A DNA stretch of 64,000 nt from Candidatus Latescibacterota bacterium (lineage in GTDB: Bacteria; Latescibacterota; UBA2968). The DNA is taken from positions 704,001 to 768,000 of the forward strand of contig OZ241986.1 of the NCBI GenBank assembly GCA_965204375.1, written 5' to 3'. This document shows, piece by piece, positions 1-64,000 of the stretch. The notes under the pieces were generated by a model. It was not told the origin of the DNA, searched no databases, and saw nothing but the letters and a program-made list of their open reading frames with translations. The position numbers and the translations under genes were made by a program. How positions within the stretch are numbered: position 1 is the stretch's first letter; each line of letters starts with the position of its first letter.

Positions 1-712
1 CGGGGCGTGATTTTTCGGTACGCATGTGAATGGCAAAGCTGCGACGAGGTCCATTGGATCGGTTGGGTCCGCTACCGTGGAGCGTGAAGCAGTCGTGCAG
101 GCTCAATGCGCCGAGGGGCAGGAGCATGGGAATTTCTCGCCAGGTGGCCTGTTCGGGTATTGATATGCCGCGGCGCAATGTGTCGAGGTCTTGTTGTTGA
201 AAGCCGAAGTTGATGTCCAAAAGCCCCCAGCGGTGTGATCCGGGAACAAAGCGCATTGGTCCTGCATCGGGTGTGATGTCGCTGAGGGAGACCCACGCTG
301 TGAAGAGTTCGCTGCCGTCTTCCCATATTCGCCAGTAATAGCGGTCCTGATGCCAGCCGATGTTGGTGACGCGTTGATCTGTGGGTTCGCCTACGGGTTT
401 GTAGAGCAGTTGCACCCACCAGACTTGCACCATTTTTGCTCCTGTGACTTCAGCGGCAAGTTTGCCGAGGGCGGGATGTGAGACCAGGTCCATGATAGCA
501 TGGCTTGCGATCTGCGGCATTTCAATTTTGCAAAGTGTTTTGGGATCGTCACCGGGGTTCCATCTGGAGTTTTCCGGCGGGTATCCGGTATCGTAATTTC
601 CTGCGCGTACAGCATCCATGCCTTCAATTGCGGCATCGACGATGTCGATTGGAAATACCGGGTCAGAAATAGCGCAAAAACCATCTTTTTGATATTGTTC
701 CGAAAGGGTCAT
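1..712 (-). CDS. Phytanoyl-CoA dioxygenase (PhyH) family Fe(II)/2OG oxygenase; 3' end runs off the window (absent from the ORF track)
   Basis: Manual translation from ATG at 712 (GAGGA upstream): MTLSEQYQKDGF...NIGWHQDRYYW...FTAWVSLSD...GPMRFVPGSH...TLHGSGPNRSNGPRRSFAIH. Shows the HxD...H triad and stays open to base 1. Confidence 0.85.
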   Translation of the reverse strand, partial: MTLSEQYQKDGFCAISDPVFPIDIVDAAIEGMDAVRAGNYDTGYPPENSRWNPGDDPKTLCKIEMPQIASHAIMDLVSHPALGKLAAEVTGAKMVQVWWVQLLYKPVGEPTDQRVTNIGWHQDRYYWRIWEDGSELFTAWVSLSDITPDAGPMRFVPGSHRWGLLDINFGFQQQDLDTLRRGISIPEQATWREIPMLLPLGALSLHDCFTLHGSGPNRSNGPRRSFAIHMRTEKSRP

Positions 713-719
713 AATATCC

Positions 720-1331
720 TCACGCTACATGTCGCCGCGATACTTGCAAAAACCTCACGGCTCGCTGTCCCAGCCGTTTTAAAAGATCCAGATCTTGCCG
801 CGCTTTGGCCAGTATCAAAATGCCTTCGTAATACGCCCACAATGCCAGAGCTGTTTCCCGCGTATCCATAGGAGACAGATCACTGGCTTCTACCGCCTCG
901 TCGAGTGTTCTTTGCAACCGACCGATTACATCCTCAAAAATACGGTCAATTTTATGGCGGATCAGCGGCTCGTGCGCGCTCATTTCCACGGCGAGGTTGC
1001 CAAATGGACATCCGCAAAGCTGTTTGTGCTGCTCGTAAAATTGGCAATTTTGCTCATAGACCAGTTCAAAAAAACGCGAAATCCGCTCCAGGGGTGGTCG
1101 TTCTGATGAAAAAGCTCGCTCCCAGGCAGTCTCTCGTGTGATCTCCCACCATCGATCTAATGAAGCCAGCACCAGGTCTTGCTTGGTTTCGAAGAAGTGG
1201 TAAAAACTTCCCTTTTTTACCCCAGCAGCTTTGCACAATTCCTGTACGCCCACGTCGGTATAACCGCGCGTAAAAAACAAATCCATCGCAGCCTGAATCA
1301 GTCGCTCTTTTGCATCGCTCGTGCGTCCCAT
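720..1331 (-). CDS. TetR/AcrR family transcriptional regulator
   Basis: N-terminal HTH (AMDLFFTRGY...GVKKGSFYHFFETKQDL); C-terminal GCPFGNLAVE motif. Confidence 0.92.
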   Translation of the reverse strand: MGRTSDAKERLIQAAMDLFFTRGYTDVGVQELCKAAGVKKGSFYHFFETKQDLVLASLDRWWEITRETAWERAFSSERPPLERISRFFELVYEQNCQFYEQHKQLCGCPFGNLAVEMSAHEPLIRHKIDRIFEDVIGRLQRTLDEAVEASDLSPMDTRETALALWAYYEGILILAKARQDLDLLKRLGQRAVRFLQVSRRHVA

Positions 1332-1341
1332 GGTGTGCCTT

Positions 1342-1782
1342 TTACGATAGATTCGACAAATCTGCTATGTCCTGAGGCCGCCCAGTCGCTTTTTTGTTTT
1401 GCTTTAAGTTTTGTAAATCAATAACATGAGCTGTCGTTTCATTGATTTCAATGTCAACTCTGGTCTCATAACACGAATTAAATGTCACACCCTTTAAACC
1501 AGTGAAAAGATCAATGCGATTGGGTGGCAATCCAAGCTGGATCATATCTTCCGGGTCTTCAAAATCTTCGGCCTTTAACCCGAGCGAGCCAAAACCGAAT
1601 TGCTTGAGTGTTTCGAGCAACTTATCTATATTCTCAACCGCGGGATCTATCCAAATATCCAGATCTTTGGTATAACGCGGATGACCGTGAAATGCGACGG
1701 CATATCCACCGACAATGAGATATCGGACGTTATTTTTGTTTAATAACGCGATAAACTCTTTGAAATCCTGGGTCAGTGCCAT
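1342..1782 (-). CDS. Minimal nucleotidyltransferase (DUF6036-like)
   Basis: YLIVGGYAVAFHGHPRYTKDLDI (GG...DxD) and C-terminal KKATGRPQDIAD. Confidence 0.8.
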   Translation of the reverse strand: MALTQDFKEFIALLNKNNVRYLIVGGYAVAFHGHPRYTKDLDIWIDPAVENIDKLLETLKQFGFGSLGLKAEDFEDPEDMIQLGLPPNRIDLFTGLKGVTFNSCYETRVDIEINETTAHVIDLQNLKQNKKATGRPQDIADLSNLS

Positions 1783-1930
1783 ATTTCCAACTGTTGTATT
1801 CTCGTCTTATCTCTTCTAAGGCATCTATACGAGCCTGATAAGACTGCGTTTGCCAGAAGGCGAAATCGCTCTTTTGAGCGTTGACCTTACATTTTGTCAC
1901 AACCTTCTGTATGTTTCTCGTCGTTTCCAT
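1730..1930 (-). CDS. Small hypothetical protein, putative partner of the downstream nucleotidyltransferase
   Basis: 66 aa; DFAFWQTQSYQARIDALEEIR...FQRVYRVIK; overlaps the NTase start. Confidence 0.6.
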   Translation of the reverse strand: METTRNIQKVVTKCKVNAQKSDFAFWQTQSYQARIDALEEIRREYNSWKYGTDPGFQRVYRVIKQK

Positions 1931-1978
1931 AGGCTAAATATAGTCTATCTAAACCGACTTTTCAATAAGGAGCTTCAC

Positions 1979-2608
1979 ATGCGCGTCATTGCAATTGGTA
2001 CAGAATACACGGGCAAAACCACGCTGGTTCAAGCGATTCAAAAATGGGGCATGGAGCGCGGTATTCGCCATCACATGGACGATCACTTTTCCGTTCCCGA
2101 CCAGCAAACCCTTACGAATCCCGAAGATCAAAAGGCCATGGCCGAATTGCCATCGCCCATCAAAGAGCGTTTTCAGCGGTTTCAGATCGCTTATCACGTG
2201 CGCCTGGTTCACAATTACCAGCACGTTTTGCTCACGGGTTTCCATATTGAGGAAATGGTCTATGGTCAACGCTATTACTATCCCGATCTGGCGCGCCCGG
2301 TCGAAAATCCCCAGGCTTGGGAAAAAGACATGCCCAAAGATATCATTCTGGTGCATCTCACAGCCAGTCCTGAGGTTATCAAACAGCGCATGAAAGACGA
2401 TCCACACGATTTTCCCCTTGTACCCGAATCGGATATCGAAGAAGTGCAGGAGGCATTTCACGAAGAATTTCGCAAATCCTTTTTTAAACAAAAATTTCAG
2501 ATCGATACATCAGGTCTGAATGCAGATACCCTGCTCAAAGCCTTTCTCGACCAATCGTTTCCCTATCTCACTGCGGCTGATCACGCCATTCGGTTGGCAA
2601 GACCGTAG
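1979..2608 (+). CDS. P-loop nucleotide-kinase-like protein
   Basis: ATG at 1979 after AAGGAG; Walker A variant GTEYTGKTT; kinase-like LVHLTASPEVIKQR. Confidence 0.65.
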   Translation: MRVIAIGTEYTGKTTLVQAIQKWGMERGIRHHMDDHFSVPDQQTLTNPEDQKAMAELPSPIKERFQRFQIAYHVRLVHNYQHVLLTGFHIEEMVYGQRYYYPDLARPVENPQAWEKDMPKDIILVHLTASPEVIKQRMKDDPHDFPLVPESDIEEVQEAFHEEFRKSFFKQKFQIDTSGLNADTLLKAFLDQSFPYLTAADHAIRLARP

Positions 2609-2721
2609 TTAAAGATGAGGGACTGGGGATTGGTTCTCACCTCCTGCCAGTCCTTTGTCTCTTTGTGTGAGTAATTTACTCCCCCTTCGAGGTAATCATA
2701 TTGCCATCTCCACCTCCCGAT

Positions 2722-4101
2722 ATGCGCCTTGCGTTCGACGATGGTACTCTCGTCCTTCTGGATCCGCCAGCGGACTATGAACCGCCATCTCCATTTGTAT
2801 GGGATAGCCGCGTGGGACGCTGGCGCGCTCAGGCGCATCGGTATCGCGATCTTGTCGAAGCATTACAGGCTGGGGATGTTAAAATAAAAAATGTGATCCC
2901 GCGCTACAACCGCCTCAAGCTCAATTTCAACCGCGAACACACCCCACATCCGCATCAGGCCGAGGCTTTTGACGCCTGGCAAGCAAATCAATATCGCGGC
3001 GTGGTTGTCCTGCCCACGGGGTCGGGCAAGTCGCTTCTGGCGCTGATGGGTATTGCAGAAGTTGGTCGCAGTACGCTTGTTGTCGCGCCTACGATTGATC
3101 TTATGAATCAGTGGTATGACTTGCTCAAAGACGCTTTTTCCTGTGATATCGGCATTCTGGGTGGGGGGTATCACGAGCTTGAAGATCTCACTGTAACGAC
3201 TTACGACAGTGCGTATATGCACATGGACCGCTATGGCAATCGTTTTGGTTTTCTCGTTTTTGACGAAGTTCATCACTTGCCCGGCGAATCCTATTCCCAC
3301 GGTGCAGAGCTTTCTATTGCGCCCTATCGCTTGGGGCTTACAGCCACGCTCGAACGTCCCGATGGTCGCCATCTTATGCTGCGCGATCTCGTAGGGCCAA
3401 CCGTTTATGAAAAGGGTATCCGCGACCTGTCGGGCGATTATCTCTCCGAGTACAATACAGAGCGCATCGAAGTCGATATGGTGGCCGAGGAGCGCGCCGA
3501 ATACGAAACTGCGCGTTCGCAATTCAGTGCTTTTCTGGAGTCCAAGAATCTGCGGTTGGGCAGTGCTTCTGGATGGCAAAATTTCGTGCGTCTTTCGGCT
3601 CGCTCCAGCGATGGCCGAAGGGCGATGCTCGCCTATCGTCGCTATCGCAAAGTCGCTCTGGGCACAACCGCTAAGTTGCGCGTGCTGGAAGACCTGCTAA
3701 AAAAACACCCGCGCGACCGCATGCTCATTTTTACCAATGATAACGAAACTGTTTATAATATTTCAGAACAATTTCTCATTCCCGCCATTACGCACCAGAC
3801 CCGCACAAAGGAGCGCCGAGAAATCCTCAAAGCTTTTAATGAGGGGGACATTCTCGCGCTTGTCACTTCTCGCGTGCTCAACGAAGGGGTCAACGTGCCC
3901 GAGGCCAATGTCGCGGTTGTGCTTTCGGGAACGAGTACGATCCGCGAACACGTCCAGCGATTGGGGCGCATTTTGCGGCGCCGCGAAGGCAAACACGCCA
4001 TTCTCTACGAGGTGATTTCCCGCAATACGGTTGAAGACCGCATTTCCCGCCGCCGCAGACAACACGATGCGTACGATGGGAAGCAACGAGAAATGTTTTG
4101 A
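2722..4101 (+). CDS. XPB/Rad25-like SF2 DNA helicase
   Basis: LPTGSGKS, VVAPTIDL, DEVHH, GLTAT, LNEGVNVP, QRLGRILR. Start is ATG 2722 or TTG 2701. Confidence 0.9.
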   Translation: MRLAFDDGTLVLLDPPADYEPPSPFVWDSRVGRWRAQAHRYRDLVEALQAGDVKIKNVIPRYNRLKLNFNREHTPHPHQAEAFDAWQANQYRGVVVLPTGSGKSLLALMGIAEVGRSTLVVAPTIDLMNQWYDLLKDAFSCDIGILGGGYHELEDLTVTTYDSAYMHMDRYGNRFGFLVFDEVHHLPGESYSHGAELSIAPYRLGLTATLERPDGRHLMLRDLVGPTVYEKGIRDLSGDYLSEYNTERIEVDMVAEERAEYETARSQFSAFLESKNLRLGSASGWQNFVRLSARSSDGRRAMLAYRRYRKVALGTTAKLRVLEDLLKKHPRDRMLIFTNDNETVYNISEQFLIPAITHQTRTKERREILKAFNEGDILALVTSRVLNEGVNVPEANVAVVLSGTSTIREHVQRLGRILRRREGKHAILYEVISRNTVEDRISRRRRQHDAYDGKQREMF

Positions 4102-4112
4102 AAGGAGACGCT

Positions 4113-4730
4113 GTGCATATCGAAGATCTTTTTACGCCAGCCCAACGCGTGCTTGTCGCCCACCTTCACAGCCGCGACCAGGAGGAGCGCCGAGCCGGTT
4201 CTACTGACCCGCTGCGCCTCAAAGCCGCCAGCCCAGAGGTAGCACATTATCTGTGTCTTACCGCGGTTCACCAACGGGCGAGGACACTGGTTGAATTTGG
4301 CACGTCGCACGGCTATTCCACTTTGCATCTGGCCGCGGCAGCCCAGCACACGGGAGGTCGCGTTTTCACGCTGGATCAGATGCCCGAAAAAACCGCGGCG
4401 GCTCAGGGCAATTTGCGAGCCGCTGGTCTGGACCATCTGGTGGCGTGCCACACGAGTGCCGGAGATGTGTTTATCGCTGCTCTTCCCGAGTGCGTAGATT
4501 TCGTTTTTGTCGATTTTGGCCTGCACGCTTTTGCTCCCATGTTCGATATGCTGGAAAGCTGTCTGGCACCAGGGGCTTTCATCTTTGTCGATGGCTGGTC
4601 TGCGGTCGAACAATGGTATATGGATCCGGATTGGTCCGCCTTCAAGAGCCGCCTGGATGAGGCGCCCGATTATCTGACCTGTATTTTGCCCCTGCAAAAG
4701 TCGCATCTCATCGCGATTAAGCTATCTTGA
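4113..4730 (+). CDS. Class I SAM-dependent O-methyltransferase
   Basis: VEFGTSHGYSTLHLAAA, DFVFVD, LAPGA; GTG start after AAGGAG. Confidence 0.85.
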   Translation: MHIEDLFTPAQRVLVAHLHSRDQEERRAGSTDPLRLKAASPEVAHYLCLTAVHQRARTLVEFGTSHGYSTLHLAAAAQHTGGRVFTLDQMPEKTAAAQGNLRAAGLDHLVACHTSAGDVFIAALPECVDFVFVDFGLHAFAPMFDMLESCLAPGAFIFVDGWSAVEQWYMDPDWSAFKSRLDEAPDYLTCILPLQKSHLIAIKLS

Positions 4731-4741
4731 GTGGAAAAAAC

Positions 4742-4779
4742 AAAAATGGCCCGCTTCCGAGAAGGAACCGGGCTTTTTT
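4742..4779. terminator. Probable bidirectional intrinsic terminator
   Basis: GCCCG.TTCC-loop-GGAA.CGGGC hairpin flanked by A and T runs between convergent genes. Confidence 0.7.
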
Positions 4780-4803
4780 ATTACTATCGCAGTTGTAAAA
4801 AAC

Positions 4804-5097
4804 TTATCGCGCACTGTGGGGTATCAGTTCGATTTTGAGCTGACAGCCGACTGCTTTGGCGAATTTTTGCAGGGTGTGAACAGATGGCGAGTGATTGCTA
4901 TTCGCAGACTCCAAGCGGGTAATTGCCGTTGCTTTGGTGCCCATCTTCTCGGCGACCTGTTCCTGGGTCAGGCCAGCGCGTTTCCTTGCTTCTAATAGCT
5001 TGTCGAGCAATTCAAACTCAGGTTTTTGAGCTTCATATTCGGCCCTCGTTTCGGGATCTGCGAGTGCCTTTATTTTTAGTTCTTTATGTGTCATCAT
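4804..5097 (-). CDS. XRE/HigA-type HTH antitoxin
   Basis: ARKRAGLTQEQVAEKMGTKATAITRLES...PSVHTLQKFAKA; ATGA overlap with the toxin gene. Confidence 0.88.
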   Translation of the reverse strand: MMTHKELKIKALADPETRAEYEAQKPEFELLDKLLEARKRAGLTQEQVAEKMGTKATAITRLESANSNHSPSVHTLQKFAKAVGCQLKIELIPHSAR

Positions 5098-5417
5098 TGT
5101 TTGATTTCCCTCATTCTTTGGGTGGCAATAGCGAGGTCTCTTTTAGGGGTTTTCTGAGATTTCTTGACGAAGCTGTGCAACATCACGATTTTTTGGTTAA
5201 TGATAGTGCAGAAAAACACACGAGCAATACCTTCTTTAGCTCTCAATCTGAGTTCGAACAAACCTCCACCCATCGCTCGTGTGTGCGGCATTCCAAGATT
5301 GGGGCCAAATCTTTCCATTCTGTCAGCCAAAAGAAAATAACGCGCTCGGATGCCGGGCGGAAAGCGCAAAATATCTTGCTGTAGTATCTCGCAGTAGTAT
5401 GTGATTTCAAATTTCAT
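5094..5417 (-). CDS. RelE/ParE superfamily toxin (HigB/Gp49-like)
   Basis: GPNLGMPHTRAMGGGLFELR...ARVFFC...MLHSFVKKSQKTP. Confidence 0.9.
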   Translation of the reverse strand: MKFEITYYCEILQQDILRFPPGIRARYFLLADRMERFGPNLGMPHTRAMGGGLFELRLRAKEGIARVFFCTIINQKIVMLHSFVKKSQKTPKRDLAIATQRMREIKQ

Positions 5418-5424
5418 CTTATAT

Positions 5425-5439
5425 ACATATCAAATATGT
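5425..5439. promoter_or_regulatory. Palindromic operator candidate for the RelE/HigA pair
   Basis: ACATAT-CAA-ATATGT immediately upstream of the toxin start. Confidence 0.5.
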
Positions 5440-5696
5440 TAGTTTTTGTCAAAGCGAAATTTGAATAGGTGTACAGAACTTGCCTTTTTGAGCCGCAGCC
5501 GGGGTTTGCATCATTTGAACCAATAGCATATCTTTTTTTAGCCGTCTCACAGGTTTGGATTGTCGTTGGTTTATAGTATATTTGACAACCAATCTGTATG
5601 AACGGTAGTTTTTTTGCTTATACCAAAATCTGTCCAAATTATTGTATATTCGGTAAGTATCTAAAAAGTCACTCCAGATTTCCATAGGAGGACAGC

Positions 5697-6554
5697 ATGC
5701 CCAATACCTTGATAGACCATTCTGAAGAGAAGATATGGGAAAAGGACCTTCGTAAGATATGGCGAGTTCTCCGCCCAATAGTGAAGGATAGATGTACATT
5801 CGCGGAGATCAAGGATGTTGTCTCAATATCCGGGCTCCCGGTGGAAGAACTTACCCATTTGCAGCAGCGGTCTTTGCCTGAGAGGGGAGCTTCCAAAAGT
5901 GAACTGCTTGATGCCGTTGATGACCTTATCAAGAGGGAGAGCGAACCCACTGCGGCGATTCAGAACCTTATTGCCGCCTTTCTAAAAAAGAAACCAGACT
6001 ACGGGGACGCTGTGGCGGAGCGTGTACAAAATTTTGGCGGGACAGTTATGGAAGGACAACTGCAACCATCAGACTTTCAGATCGGTGAGGCATTCGTTGA
6101 TTCTGATGAGGAAATCAGGCAGTCACTGAAAACGGCCTATGAAAGATACAGTCAAAGCGACTATCCGGGAGCCATGACCGCAGTGTGCAGTGCTCTGGAC
6201 AAACTGACGCTCCACATATATGAGGACTACTGTCTTGGTAACGCCTACCAGGCATCGTACCAGGAACGTGTAGGCCGCTCTTTCCAAGCCCTTGAAGATG
6301 CGTACAGAACTCGTCTTGCAGAAGCACAAATAGACGAACAGGAAGTCAACCTCATTTGGAAAAACTACAAAGGGGCGGTCAACCAAGCTGCCTATGTCTT
6401 GGGATCATTCCGACGGAACGTGAGCGATGTCCACGGCCTGTCGCAGTGCTCTCCCGGACTTATTCGGTACGCGATAGACTGTGGTACTTTCATCATCAGG
6501 AGCATCACATCAGAGATGAACAGAGATGCACAACTGGATGCTCTCAATTTCTGA
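5697..6554 (+). CDS. Hypothetical protein with Abi_C/HEPN-like C-terminal domain
   Basis: AGGAGG RBS; DYPGAMTAVCSALD helix followed by LGSFRRNVSDVHG (RNx4HG), resembling the abortive-infection C-terminal domain. Confidence 0.6.
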   Translation: MPNTLIDHSEEKIWEKDLRKIWRVLRPIVKDRCTFAEIKDVVSISGLPVEELTHLQQRSLPERGASKSELLDAVDDLIKRESEPTAAIQNLIAAFLKKKPDYGDAVAERVQNFGGTVMEGQLQPSDFQIGEAFVDSDEEIRQSLKTAYERYSQSDYPGAMTAVCSALDKLTLHIYEDYCLGNAYQASYQERVGRSFQALEDAYRTRLAEAQIDEQEVNLIWKNYKGAVNQAAYVLGSFRRNVSDVHGLSQCSPGLIRYAIDCGTFIIRSITSEMNRDAQLDALNF

Positions 6555-6577
6555 ATTGTGATAAGGAACACAGACTA

Positions 6578-9500
6578 ATGAAAAACCCCATTCTTCGTTT
6601 TCCATTCTCAAGACTGTTGAGCGTGTGCCTATTCGCGTTACTCTGCCTCTCATCTATCGGACAGGCTTCTTCTCTGCCATCAAATGATATGCATTTCTGC
6701 CTGCCTCTCAATCTTGAAGACACGCAGGCACGCGATAGCATCTATGCTGCCACGAAGCACGCGCTTAATTTGAACGTTGGCGAACCCCGCACGGTGCGGA
6801 TGATCTACTTCTTGCCGAATGACCGTCCTTTTCGTCAAGAAGTGGTTGATTCGATGAAAGTAACAATTCGCCAGATTCAGACCTTTTATACCGAGCAGAT
6901 GCAGGCGCATGGACACGGGAACAAAACCTTTCGCTTTGAAACCGATGCGCGAGGCGAACCGATAGTTCATCGCGTGGATGGTCAGTATCCAGATAACCAC
7001 TATCTTGACGACACGTTTATTACTGTGTTTAATGAGATTGAACAGGCGTTTGATGTGCGAGAGAACATTTACTTCATAGTCATAGACAATAGTATAGATG
7101 CAATTGGTACTGGTGGTGGTCGGCGTGCGGCCGGAATAGCAAGCTCCATGGGAAAAAATGGCGGATTTGCGTTGGTTCCTGGTGGATTGAGCTGGATATT
7201 GGCAGCACATGAACTTGGACATGCCTTTGGATTGGGACATGATTTCAGGAATGGTACGTACATCATGTCGTATGGCCCCGGATGGGATCGGCTATCTGCA
7301 TGTAGTGCCGGATTTTTAGCCGTACATCCCTACTTCAATCCCAGTGTTGAAGCGCACGAAGCACTGCCACCAAAAATAGAACTCATTTCACAGACAGGCT
7401 ATCCAGCAGGTTCAACAAGCGTCTCTATTCAACTCGAAGTCAGCGATTCAGATGGACTGCATCAGGTGATACTATTCGCTGGAGAAAGTGTGAAGGCGTG
7501 TCGTGGATTGAATAGCGCAAAAGAGTCTGTCGTTGAATTTGATTATGACGGCATTATTCCATCCACCTTTGAATTTAGTTTTGACAGCGTTAGCCAAGGT
7601 CCCACGAGCCTTTCCAATCCTGATGTGCATCTGATTTCTATCGAGGTAGTTGATACTGAAGGGAATGTTAGCCGGGTGAGTTTTTACCTTTGGGAAATTT
7701 CTCCACACTATATCGCCACCCTTGAGGGACATACCAATGGTATCAGTTCTGTGATATTTTCATCCACTGGGGCAATACTTGCTTCAAATTCAGAGAATGA
7801 CGAGAATGGTACAATCAAGCTATGGGATGTTGCGACAAAAGAAAATATCGCGACTTTTCATACAGTAGGGAGTAGTTTTGTTGCGTTTTCGCCTGATGGG
7901 GCGACCCTCGCTATAGGAGGATTAGGAGAGAAGACTGTCAGACTATGGGACATTGCAAAAAAAGAAAATATCGCAGTACTCGAAAATACGGGTTCTGTCG
8001 CGTCTTTGGCGTTCTTGCCCGACAAGAAAACGCTGGCGGCCGTTTCTGTTTTTTCATCAGGTCTCACCGTCAGGCTATGGGACGTGGTGACGAAACAAAA
8101 TATCGCCACATATAGTGATATTTCTCTTAAAGATGTTGACTATATCACTTCTATTGTATTTTCGCCCGATGGCACAACGCTGGCTTGGAGCGGAGTGAGT
8201 TTAGCAGATGTAGGCAATGTTTGGCTGTGGGATGTGTCAACGAGACGAAACATGGCTACCCTTGAACATGCGAAAGAAGTCGGGTCAGTTGCGTTTTCGC
8301 CCGATGGGAGAACCCTCGCCTCAGGGGCAGGTGATAATACGATTAAGCTGTGGGACATGACGACACAAACTAATATTGCCACCTTTGAAGGGCATAAGTC
8401 TTTGATCGGTTCCGTGGCATTCTCACCCGATGGGAGAACCCTTGCCTCGGGGTCATATGATAATGTTCGAGGATCATTGAATAACACGATCAAGTTATGG
8501 GATGTTGCAACGGGACAAAATATCGCGACTTATAGGCATGGGGAGCAAGGTATTTTTTCTCTTACATTTTCACCTGATGGCACGACTCTCGTTTCAGGGG
8601 CAAGTGATGGCACAGTCATTCTGTGGGATGTGTCTAAGCCTCGTCCTAAAACGCTTGTGCAAATCTCAGGTGATAACCAGCAAGGGCTGACCAATACTCA
8701 ATTGGATAATCCTTTTGTGGTTGAAGTGAGAGATCAAAATGGGAATTTACTTGAAGGTGTTCAAGTCATATTTACTGTTACTACAGGTGATGGGAAACTC
8801 AACGGGCGATTTACTGTTGCGAACAGAACGACAGATGCCAACGGTAGAGCACAGAGTACGCTTACTCTTGGTCTAAATCTTGGAACAAATATTGTTACGG
8901 CATCTGTAGATGGGATTGTTGATAAAATTGAGGTGACTTTCAACTCGGAGGGAATTGGAACGCCTACCACGCCGATCATAGGTGGTGATTATCAGACATG
9001 GCATTTACCTGATGCTGCGATCATCCGCTTGGGCAAAGGACACATTAGCTACGGCGACAGAGCTATAGCAATTTCTCCTGATGGTCAACGCCTCGCTGTG
9101 GCAAGTGGCATAGGTGTGTGGCTGTACGATGTGGTGACATTGCGTGAACTCGCACTACTCGCGCATACGGATCAAGTCACCTCTGTTGCGTTCTCTCTCG
9201 ACGGTACAATGCTCGCTTCAGGGACAGGGGATGGCACGGTCAAACTATGGAATGTAGAGGCAGGACAAAATATCGCGACTTTTGCGGGGCATGCGGGATC
9301 TGTCGAGTCTATTGCGCTCTCTCCCGATGGAAAGACACTCGCTACCGGGTCAGGAGTCTGGGATGGTACAGTCAAACTGTGGGATGTTACAACAGGACGT
9401 ACTATCGCTACCCTTAAGGGACATACGGGTTTTATTGAGTCTGTTGCATTCTCTCCTGATGGAAAGATACTTGCTTCCGGGGCATGGGATGGCACGGTCA

Positions 9501-10972
9501 AACTATGGAATGTAGGGACAAGACAAAATATCGCGACTTTTGCGGGGCATGCGGGATCTGTCGAGTCTATTGCGCTCTCTCCCGATGGCATAACGCTTGC
9601 ATCGGGATCAGGGGATGGTACGGTCAAGCTATGGGATATGGCGATGCGAACAAATATTGCCACATTTGCGGGACATAGGGCTGGGGTTAAATCGGTAGCG
9701 TTTTCACCTGATGGCACAATGCTCGCTTCAGGATCAGAGGATAATACGATTAAGCTATGGGACCCGGTGATGCGAACAAATATCGCTACACTTGTGAGGC
9801 ATACGGATGCTGTCAATTTTGTGGATTTCTCCCCCAATGGTACAATACTCGTCTCAGGATCAGAGGATAATACCGTCAACCTATGGGACGTTGTGACACA
9901 AAATATCACCACTCTTGAAGGGCATATGGGCAGTATCAATTCTTTGATGTTTTCGCCTGATGGTACAACACTCGCTTCCGGGTCAAGGAATGGTACAGTT
10001 ATTTGGGACGTTGCGACACAAAATATCACCACACTTGCAGAGAGTCATATAGGGGGTGTCCTGTCTATTGCGTTTTCATCCGGTGGTACAACACTCGCTT
10101 TAGGATTAAATTCTGGTGCGATTAAGCTATGGGACGTTGCGATGGGGTACAATATAACTACTCTTGCGGAGCGTATGAGTACTGTAACTTCTGTTGCGTT
10201 TTTGCCCGATGGTACAACCATCGCCTATGGAGTGGATAGAACGGTCAAACTATGGGACGTTTTAACGGGAACAAATATCGCTACCCTTGAGGGGCATACG
10301 GTCCAGGTCACTTCTGTGGCATTTTCACCCGATGGTACAACGCTCGCTTCAGGTTCTAAGGATAATACAATCAGCTTATGGGACATTCCAACAAGACAAC
10401 ATATCGCTACTCTAAGGCATAGTAGCTTCGTTGAAGCTGTGGTGTTTTCACCTGACGGCACAACGCTTGCCTCAGGGTCACGGGATAGAACGGTCAAACT
10501 TTGGGATGTTGCGACAAAAGAAAATATTGTCACTCTATCCGGGCATGAGTATAGTGTAGAATCTGTGGCATTTTCCCCTGATGGGACAATACTTGTCTCA
10601 GGATCAGAGGATAGAACGGTCAAACTTTGGGATGTTGCGAAAAGAGAACATATCATCACCCTTGAGGGACATACAGGATTTGTCAATTCTGTTGCGTTTT
10701 CGCCCGATGGCACAACGCTCGCTTCAGGTTCAAATGATGGCACGGTTCTGGTGTGGGATGTGTCGCTATACATTACACCTCAGACTCCTGATCCCGACTT
10801 TGATGGTGATGGTACTGTTGGTTTTAGCGACTTTTTGCTTTTTACAAGCCTGTTTGGATTAAGTCGCGGCGATGAGCAGTATGACGCGAAGTACGATTTG
10901 GATGGAGATGGCACAATTGGGTTTGGCGATTTTCTGATCTTTGCCAGAAGTTTCGGCAAGGATGGATCATAA
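6578..10972 (+). CDS. Secreted multidomain protein: metzincin peptidase + WD40 propellers + Ig-like (Big_1) domain + dockerin/EF-hand-like tail
   Basis: Signal peptide from ATG 6578; HELGHAFGLGH with IMSYG Met-turn; about 20 GH...SVAFSPDG..LASGS.D.TVKLWD repeats; ISGDNQQG...TDANGRA Ig segment; two DxDGDGTxGFxDFL motifs. Confidence 0.88.
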   Translation: MKNPILRFPFSRLLSVCLFALLCLSSIGQASSLPSNDMHFCLPLNLEDTQARDSIYAATKHALNLNVGEPRTVRMIYFLPNDRPFRQEVVDSMKVTIRQIQTFYTEQMQAHGHGNKTFRFETDARGEPIVHRVDGQYPDNHYLDDTFITVFNEIEQAFDVRENIYFIVIDNSIDAIGTGGGRRAAGIASSMGKNGGFALVPGGLSWILAAHELGHAFGLGHDFRNGTYIMSYGPGWDRLSACSAGFLAVHPYFNPSVEAHEALPPKIELISQTGYPAGSTSVSIQLEVSDSDGLHQVILFAGESVKACRGLNSAKESVVEFDYDGIIPSTFEFSFDSVSQGPTSLSNPDVHLISIEVVDTEGNVSRVSFYLWEISPHYIATLEGHTNGISSVIFSSTGAILASNSENDENGTIKLWDVATKENIATFHTVGSSFVAFSPDGATLAIGGLGEKTVRLWDIAKKENIAVLENTGSVASLAFLPDKKTLAAVSVFSSGLTVRLWDVVTKQNIATYSDISLKDVDYITSIVFSPDGTTLAWSGVSLADVGNVWLWDVSTRRNMATLEHAKEVGSVAFSPDGRTLASGAGDNTIKLWDMTTQTNIATFEGHKSLIGSVAFSPDGRTLASGSYDNVRGSLNNTIKLWDVATGQNIATYRHGEQGIFSLTFSPDGTTLVSGASDGTVILWDVSKPRPKTLVQISGDNQQGLTNTQLDNPFVVEVRDQNGNLLEGVQVIFTVTTGDGKLNGRFTVANRTTDANGRAQSTLTLGLNLGTNIVTASVDGIVDKIEVTFNSEGIGTPTTPIIGGDYQTWHLPDAAIIRLGKGHISYGDRAIAISPDGQRLAVASGIGVWLYDVVTLRELALLAHTDQVTSVAFSLDGTMLASGTGDGTVKLWNVEAGQNIATFAGHAGSVESIALSPDGKTLATGSGVWDGTVKLWDVTTGRTIATLKGHTGFIESVAFSPDGKILASGAWDGTVKLWNVGTRQNIATFAGHAGSVESIALSPDGITLASGSGDGTVKLWDMAMRTNIATFAGHRAGVKSVAFSPDGTMLASGSEDNTIKLWDPVMRTNIATLVRHTDAVNFVDFSPNGTILVSGSEDNTVNLWDVVTQNITTLEGHMGSINSLMFSPDGTTLASGSRNGTVIWDVATQNITTLAESHIGGVLSIAFSSGGTTLALGLNSGAIKLWDVAMGYNITTLAERMSTVTSVAFLPDGTTIAYGVDRTVKLWDVLTGTNIATLEGHTVQVTSVAFSPDGTTLASGSKDNTISLWDIPTRQHIATLRHSSFVEAVVFSPDGTTLASGSRDRTVKLWDVATKENIVTLSGHEYSVESVAFSPDGTILVSGSEDRTVKLWDVAKREHIITLEGHTGFVNSVAFSPDGTTLASGSNDGTVLVWDVSLYITPQTPDPDFDGDGTVGFSDFLLFTSLFGLSRGDEQYDAKYDLDGDGTIGFGDFLIFARSFGKDGS
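9264..9588 (+). repeat. Identical 67-bp direct repeat inside the WD40 array (9264-9330 and 9522-9588)
   Basis: GACAAAATATCGCGACTTTTGCGGGGCATGCGGGATCTGTCGAGTCTATTGCGCTCTCTCCCGATGG occurs twice, 258 bp apart. Confidence 0.9.
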
Positions 10973-11033
10973 ATCGCGCTTTTTGGTGATGTCTGAAATT
11001 GTTCACAGTATTGGAAAAGAGGAGTGATTACTT

Positions 11034-11825
11034 ATGGCTGCCAAAAATATGGTAATGCTTTTCGATGAATCTGGAACACCAACTATCAAAGACAATCCAA
11101 GAACTGATTGGTTTCTTGGCGTTGGCATGGCGTACGAGCAGTCTGCTGAGAAGATGATCTTTTCCAGATGTAAAGATGCCTGCGGTCTGGCTAAGAGCAG
11201 GCCGTTGAAAAACGACCGCATTGAAAATTCCCGTGCAGTATGTATTGCAAAGCTCTTGGCAGATTTGCCTGTGTCCATATTTGTTTCTCGTGTGAATACT
11301 GTAGATCCAAAATATCGTAAAATCATAGTTGATTATGAGGGCTTTGGTAACAAAATTAGGGAGGAATTTCGACAAATTCGAGAACGTCCTATACCTCAAA
11401 TTATCCATTCCCATGTACTTGATCATTGTTTATTCCATTTGATCACGGGCTATTTTGAGCAAGGTGGAGGCGATGCTGCCTTTTCAGTATTTATTGATAA
11501 TTGGTCTATTTCTCCAAACGATATTAATATTTACCTCAAAGAAAGGGCTACATCTCTGCACAGAGCGATATCATCACTTTGTGCGAATTATGCCGAAGGT
11601 CAACCTGTTTCAATATCACATTTGGAATTGCTTAACACAGACACCCCCAGAAAGAGATTCGTTGATGTGGTAGCCAGTGTATTCAGCAGAGCATACCTAA
11701 AAAGGGAAAATCAGAGGTATTCATGTGAGGCTGCCGATATCCTTCAAGAATGTGGAAAGGCATCGTGTAATGATGCGACGCAATATTTGATTAATTTCAT
11801 GCAAGCGATAATGGAAGAAAGTTAA
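11034..11825 (+). CDS. DUF3800-like (RNase H fold) protein
   Basis: N-terminal MLFDESGT...WFLGVG, internal VFIDN, C-terminal FVDVVAS. Confidence 0.65.
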   Translation: MAAKNMVMLFDESGTPTIKDNPRTDWFLGVGMAYEQSAEKMIFSRCKDACGLAKSRPLKNDRIENSRAVCIAKLLADLPVSIFVSRVNTVDPKYRKIIVDYEGFGNKIREEFRQIRERPIPQIIHSHVLDHCLFHLITGYFEQGGGDAAFSVFIDNWSISPNDINIYLKERATSLHRAISSLCANYAEGQPVSISHLELLNTDTPRKRFVDVVASVFSRAYLKRENQRYSCEAADILQECGKASCNDATQYLINFMQAIMEES

Positions 11826-11943
11826 GATTGAGCACTTTGAAGGTGGTGGTGCGCCTGCGCTCAATTCTTGGGGGTGCCTAAAACCCAGTTCAGACCAGAG
11901 AAAGCGAACATCCGATGCCAAATCCAGAGGATTTTAGGCCGTT

Positions 11944-12165
11944 ATGATTAAACTGCGCCCATACTGACAAGGCTTGTTGAGGCAGGTTCAAGATGCTTTA
12001 GATGCTGATGCGCGGGTGATGATGCAGTTGCCTACTGGCGGTGGCAAGACGATTATCGCTGGGTACTGCTGGTTAATTGGCTCACGGATGGGCAACCACT
12101 GTCTGAATCAGAATTTACAGGATGAGAAGATGAACAGGATGAAAGGCGGTGCTTTGACCCATCGC
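11944..12165 (+). pseudogene. Remnant of an SF2 DEAD/DEAH helicase N-terminus
   Basis: MIKLRPY*QGLLRQVQDAL...MQLPTGGGKTIIA, then frameshifted WLTDG/[47-bp insert]/RKAV..LTHR; truncated afterwards. Confidence 0.75.
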
Positions 12166-12307
12166 ATTCGCAAGTTTGGGGACAGGGGTGTTTTGCTATA
12201 AAAAGGGCAAGGCTGTGACAGCGTGTGTGGGATGGGTTTTGGATAGGTGGTTTAGGCGGGTGGGTATCCTGTATATCCTCAAATCCTGAGCATCCTGATT
12301 CTGACAA
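12094..12307. repeat. Pair of inverted arrays with about 9-bp period (AGGAT/ATCCT units), REP/MITE-like
   Basis: TGTCTGAATCAGAATTTACAGGATGAGAAGATGAACAGGAT (12100-12140) resembles the reverse complement of 12266-12306, TGTCAGAATCAGGATGCTCAGGATTTGAGGATATACAGGAT. Confidence 0.7.
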
Positions 12308-12362
12308 GGTGGTGGCAAGCAAGAGAAATATTTTGAAATATGGGACAACCGAGCAATAGGGC

Positions 12363-12410
12363 AAAAACGTACGTGTTAAATATTGACACGTACGTTTTTT
12401 TGATTATTTT
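12363..12410 (+). promoter_or_regulatory. Promoter with perfect 14-bp inverted repeat (TA autoregulatory operator candidate)
   Basis: AAAAACGTACGTGT-9nt-ACACGTACGTTTTT overlapping TTGACA (12383-12388), upstream of the antitoxin. Confidence 0.7.
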
Positions 12411-12458
12411 AACTTTTACAGCCTGTCGTGAAATAGTCTATTTGCTCGGGAGTGTGAC

Positions 12459-12695
12459 ATGAAAACAATTACACCAACTGAATTGCGTGGGAATATCTAC
12501 CAAATACTGGATGAGATCTTAAATACGGGTGTACCCGTCAAAATCAATAAAGGAGATCGAAAGCTCATTATCGCACCGATAGAAAGTATAGACAAACTTC
12601 AGAACTTGCCGAAAAGGAAGAATGTGATTAAAGGCGATCCCGAGGATCTGGTTCATATTGCCTGGGACAAGGAGGTGAATCTTGATCTACCTTGA
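12459..12695 (+). CDS. Phd/YefM family antitoxin
   Basis: MKTITPTELRGNIYQILDEILNTGVPVKI; overlaps the PIN gene. Confidence 0.85.
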   Translation: MKTITPTELRGNIYQILDEILNTGVPVKINKGDRKLIIAPIESIDKLQNLPKRKNVIKGDPEDLVHIAWDKEVNLDLP

Positions 12696-13056
12696 TACCC
12701 ATGTTGTGGTGTGGTTATACGCTGGTCAAACAGAAAAATTGAGCGCAAAGGTCAGATCATACATTAATGAAAATGATATTTATATCTCTCCAATCGTCAG
12801 TTTAGAATTGCAATATCTGCTCGAGGTCAAACGCATCACCCCAAAACCACAGACGGTTATTTCCGCTTTGTCAGAGGCAATAGGGCTTAATGTCTGCGAT
12901 AAAAACTTCTATCAAATTGTCCAGTGTGCTCAACAGTACTCATGGACACGCGATCCGTTTGACCGCATCATCGTGGCACAAGCGGGGTTGAACGACAATA
13001 CACTCGTAACAAAAGATCAAACCATTTTAACACACTTTAAGCATGCCGTGTGGTAG
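12682..13056 (+). CDS. vapC: PIN-domain toxin
   Basis: IYLDTHVVVW, ISPIVSLEL, RDPFDRIIVAQA, LVTKD. Confidence 0.9.
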   Translation: MIYLDTHVVVWLYAGQTEKLSAKVRSYINENDIYISPIVSLELQYLLEVKRITPKPQTVISALSEAIGLNVCDKNFYQIVQCAQQYSWTRDPFDRIIVAQAGLNDNTLVTKDQTILTHFKHAVW

Positions 13057-13264
13057 AACGTCACGAAGTCATTTTGGCGTCACTGCGCATGCAAACACGC
13101 TATCCTTTGCGAATCTATCTTCCACAACTGTTGAAAACCGTCTCTCCCACCACAGAGAATGCGATGCGTACGATGAAAATATTTTGAAATGCGGTTGACA
13201 AAATGGCGTTGTTGCTACACTTTTTGTTTGTTGGGATAATTGAAACGACAAAAGGAGAACTGCA

Positions 13265-13549
13265 ATGATACGACCAATAGCAGTGGAACCGCGTGATGGT
13301 TACTGCATCTGGGTCCGCTATTCGGACGGAATCGAGGGTGAGATAGACTTATCAGATATGGCTGGGCGTGGCGTGTTTGCAGCCTGGAATGACCGCACAT
13401 TCTTTGAGACTGTGCGCGTGGCAGATGGGGGCGCAATAGCGTGGGGCGATGATTTAGATATTTGTCCGGACGCGCTTTATATGGAACTTACGGGGAAATC
13501 TGTGGCGGAAGTGATGCCGGGCGCACAAGTTGTGGTTGAGAATGCCTGA
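13265..13549 (+). CDS. DUF2442 family protein (TA-associated)
   Basis: IWVRYSDGIEGEIDLS...GAIAWGDDLDICPDALY. Confidence 0.85.
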   Translation: MIRPIAVEPRDGYCIWVRYSDGIEGEIDLSDMAGRGVFAAWNDRTFFETVRVADGGAIAWGDDLDICPDALYMELTGKSVAEVMPGAQVVVENA

Positions 13550-13565
13550 ACTTTGTCGCTTTTAA
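13542..13565 (+). pseudogene. Seven-codon stub of a DUF4160-like gene
   Basis: ATG CCT GAA CTT TGT CGC TTT TAA = MPELCRF*, overlapping the DUF2442 stop; DUF4160 proteins typically begin MPxIxRFxG. Confidence 0.5.
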
Positions 13566-13639
13566 TGTGAAGGAAGGACACTTACAAGGCAATGGCGAAA
13601 AGTAAGTATATAAGCGGCTCTGGAGACAAGGAGAACAAC

Positions 13640-13933
13640 ATGGCTACGACGCTCAAGCCGGAAACAGAAACTCGCATCGCCGATTTAGCCAAGCGGCTGG
13701 GCTTTGCTGGCCCGGATGCAGTGGAGCAGGTGCTGCATAAGGCACTGGACGATCTGGACGCCAAAATGCCTCCAGTATGCCGTAAGATGACGCCAGAGGA
13801 AATGGAGAAAGAAATGGCGTATTGGATAGAAGTTGGGCGCCGAAACCGCGCTCGGCATCCGTATGACGACGAAAATCCACCGTCCAAAGTCTGGCAGGAT
13901 GAGCTATACGATGATCAAGGACTTCCGAAATGA
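13640..13933 (+). CDS. VapB-type antitoxin (Rv0623-like)
   Basis: ATG 13640 after AAGGAG; C-terminal DELYDDQGLPK; ATGA overlap with the PIN gene. Confidence 0.8.
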   Translation: MATTLKPETETRIADLAKRLGFAGPDAVEQVLHKALDDLDAKMPPVCRKMTPEEMEKEMAYWIEVGRRNRARHPYDDENPPSKVWQDELYDDQGLPK

Positions 13934-14322
13934 TGGTGGCCGATACATCCGCGATTATGGCAGTAATAACCAATGAGTCGGAAGGCCCCACATTTTTAGA
14001 TGCGATGGTCAACGATGGAGAAGTGCTGGTATCTACTGCCAGTGCTGTTGAACTTATGATTGTTACCATGGGGAGAGGCGGTGACGTCTATCAGTCTGCC
14101 ACCCAATTCCTTAGACGCCCTTTCGTTCGTTTAATTCCATTAGACGAGGCACAGGTGTGGGCCGCCACCGATGCCTTCGAGCGTTATGGCAAAGGTCGTG
14201 GGCATCCCGCAGGTCTCAATCTTGGCGATACTTTTGCTTATGCACTGGCGACTGTGCGGCGTTTGCCATTACTTTTCAAGGGTGACGATTTTACCCAAAC
14301 AGACATTGCATCGGTGGTGTAG
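13930..14322 (+). CDS. vapC: PIN-domain toxin
   Basis: VADTSAIMA...RYGKGRGHPAGLNLGDTFAYA...LLFKGDDF. Confidence 0.92.
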   Translation: MMVADTSAIMAVITNESEGPTFLDAMVNDGEVLVSTASAVELMIVTMGRGGDVYQSATQFLRRPFVRLIPLDEAQVWAATDAFERYGKGRGHPAGLNLGDTFAYALATVRRLPLLFKGDDFTQTDIASVV

Positions 14323-14399
14323 CCGCTAAAATCCCACTAATCTTTTCAACAGCAACTTTTAGCTGATATAACCCAAAACAAGAAATAGAAAGGCATACC

Positions 14400-15254
14400 A
14401 TGGATATGACGAAACAACCGCCTCGCCGGCCGACCAACACTTCAATGCTCGGTATTGTTTCACTTGCGCGTTTGACCGATAAAGCGCGGGCGCACCGGGC
14501 AAATACGATTGGCGAACACCTCTATGGCGAGAATTCGGGGTTGGATAAAATAGTGCTCGAATTTCTCGGCGTCTCGCACGATGACTTTGCTGATGCAGCC
14601 GAGCGCATGAATGACGCGGAATTGGGCGATTGGCTGCGCGAAAATTACCCTAAAACCGAAGAGGAAATCCAGGCGTACAACAACGAGCTTCTCACATGGG
14701 AACCCTTTGATGAGGCGAGTCGCCAGCGCTTAGAAGATCGCCTTGAAAAGTTCAATGCCGATCCCGATAAGGTGAAAACGATGCTCCAATCGATGGAACT
14801 CGACGACTGGGGTTGTTACCGGGATACCGATCTGAACCAGCGGCCACCGCGCTCGCCGTATAACAGCGATGTCGCTGGTATTTACGGCGGATCGCGCATG
14901 GGCGATAAAGCACGCGCGGCAAAGGCGGGCAAACTCAATGACTATATCTACGATTGTCCCATTGATAAGGTCATTCTCGATTTTCTCAATATATCCGCCG
15001 AAGATTTTCAGGACGCGGCCTATCACAATGTCAACGATATCGAACTTGGGGATTGGGTGCTCGAACACACGGATCGCACGCAGGATGAAATCTCGCGTCT
15101 GAACGAGGCGCTCTCTCAGAAGGGCCCCGAGAATGACGAGCAACGCGCAATTTTCAACATAACGCTCAAGCGCGTGGCACCCGGTCGCACCAATATCACG
15201 ACCTGGTTTGACTTGCTCGACCTCGACGACGCACACGCATATAACCTGGGATAA
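14400..15254 (+). CDS. Tandem DUF5069-domain protein
   Basis: Two repeats of PPRxP...RxxDKARA...D..L.FL.....F...DxELGDW. Confidence 0.75.
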   Translation: MDMTKQPPRRPTNTSMLGIVSLARLTDKARAHRANTIGEHLYGENSGLDKIVLEFLGVSHDDFADAAERMNDAELGDWLRENYPKTEEEIQAYNNELLTWEPFDEASRQRLEDRLEKFNADPDKVKTMLQSMELDDWGCYRDTDLNQRPPRSPYNSDVAGIYGGSRMGDKARAAKAGKLNDYIYDCPIDKVILDFLNISAEDFQDAAYHNVNDIELGDWVLEHTDRTQDEISRLNEALSQKGPENDEQRAIFNITLKRVAPGRTNITTWFDLLDLDDAHAYNLG

Positions 15255-15264
15255 GAGGGGGGAT

Positions 15265-15537
15265 ATGCCCGAACCCGTCGAACTTCCAATTGATGGCGAA
15301 CTCGATCTTCACCTCTTTCATCCGCGCGATGTCAAGGCTCTCGTGCCCGATTATCTCGATGAATGCAAACAGCGCGGCATTTCCGATGTGCGTATTATTC
15401 ACGGCAAGGGCACGGGTGCGCTGCGAGAAACCGTTCATGCGATCCTGAAACGCCGGCCCGATGTTATCGCATATTATCTCACCGATCACAACTGGGGTTC
15501 GACCTCTGTTGTTCTCAACCTGAAGACGCAATCGTGA
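15265..15537 (+). CDS. Stand-alone Smr domain protein
   Basis: ELDLHLF...VRIIHGKGTGALRETVHAIL...WGSTSV. Confidence 0.9.
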   Translation: MPEPVELPIDGELDLHLFHPRDVKALVPDYLDECKQRGISDVRIIHGKGTGALRETVHAILKRRPDVIAYYLTDHNWGSTSVVLNLKTQS

Positions 15538-16298
15538 CGCCCAATTTAGAACTCGTCGAATACATCCAAAATGCCGAGCGCATTCTCATCTTCACGGGGG
15601 CAGGTGTTTCCACCGCGAGTGGCATACCCGATTTTCGCGGGCCCGATGGCGTGTGGAAAACCCGGCGACCGGTTTATTACCAGGATTTTATGACTTCTGA
15701 AGAAGCGCGTGTCGAAGCTTGGGATCAAAAACTCGAAGGCTGGGCTGCCTTTGAAAACGCCCGTCCCAATGCCGTTCACAAGGCTGTTGTGAAGCTCGAG
15801 CGATCAGACAAAATAGAATGTGTCATCACGCAAAATATCGATGGCCTGCATACCCGGGCTGGCACCTCACCTGAACGCTTGATCGAATTGCACGGCACCA
15901 ATGCAGAAGTCGAATGTCAGACTTGTGGTAAACGCAGTGATCCCGAACGTCACTACGCTGCTTTTCGCCGTACAAAAAAACCTCCCATGTGCGAGTGCGG
16001 AGGTTATCTCAAATCTGCCACTATCAGCTTTGGCCAACTACTCATTGAAGCGGACTTACACCGGGCAGCAAAAGCTGCGGCCAATGCCGACCTGGCGATC
16101 TCCCTGGGTTCTACTCTATCCGTCTATCCCGCCGCGAGCTTTCCATTGATGGCAGCAGAACGCGGTGCCCCCTATGTGATTATCAATAAGGGCAAAACTG
16201 ATCACGATAGTTATGCAGATCTCGCATTGCGCCTTGAAGGCGATGTAACAGAAATTTTCCCACTATCTGTAGAAGAAGCACTTAAGCCTGTCCTGTAA
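15534..16298 (+). CDS. cobB: Sir2 family NAD-dependent protein deacylase
   Basis: GAGVSTASGIPDFRG, TQNIDGLH, ELHG, CxxC/CxC zinc site, GSTLSVYPAA; GTG start overlaps the Smr stop. Confidence 0.88.
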   Translation: MTPNLELVEYIQNAERILIFTGAGVSTASGIPDFRGPDGVWKTRRPVYYQDFMTSEEARVEAWDQKLEGWAAFENARPNAVHKAVVKLERSDKIECVITQNIDGLHTRAGTSPERLIELHGTNAEVECQTCGKRSDPERHYAAFRRTKKPPMCECGGYLKSATISFGQLLIEADLHRAAKAAANADLAISLGSTLSVYPAASFPLMAAERGAPYVIINKGKTDHDSYADLALRLEGDVTEIFPLSVEEALKPVL

Positions 16299-16326
16299 AG
16301 GGCAGGCTCTTTCGCGTCTTATTTTT

Positions 16327-17559
16327 ATGCTTACTTCCGACCTTTTGCTCGTGCGCCGCCGTGGGCCTTATATCGAGCCTCGCTATGTGGATACTACAGC
16401 GCCCAATATTATCGCGCTGGCAGAGGAAATTATCGATATCTTCTCCGATCACCAGGGCAAGTCGCGGGGTGAATTACACAGTGCGCTGGACCTGCGTGCG
16501 GCCGAGGCAACGGATTATCGCGTTCAACGCGGTCTGACGAAATTGCTCGAAGATGATCGCTGTGAGTTTCGCATTGACAGCATTGTAGAACCCGAAGAAA
16601 TTCGCACACAGGTTTTTGGTCTCAGCCGAGAGAATCACCCCGTTGTCCGCGAACCCGATCTTCTCTATCCCGTCACACGCGAACACATTCTCGGCCAGGT
16701 CGCGCTCAAATATCAGACCTCGTCGGAAAATATCGCGCATAGCCTCTACGCAGACCTTCCCGTCAATCACTATCTCGATCGCTTTGACGCCCCCGATCCC
16801 GCGTGGTTGCTCAACCGCTACAATGTCGCACTCGCGCAGGCCATGTTCTATCGCTGCACTCGCATGCGACTCTCGGTGCATCGCAACTTGCCCGTGCGCT
16901 ACAAACAACTTTTCAAGTTTATCAAATTTTATCGCTTGATTCACGACATTCGCGGAGACCGGGATGCGGGATACGAAATCGTTCTCGACGGTCCTGTGAG
17001 TCTGTTTCGTCTCTCGCAAAAATACGGCATTCAGATGGCTGTTTTTTTGCCTGCGCTGCTCCTGTGTACCCGATGGAAAATGGAAGCCAAGGTCAAGCTC
17101 AAAGACGGTCGCGAAGGCGATTTTGTCTTGGATGACAACCACAATTTGATTTCGCATTACAAAGATCAGACGGTGTACGATTCTCTTCTCGAAGAGACTT
17201 TTGCTACGCGCTTTGAAAAAGCCAAAACCGACTGGGAACTTGAACGCGAAACAGAGATTGTGAATCTCAAGAATACGGTCTTCATTCCCGATTTTATTTT
17301 TCGCCATCCCGATGGCCGCACGGCACTGCTCGAGATTGTCGGTTTCTGGCATCCCGATTATCTGAGGCGCAAACTCGACAAGCTTCGCCGCGCCAATCGC
17401 AAAGACCTCGTCGTCGCTGTTTCTCGTGATCTCAATGTCGAGGAAGAAGATTTCGAGGATGTGCCCGGGCATGTTTTCTTTTTTAAAACCCGAATCCAAC
17501 CCCAGGATGTCGCCCGACGCCTCGATCAAATTCGCCCTGAAGATTGCGTAAATGATTGA
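16327..17559 (+). CDS. DUF790 / Bax1-like endonuclease
   Basis: MLTSDLL, LYADL, RYNVALAQ, LDGPVSLF..SQKYG, FIPDF...LEIVGFWHPDYL (PD-(D/E)xK-like). Confidence 0.88.
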   Translation: MLTSDLLLVRRRGPYIEPRYVDTTAPNIIALAEEIIDIFSDHQGKSRGELHSALDLRAAEATDYRVQRGLTKLLEDDRCEFRIDSIVEPEEIRTQVFGLSRENHPVVREPDLLYPVTREHILGQVALKYQTSSENIAHSLYADLPVNHYLDRFDAPDPAWLLNRYNVALAQAMFYRCTRMRLSVHRNLPVRYKQLFKFIKFYRLIHDIRGDRDAGYEIVLDGPVSLFRLSQKYGIQMAVFLPALLLCTRWKMEAKVKLKDGREGDFVLDDNHNLISHYKDQTVYDSLLEETFATRFEKAKTDWELERETEIVNLKNTVFIPDFIFRHPDGRTALLEIVGFWHPDYLRRKLDKLRRANRKDLVVAVSRDLNVEEEDFEDVPGHVFFFKTRIQPQDVARRLDQIRPEDCVND

Positions 17560-17668
17560 ACATTGCGCGGGGAAATTGTATATTTGAAACTTCTATCCTG
17601 TTCACAGCATCCCAAAATAGACAGACCTGCAAAATTCACAACACGGTTCACTTTCAAAGGAGTGCATT

Positions 17669-20566
17669 ATGCGGAAATTATTCGCCCTTACCCTTTTCGC
17701 TCTTACACTGATCGCTTCGCCTGTATTCGCGGGGTTTACGCGCGTTAATGCGCCCAATCCCGACGATCCGATGGATGTACACATTTACAAACTCGACAAT
17801 GGTCTCACCGTTTATCTCACTGAAAACCACGAGGAACCGCGATTTTATGCCGAAATCCCCGTGCGTGCGGGAAGTAAACACGATCCCGACGAATCTACGG
17901 GTCTGGCACATTATTTGGAACACATGCTTTTTAAGGGCACGCAAAATATCGGGACGTTGGATTACAAAAAAGAAAAAATTCACATCGATCGCATTATCGC
18001 GCTCTACGAAGATCACTTTCGGGAAACCGATCCCAAAAAACGCAAGGCCATTTATGCAGAGATCAACAAAGCTTCTCAACAGGCAGCACAATACGCTATA
18101 CCGAACGAACTCGACAAGCTCTACAAAGCTATGGGCGAGAGTGGCTTGAATGCACATACATGGCACGAAGAAACCGTGTACAAAGTGGGGTTGCCCAGCA
18201 ATTATCTCAAACACTGGGCAAAAATTGAGTCCGAACGGTTTCAAAACCCCGTGTTTCGCCTGTTTCAACCCGAGCTCGAAGTGGTATATGAAGAAAAGAA
18301 TCGCACATTGGACAACAAGGGCTGGCTCATCAGCGAGGCTGTGAATAAACATCTATACAAAAAGCATCCCTACGGCCAGCAAACCACGATCGGCGAGGTT
18401 GAGCATCTCAAAAACCCCTCGCTCAAAAATATGTACCAGTTTTACGACACGTATTACGTGCCCAACAATATGGCGATTTGTATTTCTGGAGATATTGACA
18501 TTGACGCGACGATTAAACTGATAGATGAACATTTCTCAGCGTGGAAAGCCAAAGATATTCCCGCGCTCCAAACATGGGAAGAACCGGCGATTAAAGGTGC
18601 CGAGCGCGTCACGGTCAAATTTCAGGGCGAAGAATACGTACTTCTGGCCTTTCGCACAAACCATCGCAGCCACAAAGACGCCGAGGCTCTAAAGCTGATT
18701 GATATGATCCTGGACAATCGCACTGCGGGGCTTATCAATCTCAATCTCGTGCAGCAGCAGAGAGTGAGACGCGCGGGAAGCTATCCCTATTTACTCAATG
18801 ATTATGGCACGCAATATCTGTGGGGCATTCCGAAAAAAGATCAAACACTCGCCGAAGTTGAGCAACTTCTGCTGGATCAAATTGCCATGATCAAACGCGG
18901 GGAATTTGACGAAAGTCTGCTGTCTGCAATTGTCACGGATTTCAAAAAGAATCAAAAGCGGGGTTTGGAATCCAATCGCAGCCGGGTCAGGCAAATGACC
19001 AGTGCGTTTTTGGGATTTGCCGAATGGGATCAAGAGGTGGCTGAAATTGCTCGTATGGAAAAAATCACGCGGGAAGATATTATCCGCGTAGCCAATCATT
19101 ATTTTGGCGAGGACTATGTTGCGGGGTATCGCATTGACGAACAACACGAATTGCCTAAGATTGATAAGCCCAAAATCGACAAAATTGATATTGATCCGAC
19201 TCGGCAATCCGAATTTGCAAAAGATGTACTGGCTATGTCTGCCGATGAGCTTTCTCCCGTTTTTGTCACCGATAAAGACTACACCATTACACAAGTGCGG
19301 GATGGCGTAAAACTCTATTATGTGAAAAATCCGGTTAATGATCTTTTCACTTTTACGCTCAGCGTAGATATGGGCACGTATCAGGATAACCGACTCGGTA
19401 CGGCCAGGTCGCTCCTGGACAAATCCGGTGCTGGCGACCTGGCTCCCAATGCGCTGAAGAGAGAATGGTACAAACTGGGTACGGATTTCAATATTGGCGT
19501 GTCAGATAATGAGACCAATATCAGGATCTCCGGCTTAGATGAAAATTTTGCGGCGTCTCTTGCGCTGATGATGAAATATATCCAGAACCCGACTGCGGAT
19601 CAGGCTACGCTCGATGAACTCGTCAAAATTACCCTCGCGCAACGCGAAGATCAAAAGAAAGACCCTCGATCTCTGCGCAATGCCCTGCGTTTCTACAGTC
19701 GCTATGGCGACAATTCGTTGTATAAACGCAGTATCTCGTCTGAAGCATTGCAAAAGCTCACGGTTGCAGAATTACACGGTTTGATATCCAGCCTGCCGAC
19801 CTATCAACATGCTCTGATTTACGGGGGTTCCAGGCCGCTGGACGAGGTTCTTGCGATACTGCAAAAACATTTCTCTGACAGTGGCGAATTGAAGACGCCC
19901 CCCGCTTATGAGTATCTGAAGGTTCACGCACCAGACAAAACCGAGATTCGATTCTTTCACAAAGAAACGGCCCAGTCGCAGGTCTTTGTCGAATTTGGAG
20001 GCGTTGCGTTTGATACGGCACTCCGTCCAGCTATTGATCTCTACAACGATTATTTTGCCGGGGGTATGTCGGGCATTGTTTTTCAGGAATTGCGCGAAGC
20101 CCGCGCACTGGCGTATTCTACATTTGCGCGGTATGACCTCGGCGGACGCAGCAATGATCAGAATGTCATGTGGGGGTATATTGGCTGCCAGGTGGACAAA
20201 ACCCCCGAAGCTGTTGCTGCGCTGGTCGAGTTGATTGACGATTTGCCCGAATCGCCCGAGCGTTTTGTAGAGGCGAAAAATTCTGTGGTCAATCGCTATC
20301 GCGTCGCCAAGATTAAATACCGTGAATTACCAGGCGTGTTGCGTATTTGGGAACACCGCAACCAGACGCCCGATCCGCGAAAAGAGCGGTTTGGTCACAT
20401 TCTCCAGGCTGAGATGCCGATTGTGTTCGATTTTCACAAGCAACATATTGCCAAACGCCCCAAACTTATCTCTATTATGGGCGATACGACCAAATTTGAT
20501 CTCAATAGTCTGAGCACTCTCGGCACGGTTACGCCCGTGACATTGGATGATTTGTTTGTGGATTAG
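17669..20566 (+). CDS. Secreted M16 (insulinase) zinc peptidase
   Basis: Signal peptide; GLAHYLEHMLFKG (HxxEH); FQELREARALAYS. Confidence 0.93.
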   Translation: MRKLFALTLFALTLIASPVFAGFTRVNAPNPDDPMDVHIYKLDNGLTVYLTENHEEPRFYAEIPVRAGSKHDPDESTGLAHYLEHMLFKGTQNIGTLDYKKEKIHIDRIIALYEDHFRETDPKKRKAIYAEINKASQQAAQYAIPNELDKLYKAMGESGLNAHTWHEETVYKVGLPSNYLKHWAKIESERFQNPVFRLFQPELEVVYEEKNRTLDNKGWLISEAVNKHLYKKHPYGQQTTIGEVEHLKNPSLKNMYQFYDTYYVPNNMAICISGDIDIDATIKLIDEHFSAWKAKDIPALQTWEEPAIKGAERVTVKFQGEEYVLLAFRTNHRSHKDAEALKLIDMILDNRTAGLINLNLVQQQRVRRAGSYPYLLNDYGTQYLWGIPKKDQTLAEVEQLLLDQIAMIKRGEFDESLLSAIVTDFKKNQKRGLESNRSRVRQMTSAFLGFAEWDQEVAEIARMEKITREDIIRVANHYFGEDYVAGYRIDEQHELPKIDKPKIDKIDIDPTRQSEFAKDVLAMSADELSPVFVTDKDYTITQVRDGVKLYYVKNPVNDLFTFTLSVDMGTYQDNRLGTARSLLDKSGAGDLAPNALKREWYKLGTDFNIGVSDNETNIRISGLDENFAASLALMMKYIQNPTADQATLDELVKITLAQREDQKKDPRSLRNALRFYSRYGDNSLYKRSISSEALQKLTVAELHGLISSLPTYQHALIYGGSRPLDEVLAILQKHFSDSGELKTPPAYEYLKVHAPDKTEIRFFHKETAQSQVFVEFGGVAFDTALRPAIDLYNDYFAGGMSGIVFQELREARALAYSTFARYDLGGRSNDQNVMWGYIGCQVDKTPEAVAALVELIDDLPESPERFVEAKNSVVNRYRVAKIKYRELPGVLRIWEHRNQTPDPRKERFGHILQAEMPIVFDFHKQHIAKRPKLISIMGDTTKFDLNSLSTLGTVTPVTLDDLFVD

Positions 20567-20582
20567 CCCAAAGGATTTATAG

Positions 20583-21674
20583 ATGAAGATCACCGAGGTA
20601 AAAACATATCATTTGCGATACCCATTGCGAGAGAAGTTCGCGATTTCGAGGGGATGGTCCACGAGCCGGCAGGCGCAAGTCGTGGAGATTGCTACAGATA
20701 ATGGCTTGATTGGGTGGGGTGAGGGTACAGGCGAAGTCCATCAATCTGCGATTGATACACATATTGTGGGGCGCAGTCCGTTTGATTGTGGCGCGATCTA
20801 TCAGGCGTTGTCCGATGATGGGGTAAGCCCGAAGGCAATCAGTGGGATAGATATTGCGCTGTGGGATTTGATGGGCAAGGCTCTCGATATGCCGGTGTAT
20901 CAATTATTGGGGGGGAAGGTGAGAGACAAGATTCCCGCGTATGCTACCGGGTTATTTTGCATAGACCGCCCGGATGTGACACAAGCACTTGTCGATGAAG
21001 CAAAAGGGTATGTCGATATGGGTTTTTCAGCGATGAAAATGAAGATCGGATTTGGTGCTGATTACGATGTGAAAAATGTAGAGGCAGTTCGGCAGGCGAT
21101 AGGCGACGATGTGTTGTTTGCCGTGGATGCCAATTGTGGGTATGATGTGGGTACGGCTATTGATGTGGGGCTCAAGATCGCGCACAATGATTTGTTCTGG
21201 TATGAAGAGCCGATACCAACAGATGATGTGCGCGGGTATTTGCAGGTGAAAGATGCGTTGCCTATACGCATTGCGGGCGCGGAAGGGCTGGGTGGACGTT
21301 GGGCATTCCGCGAGTTGATCCAGCAGCGGGCACTTGATATTGTACAGCCCGATATCAGTATTGCAGGTGGGTTTAGCGAGTGTCGCATTATTGCGGCGAT
21401 GGCGAGCGCAAATTATGTGCGGGTTTTGCCGCATATGTGGGGCAGTCATATTCGGTTGGCGGCGACTGTCCACTGGCAGGCGACTATTCCCGATGCGCCG
21501 GATGCGTTGAACCCTATTCCGTCCCTGTTTGAATACGATATGACGGAGAATGAGTTGCGAACGGAGTTGGCCGTGAATCCGATCCAGGCTATAGATGGCG
21601 AAGTGCCTGTGCCCGATGCACCGGGACTGGGCATTGAGATTGATCGAGATGTGTTGGAAAAATACGCTGTTTGA
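20583..21674 (+). CDS. Mandelate racemase/muconate lactonizing enzyme family protein
   Basis: SGIDIALWDL.GK, KMKIG, VDAN, WYEEP, GAE, QPD, PGLGIE. Confidence 0.92.
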   Translation: MKITEVKTYHLRYPLREKFAISRGWSTSRQAQVVEIATDNGLIGWGEGTGEVHQSAIDTHIVGRSPFDCGAIYQALSDDGVSPKAISGIDIALWDLMGKALDMPVYQLLGGKVRDKIPAYATGLFCIDRPDVTQALVDEAKGYVDMGFSAMKMKIGFGADYDVKNVEAVRQAIGDDVLFAVDANCGYDVGTAIDVGLKIAHNDLFWYEEPIPTDDVRGYLQVKDALPIRIAGAEGLGGRWAFRELIQQRALDIVQPDISIAGGFSECRIIAAMASANYVRVLPHMWGSHIRLAATVHWQATIPDAPDALNPIPSLFEYDMTENELRTELAVNPIQAIDGEVPVPDAPGLGIEIDRDVLEKYAV

Positions 21675-21708
21675 GTTGGCGTTTGATAACTAACTACAAG
21701 GGAGTAAG

Positions 21709-22875
21709 ATGAAAATTCACGAATATCAGGCTAAAGAAATTCTCAGATCTTTTGGTGTGCCCGTGCCAAATGGGGCGGTTGCTCGCACGGCCGTAGAGGC
21801 CGAAGCGATTGCCAGAGATCTCGGTGGGGCAGTGGTTGTCAAAGCGCAGATCCACGCAGGGGGCCGCGGCAAAGGGGGCGGTATTAAACTCGCATCCAAT
21901 CCTGCCGAAGCCAGAGAAGTGGCATCCGAAATTATTGGCATGCAACTCGTTACCCCGCAAACGGGTTCTGAGGGGCAAAAAGTCAAATCTGTTTGGGTGG
22001 AAAATGCGACGGATATTGACCGCGAATTATATTTGGGTATTGTGCTGGACCGCGCGCAGTCGCGTCTGGTCGTTATGGCTTCCCGTGCGGGTGGCATGGA
22101 CATTGAAGAGGTGGCTGCAACGACTCCGGAAAAAATTCTCAAAGAGGTCGTTCATCCAGGAGTGGGACTCCAGCCCTTTCAGGCGCGGCATCTCGCACTC
22201 GGTCTGGGTCTTGAAGGCGATCAACTCAAACAGGGGGTCGCATTTATCTCTGCTCTTTACAGAGCCTATGAGGAGACCGATTGTTCGCTCGCAGAAATCA
22301 ATCCTCTCGTGGTGTCCAAAAGCGGTGAAGTTCTGGCACTGGATGCCAAGATGAATTTCGATGATAGTGCGATGTATCGCCATTCCGATATTCAGACATT
22401 GCGCGATGTTGACGAGGAAGATCCGCTTGAAGTCGAAGCCTCAAAATACGATCTCAATTATATCAAACTCGACGGCGAAGTCGGTTGTATGGTCAATGGC
22501 GCAGGTCTGGCGATGGCTACGATGGATATTGTCAAATACGCGGGGTCGTCACCGGCAAACTTTCTCGATGTTGGCGGGGGAACCAATGTCGAGCGCGTCA
22601 AAAATGCGATGCGTATTCTCACGTCCGACGAATCGGTCAAAGCGGTGCTGATCAATATTTTTGGCGGTATTGTGCGCTGCGACCGCGTGGCCGAAGGCGT
22701 TGTTGCCGCGCTTGAAGATATCGAAATCAATGTGCCGCTGGTGGTGCGATTGCAGGGGACCAACGCCGAAGAAGGCGCGCAAATTCTCGAGAATTCAGGC
22801 CTTGAATTTACTGTTGCCCGAAAGCTCCAGGAAGCTGCCGAAGGCGTTGTTGCCGCGGTTCAAGATGCCGCGTAA
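21709..22875 (+). CDS. sucC: Succinyl-CoA ligase beta subunit
   Basis: MKIHEYQAKE, KAQIHAGGRGKGGG, NGAGLAMATMD, NFLDVGGG, NIFGGIVRCD. Confidence 0.97.
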   Translation: MKIHEYQAKEILRSFGVPVPNGAVARTAVEAEAIARDLGGAVVVKAQIHAGGRGKGGGIKLASNPAEAREVASEIIGMQLVTPQTGSEGQKVKSVWVENATDIDRELYLGIVLDRAQSRLVVMASRAGGMDIEEVAATTPEKILKEVVHPGVGLQPFQARHLALGLGLEGDQLKQGVAFISALYRAYEETDCSLAEINPLVVSKSGEVLALDAKMNFDDSAMYRHSDIQTLRDVDEEDPLEVEASKYDLNYIKLDGEVGCMVNGAGLAMATMDIVKYAGSSPANFLDVGGGTNVERVKNAMRILTSDESVKAVLINIFGGIVRCDRVAEGVVAALEDIEINVPLVVRLQGTNAEEGAQILENSGLEFTVARKLQEAAEGVVAAVQDAA

Positions 22876-22894
22876 CCCACTGCCCCAAAAAAAT

Positions 22895-22933
22895 AACAGG
22901 AGCGTATTGATGACAGTGCGCTCCTGTTTGTTA
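22895..22933 (+). terminator. Intrinsic terminator after sucC
   Basis: AACAGGAGCGTATTG-ATGA-CAGTGCGCTCCTGTT hairpin followed by a T-rich tract. Confidence 0.7.
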
Positions 22934-22942
22934 TGCCTTATA

Positions 22943-22977
22943 TTGACAATATGGCAACAATCCAGACAATATGGCAA
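22943..22977 (+). promoter_or_regulatory. 13-bp direct repeat overlapping a TTGACA hexamer in the AT-rich leader of the ubiquitin-like operon
   Basis: GACAATATGGCAA at 22945-22957 and 22965-22977. Confidence 0.5.
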
Positions 22978-23203
22978 GTTTTTCAAAATTGTACAAATCT
23001 CTAACAGAAAATAAATATTTGTTTTATATTAAATTACAAATTTTCGGATTTTGTGGTATATATATTGCTTTATTAATTACCGTTCATTATCATATGTACT
23101 CTATCCAAGAGGTGCAATCTTATGAAGGTGATAAACACTTCAGACAGTTTTGCATTACATTTGTTTCAAACCATTTGAGTTTGATTGAATTTAGGAGAAA
23201 AAA

Positions 23204-23665
23204 ATGAGCGAGAACATTAAGTATTTTATAGACGGTAAAGTTTTCACTACCTACGAATCTGAACTGACTATCGACAAGATACTAGATGAGGTGGGCCTGT
23301 CAGCTAATCAATATTATGTCGTTTCAAAGGATGGCATTGAGTATCGTGATCCTGATCAGACCATCAAGATCAATAACGGCGACTCTTTTGAGACAAGAAA
23401 ACACGAAGACTCACAAACAATGGATCAGGCCATTCGCTACAAAGTGAACGGAGAGGAACAAACAACGACAGAAAATCCCCTCACTGTGGAGATGATTCTA
23501 CGAAACGCCGGTGCTGCTGCTAGCATTGATGTTACACAAATCAACAGTTACTTTCTGGAAAACTTGGCTAGTGGTCACAAGTATGAGAACCTCACAGATA
23601 GGGTTACTATTAAAGAAGACGATCAGTTTTTAGCCGTTCACGTCGGTAGGACACCTGTGGCATGA
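23204..23665 (+). CDS. Multi-ubiquitin-like protein (two beta-grasp domains)
   Basis: Two repeats: IKYFIDG...LTIDKILDEVG...IKINNGDSF and IRYKVNG...LTVEMILRNAG...VTIKEDDQF; ends VGRTPVA; AGGAG RBS. Confidence 0.75.
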   Translation: MSENIKYFIDGKVFTTYESELTIDKILDEVGLSANQYYVVSKDGIEYRDPDQTIKINNGDSFETRKHEDSQTMDQAIRYKVNGEEQTTTENPLTVEMILRNAGAAASIDVTQINSYFLENLASGHKYENLTDRVTIKEDDQFLAVHVGRTPVA

Positions 23666-24042
23666 GTGATTTAAATAAAATCAATAGTGAACTCAGCGAA
23701 CTTGGATTTACACCGCAGATTGTACATTTCCCTGAATTTGGCAGTGGCGAGGCTGTTGTAATCGGCTATCCCGTGACCACTGGCCGGTACAAAGGTCAGA
23801 CTTTCAAGATCGGTATCAGTTTTCAAGAGGGCGGATATCCGGAATATCCCCCACACTTTCTACATGTCCAGACTCTTCCTGCATCGCTCTTTCCGGAATA
23901 TAGTCGTCATCGTTATGCTCACTCGGATTGGTCCGTCTTTAGCGTCCCCCCAAGTGACTTCTGGGACAATCTTCCATTGGAAAAAAAGAACATGAAGACA
24001 TATCTCAACAGACACTTGACGCGGTTCTGGAACCAGATATGA
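23662..24042 (+). CDS. Prokaryotic E2/UBC-like protein lacking cysteine
   Basis: GYPEYPPHFLH (UBC-type YPxxPP), WSVFS, terminal helix MKTYLNRHL; lies between the Ubl and E1 genes; ATGA overlaps at both ends. Confidence 0.65.
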   Translation: MSDLNKINSELSELGFTPQIVHFPEFGSGEAVVIGYPVTTGRYKGQTFKIGISFQEGGYPEYPPHFLHVQTLPASLFPEYSRHRYAHSDWSVFSVPPSDFWDNLPLEKKNMKTYLNRHLTRFWNQI

Positions 24043-25517
24043 AATATGAAGCTGTCTTGACCGAGACTATACACGAGGAGGCTTGTAACTTTCTTCTCAA
24101 GCACGTCCGCGAGGGCCGAAGACAGGAAGAACTTTGTTTCGCTCTATGGCGACCAAGTACCGGGGCGACGCGGAAGTCTGCTCTAATATTTGAGATTGTT
24201 CTACCCCGAGACAACGAACGTGATCTCCACGGGAATGTGAGCTTCGACGCCAGCTATCTGACGCGTGCCATAAGACTTGCCTCGTCAAAACAGGCAGGTT
24301 TGGCCTTCATGCACAATCACTTTGGCCCAGGTTGGCAGGGCATGAGCGAACCCGATGTGATTGCGGAACGCGATCGCATTTCCCCGCCTGCCCGCGCTAG
24401 CGGATTACCCTTGGTGGGCCTGACATTGGGAAGCGATTGCAGTTGGAGCGCAAGGTTCTGGACATGGGATAACAGACAATTTAATCGTTCGTGGTGCGAT
24501 AAGGTCAGGGTAGTCGGGCGTAAAATGAGGATCACTTTCAACGACCGCCTGATGCCTCCGCCCGAGAGGCAACCCGCGCTACGCCGGACTATCGATACTT
24601 GGGGAAAAGCGAGGCAACGCGATATCGCTCGCCTCCGGGTCGGTATCGTCGGCGTTGGAAGTGTCGGATGCATGGTGGCTGAAGCCTTGGCAAGAATCGG
24701 CGTCGAGAATCTCGTTTTGATTGATCCAGATAAAATAGAAACGCACAACCTTGACCGGCTATTATACGCAACCCATCAGGACATCGGAAAGCATAAGGTG
24801 CAATTAGCTTCAGATCACTTAAAGCACAGTGCCACGGCTGCCAACTTCAAGGTTCAGGCGCATGCGGAGGGGATTCAAACAGAGAGTTGCTATCTGGCTG
24901 CACTCGATTGCGATGTTCTGTTCTCCGCAGTGGACCGTCCCCTACCGAAGGATCTCCTCAACCGTATCGCCTATTCTCATTGTATTCCTGTAATTTCGGG
25001 TGGGGTTTTCATCGACAACAAATCCAACGGAACTATGGGACAAGCCGCGTGGAGTGTCGTGACCGCTGGTCCAGTTCGGCGTTGTCTCCGGTGTGACGGT
25101 CAATACACTACGTCGGATGTAACGATGGAACGAGACGGTTCCTTGGATGATCCCAGCTACATCGCCGTTGCGAAGACAGAAGGAGATACGCCTACGAATC
25201 AGAACGTTTTCCCATTCAGTGCTAACTTGGCGAGTTTTATGGTCATTGAAATGATTCGTCTGATCGTGGCTGAAAGCTGGTGGCCAGATGCTGGTGGCAA
25301 GTTGCACTACACCCTTATTCCTAATCGATTAACCATCTCGCAGGAAGCCTGCACCCCCAGCTGTTCGGTGTGTGCGAAAACCATGCACGGAGATCAGGAC
25401 GCTTATCCGTTCATTGTCAAGGTCTGCGAGGACTCAACGCGCTCGGCGTTGAGAAAACTGCTCGGTTCCGCCTGGAATAGACTCCGGGTTTTATTGCGTA
25501 ATAGGAGGCACCAATGA
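24039..25517 (+). CDS. JAB/JAMM peptidase - ThiF/E1 adenylation domain fusion
   Basis: N-terminal EELCFA and HNH-x8-S-xx-D; VGIVGVGSVG, IDPDKIETHNLDR, SAVD, CLRC and C-terminal CSVC zinc ligands. Confidence 0.85.
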   Translation: MKYEAVLTETIHEEACNFLLKHVREGRRQEELCFALWRPSTGATRKSALIFEIVLPRDNERDLHGNVSFDASYLTRAIRLASSKQAGLAFMHNHFGPGWQGMSEPDVIAERDRISPPARASGLPLVGLTLGSDCSWSARFWTWDNRQFNRSWCDKVRVVGRKMRITFNDRLMPPPERQPALRRTIDTWGKARQRDIARLRVGIVGVGSVGCMVAEALARIGVENLVLIDPDKIETHNLDRLLYATHQDIGKHKVQLASDHLKHSATAANFKVQAHAEGIQTESCYLAALDCDVLFSAVDRPLPKDLLNRIAYSHCIPVISGGVFIDNKSNGTMGQAAWSVVTAGPVRRCLRCDGQYTTSDVTMERDGSLDDPSYIAVAKTEGDTPTNQNVFPFSANLASFMVIEMIRLIVAESWWPDAGGKLHYTLIPNRLTISQEACTPSCSVCAKTMHGDQDAYPFIVKVCEDSTRSALRKLLGSAWNRLRVLLRNRRHQ

Positions 25518-26770
25518 GCGAGATTACTGAACTCTGTCTACGTGATGTGAGGTGCTTCGAGGGACGGCAATCTGCCCATTTGGGCCGAATTACTTTACTC
25601 GTAGGTGAGAACAGCACTGGCAAGTCGACCTTTCTTGGCTGCTATAAAGTGTTCGCCAAATTGTCAAATTTTATTGGGCTACAAGACAAAAACTATTTTG
25701 ATGAAGAGCCGTTCCGTATGGGAAATTTTGACACGGTAGCTCGTTCCGGTAACGAAAATTTTTTCGTTGGTGGTGCCTTCAAGGATCACTGCCATACCGG
25801 TGTCGAGTTTACGTTTACAGAGAATGATCGTGGCCTGCCGGCCGAGCAGAGAATCAGGCTGAAATTTGAAGAAGGCTACGGCAAACAGATCACTCTGGAC
25901 ATATCGTGTCCGCTGGAGTCGCCCAGATTGTGGAGATTTGAAGGTCCCGATTTCAGATTCGACCTTGACAGGTCCGAAGTGTCTTATGTTCAATTTTCAA
26001 CGTGGCTATCGAATTATGTACGCAATGGATTTCTTCCGTTCTTTGGTGAATCGTCGAGCTTCAGAAAGCGCGAGGGTAGAGACGCTACTATTGAACGGCA
26101 AATTGAGTTTGGGAAGTTCGTAAATTTTCTTAGAGCAAGGCTTCCGCTTCCAGAGGAATCAGCATTTATTGTTGAGACGCTTGATCCAGCAGCACCGCCG
26201 CGAGTACGTGTATATGATACATCCCCTTTGGGTGACGAAGATGACGTAGGACTAAAGAAATACCTAATGGAGGCAGGTAAGAATCTCGGTCTCTTTTCTG
26301 GTATTGACGTTCGGTACAGAACAGTAGACCGTTTATTTGAATTGTTAGTCGAAAGGTCCGGAAAGCAGTACAACATCGTGGATGTGGGCTACGGTGTGCA
26401 TAGTATTCTGCCTTTGCTCCGGGCAATTTATGGAAAGCCGAAAGGTACCGTTTTTCTACTACAACAACCAGAAGTTCATCTGCATCCGGTAGCGCAAGCG
26501 CAGCTAGCACAACTGATGGCCGAAAGTTCGTATAGATTCATTATAGAAACACATAGTGATCATCTTATTGATCGCCTTCGCATTTGCACCATGCGTAAGG
26601 ACATAAAACCGAAAGACCTTTCGATAGTATATTTTGAGCCGACTGACGGTGGGGCGAAGTCTCGGATATACAGCATTTCCGTCGATGATAACGGAAATTT
26701 GGTGAACGAGCCAGAAGGCTATCGGAGGTTCTTTCTCGACGAAACCGAAAAGCTGCTGGGATTTTTCTAA
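25514..26770 (+). CDS. ABC-type (AAA_15/AAA_21) ATPase with DUF3696-like C-terminus
   Basis: GENSTGKS, DVGYGVHSILP signature, LQQPEVHLHP, IIETHS, C-terminal SVDDNGNL...FFLDE. Confidence 0.85.
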   Translation: MSEITELCLRDVRCFEGRQSAHLGRITLLVGENSTGKSTFLGCYKVFAKLSNFIGLQDKNYFDEEPFRMGNFDTVARSGNENFFVGGAFKDHCHTGVEFTFTENDRGLPAEQRIRLKFEEGYGKQITLDISCPLESPRLWRFEGPDFRFDLDRSEVSYVQFSTWLSNYVRNGFLPFFGESSSFRKREGRDATIERQIEFGKFVNFLRARLPLPEESAFIVETLDPAAPPRVRVYDTSPLGDEDDVGLKKYLMEAGKNLGLFSGIDVRYRTVDRLFELLVERSGKQYNIVDVGYGVHSILPLLRAIYGKPKGTVFLLQQPEVHLHPVAQAQLAQLMAESSYRFIIETHSDHLIDRLRICTMRKDIKPKDLSIVYFEPTDGGAKSRIYSISVDDNGNLVNEPEGYRRFFLDETEKLLGFF

Positions 26771-26803
26771 AAAAGAAAACAGGAATTTTTGTAAAGCAAG
26801 TCT

Positions 26804-27289
26804 ATGTGTACTAGAATTATTATAGATGTAAATGTGCTTTCTGAAACTCTTGCTGACAGTACGAAAACCGGAGATCCGTTGCTACGCCGATGGATCACTC
26901 GTGGCCACGGGATTGTCGTGTATTCGGATACTGGAAAGTATCATCAAGAGATGGCAAGGGGAAACAAGAAGACCTTGGAATTGTTGGGGCAATACAGGAG
27001 GGCTAATCGGTTGTATCAAGTGACTGAGAAGCAACTTCAGGATGCGAGAAAGGGAATAAGCAAGTTGGACACCCGTTCCAATGATAAACATATACTGACG
27101 TTGGCTTACGCGAGCAGGGCTCTCATCTTATGCACTAAGGATAAAGATTTACAGCAAGATTTTACCAACACGAAATTTTTGCCGAAGATTGGAAAAAGCA
27201 ATAGATCTGTATATCCAATGAAGCAAGCTCGAAAGATACGAAGTGAATTTCTAGAAAAAAGAAAGTGTCCAAACCGCAGCATAGGTTGA
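26804..27289 (+). CDS. PIN-like domain protein (putative ribonuclease)
   Basis: IIIDVNVL...SNDKHILTLA...ILCTKDKDL pattern of acidic residues. Confidence 0.7.
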   Translation: MCTRIIIDVNVLSETLADSTKTGDPLLRRWITRGHGIVVYSDTGKYHQEMARGNKKTLELLGQYRRANRLYQVTEKQLQDARKGISKLDTRSNDKHILTLAYASRALILCTKDKDLQQDFTNTKFLPKIGKSNRSVYPMKQARKIRSEFLEKRKCPNRSIG

Positions 27290-27496
27290 GCATGTGATAT
27301 TTTGAATTATGCTACACGATCAAAGTAGTAACCAATGGTAAAAAATTAAAACGTTTCCTCAATCTATTGTCCAAGTTTGAGTATAAAGTCTGGCTATGAT
27401 AGCTCCTATTACCCCTGCTTAGTAAGGCGTAAGCCATTTATATATATTGCTTTATAGAAGGTGTTTATCCCATCACTCTAAACCAGAGGTTTTTTT

Positions 27497-27802
27497 ATGC
27501 CGACTTATGAATATGCGTGTACTGCATGCGAACACGAATTTGAAGCGTTTCACTCCATCACTGCCGAACCCATTCGCCTGTGCCCCGAATGCGGCGAGCA
27601 AAAGGTCGAGCGTCTCATCAGCGGCGGTGCGGGTCTGATCTTTAAGGGATCGGGTTTTTACATCACCGATTATCGAAGTGAAGGATACAAAGAGGCTGCG
27701 AAGAAGGACAAAGAAGCGTCTAAAGAAAAGAAATCTGACAAGAAGAAATCAGAGACCAAAAAGACTTCTGAATCAAAGAGTTCAGACTCTAAAGCGGCGT
27801 AA
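27497..27802 (+). CDS. FmdB family zinc-ribbon protein
   Basis: MPTYEYACTAC...CPECG...FKGSGFYITDY; Lys/Ser-rich tail. Confidence 0.92.
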   Translation: MPTYEYACTACEHEFEAFHSITAEPIRLCPECGEQKVERLISGGAGLIFKGSGFYITDYRSEGYKEAAKKDKEASKEKKSDKKKSETKKTSESKSSDSKAA

Positions 27803-27845
27803 AAAAAGGGAATTTTAGCCCTCTGACAGATAGAGCGCTACATCC

Positions 27846-27995
27846 ATGAATACAACGTATAGAGACACCATCGCCCATCTAATCGATAGGTCTCCCTTTG
27901 AGATTGAGCCTGATGTGCAAATAACTGGACATGCGCCTACTATGGCGAGTTCTATGTTTCTTACGAACAAAGAGCAGGGCGACTGGGGAGAAGAG
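27846..27995 (+). pseudogene. N-terminal stub of an AccI-family restriction endonuclease, in frame with the methyltransferase
   Basis: PTMASSMFLTNKEQGDWGE resembles, from memory, the conserved AccI-family start (PTxASSxFxTNKEQGDWAE); only 50 codons remain. Confidence 0.6.
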
Positions 27996-29528
27996 ATGCA
28001 GGTTAATCAAGCCAAATACCTGCGGCGCGTTGGCGAGAAGCATCGCAAGAGATATGGGCAGTTCTTCACTCGTCCTGAAGTAGCCGCGTTTATGGTGCGG
28101 TGGGTCTTGAAATCCGGGCAGAGGACCCTCTTTGACCCCAGCTTTGGTCTGGGTGCTCTTTTTGATCCCATTGCTGACGACCCGAGCATCGTGTTCGCTG
28201 GGAGTGAGAAAGATCCCAAAATTCTCGATTTCTGGACAGGCGAGGCAGGCGGGCGGAAAGTGGATATTGAGCATGAAGACTATCTGCTCTCATGGGGGAA
28301 ATCGCACGCCAATATTGTCTGCAATCCGCCTTACATGCGCTTCCAGAAGTTTATTGGCAGGGACTCTGTGTTCAAGGCGTTTGTCGATAATCTGGGCTTG
28401 AAATTGTCGGGATATACGAATACGGCATCCGCATTTCTGCTGAAGTCGCTCTCCGAACTGAATGGATCGGGACGGCTTGCGTATATTATGCCTCTTGAGT
28501 TTCTCAATACTGGATATGGGACTATCGTTAAGAAACGCCTTATCGAGAGTGGTCATCTTGTCTCTATTATCAATCTTAAATGCGAGAAAGATATCTTTCC
28601 CGATGCGATAACCTCAGTGGGGATAATCCTGTACGACGCCCGTCGGCAATATTCCCACGTTGATTTCCATATCGCTGATTCTATTTCCTCACTGAAGAAT
28701 ATCCTTGAATGTCAACCAACCACCAGAGTCGCATTGGATCGGCTCAACCCCGAGTCGAAGTGGTTGTCATACTTCCAAAAAAATACATTTGACATCAATC
28801 ATCGAATGGCTGTGCCCCTAAACTATTATGGTCATTTCAGCAGAGGCATTGCCACCGGAGCCAACGAGTTTTTTGTTTTGAAACCGTCTCGCGTCAAGAC
28901 ACTGGGGATCAATGGTTCGGAGGTTATTCCCTGCATTACTAAAAGTTCTCAAATCCGGCAATCAGTATTTGGTCGCGCAGACTACGATGATTTAGTCAGA
29001 AACGACGCTCCTGTTCTGCTATTTAGCGTCAATAAGACGCACTCGAAACACGCGGCAGATTATATTCGGAGTGGAGAGCAAAGGGGGTATAACACGCGCT
29101 TTTTGACGAAAAATCGAAATCCCTGGTACAAGACGGAAAGGAGAGAACCCGCACCGCTTCTTCTTGGCGTCTTTTCACGCGGAGGTTACAAGATTATTCG
29201 CAATAGAAGTGAGGTGTTGAATTTGACGTGTTTTCACGGTTTTCGACCAAACATCTTTGGAATGGCATATCTCGATCATCTGTTTCTCTATCTGGCATCT
29301 TCGTCAGGGCGAGACATAGTTTCATTATCAGTTCGGAGATACGGCGACGCGCTGGATAAGTTTGAGCCAAATGACTTGAACAATGCGCTTGTCCCAAGCC
29401 AGCAGGTGTTTGATGAACTTTCGACTAAGGAGGTTACCAAGGCTGTTCGCTATGCGGAAAGAACCGGAAAGACGCCTAGCTGGATAGACGCTTTCTTTGA
29501 GAGATTGAAGACGCCAGCCGATAGTTAG
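27996..29528 (+). CDS. Type II N6-adenine DNA methyltransferase (gamma class, M.AccI-like)
   Basis: GQFFT, FDPSFGLG (motif I), CNPPY (motif IV), RGIATGANEFF; own ATG at 27996 after GGGGAG; the ORF extends upstream to 27846. Confidence 0.88.
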   Translation: MQVNQAKYLRRVGEKHRKRYGQFFTRPEVAAFMVRWVLKSGQRTLFDPSFGLGALFDPIADDPSIVFAGSEKDPKILDFWTGEAGGRKVDIEHEDYLLSWGKSHANIVCNPPYMRFQKFIGRDSVFKAFVDNLGLKLSGYTNTASAFLLKSLSELNGSGRLAYIMPLEFLNTGYGTIVKKRLIESGHLVSIINLKCEKDIFPDAITSVGIILYDARRQYSHVDFHIADSISSLKNILECQPTTRVALDRLNPESKWLSYFQKNTFDINHRMAVPLNYYGHFSRGIATGANEFFVLKPSRVKTLGINGSEVIPCITKSSQIRQSVFGRADYDDLVRNDAPVLLFSVNKTHSKHAADYIRSGEQRGYNTRFLTKNRNPWYKTERREPAPLLLGVFSRGGYKIIRNRSEVLNLTCFHGFRPNIFGMAYLDHLFLYLASSSGRDIVSLSVRRYGDALDKFEPNDLNNALVPSQQVFDELSTKEVTKAVRYAERTGKTPSWIDAFFERLKTPADS

Positions 29529-29603
29529 AGTTCTTTCGTAATTTTATTTCAAAGTTTCATCGTAATATAGATAACTACTAGGAAAACTACTAGGAGGTCA
29601 TAC

Positions 29604-31526
29604 ATGAGCACCGTAATAGGCATTGATCTGGGAACGACTAATTCTTGTGTCGCCGTGATGGAAGGCGGCGACCCGGTTGTTGTTCCAAATTCAGAAGGGG
29701 GACGGACCACGCCCTCTGTCGTTGCATTCGCACAAGATGGGGAGCGCCTCATTGGTGAGGTTGCCAAAAGGCAGGCTGTGACCAATCCGGCCAAGACTAT
29801 TTATTCTATCAAGCGATTTATGGGGCGCCGCCGCGAAGAGGTGAGTACTGAAATTTCTGAAGTGCCCTATACGATCGCGAGTGACGCCAATGGGCTGGCG
29901 TCTGTACAACTCGACGACAAGACATATACCCCGCCCGAGATTTCGGCGATGGTGCTTCAAAAGATGAAGCAAACCGCTGAGGATTATCTCGGCGAAACCA
30001 TTACCCAGGCTGTGGTCACGGTTCCCGCATATTTTAACGATGCACAGAGACAGGCCACCAAAGATGCCGGAAAAATTGCTGGCCTCGACGTGTTGCGCAT
30101 TGTCAATGAACCAACGGCTGCATCACTGGCTTATGGCCTGGACAAAAAGAGCGATGAGAAAATCGCGGTTTTCGATCTCGGTGGCGGCACATTTGATATT
30201 TCCATTCTCGAACTGGGCGATGGCGTTTTTGAAGTCAAATCCACCAATGGCGATACCCATTTGGGTGGCGATGATTTTGATCAGCGCGTCATTGACTTTC
30301 TGGCTGAGGAATTTTTGAAAGATAATAGCGTGGATTTGCGCCAGGATCCCATGGCCTTGCAACGCTTGAAAGAAGCGGCAGAAAAAGCCAAGTGCGAATT
30401 ATCGACTTCCGCATCTACCGATATCAATCTGCCGTTTATCACGGCCGACGCCTCTGGCCCCAAGCACCTCAATGTCAATCTTTCACGCGCGAAATTTGAG
30501 CAACTCGTCGATGACCTCGTCCAGCGCACGAAAGGGCCTTGTGAACAGGCTATTCGGGATGCAGGCCTTTCGGCTTCTGATATCGATGAGGTGATTCTGG
30601 TAGGTGGCTCAACGCGCATCCCCAAAGTACAGGAAATTGTGCAGGAAGTTTTTGGCAAAGAGCCTAACAGGGGGGTAAATCCCGATGAAGTCGTCGCCAT
30701 TGGTGCGGCTATTCAAGCGGGGGTGCTCTCTGGGGATGTGACCGATGTGCTGTTGCTCGATGTGACGCCGCTCTCACTGGGTATTGAAACGCTCGGCGGC
30801 GTGATGACGCGCCTTATTGATCGCAACACCACAATTCCATCGAAAAAGGCTGAAGTGTTTTCAACTGCTGCCGACAGCCAGCCTTCGGTGGAGATTCACG
30901 TTTTGCAGGGCGAGCGCGATATGGCAGTAGATAATCGCACCATTGGCCGGTTCCATCTCGATGGTATTCCGCCTGCGCCGCGCGGTGTACCGCAAATTGA
31001 GGTCACATTTGACATCGATGCAAATGGTATTCTCAATGTCTCGGCAAAAGACAAGGGTACGGGCAAAGAGCAGAATATTCGCATTGAGGCCTCATCTGGA
31101 TTGTCAGACGCGGAAATTGATAAAATGGTCAATGACGCACAGGCAAATGCGGCTGAAGACAAGAAGAAACGCGAGGCTGTGGAAATCAAAAATGCGGCCG
31201 AGCAGCAGGTGCATCAGACCGAAAAACAGATGGAAGAGATGGGCGACAAGGTCAGCGCTGAGACGAAGGCCAAAGTGACCGAGGCTGTTGATAAGGTTAA
31301 AGATGCCCTCAAGGGGGACAATGTCGATGCGATTAAATCGGCGAATGAAAATCTCACCCAGGTCTGGCATCAGGTTGCGAGTGAACTCTATCAACAAGCT
31401 TCAGCAGAGGAGGGACCTCAAGGTGCGCCAGGAGAGCCACCACCAGGTGGCGCAGAAAGTCCCAAACAAGGCGATGATGGGACTGTTGACGCTGAATATG
31501 AAGTTGTGGATGATAAAAAGAAGTAA
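29604..31526 (+). CDS. dnaK: Chaperone DnaK
   Basis: [41 protein letters not shown]. Confidence 0.98.
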
Positions 31527-31540
31527 AGGTTGAATATCAC

Positions 31541-31581
31541 AACAAAACGCCGAGGGTGAATAGCTCTCGGCGTTTTTGTTT
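31541..31581. terminator. Bidirectional intrinsic terminator
   Basis: AACAAAACGCCGAGGG-loop-CTCTCGGCGTTTTTGTT between convergent genes. Confidence 0.85.
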
Positions 31582-31598
31582 AAGTAGGGGAGCGCTAA

Positions 31599-32432
31599 TC
31601 ATGACGCTTTTTCAATTGTCACGCGAATCGCACTCAGAGGTTTGATAAAGCGGAACCTGACGGTTTTGCTGCGCGTGTCAAACCCGCCTGTGCCAATATC
31701 CTGGCTCGACAATTCCCGCAAAAAGTTTGCGACCCAGGCTGTGTCGCGTTGCCATTGTGGTACGGCATTTCGGATAAACAAGCGCACGAGGTCTGCATTG
31801 CGATTTAAGTCGGCATCGGATACGTCGAGCACTGTTACCATAATTTCGGATCGCAACAAATCGGCTTCTGGACCCCAGAATTCCAGTACGACTTGTCCAC
31901 GGCCCGTTGCACCAAAATGGCGGGGCTGACCCTCGAGTGGATCTACTTCTTCCAGTATCAGATCATCGGGCATCCCCGCGATCATGCCATCAATGGATAG
32001 CGCGCCGGGAGACGGTGGCGTTACCTGGGTTGCTGGCGTTTCTTGCGGTTCAGTTGCAGGCTGAACTGGCTGCGTTGCAGGCCGTTTTTTCCGCGTGCTT
32101 GAAGAGCGACGCGCGAGGTCTTTTTGCAAAGCCGCACGCACGGCTGCGGCGTCTCCGACATAATTGCCATGTACCCATCCCTCAGTTTTTCCATCTGTGC
32201 GCACGCGTAACCAGGGATTGGTTCTTTCGAAAATCTCCAGTTCACGACCGCGCTGCAAGCGCTCAACCACCTGCGATTTTGTGGTTGGCTTCTCGCGCAA
32301 ATTCAGAATTGCAACGGTGACATAGACTTTCTCTTTTGGCAATAGATAATCACAACCGCTTAAACTCGCCATGAGTACACAAAAAAGGCCGACAAAAAAT
32401 CGGCCGGCCAAAAATCTCAACCGCACCATCAA
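31599..32432 (-). CDS. SH3-domain putative lipoprotein
   Basis: LSGC lipobox; LNLREKP...WLRVRT...GWVHGNYV. Confidence 0.8.
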   Translation of the reverse strand: MMVRLRFLAGRFFVGLFCVLMASLSGCDYLLPKEKVYVTVAILNLREKPTTKSQVVERLQRGRELEIFERTNPWLRVRTDGKTEGWVHGNYVGDAAAVRAALQKDLARRSSSTRKKRPATQPVQPATEPQETPATQVTPPSPGALSIDGMIAGMPDDLILEEVDPLEGQPRHFGATGRGQVVLEFWGPEADLLRSEIMVTVLDVSDADLNRNADLVRLFIRNAVPQWQRDTAWVANFLRELSSQDIGTGGFDTRSKTVRFRFIKPLSAIRVTIEKAS

Positions 32433-32520
32433 TCATACCTCCGTAAAAACCCCTGTGGATATTTTTTCTGGATTGAAAATATCGGAAATGCGATTGTTGA
32501 TCAAGGATTAAATTCCATTT

Positions 32521-33948
32521 TCAATCCAGATATGTCATCCCTGGGGTTTGAGGCCACTGGCATTGCTCGGGTGCATTTGTCGCGCTTGCCCATTCCCGAA
32601 TGACTTCCAGATCCCTTCTTTTTTCCAGCATCTTTTTTGCAACCCACTCAGGGTCCCATCCATCCAGTACTTTTGCTGTTAGTTCTTCCCGAATCGCCTG
32701 ACATTCGCTGTCGTTCGCCCGATTGTGCAATTCCTCTGGATCTTCGGATAGATTGAATAATTGCGGCTCATAGCCGTGGTAGTAAATCAGTTTCCAATCG
32801 CCCTGTCGAATCATGCGCTGGTAATGGCCTTCGTAGATACAGTATTCTGAGAAGGCAATATCTTCCCATGTATCTACTTCACTGCGCAGCAATGGCAACA
32901 GGCTGCGCCCACGCGAATGGGGCAATTCGGGTGCGTCCAATGCGTCGAGCATGGTCGCATTTAAGTCCAATGCGCTGATGACGCGGTCATTGACCTGTCC
33001 TTTGGGCAGCGCATCAGGCCATGAAATAATTGCTGGTACTCGAACGGATTCTTCGTAAAATGTTCGCTTCATCCACAATGCTTTTTCTCCCACCTGTTCT
33101 CCGTGGTCTGATGAATATACGATCATTGTGTTCTGTGTAAATCCATTCCTTTCTAATGCCTCCAAAAGTTGTCCGATCATGCGATCCATCGCTGTGACCA
33201 GTGCCCAATAAGCTGCACGAGCGTGCAGAGTGTCGGTATCATTAATGTCCAAAAAACGGTTTCGTTTTCGCCACCATTGAAAAAAGGGATGCGATTCATC
33301 TCCCATTGGCTTGGGATGTTTTGGAGGTGTAATCACATCGATGTACTGATCGTAATCTGCTTTTCGCGCAATGTACGGCGAGTGTGGCAGCATATATCCC
33401 ACATGCAAACAAAAGGGGGTATCCGTTTGTCCGTTGCGTTTTTTTATGCCCTCTCGATTGATAAAATCAATTGCTGCTGCTGTCACATCTTCATCGTGTA
33501 CTTCGTAACTGCTCTGGCCCGCACCTGATTTTTGAACCGATTGGATTAAGTTGCTGGGCGCATCGCCTGTGCCCGGGTAATTTGAAGAATGATCTCCAAT
33601 GGGACGATCCACATACCCGTGCAACTGGTCTGTGCCCAGGGCGTGCATGCGACCTATGAGCACGGGATGGTAGCCCGCCGCGCCCATTGCATGCGCGAGG
33701 GTTGGCCGTCCCGAATCCAGGATGTGATGGTTTGTCCACGCCTCATTTTCATAAGGATGCCGCCCCGTTAACATCGACATCCGCGATGGCGTGCATACAG
33801 GCGATGGACAATAGGCATTGTTAAATCTTATGCCCTGTGCAGCGAGTGCATCCAGATGGGGCGTTTGTACGAGTGGATCGCCATAACAGCCGAGTACTTT
33901 GGGGCTGTGCTGGTCTGAGTGGATATAGAGCAAGTTTGGTCGGTCCAT
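32521..33948 (-). CDS. Sulfatase (choline-sulfatase-like)
   Basis: PNLLYIHSDQH, CTPSRMSMLTG (CxPxR), SDHGE. Confidence 0.92.
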   Translation of the reverse strand: MDRPNLLYIHSDQHSPKVLGCYGDPLVQTPHLDALAAQGIRFNNAYCPSPVCTPSRMSMLTGRHPYENEAWTNHHILDSGRPTLAHAMGAAGYHPVLIGRMHALGTDQLHGYVDRPIGDHSSNYPGTGDAPSNLIQSVQKSGAGQSSYEVHDEDVTAAAIDFINREGIKKRNGQTDTPFCLHVGYMLPHSPYIARKADYDQYIDVITPPKHPKPMGDESHPFFQWWRKRNRFLDINDTDTLHARAAYWALVTAMDRMIGQLLEALERNGFTQNTMIVYSSDHGEQVGEKALWMKRTFYEESVRVPAIISWPDALPKGQVNDRVISALDLNATMLDALDAPELPHSRGRSLLPLLRSEVDTWEDIAFSEYCIYEGHYQRMIRQGDWKLIYYHGYEPQLFNLSEDPEELHNRANDSECQAIREELTAKVLDGWDPEWVAKKMLEKRRDLEVIREWASATNAPEQCQWPQTPGMTYLD

Positions 33949-33977
33949 GTTTGATTCCTTTTCATCGGTACACAGAA

Positions 33978-34004
33978 GGCAGGCAGCGGTTGCCCGTGCC
34001 TGCC
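33978..34004. other. GC-rich intergenic hairpin (terminator or mRNA-stabilising element)
   Basis: GGCAGGCA...TGCCTGCC between the FAH and sulfatase genes. Confidence 0.45.
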
Positions 34005-34032
34005 ATTATTTTTTCAATTAAGAGTGAGACAG

Positions 34033-34995
34033 CTATTTCTCACTCGCAGCTACCGTATTTACCAATCTGCCAATGCCCGAGATCTCAATTTCTACCGTAT
34101 CGCCCGGTTTCATATAGGTTCCCGTTGTATCGCCTACGCCCGAAATTGTACCTGTGCTGATCAAGTCGCCCGGTTCGAGTGTGATAATTGCCGAGATGTA
34201 TTCGATAATTTTATCTACGGGATACAACATTTGTCCCGTGTTGTTGTGCTGTTTGCGGTCGCCATTCACATACGTGCTGATGTCGAGGGTGTGCGGATCT
34301 GTGATCTCGTCAGAGGTTACAATCCACGGTCCTTGCGGCGCAAAGGTATCCAGCCATTTGCCGTTTAACCAGTCGAACCATTCATCTCTTGGCCGACTGT
34401 CCGTGCGTTTTTTGATTTCCAACATGCGCTCGGAGACATCGTTCATGACCGTATAACCCGCGACATAATCCAGCGCGTCCTCTGCCTGTACACCTTTTGC
34501 CTCTCGGCCCATTACGACGGCCAATTCGCCTTCCCAATCTACGCCTCTTGCGATGGGGGGAATCAAAATTTGATCGCCTGGCCCGATTACAGTCGAGGTC
34601 GGGGGCTTCATAAACACGCGTGGGGTTTCCTTGTCCTGAATTTGCATCTTGGTCGTGCCGCTTTCTTCAATGTGATCCTGATAATTGCCCGCCAAGCAGA
34701 ATAATTTGCGCGGATTGGGTACTGGTGCGCTCAATTTGACATCGCTGACGGCAAAGCTGGTCTCGCCATCTGGTTTGCCATTCAAACGCTTTTCAGCATC
34801 AGCCACCGCCTGTTGTGCCGCAGACCTGCCCTCTGCCCCGGCGTCGAGAAGGGTTAGCATATCCGTAAAAAAGGGAGGGTTTTCCGATTGGGCTAATGCT
34901 CTATCTGCTGCTGCGAGATCGACGATAATTGCATCATCTGCGACGACTGCGCCAATGGATTCTGCACCGCCGACTGAATAAGTCGCGAGTTTCAT
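34033..34995 (-). CDS. Fumarylacetoacetate hydrolase family protein
   Basis: GNYQDH, FMKP, DWEGEL, NDVSER, PGDLISTGT. Confidence 0.92.
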   Translation of the reverse strand: MKLATYSVGGAESIGAVVADDAIIVDLAAADRALAQSENPPFFTDMLTLLDAGAEGRSAAQQAVADAEKRLNGKPDGETSFAVSDVKLSAPVPNPRKLFCLAGNYQDHIEESGTTKMQIQDKETPRVFMKPPTSTVIGPGDQILIPPIARGVDWEGELAVVMGREAKGVQAEDALDYVAGYTVMNDVSERMLEIKKRTDSRPRDEWFDWLNGKWLDTFAPQGPWIVTSDEITDPHTLDISTYVNGDRKQHNNTGQMLYPVDKIIEYISAIITLEPGDLISTGTISGVGDTTGTYMKPGDTVEIEISGIGRLVNTVAASEK

Positions 34996-35016
34996 GTTTT
35001 CTCCTTGTGTGATTGC

Positions 35017-35880
35017 TCAGTGACTGGTAAATGACAATGGAAATGTCGGTTCCTGTGCCTGCTTTTGCGTGGGGGTTTCGATCTTTTGATGATAATATTC
35101 TTCGACGAATTGCGCCAGATTTTTGCTCGCTTCTTCAAATACAATTTTGCCCTTTTCTGCTGTTGCCTTTTCCGCCTCTCCCATCACGCCCGAATCCGTA
35201 TATTGACTCGTCCATTCAATGATTCCCACAGGTCCTCTGCTGAATAAATCGGTCCAGACAAATTTGGATCCCCGCTTGTTGGTCCTGGCAATTTCGCTCT
35301 TGATTTTATCCTTGCGCACGCTTTCCGGAGACAAGTGGAGCAACATGGATGTTTCCAATTCGCCCGCATGCGAACACCCGCCGGGAAATACGCTCTCTCG
35401 CCATTCTTTGTCAAAGTCCGGATCGACTTTGAGCAATTGCCACCACGAGCAGAAAGCGCAACTCGCATCTGTTTCTACGATTGTGCGACGGGCGACCATT
35501 TCGACCAGATTGTGGTTGGAACCGTGCCCGTTGACGAGGATCATTTTCTTAAAGCCGTGATAGGCAAGGCTTTTGCAGATGTCCAGCAGGTACTGAATAA
35601 AGTGTTCGTAGTGTATATTCAGCGAGCCAGGGAAATCCATGACGTGATGCACATATCCATAACTCACGGGCGGTAGCACCAGGCTGTATTCCGGCTTTAA
35701 TCGCGCGCCTTCGGTCGCCACGGCGTTGGCACATAGATGATCGACTTTCAAGGGCAAGTGATGCCCGTGCTGTTCGACTGCGCCGGTTGGAATAATCGGA
35801 ATTTTTCCCATTTCTACCGCTTCGTTCACTTCGGGCCAGGTCAGTTCGTCAAATTTGTAGATATCTTTTACAGAAGCCAT
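35017..35880 (-). CDS. Creatininase/creatinine amidohydrolase family protein
   Basis: GAVEQHGHHLP..D, NGHGSN, HAGELETS. Confidence 0.92.
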   Translation of the reverse strand: MASVKDIYKFDELTWPEVNEAVEMGKIPIIPTGAVEQHGHHLPLKVDHLCANAVATEGARLKPEYSLVLPPVSYGYVHHVMDFPGSLNIHYEHFIQYLLDICKSLAYHGFKKMILVNGHGSNHNLVEMVARRTIVETDASCAFCSWWQLLKVDPDFDKEWRESVFPGGCSHAGELETSMLLHLSPESVRKDKIKSEIARTNKRGSKFVWTDLFSRGPVGIIEWTSQYTDSGVMGEAEKATAEKGKIVFEEASKNLAQFVEEYYHQKIETPTQKQAQEPTFPLSFTSH

Positions 35881-35925
35881 TTTTTCACCTTTCTAAGTAG
35901 TCACATGAGACATCGCCGTCACTAT

Positions 35926-35980
35926 GGGCGGACACAGGAGCCTGCCCCGTAGTGCCTTTATACGGGGGCACCGCCCCTAC
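35926..35980 (-). repeat. GTAG-type REP-like element with nested inner hairpin
   Basis: Minus strand reads GTAGGGGCGG-TGCCCCCGTA-TAAAGGCAC-TACGGGGCA-GGCTCCTGTGT-CCGCCC. Confidence 0.6.
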
Positions 35981-37089
35981 ATTACCCTGAACTCCGCAAC
36001 CACATCTTCATCCAGGTCCACGCCCAGTCCGGGTTGATCTGTCAGATGTAGCACACCATTTCGAAACGTCATCTCGTGTTGGGCGAGTTTTTGTGCCAGG
36101 GGAGATGGTGCTCGCGTGTATTCTGTCAGCGGTTGTTCGCTCGCTGCGGCCCATTGGGCAGATGCTGCCAATAAGACTCCGGTGCCAAATGCGTGAGGTA
36201 CGGCACGTGCTCCCGCCTCTTTGGCCAATTTTTCAATTTCCAGGCCGCCGGTAATTCCGCCTACGCGCCCCAGATCGGGTTGTACAAAATGGAGTTTGCC
36301 ATTGTGCAACAAGTCGGCGTACTCGCTTACCAGAGTCATCGCTTCGCCACCAGCAATTGGGATGGATGACTGAGTTGAGAGTTCGCCATATCCCTGCACA
36401 TCAAACGGGTGCAATGGCTCCTCGAGCCAGAACACATTGTATTTTTCAAATCGCGCAACGCGCTTCAACGCGGTTTCTGCATCCCACGCGCGGCCGGCAT
36501 CTACCATCAAATTTACATCTGGACCCAAAGCCTCTCGTGCCGCTGCGACCAGTGCCTCGTCTAAATCTGCATCTGGCCCCATTGGTGCCCAACCGTATTT
36601 TACAGACTGATAGCCTTGTGCCAAAAATGCGCTCGCGGATTCTTGTACCAATTCCGGACGCTCGGGCCACAGTACGCTTGCATAAGCAGGCACTGCATCT
36701 GCTGCATCTCCTCGCAATAGATTGCGCACTGGTTTGCCTTCGGCTTTTCCCCGAATATCCCACAGTGCCATGTCAATGCCACTCATGGCCTGTCGCGCCA
36801 CGCCGCCTGGACCATACCATGATACGCCTTCGATCATGGCGTTGTGAATTGCGTCAAAATCCAGCGCGTCCATGCCGGTTACGATCGCCGATAGGCCATG
36901 GCGAAATGGTGCAGAGCGCGGTGCTTCAATTACGGCTTTGGCTACATAGGAACACGATACGACTTCACCTAATCCCGTTATGCCCTCATCGGTATGCACC
37001 CGCACGATCAGGCAGTCTTGAGTCCCATCGGCCGCCTCTACAACTTCTGGCAACCTTAAATGAATGGCTTCAATATGGGTAATTTTCAT
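35977..37089 (-). CDS. Mandelate racemase/muconate lactonizing enzyme family protein
   Basis: SGIDMALWDIRGK, MVDAG, WLEEP, GGE, QPD, PGLGVD. Confidence 0.92.
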   Translation of the reverse strand: MKITHIEAIHLRLPEVVEAADGTQDCLIVRVHTDEGITGLGEVVSCSYVAKAVIEAPRSAPFRHGLSAIVTGMDALDFDAIHNAMIEGVSWYGPGGVARQAMSGIDMALWDIRGKAEGKPVRNLLRGDAADAVPAYASVLWPERPELVQESASAFLAQGYQSVKYGWAPMGPDADLDEALVAAAREALGPDVNLMVDAGRAWDAETALKRVARFEKYNVFWLEEPLHPFDVQGYGELSTQSSIPIAGGEAMTLVSEYADLLHNGKLHFVQPDLGRVGGITGGLEIEKLAKEAGARAVPHAFGTGVLLAASAQWAAASEQPLTEYTRAPSPLAQKLAQHEMTFRNGVLHLTDQPGLGVDLDEDVVAEFRVM

Positions 37090-37107
37090 ATATCACTTTT
37101 TATAGCC

Positions 37108-37905
37108 TTATCCCTTTTGCAATACCCGCCACCGATCGTACAATGGTCGCATCTCTTTTGGCAAAAATCCGCGCACATTGTCCGCGAGCATCCACTTCAG
37201 GCGCGGATCCACTTCGGAGGGTTTACTGTCTTTAGCGCACATACTCCAGCTTCCGGACAAGGTCAATCGCTCCACATCCTTTTTCATTACTCCGCGGTGA
37301 ATCAAATTGCCAGTCCAAAACACGGTTTGCCCGGCTTTGAGGGGCACGACATATTGTCCCGGGATATCGTCGTGGCGTTCTTCTAACAAGCACCTGCGCT
37401 CGTGGGCGGTGCGGTACCTTTTGTGACTGCCGGGCACAATTTGCAGACAATAATCATCCACCAGTGCGAGATGCCACCTCAGACCCCTTTGGGGACGATT
37501 TAAAATTTCCATTTCCACCTGATACGATCCGTCGCGTTCCTTACTCCCAAAATCCCGGTGCCAACCGAAACCGTAATCCGCTTGATATGGATTTGTAAAG
37601 ATGAGTGTGCCTCCCAATTGCAACTGCGTGCCCAAAAAAGCGTGCGTGTATTTCATTATGGGTTCTGACATCAGATATTCGGCAAAAATCGGTTCTTTCA
37701 TCTCGGGGGCAAACAACCCGCGAATTGCCCAGGGTTCTCCGTTCTCTGAGCGGTGGGTGTATAAATCTACTTCGCCTGAACGCACCTTTTGCTTGGCGCG
37801 AATCGCAGCTTTCAGCAGGGATTGTAGCATATCGGGATCAACGGCGTCATCTACTATAAAAAATCCATTCTTCCTGTACTGCCGTTTCTCGGTGTCGTAA
37901 AACAT
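37108..37905 (-). CDS. PhyH family dioxygenase
   Basis: GWHRD, LQIVPGSH, LKAGQ, IHRG. Confidence 0.85.
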   Translation of the reverse strand: MFYDTEKRQYRKNGFFIVDDAVDPDMLQSLLKAAIRAKQKVRSGEVDLYTHRSENGEPWAIRGLFAPEMKEPIFAEYLMSEPIMKYTHAFLGTQLQLGGTLIFTNPYQADYGFGWHRDFGSKERDGSYQVEMEILNRPQRGLRWHLALVDDYCLQIVPGSHKRYRTAHERRCLLEERHDDIPGQYVVPLKAGQTVFWTGNLIHRGVMKKDVERLTLSGSWSMCAKDSKPSEVDPRLKWMLADNVRGFLPKEMRPLYDRWRVLQKG

Positions 37906-38074
37906 GACGGTCTCCTTTCATGTGCGGCGCAATATAGGTGTGTCGCGCAGCAAATACAAAAAAAAAGCGCGGGGGTTCTGTCCTGCTCAGAAAACAGTGG
38001 CAGGTCAGTGTCATTGTGATATTTTAAGGGAGGATATAGAGTATTTTGGAATAAGCGATAGAATGGAGGAAGAC

Positions 38075-40264
38075 ATGATTGGACCGCGGTTGGGTGATGA
38101 AGCGTTTTTTGAGGCGCTCGATTTGTCGCGTGAAGATATGAGAGCTGTGAAAAGGGCGGTAGAGACGCGAGATTGGACAGGTGCTCGGCGTGCGTTTGCA
38201 GAACACATTCGCACGCGTGAATATCCGCGATGGTTTTCAGATTGGCGAAACCGGTCAGAGCCACAAGACCGGGATGCAGAGGTCGAACTGGTGCGCGTGG
38301 GAGATCGTGCGATCAGAGATGTCAATCTCGAAAAGGCCGACCGCATTGTGGCAAATACGCTGGTGAGTTGCGATGTGGAAGAGGCGTTTGGGGATGTGAT
38401 CAATTGGGAATTGGATCCGATCAATTATAGGGAATGGACGTGGCAGTTGTCGCGCCATCCGTTTTGGGTCACGCTGGGGCAGGCGTATTGGAAGACAGGC
38501 GATGAAAAATATGCCGAGGCGTTCAGACGACAGATGCGGCACTGGATTGAACATGTGTGGATGCCGGTGGATGAGGATGGCAATACCTGGAAAGATGATG
38601 CACAGATGGGTACGGATCGCACGAATTGCTGGCGCACGATTGAATGTGGAATTCGGATGGGGCAGACGTGGCCTGCGGCGTTTTACTATTTTCTTTCGTC
38701 TGAAACATTTGCGGATGACGATGTGTGTTTGATGGTGAAGAGTATGGTGGAACACGCGCGACATCTCACGTTATGGCCGCGCGGTGGCAACTGGCAGACG
38801 ATGCAGGCCAATGGGCAATATCACGTTGGGGCGTTGTTTCCCGAGTTCAAAGAAGCCGCAAGTTGGCGTGAGATTGCAATGCAGTCGCTTTATGAGGAAT
38901 TGGATGAGCAGGTTTATCCCGATGGCGCGCAGATTGAGTTGTCGAGTGGGTATCATCAGGTGAGTTTGCGAAATTTTGTGATGGCGCTCGCGATTGCGCG
39001 GTTAAATAATTTGCCCCTGCCGGCAGATTATGTCGCAAAATTGGAACGGATGTATCATTACGACCTGTATCTGGCGATGCCCAATTTGCGTTTGCCCGCG
39101 CTCAATGACGGCGGCCAGACGGATATAGTGCCCTACATGCAAGGCGGGTTCAGGTTTTTTCCAGAACGGACGGATTTTCAATGGGCGGGTTCTGGGCGTG
39201 CGGAAGGAACAAAACCGGAAACTCTGTCTTGCGTTTTTCCCTATGCAGGGCATTTCGTCATGCGTTCGGGATGGGAACCGGATGATCTCTATCTCTTTTT
39301 TGATGGCGGTCCGTTTGGCTATGGGCATCAGCACGAAGATAAGCTGAATATCATGCTGTACGCACACGGCCGTGTGCATGTGGTGGATCCGGGGAATTAT
39401 CCATACGATTCGTCGCAGTGGCGCACTTATGTGCTGTCAACCCGCGCGCACAATACGGTGATGGTGGATGGGATGGAGCAGAATCAGCGCGGGAAATCTC
39501 GGGAGGAATACGTGGTGTCCGAGCCGCTGCCGCATACGTGGATTTCAAATGAGAAATGCGATTATGCGTCGGCGAGTTACGATTTGGGATATGGACCTGA
39601 GCGGGATCAGACGGTTACACATACGCGATCGATTTTGTTTCTGAAACCCGAATTCTGGGTTGTGACGGATATTCTCAGGCCCTCGGATGAGGCTTCCCAT
39701 ACGTATGAAGCGATGTTTCATCTGGATGCGGATGATGCCGAGGTGCTGGAGAATGGGTGCGGTGTTATGACAAAAAATAGCGTGGGAGAGAGCAATCTGG
39801 GCATTTATGCCATTTCGACAAAGCCGATAGATGTGCGGATTGTAAGTGGACAGGAAGAACCGACCGTGCAGGGTTGGATCCCCCGGGGAGGACCCTATCA
39901 GTGCGAACCCATTCCAACGGCAATTTTTAAATCGGAGGGCGATGGTCCCGCGCTGATGTCTTATGTTTTATATCCCGTGAAAGCGGGTGGAGAATCTCCT
40001 GTAGCACATGTGGAATACATTCCCGCGGTGGCCGACAATGGGCGAGTTGCGATTGCCGGGCGGATCGCGTTGCGCGATGATAGAGAGATTTATTTTGTGC
40101 AATCAGAAGCCGGCGAAGGGTGGATACGCGTTTCTGATGGGGAGACCGATGCCGAAGCTGGCGCGATGGAATTGGTCGATGGATGGGTTAATAAAATAGT
40201 TCTCGCAAATGGACAAACAGTGCGGGTATATGGACAGGAACTTCGAGAGGGTCACATGGTGTGA
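38075..40264 (+). CDS. Heparinase II/III-like polysaccharide lyase
   Basis: ATG 38075 after GGAGGA; NWQTM, YPDGAQIELSSGYH, MRSGW, GHQHEDKL, STRAHNTVMVDG. Confidence 0.88.
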   Translation: MIGPRLGDEAFFEALDLSREDMRAVKRAVETRDWTGARRAFAEHIRTREYPRWFSDWRNRSEPQDRDAEVELVRVGDRAIRDVNLEKADRIVANTLVSCDVEEAFGDVINWELDPINYREWTWQLSRHPFWVTLGQAYWKTGDEKYAEAFRRQMRHWIEHVWMPVDEDGNTWKDDAQMGTDRTNCWRTIECGIRMGQTWPAAFYYFLSSETFADDDVCLMVKSMVEHARHLTLWPRGGNWQTMQANGQYHVGALFPEFKEAASWREIAMQSLYEELDEQVYPDGAQIELSSGYHQVSLRNFVMALAIARLNNLPLPADYVAKLERMYHYDLYLAMPNLRLPALNDGGQTDIVPYMQGGFRFFPERTDFQWAGSGRAEGTKPETLSCVFPYAGHFVMRSGWEPDDLYLFFDGGPFGYGHQHEDKLNIMLYAHGRVHVVDPGNYPYDSSQWRTYVLSTRAHNTVMVDGMEQNQRGKSREEYVVSEPLPHTWISNEKCDYASASYDLGYGPERDQTVTHTRSILFLKPEFWVVTDILRPSDEASHTYEAMFHLDADDAEVLENGCGVMTKNSVGESNLGIYAISTKPIDVRIVSGQEEPTVQGWIPRGGPYQCEPIPTAIFKSEGDGPALMSYVLYPVKAGGESPVAHVEYIPAVADNGRVAIAGRIALRDDREIYFVQSEAGEGWIRVSDGETDAEAGAMELVDGWVNKIVLANGQTVRVYGQELREGHMV

Positions 40265-40266
40265 GT

Positions 40267-41097
40267 TTATAGCTGTTTGATGTCGATGCCTCCGTTAAGG
40301 GTTTGGAGTCTAATATTCGGGCCTTTTCCGCCATTGAGGTCGCCACGGATGGACTTGCTAATGCGCCCGCTAACGCGTCCTTTGACTTCAATTGGAAATT
40401 CCGTATCAATATGGCCTATTGTGCTTTTGGCTTGAATACGGCCTTGAAAGTCCGAAGGAAGAGACAGTTTCAACCCTCCGTTTACAGTTTCTGCACGAAT
40501 ATCGTTCTGTATTTGCTCGGCAATTGCGATTTCGATGCTGCCATTCACGGTTTCAGCTTTTACACCACCGATAATCTCAGCAAGAGCGATTTTTCCATTC
40601 ACGGTTTCGACATCAATTGCGCCGCGCGTGCCATTGATTTTGATACTGCCATTCACGGTTTCGCTTTTCACATTGCCCGTGGTTGAGGGGACAGAAATAC
40701 TTCCGTTGACGGTATCGAGATCCAGGCGTACGCTTTGGGGGACTGTAATCGTATAGTTTACGCTTATATTCCAGTTCTTAAATATTTTCCACTTGTTGTC
40801 GGGGCGTTGGGTACGGACCTCAATACCGCTATCTGTTTCACTAATTTCGATGGTAGTAGTTTCGAGCAGTTCTTCAGCCCCTTCTTCATCGCTCGCTTTT
40901 GCTTTTTTTACGGCGCGAACAAAGACTTGATCGCGCGCCCAGGTTTTAAGTGTGATTCCGCCATTGCGGGCGTGTACTGAAAGCATTTTGCCAGGGACAA
41001 AATCAAGGGTGTATTCGACGATTTCTTCGCGTTTTTCCGCGGCACTGGCCGGGAGTGTGAATAACGCGGCAAGAACGAAAATCAGGCGCGAGGTCAT
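40267..41097 (-). CDS. DUF4097 beta-strand repeat protein (secreted)
   Basis: Signal peptide; repeated TVNGSI/TVNGKI units. Confidence 0.85.
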   Translation of the reverse strand: MTSRLIFVLAALFTLPASAAEKREEIVEYTLDFVPGKMLSVHARNGGITLKTWARDQVFVRAVKKAKASDEEGAEELLETTTIEISETDSGIEVRTQRPDNKWKIFKNWNISVNYTITVPQSVRLDLDTVNGSISVPSTTGNVKSETVNGSIKINGTRGAIDVETVNGKIALAEIIGGVKAETVNGSIEIAIAEQIQNDIRAETVNGGLKLSLPSDFQGRIQAKSTIGHIDTEFPIEVKGRVSGRISKSIRGDLNGGKGPNIRLQTLNGGIDIKQL

Positions 41098-41226
41098 GGT
41101 TGTCTCCTTTATAACTGTGGGTAACAGTAAGGTAAAGAATTAGACTCGCTCTTATGTCAAGAGTTTCGAAATTTTTTAGGTTTGAAGTGAAACAATTTTA
41201 TTGAATTCGCCCAGAGAAATGCACCA

Positions 41227-43194
41227 GTGGCTACGAGAGACTTTTCCCGAGAAATAGAGGTTGGCCGTCAGCGGCATATCATGACGCCAAAAGCATTGAC
41301 GGTTGGGATGCTGGTCGTTGTTGCTGTGAATCTGTTGGCGCCGTTTTCCGAGTGGATTGTGCGATCTACGCTGTTGACGACCAATTATTTTCCGCTGGGT
41401 TTGGCGGCGTTGTTCATTTTTGTGGTTGTGGTCTTGAACCCCATTTTGAAGACAGTGAAGCGCGAGGGGGGATTGACGGGCGATGAGTTGGGCGTGGTCT
41501 ATACGATGCTTTTGGCGGCGGTATCAGTGCCCACTTATGGGGTGACAGGTTATGTGATTTCCGTGTCGGCTTCGCCTTTTTATTTTGCGACAACTGAGAA
41601 TGGTTGGGGCGAATTTATACACGACCATGTGCCCCTGTGGGCTGTGCCCGGAGGTGGGCGCGCAGTGGCATGGTTTTTTGAGGGGTTGCCGCCAGGCGCG
41701 GAAATCCCGTGGGGTGTGTGGATTATGCCGCTGTTCTGGTGGGGATCGGTGATTGTCGCGACACTGACGCTTTGCACGTGTCTTATTGCGGTATTTCGCA
41801 AGCAGTGGATAGATAAAGAACGGCTGAATTTTCCCCTGGTTGATGTGCCGTTGGCGATGATGGATGGTGCCGCAGATGGTCGAATTTTGCCGAAATTTAT
41901 GCGTAGTCGGTTGTTCTGGATCGGCTTTGCCATTGCCGCTGGCAAAATTGCGTGGAATGTGCCGGGTTATTTTTTTGAGGCCTGGCCGAGTATTCCCGCT
42001 ATTCGATTGAGTATTCCGGGCGGGCAAGTTTGGCCGGGTATTTCGTCAAATTTCTCGCTGCCTCTGGTGGGGATTACGTATTTTGTCAATGTGGATGTGA
42101 TTTTCAGTGTGTGGTTCTTCAACTTGTTTAATATGGCTGAGATCGCGCTGTTTAATCGCACGGGGTTTACCATTGGTACATCAGAGGTTTATTCGGTGAG
42201 TCCGGCAGCGTTGGGATGGCAGGGATTTGGGGCGTTTGTGGCGATTGTACTGGGCGGTGTTTGGGTTGCGTGCGAACATTTGCGCGGGGTGTGGCGAACC
42301 GCGTTGGGAAAGGAGAATGGCGTTTCAGATCGCGATGAGATCATGGGGTATCGCACGGCACTGATAGGAATTGCGCTCGGGGTCGTGTACATTCTTTTCT
42401 GGTTGACGCGCATTGGCATCCACCCCGGCGTGGCTTTGCTGCTTCTCTTTGCGGTTATTACGCTTTATCTGGGTCTGACGCGCATTGTCATTGAAGGGGG
42501 ACTGGTTTTTGTGCGGGGGCCTCTCGTGCCACAGGCTTATCCGATGCATCTCATTGGTCCGGCGGATTTGACGGGTTCAACGATGACGGGGCTGGGGCTG
42601 TCGTACGGATGGGCGTGCGACCCCATTGCCACATTTATGCCTTTTGGCGCGAATGCGGCGCGCGTACACAGCGAGCGTCGGTTTCCGCGAGGTGTTTATC
42701 TCACCGCGGTTGGATTGGCACTGGGTATTAGTCTGGTCGTATCTTTTTATTTTTCGCTCAAGCTGGCGTATGCTTCGGGTGCGTACAATTTTGGCGAGTG
42801 GGTATTTCGACGCGGTGGGCAGGTGCCTTATGATACGGTTGTGGCGAAAATTAAGGCGGCAGAGACGCTCAAATTTGGTCATTTTGCGTTTTTGGGCATT
42901 GGCGCGCTTGTGACAGTTTTGCTGACGTATTTGCGCCATCGGTTCGCCTGGTGGCGCTTGCATCCTATCGGGTTTTCAATTGCTTCTGTGGGACAAGTAC
43001 GATGGACTCTGTTGTCGCTGTTTGTCGCCTGGGCGATTAAAACACTTTTGATTCGCTTTGGCGGTTTGATGCTGTACAATGGCGCGAAGCCCTTTTTTGT
43101 CGGTCTGGTCGTGGGGCACTTTTCCGGTGCTGGTATATCGTTTATTATCGATGCGTTGTGGTTTCGCGGACATGGGCATAGTTTGTATTTTTGA
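41227..43194 (+). CDS. Polytopic membrane protein, DUF6785/DUF6784-like putative transporter
   Basis: Many TM segments; IPWGVW..P, RKQWIDKERLNFPL, WWRLHPIGF, PFFVGLVVG. Confidence 0.75.
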   Translation: MATRDFSREIEVGRQRHIMTPKALTVGMLVVVAVNLLAPFSEWIVRSTLLTTNYFPLGLAALFIFVVVVLNPILKTVKREGGLTGDELGVVYTMLLAAVSVPTYGVTGYVISVSASPFYFATTENGWGEFIHDHVPLWAVPGGGRAVAWFFEGLPPGAEIPWGVWIMPLFWWGSVIVATLTLCTCLIAVFRKQWIDKERLNFPLVDVPLAMMDGAADGRILPKFMRSRLFWIGFAIAAGKIAWNVPGYFFEAWPSIPAIRLSIPGGQVWPGISSNFSLPLVGITYFVNVDVIFSVWFFNLFNMAEIALFNRTGFTIGTSEVYSVSPAALGWQGFGAFVAIVLGGVWVACEHLRGVWRTALGKENGVSDRDEIMGYRTALIGIALGVVYILFWLTRIGIHPGVALLLLFAVITLYLGLTRIVIEGGLVFVRGPLVPQAYPMHLIGPADLTGSTMTGLGLSYGWACDPIATFMPFGANAARVHSERRFPRGVYLTAVGLALGISLVVSFYFSLKLAYASGAYNFGEWVFRRGGQVPYDTVVAKIKAAETLKFGHFAFLGIGALVTVLLTYLRHRFAWWRLHPIGFSIASVGQVRWTLLSLFVAWAIKTLLIRFGGLMLYNGAKPFFVGLVVGHFSGAGISFIIDALWFRGHGHSLYF

Positions 43195-43206
43195 ATAGGA
43201 GGTTAT

Positions 43207-44634
43207 ATGATGAATGTAATTTGTATTTGTCTGGATACGTTTCGCGCCGATATTGTCGGGCCAAATCAGAAGCTGAGTTTTGTCGAGACGCCTAATATGG
43301 ATGCGTTTGCAGCGGAGTCCGTGGTGTTTGAGCGGGCTTTTGGAGAATGCCAGCCGACGTTGCAGACGCGGCGGGGTTTGTTTACGGGACGGCGTACCTT
43401 TCCCTGGCGGTACAATTTTGATCGGCGCGGGCACTGGCATCACGCGCCTGGTTGGCACAAAATTCCGCCAGAACAAGATACGCTCGCTGAAATTCTGGTG
43501 GCAAATGGGTATCTGACCGGGTTGGTCGCCGATACGTATCACATGTTTAAGCCGACGATGAATTATACGCGTGGATTTGTGACTTATGATTTTATTCGCG
43601 GGCAGGAGAGTGACAACTGGCGGTTTGGCACGCGGGAATCGATTGAAGATTTGTTGCGCCCGCATGTGCGTGAACCAATCAACTGGGATCGGCATGTGGG
43701 GTTGATGCAGTATATGTTCAATCAGAAGTTTCGGCAACGCGAAGAGGATTACAGTTGTGCGCGTGTGTTTCGGCGCGCGGCGGATTGGCTGAGCGAGAAT
43801 GCACGCAATGCGCCGTTTTTCCTGTGGATCGATTCTTTTGATCCGCACGAGCCCTGGGATCCGCCGCGGGAATATGCAGATCGGTACATGCCCGATTGGG
43901 ATGGGAAGGATTTTATTACACCTGGAGCTGGAAATGAAGGCGATGGGGTGAGCGATGAGGAGAGAGAGCGGATTAAGGCGCTTTATTTTGGGGAGGTCAC
44001 GCTGGTGGACCGCTGGGTGGGGCACTTGCTGGATCGGGTCGATGATCTGGGTTTGAAAGGCGATACGATTGTGATGTTGATGTCAGACCACGGCACGCAG
44101 GTGCTGGATCACGGGCAATTTGGCAAAGGGCCAGATTGCCTGCATCCGTATAACACGCGATTGAACTGGATGGTGCGACATCCCGATGTGTGCAAGCGCG
44201 TTTCGGGTTTTGTTCAGGCGCACGATTTGTTGCCCACTGTGTTGGGCTTGCTGGATATTCCCTGCCAGGCTGTGGATGGGACAGATGTCTGGCCGTTAGT
44301 GACGGGAGAGATGGATGCGGTGCGGGATCACGTTGTGATTGGCTGGGCCAGTTTTTCAACCGGGCCAGCTACAGGCAGGGCATCGGTGCGCGATGATCAG
44401 TGGAATTATACGGTGAGTTTAAATGATGTGAATAATGAAGAGCTCTTTGACCTTGTTGCCGATCCCGATGAGAATACCAATGTCGCCGCAGATCATCCCG
44501 ATGTGGTGGCTTTGCAAAGATCGCGCATCCAGGCAGTGATTCACCAACCCCTGCCCGCCACGTTTAACGAAGTGTGCGACAATGCGCCAGCACCAGGTGC
44601 CATGTTTGTGCAGGGGAGAAAAAGAATGGGTTAA
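43207..44634 (+). CDS. Sulfatase-like hydrolase with a non-canonical active-site motif
   Basis: [40 protein letters not shown]. Confidence 0.85.
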
Positions 44635-45302
44635 ACCACCACGGGATCGCTATTTTTTGCAGCTTGCCAGGCCCGCCAGTCGCTGAGGAAGCGTTCCAGA
44701 CCGATGTCGGTTAGGGGATGCGCGAGTAACTTGCTCAATACATCGGGCGGAAGGGTCGCCACATCTGCGCCAGCAAGCGCGCATTCGACGACGTGTTTGG
44801 GCGAGCGCAAACTCGCGGCCAGCACCTGGGTTTTAAATCCATAATTATCGTAAATCTGGCGGACCGTGCTGATCAATTCCATACCATCTTGTCCCAAATC
44901 ATCAAGGCGGCCAATGAATGGGCTGATATAAGTCGCGCCTGCTTTGGCGGCCATCAGTGCCTGATTTGCGGAGAAGCACAGGGTTACATTTACGCGAATC
45001 CCATCATCCGAACACGTTTTGATCGCCTTTAGACCATCTGGCGTAATCGGAATTTTCACTACTACCTGTTCGTGAATTGCAGCATTTCGACGCGCTTCGG
45101 CGATCATGCCCTCAGTATCGGTGCTGACTACCTCGGCACTTACCGGTCCATCTACAATTCCGCAGATTGCGCGAATGATGTCTTCAAATTCCCCTTCTTC
45201 TTGCGACATAAGAGAAGGATTTGTCGTCACGCCATCCAGCACACCCATGGCCTGGGCTTCGCGGATTTCGTCTAAATTGGCTGTATCGATAAAGAACTTC
45301 AT
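44631..45302 (-). CDS. tal: Transaldolase (short TalC/FSA family)
   Basis: [35 protein letters not shown]; the Glu and Phe residues point to transaldolase. Confidence 0.9.
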
Positions 45303-45370
45303 GTATGCCTCCTTTTTATGAATGTACGAATAACGGAGCAGTGTACAACTGGCCGTCTCTCAGACAGTTT

Positions 45371-45406
45371 ATCCGCGCAATCTGCGTAATCCGCATCATC
45401 CGCGAT
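45371..45406. repeat. 9-bp-period tandem array
   Basis: ATCCGCGCA ATCTGCGTA ATCCGCATC ATCCGCGAT, immediately after the polyprenyl synthetase stop. Confidence 0.6.
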
Positions 45407-46453
45407 CTAAAATACGCGCTCGACCAAAAATGAACACATTTCTCTGAGTACTTCTCTCGATTCCGATGGGGGCAACTGGGCGAGGCGTGCTTCGGCAGAT
45501 TCGGCGCGCGTTTGGCAAGCCCGTTGCGCTTTTTCAATTGCGCCATATCTTCCCATCAATTCAATTACCCACTCGATTTCTTCTTGCGATGTTGCATCTC
45601 GATCTCGGTCCAGAATTTCGCGCACTTTTTGATTTTCTTCTGGCGTACAGTGGTTGAGCAAATCGATGACCATCAAGGTGCGCTTGCCCTCGGCAATGTC
45701 CCCGCCGCGCTCTTTGCCATAACCCCCGGATGTGGTTGTGGGAGCTAATGTTGCATCGGTATCTTCAACGACGATATTGAGCAAGTCATCGCGAATTTGA
45801 AATGCAACAGCTATGGCTTCACCAAAATCGCCAATCGCCCGTTTCATGTCATTGTCAGCACCCGCAATAATCGCGCCCATGGTACAGGGTCCGCGGCCAC
45901 TATACCATCCCGTTTTGCGCCGCAGCATGTCAACAAAATCGCGTACATCGGGAATGGCTTCGGCCTCGATCCAACCGATATCCAATGCCTGTCCTTCAAA
46001 TGTTATTTGTGCGCCCTGGATCATTTCACAAAGCAAATCGAGAGTTGTTGTTTCCCCTAATATTTCGCGATTTGCATATAATATTTCAAATACTTTGGAA
46101 TAGAGTGCGTCGCCCACGTTAATGCTCAGCGGAATCCCGTGTATCAGATGCAAACACGGTTTTCCTCGCCGCATCAAAGAGGCATCCTCAATGTCGTCGT
46201 GTACCAGGGCAAAGGACTGAAATAACTCAAAAGCAGCAGCCGTGCGCAACCCCACACCAGGATCACCCCCAAATGCCTCAATGCCCAGCAGCACCAGTGC
46301 CGACCTGAACCGCTTCCCGCCGCGCTGGGGATAATCGCGCATAGGTGCGTACAAATAATTAATTGGATCTTTATCTTTTGGCAAGAACCGATACATTTCC
46401 TCGTCAATACGAGGCACCCAGGTTTCCAAATAATTTTTTAATCGCGTTTCCAT
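45407..46453 (-). CDS. Polyprenyl diphosphate synthase
   Basis: GGKRFR, LVHDDIED..RRGKP, GQALD, FQIRDDL, DIAEGK. Confidence 0.93.
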   Translation of the reverse strand: METRLKNYLETWVPRIDEEMYRFLPKDKDPINYLYAPMRDYPQRGGKRFRSALVLLGIEAFGGDPGVGLRTAAAFELFQSFALVHDDIEDASLMRRGKPCLHLIHGIPLSINVGDALYSKVFEILYANREILGETTTLDLLCEMIQGAQITFEGQALDIGWIEAEAIPDVRDFVDMLRRKTGWYSGRGPCTMGAIIAGADNDMKRAIGDFGEAIAVAFQIRDDLLNIVVEDTDATLAPTTTSGGYGKERGGDIAEGKRTLMVIDLLNHCTPEENQKVREILDRDRDATSQEEIEWVIELMGRYGAIEKAQRACQTRAESAEARLAQLPPSESREVLREMCSFLVERVF

Positions 46454-46454
46454 T

Positions 46455-48899
46455 TTATCGCCTGAACTCCTTTACTTTTTTGCGAATTTTTGCCTCGACA
46501 TTTGCCGATAGAGGCCGAACGGGAATTTTTTCATCGCTGTGAGTAGCAATATCACCTGTGATGGATATTTCAAGACGCGGATGTTTGGGTACATAAGGTT
46601 CTTTTTCCAACATCGCATGTAACAAGACGAGGGCGGCTTCTTTGTCGGGAATCGTTCCTCTCGTATTGCCATCGTCGCCAGGAGGCAATGGCGCGCCCAC
46701 ACACGACGGACACCCCGCTTCACATTCGCATTCCGATACGACCATCCAACAGGCTGTTATGACATCTTCGATCATCTCATAAGCTTTTTCCGAAAAACCA
46801 ATGCCTCCCGGATGTCGGTCATATACAAATGCGGTCGGAAGCCCCGTATTGGAGCTATCTACTGTGGTGCCAATATCCATGACATCGCACATTGCAAACA
46901 GGGGGAGCACTTCTCCCATTACATTGGCAATGCCTTTGAGTCCCTCAGATGGCACGCGCCCATGGCTACGACACTGGTTTAGCCCTTTCTGGGGCGGTAC
47001 GACCCAGCAGGCGGCTGTATCGAGCTTGCGCTCTGGCAAATCGAGATTTTCCCAGCCAATGCTGTCGCGGTCTTCAAATTTCACTTTCTTAAACATCGTT
47101 ACCAGTGACGAGACAGAGACATCGCCAAAATATACGTCACTGACGCGCCAGGCGCCCGATATTTCGGTATTATTTACGACAATACTCGTCTCGTCAACTG
47201 CATGGGTATAATAGTCCAGTGCTTTTTGACTTACCCGTGCAATTTTGCGCTCTGTGTCGAGTTGATCGACAAAGTACGTCTGCCCATTGTGCAAATATAC
47301 AGCGTGTGTATGTATCTGAAAAAACGCGCTGATTTCATCCAGGGAACCGATTACCTGTGCATCGCCTTCTGTCTCGTCGATAATAGTATAGGTCGGATCG
47401 CTGATATTGCGCAGCCCGACCTCTGCTGCTGGATATCCCGATTGGCTGTAAAACCACTGCCCATTGAGCTGGCGCGTCATGCCTTCATCTGATAGAATCT
47501 CGAGTAGCGCACCCGTAAATTCTCCCATTACTTCGCCTTCTTCGCCCCGCACAGGCAGTTCTCGCAAAGCACACCGCAGATGTCCCACGACGAGATGCGG
47601 GTTGTTGGGATCAATAGTCGCGTGTTCGGGCGATTGTCCGAAAAAATAAGCCGGATCGCGCATCAAAAATTGATCGATGGGCGCATTGTGTGCCACAAAG
47701 ACCACCAGCGACTCTTCGGACTGCCGCCCCACACGTCCCGCTTGCTGCCACATGCTGGAAATACTGCCCGGGTATCCCACAATTAACGCGGCATCCAGGT
47801 CTCCAATATCAATCCCCAATTCCAGGGCATTGGTACTCACCACGCCGAGCAACTCACCTTCGAATAATTGCCGCTCAATTTCTCGCCGTTCTGCAGGCAG
47901 ATATCCACCGCGATAAGCGCGAATTGCGCCTGCCATCCGCTGGCTTACCAGTGACAGATCCTCTTGCACATAGCGATAGATCACTTCTGCAGATGTGCGC
48001 GCTCTCACAAACGCGATGGTTTGCACCCTGTTGTGGATGAGTTTGCCGAGCAACCAGCGCGCCTCGGTATTTGAACTGCGCCGATCACTCGTGGTGCCTT
48101 CCAGGAAAGGCGGATTCCAGAATGCAAAGTGGCGTCTGCCCCGCGGGGAGCCATCCCGATCAATCAGGGACATCGGCTGTCCGGTCAATGCTTCGGCGTG
48201 TTCTTTGGGATTTGCTATGGTCGCGGAGCAGCACACAAATTGTGGGGGCGTGCCATAGTGCGCGCAAATTCGCATCAAGCGGCGCAATACATTGGCTACA
48301 TGCGAGCCAAAGACCCCTCGATAAGTGTGTATTTCGTCGAGTACTACATAGCGCAAGTTTTGAAAAAAGCGCGCCCAGCGCGGGTGGTTGGGCAACACGC
48401 CCTGATGCAACATATCGGGATTGCTCAAGATTACCCGTCCTTCTTCGCGCAGTGTTTTGCGCTGGTTGGACGGCGTATCTCCGTCGTAAGTACCCAGAGA
48501 AAATTTCAATTGCTCGTTTAGTTCGCCAAACCGCGCCAGTCCTCGCGCCTGGTCCTGTGCCAGGGCTTTGGTCGGGAAGAGATAAAGCGCAGTCGCCTGC
48601 GGGTCAGATAGCAGTGCTTCCAGCGTGGGTATTTGATAACACAGAGTTTTCCCACTCGCCGTTGCCGTAACTACTACCACGCCTTCCCCGCGCCTCAGAG
48701 CGGCCAGAGCATCGGCCTGATGCGTATAGAGCCGATCAATGTCCTGCTGTTTCAAGGCGTTGGAGATCGCGGGATGCAGTGCGCGGTCATCATCGGCGAA
48801 TGTAGCTTCTTGCGCGGGTATGGTTTCTATATGAGCTACCTGACCGGCATACCCATAGTCGCGGCGAACATGTGCAATAAATTGATCAAAATTCATCAT
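46455..48899 (-). CDS. DEAD/DEAH helicase with DUF1998 zinc domain (MrfA/YprA/Hrq1-like)
   Basis: LYTHQ, TASGKT, PTKALAQDQ, DEIH, SATIAN, ALELGID, QQAGRVGR, CECEAGCPSC; start uncertain (48896-48923). Confidence 0.92.
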   Translation of the reverse strand: MMNFDQFIAHVRRDYGYAGQVAHIETIPAQEATFADDDRALHPAISNALKQQDIDRLYTHQADALAALRRGEGVVVVTATASGKTLCYQIPTLEALLSDPQATALYLFPTKALAQDQARGLARFGELNEQLKFSLGTYDGDTPSNQRKTLREEGRVILSNPDMLHQGVLPNHPRWARFFQNLRYVVLDEIHTYRGVFGSHVANVLRRLMRICAHYGTPPQFVCCSATIANPKEHAEALTGQPMSLIDRDGSPRGRRHFAFWNPPFLEGTTSDRRSSNTEARWLLGKLIHNRVQTIAFVRARTSAEVIYRYVQEDLSLVSQRMAGAIRAYRGGYLPAERREIERQLFEGELLGVVSTNALELGIDIGDLDAALIVGYPGSISSMWQQAGRVGRQSEESLVVFVAHNAPIDQFLMRDPAYFFGQSPEHATIDPNNPHLVVGHLRCALRELPVRGEEGEVMGEFTGALLEILSDEGMTRQLNGQWFYSQSGYPAAEVGLRNISDPTYTIIDETEGDAQVIGSLDEISAFFQIHTHAVYLHNGQTYFVDQLDTERKIARVSQKALDYYTHAVDETSIVVNNTEISGAWRVSDVYFGDVSVSSLVTMFKKVKFEDRDSIGWENLDLPERKLDTAACWVVPPQKGLNQCRSHGRVPSEGLKGIANVMGEVLPLFAMCDVMDIGTTVDSSNTGLPTAFVYDRHPGGIGFSEKAYEMIEDVITACWMVVSECECEAGCPSCVGAPLPPGDDGNTRGTIPDKEAALVLLHAMLEKEPYVPKHPRLEISITGDIATHSDEKIPVRPLSANVEAKIRKKVKEFRR

Positions 48900-49069
48900 G
48901 CGGGAAGGACTTTTGAATTCCAAAGGGAGAGAGAAAGGAAGTGAAAAAGAAAGAGGGAGGTACGATAGCTATAGAAATATAGCTGGAAGGTGAAAATGGG
49001 TCAACTTAAAAGAGGCGAATAGAAGGTGTGCATGCCCTGACAGTGTGCGAGGATGGGGGCCACCTATAA

Positions 49070-51871
49070 CTACAGAGCATGGGAGAGACGCAGGTATAAA
49101 TACCTCCCCAAGAAGTCGTAGGTATTGGCATCGGAAGTGCCGAGGAAACCATTGTATATCACTGCTGGTGCCTGATTGAGGATATTGTTTATTCCGATTG
49201 TGAGTAAGGAGTGACCAAAGGCTGTACCCAGTTGGTATGATCCATGCATACTAAAGATGCTGTTGGGACTAACTTTGCGACTCGGTGGTATTTCTGTCAC
49301 ATCCGGACGGTACTTGCCCTTGCAGTCGTCATCCTCGCATTCCTCGAATCCGCCTATGTATCGCCAGGTCAGCCCAATGGAAGAACGGTTACTCTCTACG
49401 CTAACTGAAGCGGCGTGACGCCAGCCTGGGAACACGCCCAGATCGTAGTAGCCCTTGCCTTTGACCAACTCTGAACCGTTGGCTGAAGGCAGGATCTGAT
49501 CGTAATTCACGAGCAGGTTGCTTTCTATTTGCGCCGAGACAATGCCCAGAGGTGAGTCAGTAGCGTAATGGAGTCCGATATCCATGCCGCTGGTTTCTGT
49601 TTCGCCAACATTGGTGTTGGGTGATGAGATAAAATTAATCAGTTTGGTTTTTGGGTCGCGCACGACTTGATCGCAGTTGGATGGCGTGTCCTGCGAGTAG
49701 CAATTACTTAATATGAGGCTGGCGGGTAACGCGCCGATCTCATTCGTGATCGCGCTGGTATAGTAATCGACAGTTATATCGAATCCATCCAGAAAGCCCG
49801 TCTGATAAACCAGACCTGCCGTGAGCATTGTGGCCTTTTCTGGATCGAGATCTGTGCTGCCACTGAACTGGGCTCGCAGTTGTGCCCGTGAATCCTCGAA
49901 GTCGGATGGAATGCCTTGGGCCGCGCAATTTCGCATTTGCTGAGCGGTTAACGCTCGGGCATTGCCCGCTTCATCGACTGCACTACATGGATCGCTGACC
50001 AGCGGGAAACCATCGCTGTTGCCAAGGAACATTTCGGCGATGCTGGGGGCGCGAAAAGCATTGGAGTATGTGGCACGAAATGCCAGCCCTTGAGGCAGTT
50101 CGAGACGAGTACCCGCTTTATAAGTGGAGCCAAAGCCGAACGAATCGTAGTGGAAAGAGCGCCCAGCGGTTATTAAATCGAGGCCGACTTCTCCCGCTTT
50201 GTAGAGCGGCAAATGGGCTTCCGCATACAAAGCCTTGACCGAGTACGCACCATCGGTGGGGGCCTCGTCACTACCGGTAGTATTTCCCGATGCGGTTATG
50301 GGATCGGGAAGATAGGCTCCCGCTTCCCAGCGTGAAGATAGACCTGCGGCTATGACCAGTGGACCAGCCGGGAGTTGCGCGATCTCTCCGGTCAGATTCC
50401 ACTGCAGGATTTGCTGTTGAGAGTAGCCTCTGGCGATACCGGTATATTGTATGTAGTCTAACATTTCTTGGGTGATTGTGCCTGCACCGTGGAGTATATC
50501 CAGCGACACGCAGTCGCCGGTACAATCCTCGTCTGGCCCTAATGCCCGAACAAGATTACTGATTATAAATCGGCCCTCGTTGACGCTGGTGCCTTCGCTG
50601 CGTCCGTAGGAAAAGGACAGGTCAGCGTCAAAGCCCATGAGCCGATGGTTCAATCCCAGGACCAGGCGATAGGTATCAATATCCTGGAGATAGTTGCGAT
50701 TGCCTGCTTCGAGAAAACGCCGCCGAACATCGATAAAATCACGGCCAAATTCGTTGTACCGGTTGGTAGATGACACGACGATGCCGTCGCTGATGGTAAA
50801 CAAAGGCGTCGGGGCCAGCTTTTGATCGGATTGGCGATTGGTGTACGATACCTCGAAGAAAGTTTTCGCATCTTCTGCGAATTTGTAAGCACCGCTGAGA
50901 AAGGAGCTGTAGCGTGTCTGTGGGGTGTAGAGGTAATTCTCCGGTTGATAATTGTACGTGTCACCGCTTCCATCAGAGGAGATTCCCGCCCAATTGAAGG
51001 GGCGCCAGCCGGTGTGTGGATCGAGGTGGTAATCACCGGCGTTCTCGCCAGCCGCCGCAACGACTGCCTGCCAGGCTTCGTTGCCCTCTGTACCCAGGCG
51101 GTCGATGATGTGGCCTTCCGGGGTGGCTGAACTGCCGTTTTTGTTATAGGTGCCGTCGTTTTTTCCCCAATCGTAGTTTTTGTCCGATACGCTGAAACTG
51201 CGGTCGCCGGTCCAGACGGGCTGCCGGTTGTGGTAACCGGCAGAAAACAGGATGTGGCCTTTTTCGCTCTGCAAACCGGCGGTTATGCTGAGGTCGCGGA
51301 CTTCGCCATCACCTGCACCTGAAATTCCCTCATAATAATCTATCTCTACCCCTTCCATATCTGACCGGGTGATGATATTGACCACGCCCCCAATAGCGTC
51401 TGATCCATATACGGCCGAGGCTCCATCCTTGAGTACTTCGACGCGTTCGATGACCGAAGTGGGAATAGAATTGAGATCAACGGATGAATTTGCGCCTGTT
51501 CCGCCCGGCACAAAGCGACGTCCGTTGACCAATACCAGAGTGCGATTAGAGCCGAGTCCGCGCAGATTAATCCGGGTAGAGCCATCACCGCCGTTGTTGG
51601 ACTGGGTATTGGTCGCGTTGGACTGTACTGTGAGTGTTTGTAGCACATCGCCAATGGAAGTCAATCCCCGCGCTTTGATTTCGTCACTGGATAGGACGAC
51701 GACTGGCGCTGGTGAAAGGCTTTCCGCACTTTTGATGCGGGAACCAGTTACGACAATCTCTTCAAATTCGTAGATTTTCGGCTCTTCTGGCGATTCTTTA
51801 ACATCCTCTGCGAATACTGGTATAATAAAGACGATAGCGATTATCTGCCAGAATATGTGCTTCACACTCAT
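49070..51871 (-). CDS. TonB-dependent receptor
   Basis: Signal peptide, EEIVVTGSRI, NLRGLG..RTLVLVNGRR, ERVEVLKDGASAVYGSDAIGGVVNII. Confidence 0.93.
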   Translation of the reverse strand: MSVKHIFWQIIAIVFIIPVFAEDVKESPEEPKIYEFEEIVVTGSRIKSAESLSPAPVVVLSSDEIKARGLTSIGDVLQTLTVQSNATNTQSNNGGDGSTRINLRGLGSNRTLVLVNGRRFVPGGTGANSSVDLNSIPTSVIERVEVLKDGASAVYGSDAIGGVVNIITRSDMEGVEIDYYEGISGAGDGEVRDLSITAGLQSEKGHILFSAGYHNRQPVWTGDRSFSVSDKNYDWGKNDGTYNKNGSSATPEGHIIDRLGTEGNEAWQAVVAAAGENAGDYHLDPHTGWRPFNWAGISSDGSGDTYNYQPENYLYTPQTRYSSFLSGAYKFAEDAKTFFEVSYTNRQSDQKLAPTPLFTISDGIVVSSTNRYNEFGRDFIDVRRRFLEAGNRNYLQDIDTYRLVLGLNHRLMGFDADLSFSYGRSEGTSVNEGRFIISNLVRALGPDEDCTGDCVSLDILHGAGTITQEMLDYIQYTGIARGYSQQQILQWNLTGEIAQLPAGPLVIAAGLSSRWEAGAYLPDPITASGNTTGSDEAPTDGAYSVKALYAEAHLPLYKAGEVGLDLITAGRSFHYDSFGFGSTYKAGTRLELPQGLAFRATYSNAFRAPSIAEMFLGNSDGFPLVSDPCSAVDEAGNARALTAQQMRNCAAQGIPSDFEDSRAQLRAQFSGSTDLDPEKATMLTAGLVYQTGFLDGFDITVDYYTSAITNEIGALPASLILSNCYSQDTPSNCDQVVRDPKTKLINFISSPNTNVGETETSGMDIGLHYATDSPLGIVSAQIESNLLVNYDQILPSANGSELVKGKGYYDLGVFPGWRHAASVSVESNRSSIGLTWRYIGGFEECEDDDCKGKYRPDVTEIPPSRKVSPNSIFSMHGSYQLGTAFGHSLLTIGINNILNQAPAVIYNGFLGTSDANTYDFLGRYLYLRLSHAL

Positions 51872-51902
51872 CTATACCTCGCGATTGGAGAATGACAATT
51901 TT

Positions 51903-52859
51903 TTAGCCACTGCACGCATACGCATCAAATACAATTTTTAAATCGCGTTTTGCGCGTGCAAAATCCGAATATGGCTGACGCGAGCGGTTTTGAAGGCAGG
52001 ACAAAAAATCAGCCATCATCGCGCGATAGCCCATCAAATCTTTTAGACCCGGCCAGAGAATTCGAAAGCCTTTCTGGGGTTTGCGAATATAGATGCCGTT
52101 GCTTTCAAAAACAATGCGTCCGTGTGATCCTTCGATATAAGAATGCTGAAAAACGCCTTTTGTCAAACTGGGTGTTTGCCACGAGTAATGCAATTCGCCA
52201 ATCGCGCCTGAGGGATAGACCATCCGCACGACAGATTCGCGCTCTGGTGTACCGCCGGAAGAGCCAGGGAATATCGCTTCGACCTGTTCGGGCACCGCAT
52301 TGAATAGATCTGAAATCAGGGCAATAAAATGAATACCGCCTTCCAACAAAGCACCATGAGCACTTTTCCATCCCTGCGCCTGCTGCGTTGTGAGCTTTTT
52401 CACAGAAACCGAACGCATTTCGCCGATATCGCCCTGAGCGACCATTTGCTTGATGTACGATAGTGAGAGTTTGTAATAATAATTCTCGGCGATCATCAAT
52501 AAGGGGTTCCCAACCCGTTCCAACACAGTCTCGATCTCGACAATTTCCTCTGGCGAGATGCACATCGGTTTTTCGACGAGTACGGCTTTGCCGGCTTCTA
52601 ATAATGCGATTATCTGGTCTTTGTGATGCTCTGGCGGGGAAGCGATTACTACGGCATCTACATCGCTTTCCAATACGGCGTTTAGGTCATCAAAGATGCC
52701 GTGCCCTCGGAATTTGGTATTAAATTTATACGCGCTTACCCGCGACCGACTGCAAAAATACAACGTCGCTCGCCATTGCAAATTTTTCGCATGAAGCGCT
52801 CCGATATTCCCACAACCCAGGATGCAGATACGCGGTTTTTTATACGTTAGATGATTCAT
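51903..52859 (-). CDS. Gfo/Idh/MocA oxidoreductase
   Basis: ILGCGNIG, VLVEKPM, LLEGGIH. Confidence 0.9.
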   Translation of the reverse strand: MNHLTYKKPRICILGCGNIGALHAKNLQWRATLYFCSRSRVSAYKFNTKFRGHGIFDDLNAVLESDVDAVVIASPPEHHKDQIIALLEAGKAVLVEKPMCISPEEIVEIETVLERVGNPLLMIAENYYYKLSLSYIKQMVAQGDIGEMRSVSVKKLTTQQAQGWKSAHGALLEGGIHFIALISDLFNAVPEQVEAIFPGSSGGTPERESVVRMVYPSGAIGELHYSWQTPSLTKGVFQHSYIEGSHGRIVFESNGIYIRKPQKGFRILWPGLKDLMGYRAMMADFLSCLQNRSRQPYSDFARAKRDLKIVFDAYACSG

Positions 52860-52877
52860 TTTTGATTGTTCTAACGT

Positions 52878-53267
52878 TTATACCTGCTGTCCAAGGCAAT
52901 AGCACAACCCGTCCGGTGCAATAACAAAGAATATGCGGAAGGATTTATCACCGTGTTGGTCGATTCGATAATCGGGGTCATCGTTTTCCAGTCCATTATT
53001 CTTCAATTCGTTAAAGGCGATTTCGACATCGTCTACTTCAAAAAAACAACCCTCTTGAGTCGGATCACCACCATTTTCTGCCAATCCTATCTGGATATCG
53101 TCTCTTGCGAGAATAGCGGATTTACAGGGCGCATCCTGCCGAGATACGACCTGAAATCCCATGATTGTTTCGTAAAAAGGGATAGCTTCTTTTAGGTTCT
53201 CAACAGGGAGGTTCAGGGCGTCTTGCATATAGGGCGAGGCAGTTTTGAATACGGTTTTGGTTTTCAT
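52878..53267 (-). CDS. VOC/glyoxalase family protein
   Basis: LPVENL.EAIPFYETIMGF, FFEVDDVE, FFVIAPDG. Confidence 0.85.
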   Translation of the reverse strand: MKTKTVFKTASPYMQDALNLPVENLKEAIPFYETIMGFQVVSRQDAPCKSAILARDDIQIGLAENGGDPTQEGCFFEVDDVEIAFNELKNNGLENDDPDYRIDQHGDKSFRIFFVIAPDGLCYCLGQQV

Positions 53268-53289
53268 ACTTACTCCTTATAGATTGTGC

Positions 53290-53688
53290 CTATACGAATA
53301 CTGAGGGTGAGACACCGAATCGTTCGGACAAAGCACGTATTTGGCGGATGTTCAGCTTCCGCTTCCCGCCCAAAATTTCTGAAACTACTCCTTGCGATCC
53401 TACCTCTGGCAAATTCGATTGAGTCAATTCATGTTCTTCCATGAGGAATCGAAGTGAATCCACACCCTCTGACCTGGGTATGGGATGGTGTTGTTCCTCC
53501 CATGCGTGAACAACAGCACCCAGTGTATCGAGTAAAGAATAAAGAGGGTGTTGCTCATCAGTACCCACCTCATCGATCAGGTCGTTGAGACGCTCCAGTG
53601 CCAGATTATAGTCCCGCTCGTCCTGAATCTCGAGTAAAGGACTCACTTGCGTCCAGGATTGCTGAAGCTGTGGGGTAATAGTACTCAT
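53290..53688 (-). CDS. higA: HigA-type HTH antitoxin (no cognate toxin adjacent)
   Basis: MSTITP start at 53688; LRFLMEEHELTQSNLPEVGSQGVVSEILGGKRKLN. Confidence 0.85.
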   Translation of the reverse strand: MSTITPQLQQSWTQVSPLLEIQDERDYNLALERLNDLIDEVGTDEQHPLYSLLDTLGAVVHAWEEQHHPIPRSEGVDSLRFLMEEHELTQSNLPEVGSQGVVSEILGGKRKLNIRQIRALSERFGVSPSVFV

Positions 53689-55523
53689 GTCATCCAAGCT
53701 GTGGCTCGGGCTGTCCCTTCCGCGGGCACATCCACCCGCACGGTCAGCACGGTATATTTCCCATTGTCGCTGGTGATCATTGTTTCCAGACGTCCGCCAT
53801 CCACTGCGTAAGCTCCTGCTGGTAGCACAAATGTCACCCGGCAATCGGGAAATGTGTCTTTCAGCATATTGGTCACTGTGGCCGTCACTTTGTCGTGTTC
53901 CCCGTCGTTATCCGGATCATATGTCACGCTAAGTGGCGGTGGCCCCGCTCGATCAAAAGGAATGGGAGCAACAGCATCTCCACGATAGGTCGCCGATGCT
54001 ACATGACCGTCTTTAAAACGCACCACCCGAAAACTGCTGCTGTTGATCTTGCCCACCCGCGTCGTGGGTGTGGCTCCAATGGTCATCACCTTCTCTCCTG
54101 GACCATGCGCGTCGTGGATCAACTTTATCTTATGCCTATCCAGAAATGTCTCTACTGGCGCATTGTGCTCGAATGCGTTGATTATCTTGATCTTAGCCTG
54201 CGCTCGCGAGGACAAAAGTGCGTCGGCTTGCGATAGATCTACATGCCAGGGATGCCCGAAATTCAGGATGCATAGGTCTGGACCATAATCGGTGATTCCC
54301 ACCTGATCTCCATACCACTTCTCGTGTCCATAAAATTGATGATTGCCGAATGTAATCACATAGGGCATCTCCAGTACCAGGTGTGATCCTGAGATATATG
54401 CCGGATTTACAGCATTGCTGATCAGGACCATATCCGGTGCGATCAGGTTGGCGATCTCCGCCAGCCGTCTCTCGTACTCTGCCTGATATTGTCCCTGTGT
54501 ATCCAGGTGTCCAAACGTCATAAATACCGGATCTTTCGGATAGTCTCGAACGACGTACACGCTTCTGGGAGATTGTCGCGTGAAATCTCCCCGTGAGCCG
54601 GACACCTTTATCGATAGATCGTATAATCCCGGTGGTATGTCTTGAGATAGCTTTACCGTACCTTCCCGGTCATAATAAAACTTCGCACTCGAATCTTCTT
54701 CAAACGCCACTGTGCGTGAGATCGTGGCTGGTCCAATCCGACGCGACAACTTCACTTGCCCTATCGTGTGATCGTAGGCCCCCAACCGCACCCGAAAAGA
54801 TTCTTTGGGCCGACGGATGGTCGGGTGCCCCAGAACCGGGAATCGGACGCCTTGTGGTATGGTCTCCGAATTTTGGTGCAGATACACCGGCGGCAGGCGC
54901 GTTTCTTTTTCTTTTTGGATCGCGATTCCTTCTATTTTTTTAGATGTCCATCCGCACGCAACCAATTCCAGTGAATATCCCTTTCCTGCGGGTAGGCCGG
55001 TCAGACGGCATGCCCCCGACAGCCAATTCCGTACCAGCGCGTTTCGCACTATTTGATTTCCCTGACGTACCACCGCTCGTGCATCTACGAAGAAGCCATT
55101 TTCCTCACCGTTGAGTACAAATGACAGCTCTCCAGAATGCTCTGCCAGAACTCGAAATCCAGATATACGGCAGCCCATCTCGCCCCTATTCTGACGATGA
55201 TCAATGCGTACCCGGTGTTTTCCTTGTGCCAGTTCCCTCGCCAGTACCACCTCTTGTGCTTCGTTACCCGGATACAAGATGTGCGGGCTTCCATCATCCA
55301 CTGTCACAATTAGCTTTCCCAGAGAAGGTTTTCCGTAGGCCGATACGGCATGCTGCCCCAGACCAAGTGCCACTCCTGTACCGGTAAATTCAAACGTCAA
55401 GGCAGCGCCATTATCCTCCGTCTCCAGACAGGCTGTCCTGGCATACCGGAACTGGCTCTCCCACCACGTACCCGACCGCAGCACACGGGCTGTATCCAGA
55501 GCTGATACCCACTCCTTACTCAT
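53685..55523 (-). CDS. Hypothetical protein with degenerate calcineurin-like phosphoesterase domain
   Basis: Beta-rich N-terminus; FMTFGHLD, DMVLISN, FGNHQ and DAHG at metallophosphoesterase motif positions. Confidence 0.55.
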   Translation of the reverse strand: MSKEWVSALDTARVLRSGTWWESQFRYARTACLETEDNGAALTFEFTGTGVALGLGQHAVSAYGKPSLGKLIVTVDDGSPHILYPGNEAQEVVLARELAQGKHRVRIDHRQNRGEMGCRISGFRVLAEHSGELSFVLNGEENGFFVDARAVVRQGNQIVRNALVRNWLSGACRLTGLPAGKGYSLELVACGWTSKKIEGIAIQKEKETRLPPVYLHQNSETIPQGVRFPVLGHPTIRRPKESFRVRLGAYDHTIGQVKLSRRIGPATISRTVAFEEDSSAKFYYDREGTVKLSQDIPPGLYDLSIKVSGSRGDFTRQSPRSVYVVRDYPKDPVFMTFGHLDTQGQYQAEYERRLAEIANLIAPDMVLISNAVNPAYISGSHLVLEMPYVITFGNHQFYGHEKWYGDQVGITDYGPDLCILNFGHPWHVDLSQADALLSSRAQAKIKIINAFEHNAPVETFLDRHKIKLIHDAHGPGEKVMTIGATPTTRVGKINSSSFRVVRFKDGHVASATYRGDAVAPIPFDRAGPPPLSVTYDPDNDGEHDKVTATVTNMLKDTFPDCRVTFVLPAGAYAVDGGRLETMITSDNGKYTVLTVRVDVPAEGTARATAWMT

Positions 55524-55541
55524 TGGTGTTCACCCCCCTCA

Positions 55542-56429
55542 TTAGACCTCTCTCGTAACAACATTCAGATCCCATTTCTGCCAGTAATATCTCACCGGGT
55601 CGCTCGCGTCCCATTTTTCGTACACATCTTCCCAGGTCAGCCAATTCATGTGCGGTTGTAGCGAATCCTCTCGAACCGGATGACTTCGCGGTTGATACCG
55701 ATAATCAGATGAAATTCGCAGACGGTCTGCAGACTCGTTATCGCGCCCTTGATGAATGGTCAGGCTGTGTAGAATAATCACGTCACCGCACATATAATCT
55801 CCGCCGACCCAGACGGAATCCTCTTCGACGGGAACTTGACGGCCACCCGGTCCCATGCCTTCGGATGTCTCCAGTTTCCCGCGTCGGTGAGATCCGCGTG
55901 CGACGGCAAGTCCACCGAGTTCCTCTGGACAGTCACCATAGGGGATCCAGGCTGTCCAGGTCTCGTCCGATCCCCCGATGAAGTAATTGTCCTGGTGCGG
56001 TGGGGTCGAATGGGTATCCGTATCGGGGAAGACAAGGCGGCAAATGTTTCGGCTGTGCGGGAGCACCTGTTCGCCGAATAGAACTTCAAACGCCCGAATC
56101 AGAGGGGGGGCGAGTGCGAGTGCGTGAAAGTCTCTAATTTTCTGTACATCACCATAAAATGCCTGCCAGCGCGGGTCTCTGCTCTCGACGACCTGAATGT
56201 CGGGTTTTGCAATGCCCGCTGTCAGTTCGGATCCGTCCGCCAGCCACCCGTGATCCCGGCAGACACCGAGAATCTGGTGCCGAACCTCGAGTACACGTTC
56301 CGGATTGAGCAGGTTGCGAAAGAACAGATATCCGTTCTCCTGTGCCTGTTGTCGAAGCGCTTCAGGATCCTGCAACAGATCCGTCGCGTCCTCAAGTGCC
56401 TCAATCTGTTTCATTTCAATCATCGCCAT
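55542..56429 (-). CDS. PhyH family dioxygenase
   Basis: ENGYLFFR, TPPHQD, WTAWIP.GD, GSH, TIHQG, RISSDYRYQ. Confidence 0.9.
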   Translation of the reverse strand: MAMIEMKQIEALEDATDLLQDPEALRQQAQENGYLFFRNLLNPERVLEVRHQILGVCRDHGWLADGSELTAGIAKPDIQVVESRDPRWQAFYGDVQKIRDFHALALAPPLIRAFEVLFGEQVLPHSRNICRLVFPDTDTHSTPPHQDNYFIGGSDETWTAWIPYGDCPEELGGLAVARGSHRRGKLETSEGMGPGGRQVPVEEDSVWVGGDYMCGDVIILHSLTIHQGRDNESADRLRISSDYRYQPRSHPVREDSLQPHMNWLTWEDVYEKWDASDPVRYYWQKWDLNVVTREV

Positions 56430-56468
56430 TATGATGGTCTCCTTTTTCTGAACGAGTTGGAACTCGCG

Positions 56469-56825
56469 TCAGGGGGCCAACTCCTGAATTTCGTCTGGCT
56501 CAGGTATGGATGTGAATTGGACAGCTTTTATGGTTTTACGGCCTTGAAGGATCGCTTTGCACAGGCGATGGCCGCCGTCCATGAGTGAGCCATCTGCATT
56601 TAGAATGATAGGATATTTTAGGGAAGCGTTGTTAATTTTTTCACAATGTCGCACGATTTCTCTTAATGTAGGTTTTTTTTCTCCAAACCAACAGTCTTTG
56701 TCCAACTCTTTAATTGATGATACTTCAATTTCAAATGGAGAAAGATCTCTGGATAGCATCCAGAGTTTTTCGGTGTACCACACGAGCCGTTTGCCATCGC
56801 GTATTGTACTGTGTTTCTGTGGCAC
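56469..56825 (-). CDS. Stand-alone ParB/Sulfiredoxin-like domain protein
   Basis: YPIIL..DG.LMDGGHRLCKA. Confidence 0.7.
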   Translation of the reverse strand: MPQKHSTIRDGKRLVWYTEKLWMLSRDLSPFEIEVSSIKELDKDCWFGEKKPTLREIVRHCEKINNASLKYPIILNADGSLMDGGHRLCKAILQGRKTIKAVQFTSIPEPDEIQELAP

Positions 56826-56838
56826 GATTCCTCCTTTT

Positions 56839-57354
56839 TCAGGCCATACTCAGGCTGTATCGAATTTCTCTGCGTTCAATCCCAGCAAGAGGTTCTGCTT
56901 TTTGCGCACCATCCGCAGTGAATCCGAATTTTCTATAAAAGGAAATCGCTCTCTGGTTGGTTTCGAGGAGCCAAATTTTCACCGTTGAACAATTCATCTC
57001 GCGAAGGGCCGCGAGGGAAGCCTCCATCAGCTTTCGACCAATGCCGCGGTCCCAGAATTCTTCAAGGGCGTAGATTGCATAGACTTCGCCAACGGAGTTT
57101 TTATCCAGTCCATCATCGCGTACGGGGCCGAAGCTGATGAAAGCAACGATCCTTTGCTCTACTTCGGCTACAAGTACTTTGTTGGAGGGGCTATTGAGGG
57201 TCAGGTGCCATTGTTGCTCCCTCTGGTCAACAGACAAATTATCGAGGATGTCGTCGGGCAATTGTCCCTTGTACGCAGCCTGCCATGATCGCACATGAAC
57301 TTCGGCCAAGCCTCTGGCGTCGTCTTTGGAAGGTTCTCGGATTATCATTGCCAT
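56839..57354 (-). CDS. GNAT N-acetyltransferase
   Basis: ATG 57354 after AGGAGG; HVRSWQAAY, RGIGRKLM, NQRAISFYRKFGF. Confidence 0.9.
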   Translation of the reverse strand: MAMIIREPSKDDARGLAEVHVRSWQAAYKGQLPDDILDNLSVDQREQQWHLTLNSPSNKVLVAEVEQRIVAFISFGPVRDDGLDKNSVGEVYAIYALEEFWDRGIGRKLMEASLAALREMNCSTVKIWLLETNQRAISFYRKFGFTADGAQKAEPLAGIERREIRYSLSMA

Positions 57355-57395
57355 GGTTGGAGACCTCCTTAATTTCAAAGTGATGACGCATTCCC

Positions 57396-58349
57396 TCATT
57401 CCTTGAGCGCGTCTCTTACGGCTCTGGCGAGTCCCGGGTGATCCTGCAGGGTGTTTAAGCGAGAGATGACGAGATTGCCGCTGCCGTATTTCAGAGCGAT
57501 TTCTATCTCTTTGGCAAGGCGTTCGGGCGTGCGCACGAAGCCGGGCAGGTCGTGGATGCCGATGAAGGGGACAAAGCGGTTGATCTCCAGATTTTCCAGA
57601 CGCTTCATTTCGGCGGCTTCCATTTCAACGCGTTCGAGTCGCCATTCGGGGGGATAGAACCAGGAGATGGTCTGTGTGCAATAGTCGAGTTTGTATTTGG
57701 CACCAATGTACTCATCGGGAAGGAAGTACGGCCAGACATGGTTGGTGACAATGGCATTGGGATTTATGGATTTGGCGTGGTCGTAGAGGAGGCGGTGAAC
57801 GTCAATAAGTGTTTGCGTCGAGACTTTTCCCATGATTTCGATGTTGGACAGATCGGGGGTTTGCACACGCGCTTCTTTACGGAGGGTTTCGCAGCGGTCG
57901 CAGAAACAGGCGTAGTAGTTGACAAAGCCAAAGCCGTCGAGGGCGATTCCGTCGGCGATGTCGAGGGCGAGTTCAACCCGCTTCTTGAGTTCGTCCTGGG
58001 ATTCGGGATGCTCGAAACAGAGGACCGTTCTCGGTAAGACGAATGATTGCCAGCGGTAGCTCTCTCCGTGCAACCGGAGCCAGGATTGTCTGGCGATGAT
58101 GTCCGATACCTTGTGTTCGAATTCGCGCATTTTCTGAAGGCAATGCGGATGGGCATTTTCAAAGTCGTCGTCGGAATAGGGGAAGACAGTGGCGATGATC
58201 TGGATGTCCCGTTTATGGGCTTGCGCGACCATTTCAGGGGTGGCGCTATTGGTAATAAGCATGTTGCAGCCAAGGTCAGCCACAAAATCGACGGCTTGTT
58301 CGCGTTCGGTGTCGGTTCTGAGGCGCTCGATGGCCCAGATGGCTTTCAT
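57396..58349 (-). CDS. Hypothetical TIM-barrel glycoside-hydrolase-like protein
   Basis: LCFEHP, DGIALD, ACFCDRC, resembling GHL/DUF187-like proteins. Confidence 0.5.
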   Translation of the reverse strand: MKAIWAIERLRTDTEREQAVDFVADLGCNMLITNSATPEMVAQAHKRDIQIIATVFPYSDDDFENAHPHCLQKMREFEHKVSDIIARQSWLRLHGESYRWQSFVLPRTVLCFEHPESQDELKKRVELALDIADGIALDGFGFVNYYACFCDRCETLRKEARVQTPDLSNIEIMGKVSTQTLIDVHRLLYDHAKSINPNAIVTNHVWPYFLPDEYIGAKYKLDYCTQTISWFYPPEWRLERVEMEAAEMKRLENLEINRFVPFIGIHDLPGFVRTPERLAKEIEIALKYGSGNLVISRLNTLQDHPGLARAVRDALKE

Positions 58350-58804
58350 CAGGTAATATCTCCCAGGTATATGGGAGGAGTCCCGGAGTCAGCGTCAAGA
58401 TAATCGAGTAAGAGCTTGGGATAGAATCTCAGGTTCTTGAGTTCACCGATGCTCATCCATTTCACCCCAACCTGGATCGAATCTCCCGCTGGGGCTTCGG
58501 AGGTATTATATCCTTCATCAACGGAACATCGGAAGATGAAGTCAATTAAATGGCCCCCCTTTGTCCAGGAGTCGGCGTGATTGTCAGTGATATATTCTCG
58601 AACAAAGTTTAAACCTTCAACAGTGACGTCAGCACCTATTTCTTCCTGGCATTCCCGCTTGAGAGCATCTATAAGTGTCTCTTTTCCGGATTCCATGCCT
58701 CCCCCTGGTAGAATGTACCAAAGACCTTTGTCGTCGATATTCTCGGTAACGAGAATTTGGTCGCCTCTCTGGATCAAAGCCTTGGCTGCATTTCGTAAGC
58801 TCAT
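58349..58804 (-). CDS. NUDIX hydrolase
   Basis: LPGGGMESGKETLIDALKRECQEEIG. Confidence 0.92.
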   Translation of the reverse strand: MSLRNAAKALIQRGDQILVTENIDDKGLWYILPGGGMESGKETLIDALKRECQEEIGADVTVEGLNFVREYITDNHADSWTKGGHLIDFIFRCSVDEGYNTSEAPAGDSIQVGVKWMSIGELKNLRFYPKLLLDYLDADSGTPPIYLGDIT

Positions 58805-58829
58805 AATAGATACCCCAAGCGTATTCTAT

Positions 58830-60173
58830 TCATCTCAGATCACTTTCCTTCAACACGTATTTAATCTGTGCGTTTCCATCTTCATCGACGATTTTCAGGG
58901 TTAGCTCGCGGTTTCCTTTGGGACCAGAGAAACGGAGTAACCCAAAGTTGAAACCGGGATAGTCTGTTGCGATACTCTGTGGGTTTCCGCGCCAGCCCGA
59001 GCGGGATCTCTGGACGATTGGATCTGTCCTGACGGCGGCGTTGGAGCTGAGCAATTCAAAGAGGGGATAGGTGTCCTGTCCCTCGCGATAGAGGCGGTTG
59101 AGCGTCCCGACGTGCCAATCTCCTGCGATGAAGATGACACCGGTGATGGCTTCGGCGAACATCCATTTCAGGAAGTCGTCTCGCTCTGTACCGAAATTGT
59201 CCCAGCGCTCGCCGCGTCCCGTGAAGTCAACGACCATGCTATTTCCATTGGCGATCACTTTAAATGTTGCCGTGCTCGCCTTTAGAGACGCTTTCAGCCA
59301 GTCGATCTGGCCCTGTCCGAACATGGTTTTGCGGTCTTCTGCTTCGTTCGGGTCCCGATGATAGCGGTCATCGAGCATGAAGAACTCGACATCGGCGATT
59401 CGAAACTTGTGAAAAATACCCTTTGTCTGGGGAGTACCTCCGCCCGAATTTGGCCAATACCGTCGATACAGTTCCAGGGTTTCTTCCCGATAGGAGAATG
59501 TGCGATCGGAGTTGTTGGGGCCATAGTCGTGGTCGTCCCAGATCCCATAGCTGGGCGTCGTTGCCATTAGTGCTCTGATTTCCGGTACATGCCGTACTTC
59601 CCGATGATATCCCGCCATTGCATAGCGGACTGGATCCGGATCCTCGCCGTAGTGGCTGGATCGCCCTGGCATGTAGTTGATGTCGCCAATAAAGAGAAAT
59701 GCGTTTGGGCGGTGTTGCAAGGCTTCTGCAAATGCAGGTTGCATGGGCTGTGTTCCCGGGTTTAGACAGGAACCAAATCCCACGGAGAATTCCGCGATGT
59801 AGGTCGAGTCATTTCGCCGCGGTTGCATCGCGGGCATTGTGCGGAATACCTGCGGAACAAGTGCTCTTACCTGTTTTCCATTTACCGAAATCGCGTAGTG
59901 AACCCTCGTGTTCTGCACAAGTCCGTTCAGTGTCACCGTGCCAGTGTGGGGATAGATTTCCGAGGTCATCGTTTCTACTGCTGCACGGGTGATCGTCATT
60001 GCTCTGCCCGTCTGTGTCCAGTAATCTACTGTGACTTTTGCCTGTGTGTCTGTCTCTACCCAGATTATCGCCGATGATGTCGTTGTGTGGCTTATCATTG
60101 GACCTGCAATTAGTTCTGTCGCCATCATCCGCGTTGGGACAAGCATCAGTACTGTCAGGATCAAAATTTTCAT
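58830..60173 (-). CDS. phoD: Alkaline phosphatase D family protein
   Basis: FGSC, IGDINY, WDDHDY, LDDRYHR, GDWH. Confidence 0.88.
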   Translation of the reverse strand: MKILILTVLMLVPTRMMATELIAGPMISHTTTSSAIIWVETDTQAKVTVDYWTQTGRAMTITRAAVETMTSEIYPHTGTVTLNGLVQNTRVHYAISVNGKQVRALVPQVFRTMPAMQPRRNDSTYIAEFSVGFGSCLNPGTQPMQPAFAEALQHRPNAFLFIGDINYMPGRSSHYGEDPDPVRYAMAGYHREVRHVPEIRALMATTPSYGIWDDHDYGPNNSDRTFSYREETLELYRRYWPNSGGGTPQTKGIFHKFRIADVEFFMLDDRYHRDPNEAEDRKTMFGQGQIDWLKASLKASTATFKVIANGNSMVVDFTGRGERWDNFGTERDDFLKWMFAEAITGVIFIAGDWHVGTLNRLYREGQDTYPLFELLSSNAAVRTDPIVQRSRSGWRGNPQSIATDYPGFNFGLLRFSGPKGNRELTLKIVDEDGNAQIKYVLKESDLR

Positions 60174-60670
60174 TCCTCCTCCTCTTGTGTAAAGACTTTG
60201 GAAACTATTATTTTTTCCAGTTCTTCAGATCGCTGAGAGCCGATCAATAGTCGTTTCCCATTCGTTAGTTCTAATTGCACGCCTTGATCTCCACTCACAT
60301 TATAAGCCATTCCTTTAGTTCCATATCGAATTCCCCATCCGCCATATTCTTTGATTGGGCTGTACTGTCTGGCATCACATTTTGCAATTTCTGAGAATGG
60401 GATTACCTCTCTCTTTAGCGGAAAGAAGCGGATGTGAATGGCGTCATTTTTGACTTCAGTTACCATCTTTATCGAAAGCATAAACACCGGTACCAATACC
60501 AGAGCCAGCACAATGGCACCATAAATGAGCATCTTGGTGCCAGACATTGGCCAGTTCCGAAATACCGTGAATCCTATATAGATCAAAGCTGAGATACAAG
60601 GTACAAGTACAATAGCCAATAGCCAGCCCTGTCGAAATTGCTGTATTTCGATGAAATTTGAGTTGTCCAT
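60170..60670 (-). CDS. DUF6141-like membrane protein
   Basis: Two TM helices; YSPIKEYGGWGIR...GVQL...LLIGSQ. Confidence 0.75.
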   Translation of the reverse strand: MDNSNFIEIQQFRQGWLLAIVLVPCISALIYIGFTVFRNWPMSGTKMLIYGAIVLALVLVPVFMLSIKMVTEVKNDAIHIRFFPLKREVIPFSEIAKCDARQYSPIKEYGGWGIRYGTKGMAYNVSGDQGVQLELTNGKRLLIGSQRSEELEKIIVSKVFTQEEEE

Positions 60671-61660
60671 TTATGACTCCCAGGGAATGGGTACATTAAT
60701 CTCTGTGGCAATGCGTTGCAACATGTCGAGATGTTCTTCGGTCATTGGGATACCGCTTTGCTCGCGCGTTTGTTCGCGTTTCCATTCCAAACTGCCGGGG
60801 ACTTCGGCACTTGTCAGCCCTGGCATGGGGTTCAGCGACCGGGTTTCGCGCAAGATGCGAGAGAGTTCTTTCTTATAAGCCTCCAAATCGCCCAGTTGCG
60901 CCACGTCAATCGCCACAATCATAAATCCCCGAGTGGCACTTGAAAATTTTGGTTTGTGCGATTCAGGTGTCGCCGTGCCCGCCAATATGCCGGCTAAGAA
61001 CCACGATGTAAATCGCATTCCCAAACTTTTAAAAATAAAATCTGGGAATGTCTGCAATGCTTCGGCGAGTTTGCTGCGGTTTTTCAACATGTTTGCGTTC
61101 ATGTCCAGTACAAAAGGCGGATTTTCAGCAGTTGGTATGCCAAAACACATCGGGGGGGCAGACATCGCATCCCATACCGTTGCATCGAGGTGCGTCGGTT
61201 TTTTCCAGGCGATACCTCCTGCCACGCAAAAGGTCGCCAGGTCATATGCCAGTGCCAGCCGGGCATAAATCCCCGCGCTGCCCACATGGCCGTGATTGCG
61301 CGTGCTCGCAACGGCAATGCCATTTATTTTTGCCTTTTCAATGATGGCCTCTGTCGCCCGCGTTGCCACGAGGTAACCCGCACCGCCATCGCCGTCAAAA
61401 ATCGCCATTGAAGGAGCATCCATGATTTGGGCAATTTGGGGCTGTGGGTTAATGCGCCCTTCTCGAAACTCAGCTACATATCGCCGTAACTGTCGCGTGC
61501 CGTGTGTGGCGACTCCGCGTAAATCCACCTCTACCAGATAGCGCGCGATCAATGCGGCATCGCTATCGGGCAAATGGACTTTGCGCAATGCTGCGGTAGC
61601 AAAGTCGTGCAACAGATTGGGCATTATACGCCTGGCGTCTTCGGGGACATAAACGGGCAT
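60671..61660 (-). CDS. Ldh_2 (malate/L-lactate/L-sulfolactate dehydrogenase-like) oxidoreductase
   Basis: DLRGVATHG, DGDGGAG, RNHGHVG, VPG; ATG 61660. Confidence 0.85.
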   Translation of the reverse strand: MPVYVPEDARRIMPNLLHDFATAALRKVHLPDSDAALIARYLVEVDLRGVATHGTRQLRRYVAEFREGRINPQPQIAQIMDAPSMAIFDGDGGAGYLVATRATEAIIEKAKINGIAVASTRNHGHVGSAGIYARLALAYDLATFCVAGGIAWKKPTHLDATVWDAMSAPPMCFGIPTAENPPFVLDMNANMLKNRSKLAEALQTFPDFIFKSLGMRFTSWFLAGILAGTATPESHKPKFSSATRGFMIVAIDVAQLGDLEAYKKELSRILRETRSLNPMPGLTSAEVPGSLEWKREQTREQSGIPMTEEHLDMLQRIATEINVPIPWES

Positions 61661-61685
61661 GAAAGTCTCCTGCGAGGTGGAATTA

Positions 61686-62906
61686 TTATTCTGTCCAACT
61701 GGCAATGAAGTCCTCTGTGCTATAGTCCGCGGGCATTTCGTTGAAATAGTGCTTCATGGGGATGGACTGAAAGCCCGGCACAAAGTGTTCTTCATCCGAT
61801 TGGAGTAGTGCTTCGAGTGGGCTGAAGCGATCCCAGAGTAAGTGGGCTTCTTCTGGAGTGAATCGGTCAGCGAATTTCAGTCCCCAGTTGAGCGTGATGG
61901 GATGTGTTCCCAGGAGGCGGCGTTGGAGGTCTTCGGCGATGTCCTGAAGCGGGGGATCTTTTCGCAGTCGAATCGCAAGTGCTGCTTTGCAGAGGAATAC
62001 TGTTGACAGAATTCTGCCTTTTTCGGCACGCCATGGATGGAGGTTGTCCAGGGCGCTGAGATACGCGCTGCCATCTCCCGAGAGAACGGCTCTCAGTGCG
62101 TCTTCCGTATGCTGCTCCATCTTTTCGCTGCGGCCGTTCCAGCGTGCGAACGCCTCCTGCGCCTGCGAAGAGAGGTGGTCGGTAAACGAAAGGTCCTTGA
62201 TTGATGTGTGGGTCGAGAATCCACCGTGAATGGTTCGGCGCATTTTGGGGCTGTAGTTGCTGCCCCAGTGGAGGATCGGGAGGATATAGACGACGCCATC
62301 ACCGGCTTCGAGATGGGTCTGAACGCCATTGGGCAGTGGGCGGCAGGGATCTGCCAACATGAGTTCGTTCTCTTCGGGGGTGTTCAGCCGCAGATGGCTG
62401 CCCGGTATCACCCAGAGGACGCTATCGTCGTAGAGCGGGATGTTCCACTGGACGTAGCGCGGGCCTCCTTCGAGGATGTCGTCGATATAGCCCTGGAGGG
62501 GTGCCGTGTCGATCGGATGGTGATCGCGGTGCCACTTTGCCGGGCCGTGATTCCTGACGGGGTTGCACATCATCATCATTTCTGTGACGGCTCCGTCCGC
62601 TACATCGAGAAGTTCTGTGCTGACCCCGTGGATGTTTTCCTCGAGCCATACTTCGACCGCTGGTGCGGTCTCCTGGTTGATCTGATTGACGAGTGGCTGC
62701 CTTGAGAGTTGCAAGCGAGGCTGCGGTGCTGTTTCCCATACGCCTCCAGGTGGATCGTTTTCCGCGCGCTCGGCCTTCCAGTTCTCGCGCTGGCGGTCAA
62801 CGAGTGTTTCATACGCCTGCCGCACGCGTTCGAGTTTGTCGCGTGGCACGGCTTCCTTGACGATGAGGTAGCCGGTTTCCAGAAATTCGTCGCGGTTGAG
62901 TTTCAT
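61686..62906 (-). CDS. PhyH-like dioxygenase with C-terminal extension
   Basis: FLETGYL, KWHRD, LWVIPGSH, ILHWG, RRTIH. Confidence 0.8.
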   Translation of the reverse strand: MKLNRDEFLETGYLIVKEAVPRDKLERVRQAYETLVDRQRENWKAERAENDPPGGVWETAPQPRLQLSRQPLVNQINQETAPAVEVWLEENIHGVSTELLDVADGAVTEMMMMCNPVRNHGPAKWHRDHHPIDTAPLQGYIDDILEGGPRYVQWNIPLYDDSVLWVIPGSHLRLNTPEENELMLADPCRPLPNGVQTHLEAGDGVVYILPILHWGSNYSPKMRRTIHGGFSTHTSIKDLSFTDHLSSQAQEAFARWNGRSEKMEQHTEDALRAVLSGDGSAYLSALDNLHPWRAEKGRILSTVFLCKAALAIRLRKDPPLQDIAEDLQRRLLGTHPITLNWGLKFADRFTPEEAHLLWDRFSPLEALLQSDEEHFVPGFQSIPMKHYFNEMPADYSTEDFIASWTE

Positions 62907-62962
62907 GGCTGACTCCAATTGAGGTAAGGAGTATTCTGTATGGTGTTAGGTGAAAGCCGCTT

Positions 62963-63430
62963 CTACCCGGTCCGTACAAATATGAAATCTTCATCATCGC
63001 TCGGTGGTTCAAAGCGATTGATGAATTCTGTAAATGCATGATCGTTGATCCAAAGTGAATCCTAGTCGTTTTTTGAACGAGTTAGAATTCGCTTTCGAAG
63101 TACGTCAATGGGGGCGTCGAGGAAATAGAGTTTTGATTCCGCTCCTATGGCAGCCGCCGCTTGTCTGGTATTTTTGCGATCTTTTTTGTACCAGAACCCC
63201 TTATCGAGTATGACATCTGTGCCGAGGGCGAGATTGCGCGTGGCAATGCGCCAGATCAGTTTGGAAACGCGGTTGAAAAGTGTTTCAAACTGCTCGGGCG
63301 ATCTTCCATAGAGTTGAACCATCCACTCGTCATAGGTATATCGCATGGCTCTGTGAGTCTTCTCAAGTTCCCGAGCAAAAGTGGTCTTGCCCGAACCTGG
63401 CCGACCGCAGAGTAAGTGAACAGTCGCCAT
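62963..63430 (-). pseudogene. AAA_33-like P-loop kinase interrupted by an in-frame TAG at 63062-63064
   Basis: CGRPGSGKTT, DVILD.GFW; after the TAG the frame continues DSLWINDHAFTEFINRFEPPSDDEDFIFVRTG*. Confidence 0.75.
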
Positions 63431-63453
63431 TGTATTTGATCGCCCCCTCTTTT

Positions 63454-64000
63454 TCAATCGTCTGGTTTTTTTCCTATGTAGAGTATGTGTCTGGATGAAG
63501 CCACCATGCTTTGTTCTGAACTGATTTCGAATAGGAGGTCTAACCAGAGATCTCGCTGCTTTCCTTCAAGTGTGTTATAGCTTTCGTCGTCTGCGGAGAT
63601 AGCAGGCTCGATACCTGCAATTTTGAGGGTGCGAAAGCCCACGCGCTCATGCATGGGGGCGATTTCTTCCAGCCGAACATAATAGCCGCGAAAGCCACCT
63701 CTTGGGGCATTGGCAGGGCGGTGGCCCTGTCTAACGACCGACCAAACCTCTTCCTGGTTCTCAATCCACGAAGGGTTGTCCTTGATGAGGCCTCCAAGAA
63801 TACCGAATCTGGAAATCATTGCAGAAAAGATCACGCCCCCTGGTTTTAAACAGGCGTAGGCGGACCGCAGGGCTGCTGTTCGGTCAGTTTCAAGTAGCAG
63901 GTGATACAGAGGCCCCATAAGGAGAACAGCTTCGAACTCGCCGCGCGGAATTCCATTTAGTTTGCGTGCATCGCCAGTTTGGAACTCAATCTGATCAGAG
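63454..64000 (-). CDS. Class I SAM-dependent methyltransferase; 5' end outside the window
   Basis: GDARKL...FEAVLLMGPLYHL...LKPGG; frame open to the window end. Confidence 0.85.
   Translation of the reverse strand, partial: SDQIEFQTGDARKLNGIPRGEFEAVLLMGPLYHLLLETDRTAALRSAYACLKPGGVIFSAMISRFGILGGLIKDNPSWIENQEEVWSVVRQGHRPANAPRGGFRGYYVRLEEIAPMHERVGFRTLKIAGIEPAISADDESYNTLEGKQRDLWLDLLFEISSEQSMVASSRHILYIGKKPDD

Follow-up and report, generated by a model that had tools for sequence, protein, structure and literature searches.

[quoted passage not shown] Conjugation was likewise lost in Tyr-to-Phe mutants in Citrobacter and E. coli, and BubE is said to occur in all Bub operons; within the accessible text, no phage protection by these operons had been demonstrated so far and their targets were unidentified (bioRxiv 10.1101/2024.11.21.623953). 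According to the accessible part of a companion paper, the Bub operons were drawn from DUF6527-containing operons. Type I Bub (Citrobacter BubAB, BubCD and BubE; PDB 9ea4, 9eae, 9eav) fuses the ubiquitin-like protein (Ubl) to the E2 in BubAB, from which it is released by JAB. In type II Bub (E. coli BubA, BubBD and BubE), the oxyester relay runs via the loop tyrosine Y342 and the E2 serine S106. The defence-associated systems Bil (bacterial ISG15-like) and CBASS Cap2/Cap3 likewise unite E1 and E2 with JAB and with either a Ubl or a substrate tail, but rely on catalytic cysteines and thioesters (as far as covered in bioRxiv 10.1101/2024.11.21.623953), unlike the locus described here. The Menshen system (NsnA-NsnB-NsnC; PMC12065111) joins a ParB-DUF262 sensor (NsnA) to an ABC ATPase with a C-terminal DUF3696 (NsnB) and a PIN-fold protein (NsnC), whose PIN-like N-domain is predicted to be clamped between paired DUF3696 domains.

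In the literature searched, no paper was found to describe an NsnB-like ATPase linked to a Ubl/E2/JAB-E1 module, and the supplementary operon lists of the Bub preprints could hold such loci. The Menshen paper (PMC12065111) contains no mention of ubiquitin, ThiF, JAB, E1-like or conjugation; the words ATPase, nuclease, effector and Menshen do not occur in the accessible part of the Bub paper (bioRxiv 10.1101/2024.11.21.623953). The catalogue may have missed the cassette because it lacks DUF6527 and because its E2 escapes Pfam Prok-E2_E.

Layout and distribution of the cassette

The window (the whole stretch of 64,000 nucleotides analysed) contains a cassette of five translationally coupled genes on the forward strand, encoding a Ubl, an E2-like protein, a JAB-E1 fusion, an NsnB-like ABC ATPase and a PIN-like protein. 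The Ubl (positions 23204–23665, +) is an open reading frame of 153 residues with two β-grasp-like halves, and its stop overlaps the start of the E2 gene (23662–24042, +; 126 residues) in the sequence ATGA, the two being separate reading frames. Of 73 loci in genomes of many phyla, 60 had the complete five-gene set in unchanged order; the ATPase gene adjoined the E1 gene in 66 and the PIN-like gene was present in 63 of these 73. Fusions of Ubl to E2, as in BubAB, occurred in 8 of the 64 Ubl reading frames of relatives. With the cassette E2 as tblastn query, none of 72,556 plasmid records and none of 50,697 phage records gave a match.

The cassette has several features in common with type I Bub: the JAB-E1 fusion, a cysteine-free crossover loop with an invariant tyrosine, a cysteine-free UBC-fold E2 with an invariant serine at the catalytic position, and a multi-β-grasp Ubl. 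Type I Bub was also the source of the best PDB matches for both the E1 and the E2. In contrast to the BubAB fusion, Ubl and E2 are encoded by separate genes in the window, and the cassette adds the ATPase and PIN-like genes. BubE (the DUF6527 serine protease, PF20137), present in type I Bub, gave no Pfam match among the five cassette proteins; the two PF20137 matches of the genome lie at 4.05 and 5.62 Mb, inside canonical Bub operons. A canonical type I Bub operon was rejected as the identity of the cassette, since BubE, the S-x-H motif and a Prok-E2_E match are all missing. Type II Bub has a BubE as well and, unlike the cassette, an E2-E1 fusion without JAB; in the genome's own type II copy, the E2 domain belongs to Pfam DUF6791. 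On the sequence comparisons and structural models, the Ubl, E2 and JAB-E1 proteins are probably a diverged sister of the type I Bub pathways, a likelihood that we attach to the explanation as a whole, including the relay from Tyr374 to Ser94 discussed below.

The Ubl itself could be linked to BubAB by profile comparison (residues 3–86 against a BubAB alignment; hhalign prob 94.9, E 4e-8), and Pfam Multi_ubiq matched weakly in 4 of 20 Ubl relatives. The C-terminus, G148-x-T-P-V-A153, was invariant in 20/20 relatives, whereas the Ubl of type I Bub has a terminal glycine.

The E2-like protein and its conserved serine

Translation of the reading frame confirmed that the E2-like protein is cysteine-free, with WSVFS at residues 90–94 and hence serines at 91 and 94, as the sequence-only reading had stated. 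Zero cysteines in a protein of 126 residues is by itself not unusual. Among 164 relatives, 73 had no cysteine at all, and no alignment column was rich in cysteine (maximum 14/164). Judged from the alignments, it is the conservation pattern of E2 and E1, rather than the lack of cysteine itself, that exceeds chance.

The AF2 model of the protein (pLDDT 93.1) had Citrobacter BubB (9eae_C) as its top structural match in VIA-align (Z 9.4, rmsd 3.6, 115 of 126 residues aligned), followed by UEV and UBC chains at Z 6–8; Z reached at least 5 for 203 of 999 chains. The UBC fold that the sequence-only reading had presupposed is thus found in the model, with BubB closest. Foldseek alone gave nothing at E≤0.001, with BubB in rank 3 (E 0.13). 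By sequence, the protein yielded only a chance hit in the PDB (E 1.5) and no Pfam hit at 0.01. UQ_con matched weakly in 4 of 36 relatives (best E 0.005), and Prok-E2_E (PF14462) was absent from the families reported for these 36 members at E≤10, while this family recognises type I Bub E2s, including the canonical BubAB of the genome (2.9e-31). In the ESM Atlas cluster nearest to the E2, Prok-E2_E was present in 45% of the members (score 0.92), which serves as a lead only. The catalytic cysteine after an HPN motif, typical of canonical UBC E2s, was not found, the protein having 0 cysteines.

Ser94 (codon 23941–23943, +), the proposed nucleophile, was retained in 161/164 E2 relatives and is flanked by invariant H65, P96, P97, D99, W101 and D102. 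Ser91 was also considered as the nucleophile and was rejected, being serine in just 88/164. A profile of the 164 sequences aligned to a BubB-only profile over 106 columns (hhalign prob 69.7, E 4.2e-5). In this alignment Ser94 was paired with the serine of the BubB W-S-R-H motif (Citrobacter S333), His65 with the invariant aspartate of type I BubB (D299 equivalent) and H118 with a conserved BubB histidine. The smaller 36-sequence E2 alignment gave no significant match to a single BubAB or to the full-length BubAB alignment (prob 0.8, E 0.07). The residues around the serine differ from those of the type I triad S333/H335/D299: position +2 from Ser94 is proline in 155/164, giving S-x-P-P in place of S-x-H, and the aspartate column is occupied by His65 (codon 23854–23856, +; 162/164), which follows P64 (164/164). 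His65 is the candidate general base beside Ser94, on the basis of its conservation, the BubB alignment and the predicted complex. The serine of type II Bub is accompanied by a lysine and a histidine rather than by S-x-H, and K109, H65 and H118 are conserved in the cassette E2. The proposal that Ser94 is the E2 nucleophile is thereby supported computationally, by its conservation, its alignment to the BubB serine and the BubB-closest UBC-like fold.

A protein without cysteine could also be a non-catalytic adaptor of the UEV/RWD-like kind, with no oxyester relay. Ubl adenylation would then be the only task of the E1, serving either sulfur transfer or direct aminolysis (ThiF/MoeB, MccB-type). UEV domains such as Tsg101 score near the E2s in the fold comparison (Z 7–8), the E1 retains the Cys4 zinc site of the ThiF/MoeB type, and Cys-less E2-like domains of the 6e operons were read as inactive in the accessible part of Iyer et al. 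2006 (PMC1779556). We nevertheless consider an adaptor very unlikely, since a near-invariant serine at the catalytic position, placed among invariant residues, argues against it, as does the activity of the homologous BubB through the equivalent serine (accessible part of bioRxiv 10.1101/2024.11.21.623953). Moreover, the conserved Ubl tail and the intact JAB peptidase fit conjugation and processing.

The JAB-E1 fusion and its predicted complex with E2

The JAB-E1 reading frame (24039–25517, +) encodes 492 residues, with cysteines at positions 16, 33, 134, 153, 211, 284, 291, 315, 349, 352, 438, 442, 445 and 463. The JAB/JAMM peptidase domain (residues 1–165; 24039–24533, +) aligns with the peptidase domain of Citrobacter BubCD; E30, H92, S103 and D106 were each conserved in 120/120 E1 relatives and H94 in 119/120. 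The E1 adenylation domain (residues 166–492; 24534–25517, +) matched Pfam ThiF at 3.6e-34, above the cut-off. The features of the ThiF/MoeB/E1 superfamily (a Rossmann-type ATP-binding domain with Gly-rich loop, Arg finger and Asp) are present, with G205, G207, G210, R240, K253 and D299 each found in 120/120 and R240 aligned to R227 of BubCD. The top match in the PDB was Citrobacter BubCD (9ea4; 4.3e-16 over residues 13–327), also with a 32-sequence profile (2.1e-22), and comparison with the genome's own canonical BubCD by hhalign gave prob 98.7 (E 2e-16). The C-terminal 173 residues alone had no match in the PDB at E≤10.

Four cysteines were invariant (120/120): C349 and C352 in CLRC (residues 349–352; 25083–25094, +), and C438 and C442 in C438-x3-C442 (25350–25364, +). 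E1s of the ThiF/MoeB type have a structural zinc site with this CxxC...CxxxC spacing, and the two motifs are assigned as the two halves of such a site. This Cys4 site is kept in the cassette E1 but missing from the canonical BubCD sequences examined, CLRC being absent from the canonical type I BubCDs of the same phylum.

The crossover loop (residues 353–389; 25095–25205, +) contains no cysteine. In fact, the E1 lacks cysteine across residues 353–437, and no column of this region had cysteine in more than 8/120 relatives. The description of a Cys-free segment after CLRC, carrying a tyrosine in DDPSYI (370–375), therefore proved correct. This residue, Tyr374 (codon 25158–25160, +), is proposed as the E1 nucleophile from its conservation and the predicted interface; it was retained in 120/120 relatives, and no other tyrosine of the distal loop half is invariant. 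Each of the three JAB-E1 subfamilies has exactly one invariant tyrosine in the distal loop, at 15 residues from the loop end for Tyr374 and 7–9 in the other subfamilies. Tyr374 does not occupy the column of BubCD Y370; the equivalent of Y370 lies some nine columns further downstream in the alignment. Exact equivalence to Y370 was rejected, since Y370, mapped via the genome's canonical BubCD, falls on a G-Y motif located nine residues C-terminal to the Tyr374 column. An hhalign comparison with one canonical BubCD paired DPSY with DPSY; DPSY is not conserved in Citrobacter or other canonical BubCDs.

For the predicted complex of E1 (residues 165–492) with E2, ipSAE was 0.68 (median of 3 runs) against 0.29 for the best control. 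This mark was reached by 58/80 solved complexes and 2/110 mismatched pairs; as a similar complex has been solved (BubCD-BubB, 9eae), the E1:E2 pass may reflect likeness to it rather than independent evidence. The runs agreed in at least 95% of the contacts, and the pLDDT of the partner was at least 88. The predicted interface comprises residues 351, 357–363, 365–368, 371, 373–374, 439–441, 443 and 457–458 of E1, and residues 55–58, 61–66, 78, 80, 94, 96–98 and 101–106 of E2. The crossover loop, including Tyr374, is predicted to rest on the Ser94 face of E2. The lowest-error contacts listed for Ser94 are E1 residues 362, 363 and 366, with Tyr374 not among them, and residue 362 contacts both residues 65 and 94 of E2.

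Residues 439–441 and 443 of this interface lie next to invariant cysteines, and ordinary thioester chemistry via C349, C352, C438, C442 or C445 might be envisaged. Such chemistry is extremely improbable in our view: the four invariant cysteines have the spacing of the zinc site, C445 is cysteine in just 11/120 sequences, and the E2 offers no cysteine as thioester recipient.

A relay that holds at Ser94 of E2 and uses an E1 nucleophile other than Tyr374 deserves more weight, although we regard it as rather unlikely. The Ubl could then be carried by Tyr356, Ser359 or Ser368, or Ser94 could attack the Ubl-adenylate directly, with no covalent E1 intermediate. Other hydroxyls of the loop are indeed conserved (Y356 in 120/120, S368 in 118/120 and S359 in 114/120), and both the upstream position of Tyr374 relative to the Y370 column and the lowest-error contacts of Ser94 would agree with such a relay. 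In contrast, Y356 corresponds to Citrobacter BubCD Y347, at the loop's fixed start, adjoining the zinc knuckle, and this residue is not implicated in the accessible part of bioRxiv 10.1101/2024.11.21.623953. The single invariant distal-loop tyrosine of each subfamily and the loss of conjugation in the Citrobacter and E. coli Tyr-to-Phe mutants (same source, to the same extent) also speak for Tyr374. Overall, the relay proposed in the sequence-only reading is largely supported by computation. Of its two residues, Tyr374 has the less secure role, because it is not column-equivalent to Tyr370.

The likely explanation, from conservation and modelling, is a cysteine-free Ubl relay through E1 Tyr374 and E2 Ser94 in a Bub-like cassette. 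The JAB domain would trim a fused or extended Ubl, whose C-terminus would be adenylated by the E1 domain. The hydroxyl of Tyr374, in the mobile, Cys-free crossover loop, would then accept the Ubl as an aryl oxyester. The loop would dock on the E2 face formed by Y59–F66, S94, P96–S98 and W101–D102, and the Ubl would be handed to Ser94, probably activated by His65, the histidine of the Bub S-x-H motif being proline here. Finally, the E2 would transfer the Ubl to a lysine or other nucleophile of some target. The cysteine-independent chemistry that heads the sequence-only reading, which rightly gave the oxyester intermediates of Bub as background, is the mechanism already published for Bub (bioRxiv 10.1101/2024.11.21.623953, accessible part); it is the cassette variant that looks new.

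The ATPase and PIN-like pair and its possible role

Genes 4 and 5 of the cassette resemble the NsnB-NsnC pair of Menshen, an ATPase followed by a PIN-fold protein. The ABC-type ATPase (25514–26770, +; 418 residues) matched Pfam AAA_21 (1e-16) and AAA_15 (7e-13), both above their cut-offs, and has a DUF3696-like C-terminus (0.0023; 18.5 bits, under the 22-bit cut-off). In PADLOC it matched NsnB (6.1e-41) and AriA (8e-19); its Walker B sequence, QQPE, is a point of difference from Menshen. The PIN-like protein (26804–27289, +; 161 residues) was modelled by AF2 with a pLDDT of 92.8, and its best Foldseek matches were the PIN proteins FitB, AF0591, SMG6 and VapC (E 1e-3 to 1e-2, prob 0.99). D8, D94 and D119 are invariant, and E49 and D113 are conserved to at least 90%. 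The PIN domains of NsnC are described as inactive (PMC12065111), whereas the cassette protein retains these acidic residues; NsnC also has a C-terminal effector (toxin) domain, while the model shows no extra domain. The N-terminal Met-Cys of the PIN-like protein is invariant as well, and would be an unusual Ubl acceptor.

Pfam found no ParB-DUF262 sensor NsnA within the cassette or in the regions flanking it, and the Ubl/E2/JAB-E1 module occupies the place of NsnA. A hybrid immune system can be proposed tentatively, in which a Bub-like, Cys-free conjugation module replaces the NsnA of a Menshen-type ATPase-PIN effector, and attachment or removal of the Ubl would activate the nuclease. Candidates for the modified partner are the ATPase, the PIN-like protein and a phage protein. 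If true, this would provide the first effector for Bub-type pathways, along with a testable target.

The cassette family extends the range of oxyester E2 sequences, and the residues around Ser94, which differ from those in Bub, can help to define the reactivity of serine E2s. Under the hybrid-system proposal, the family would also represent a third catalytic arrangement of an oxyester E2, with a Ser94-His65 pair, S-x-P-P and a Ubl ending in alanine. The cassette is a compact system for a target search, and the linkage to the ATPase and the PIN-like protein (60 of 73 loci) suggests where the Ubl signal goes.

Layout and distribution of the cassette

Five ORFs on the + strand form the cassette, namely those for the Ubl (153 aa, window 23204–23665), the E2-like protein (126 aa, 23662–24042), the JAB-E1 protein (492 aa, 24039–25517), the ATPase (418 aa, 25514–26770) and the PIN-like protein (161 aa, 26804–27289). 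ATGA start/stop overlaps couple genes 1–4, and the cassette is bounded by sucC (21709–22875), which is not followed by sucD, and a zinc-ribbon gene. An Eco57I/N6_Mtase-type DNA methylase gene (27846–29528) adjoins the cassette and is followed by dnaK. The G+C content is 0.43–0.46 across 22 to 28 kb versus about 0.50–0.52 in the flanks; the low-G+C stretch from sucC to dnaK (22900–29530), with the cassette and the methylase gene, looks like a small acquired island.

The five genes occurred in this order at 60 of 73 loci, E2, E1 and ATPase together at 66/73 and the PIN-like gene at 63/73 (loci from contigs, one genome per species, some truncated by contig ends). Judged from record titles, the hosts belong to Acidobacteriota, Gemmatimonadota, Rhodothermales, Proteobacteria, Spirochaetia, Dehalococcoidia, Binatia and Latescibacterota. 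The E2 was present in 12 of 168 genomes of the window's phylum, 4 of these being among 20 other genomes from its genus; the plasmid and phage collections searched with it gave no matches.

Ser94 of the E2-like protein

The sequence-only reading had described an E2 lacking cysteine with WSVFS at the expected nucleophile, and an E1 segment without Cys between the CLRC motif and the next helix; both observations were exact to the residue. Translation of the E2 gene gave no Cys and placed WSVFS at residues 90–94; in E1, CLRC spans 349–352 and DDPSYI 370–375 (hence Tyr374), with no Cys between 353 and 437. Its background statement that Bub pathways reportedly use oxyester rather than thioester intermediates was also right. 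According to Ye et al. (bioRxiv 10.1101/2024.11.21.623953), a type I Bub operon encodes BubAB, in which Ubl and E2 are fused, BubCD, which joins JAB to E1, and BubE (DUF6527); the crossover loop of BubCD holds no Cys and Y370 as its sole invariant residue, S333 of BubB has H335 and D299 close by, and conjugation is abolished by Y370F and by S333A/H335A. Cysteine-free chemistry as such is therefore known.

The E2-like protein had no matches in Pfam, NCBIfam or PADLOC, nor in a sequence search of the PDB. Its family, with members of about 126 aa, comprised 137 matches and, in a separate count, 59 representatives at 50% identity, and PF14462 (Prok-E2_E) was not among the families reported for 36 members. 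The AlphaFold2 model was confident (pLDDT 93.1). With Foldseek, BubB was reached at E 0.13 only; with VIA-align, Citrobacter BubB ranked top (115 residues aligned at rmsd 3.6, Z 9.4), ahead of the Tsg101 UEV and many E2 enzymes (Z 6–8). One 4541-aa protein among the search matches (P0281) has nine stretches resembling E2 residues 33–85 and may be a repeat protein made from part of the E2 fold.

Among 164 relatives, Ser was found at S94 in 161 and at S91 in 88, and no column was rich in Cys (maximum 14/164). The other conserved residues were P64 (164), H65 (162), W101 (160), H118 (156), P96 (155), D102 (154), P97 (153), K109 (150) and D99 (148). The 164-sequence profile aligned with a BubB-only profile, cut out of 34 canonical BubAB proteins, over 106 columns (prob 69.7, E 4.2e-5). 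S94 was paired with the Ser of W-S-R-H, which is S333 in Citrobacter, and H65 with the invariant Asp. W90 and W101 matched the flanking Trp residues; P96 fell on the His of S-x-H and H118 on a conserved His. Smaller E2 profiles were not significant against BubAB; the S94 and H65 pairings were nonetheless identical. Because of its conservation and its pairing with S333, S94 is taken as the putative catalytic serine. We infer that His65 could stand in for the helper Asp and His residues of type I Bub.

Tyr374 and the predicted E1:E2 complex

The 492-aa protein joins a JAB peptidase to a ThiF-type E1 (Pfam ThiF, 3.6e-34), and its closest solved relative over both domains is Citrobacter BubCD (4.3e-16; profile 2.1e-22). 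Across 120 relatives, retained residues were E30, H92, S103 and D106 in the JAB domain (each 120/120; H94 119/120), G205, G207, G210, R240 (aligned with BubCD R227), K253 and D299 in the adenylation domain, and C349, C352, C438 and C442 in the zinc site (each 120/120). Tyr374 was Tyr in all 120; Y356, S359 and S368 are likewise conserved.

Chain numbers in the PDB entry of BubCD exceed those of the paper by two (H93/H95/D106 versus H91/H93/D104), which makes Y370 the Tyr of a G-Y motif. The canonical BubCD of the genome has this motif nine residues downstream of DPSYY, and hhalign matched DDPSY of E1 to its DPSY. In an alignment of 14 cassette-family E1s with 18 other JAB-E1 proteins, the canonical group conserved the G-Y Tyr only. 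Y374 is thus not the exact equivalent of Y370, which maps to the downstream G-Y and not to DPSY. The single loop Tyr of a third JAB-E1 subgroup falls in the column of Y374, and across the three groups the distal-loop Tyr precedes the loop end by 7, 9 or 15 residues. Conservation and position in the mobile loop, not strict homology, make Y374 the best candidate for the E1 nucleophile. The third subgroup (loci L093, L094, L096 and L097; 455–535 aa, ~28% identity to canonical BubCD) retains a CxxC knuckle.

The predicted complex of E1(165–492) with E2 had a median ipSAE of 0.68 over three runs versus 0.29 for the best control, passing a mark that 58 of 80 solved complexes reach, as do 2 of 110 mismatched pairs. 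The solved BubCD-BubB structure is a like complex, so the pass may reflect likeness and not independent evidence. At least 95% of contacts were common to the runs, and the pLDDT of the partner was at least 88. The E1 side comprised crossover-loop residues 351, 357–363, 365–368, 371 and 373–374 as well as 439–443 and 457–458; the E2 side comprised 55–58, 61–66, 78, 80, 94, 96–98 and 101–106, the conserved E2 residues. H65 and S94 were both contacted by residue 362. In this prediction the crossover loop, including 374, meets the S94 face; the closest S94 partners among the contacts listed were 362, 363 and 366, and not 374. Overall, transfer from Tyr374 to Ser94, as first proposed, is the best reading; it is firm for Ser94 and more tentative for Tyr374, which does not share the Y370 column.

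Relation to Bub and Menshen systems

Several features set the cassette apart from type I Bub. Prok-E2_E misses its E2 but matches the genome's canonical BubAB at 2.9e-31; the E2 has S-x-P-P where Bub has S-x-H; and the E1 retains a Cys4 zinc site that the canonical BubCDs aligned lack. The cassette has no DUF6527 gene; the two that the genome carries sit elsewhere, one in a canonical type I and one in a type II Bub operon. The former (locus L077 3945–8505, about 5.62 Mb) encodes BubAB (Multi_ubiq and Prok-E2_E), BubCD and BubE, and a 545-aa OLD-like ABC ATPase comes immediately after them. The latter (locus L076 5486–8779, about 4.05 Mb) encodes a DUF6791-ThiF protein and BubE, with an HTH and Peptidase_M78 regulator pair ahead of them.

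By hhalign, the Ubl is a relative of BubAB's first beta-grasp domain (prob 94.9, E 4e-8). Ubl and E2, fused in BubAB, are separate genes here; most Ubl ORFs end directly after the Ala of the G-x-T-P-V-A tail (residues 148–153, 23645–23662; invariant in 20/20 relatives) and 8 of 64 run on into E2. The mature C-terminus may thus be alanine instead of glycine, or the JAB domain may cleave off the five residues past G148 as a conserved propeptide.

The ATPase matched NsnB (6e-41) and AriA (8e-19) in PADLOC, and AAA_21/AAA_15 with a weak DUF3696 tail in Pfam. Its Walker B at residues 315–322 (26456–26479) reads LLQQPE, the usual form being hhhhDE; this is kept in most of 65 relatives, and Walker A (GENSxGKS/T) is intact. 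Judged from these motifs, the protein may bind ATP with slow or altered hydrolysis. The 161-aa protein gave a confident model (pLDDT 92.8), PIN proteins as top Foldseek rows (E 1e-3 to 1e-2) and retained acidic residues D8, E49, D94, D113 and D119. Its N-terminal Met-Cys and Cys155 are invariant in 24/24 sequences; as an acyl acceptor, a Cys at the N-terminus would be unusual. In Menshen (PMC12065111), the DUF3696 pair of the ABC ATPase NsnB is predicted to grip the effector NsnC by its PIN-like N-domain, and NsnA is the sensor. The cassette lacks NsnA and has a conjugation module upstream in its stead.

The cysteine-free relay itself is not new. Within the literature searched, what appears new is the variant: it is Bub-like and widespread, differs in its catalytic constellation, lacks BubE and has a Menshen-type ATPase and a PIN-like protein as fixed partners.
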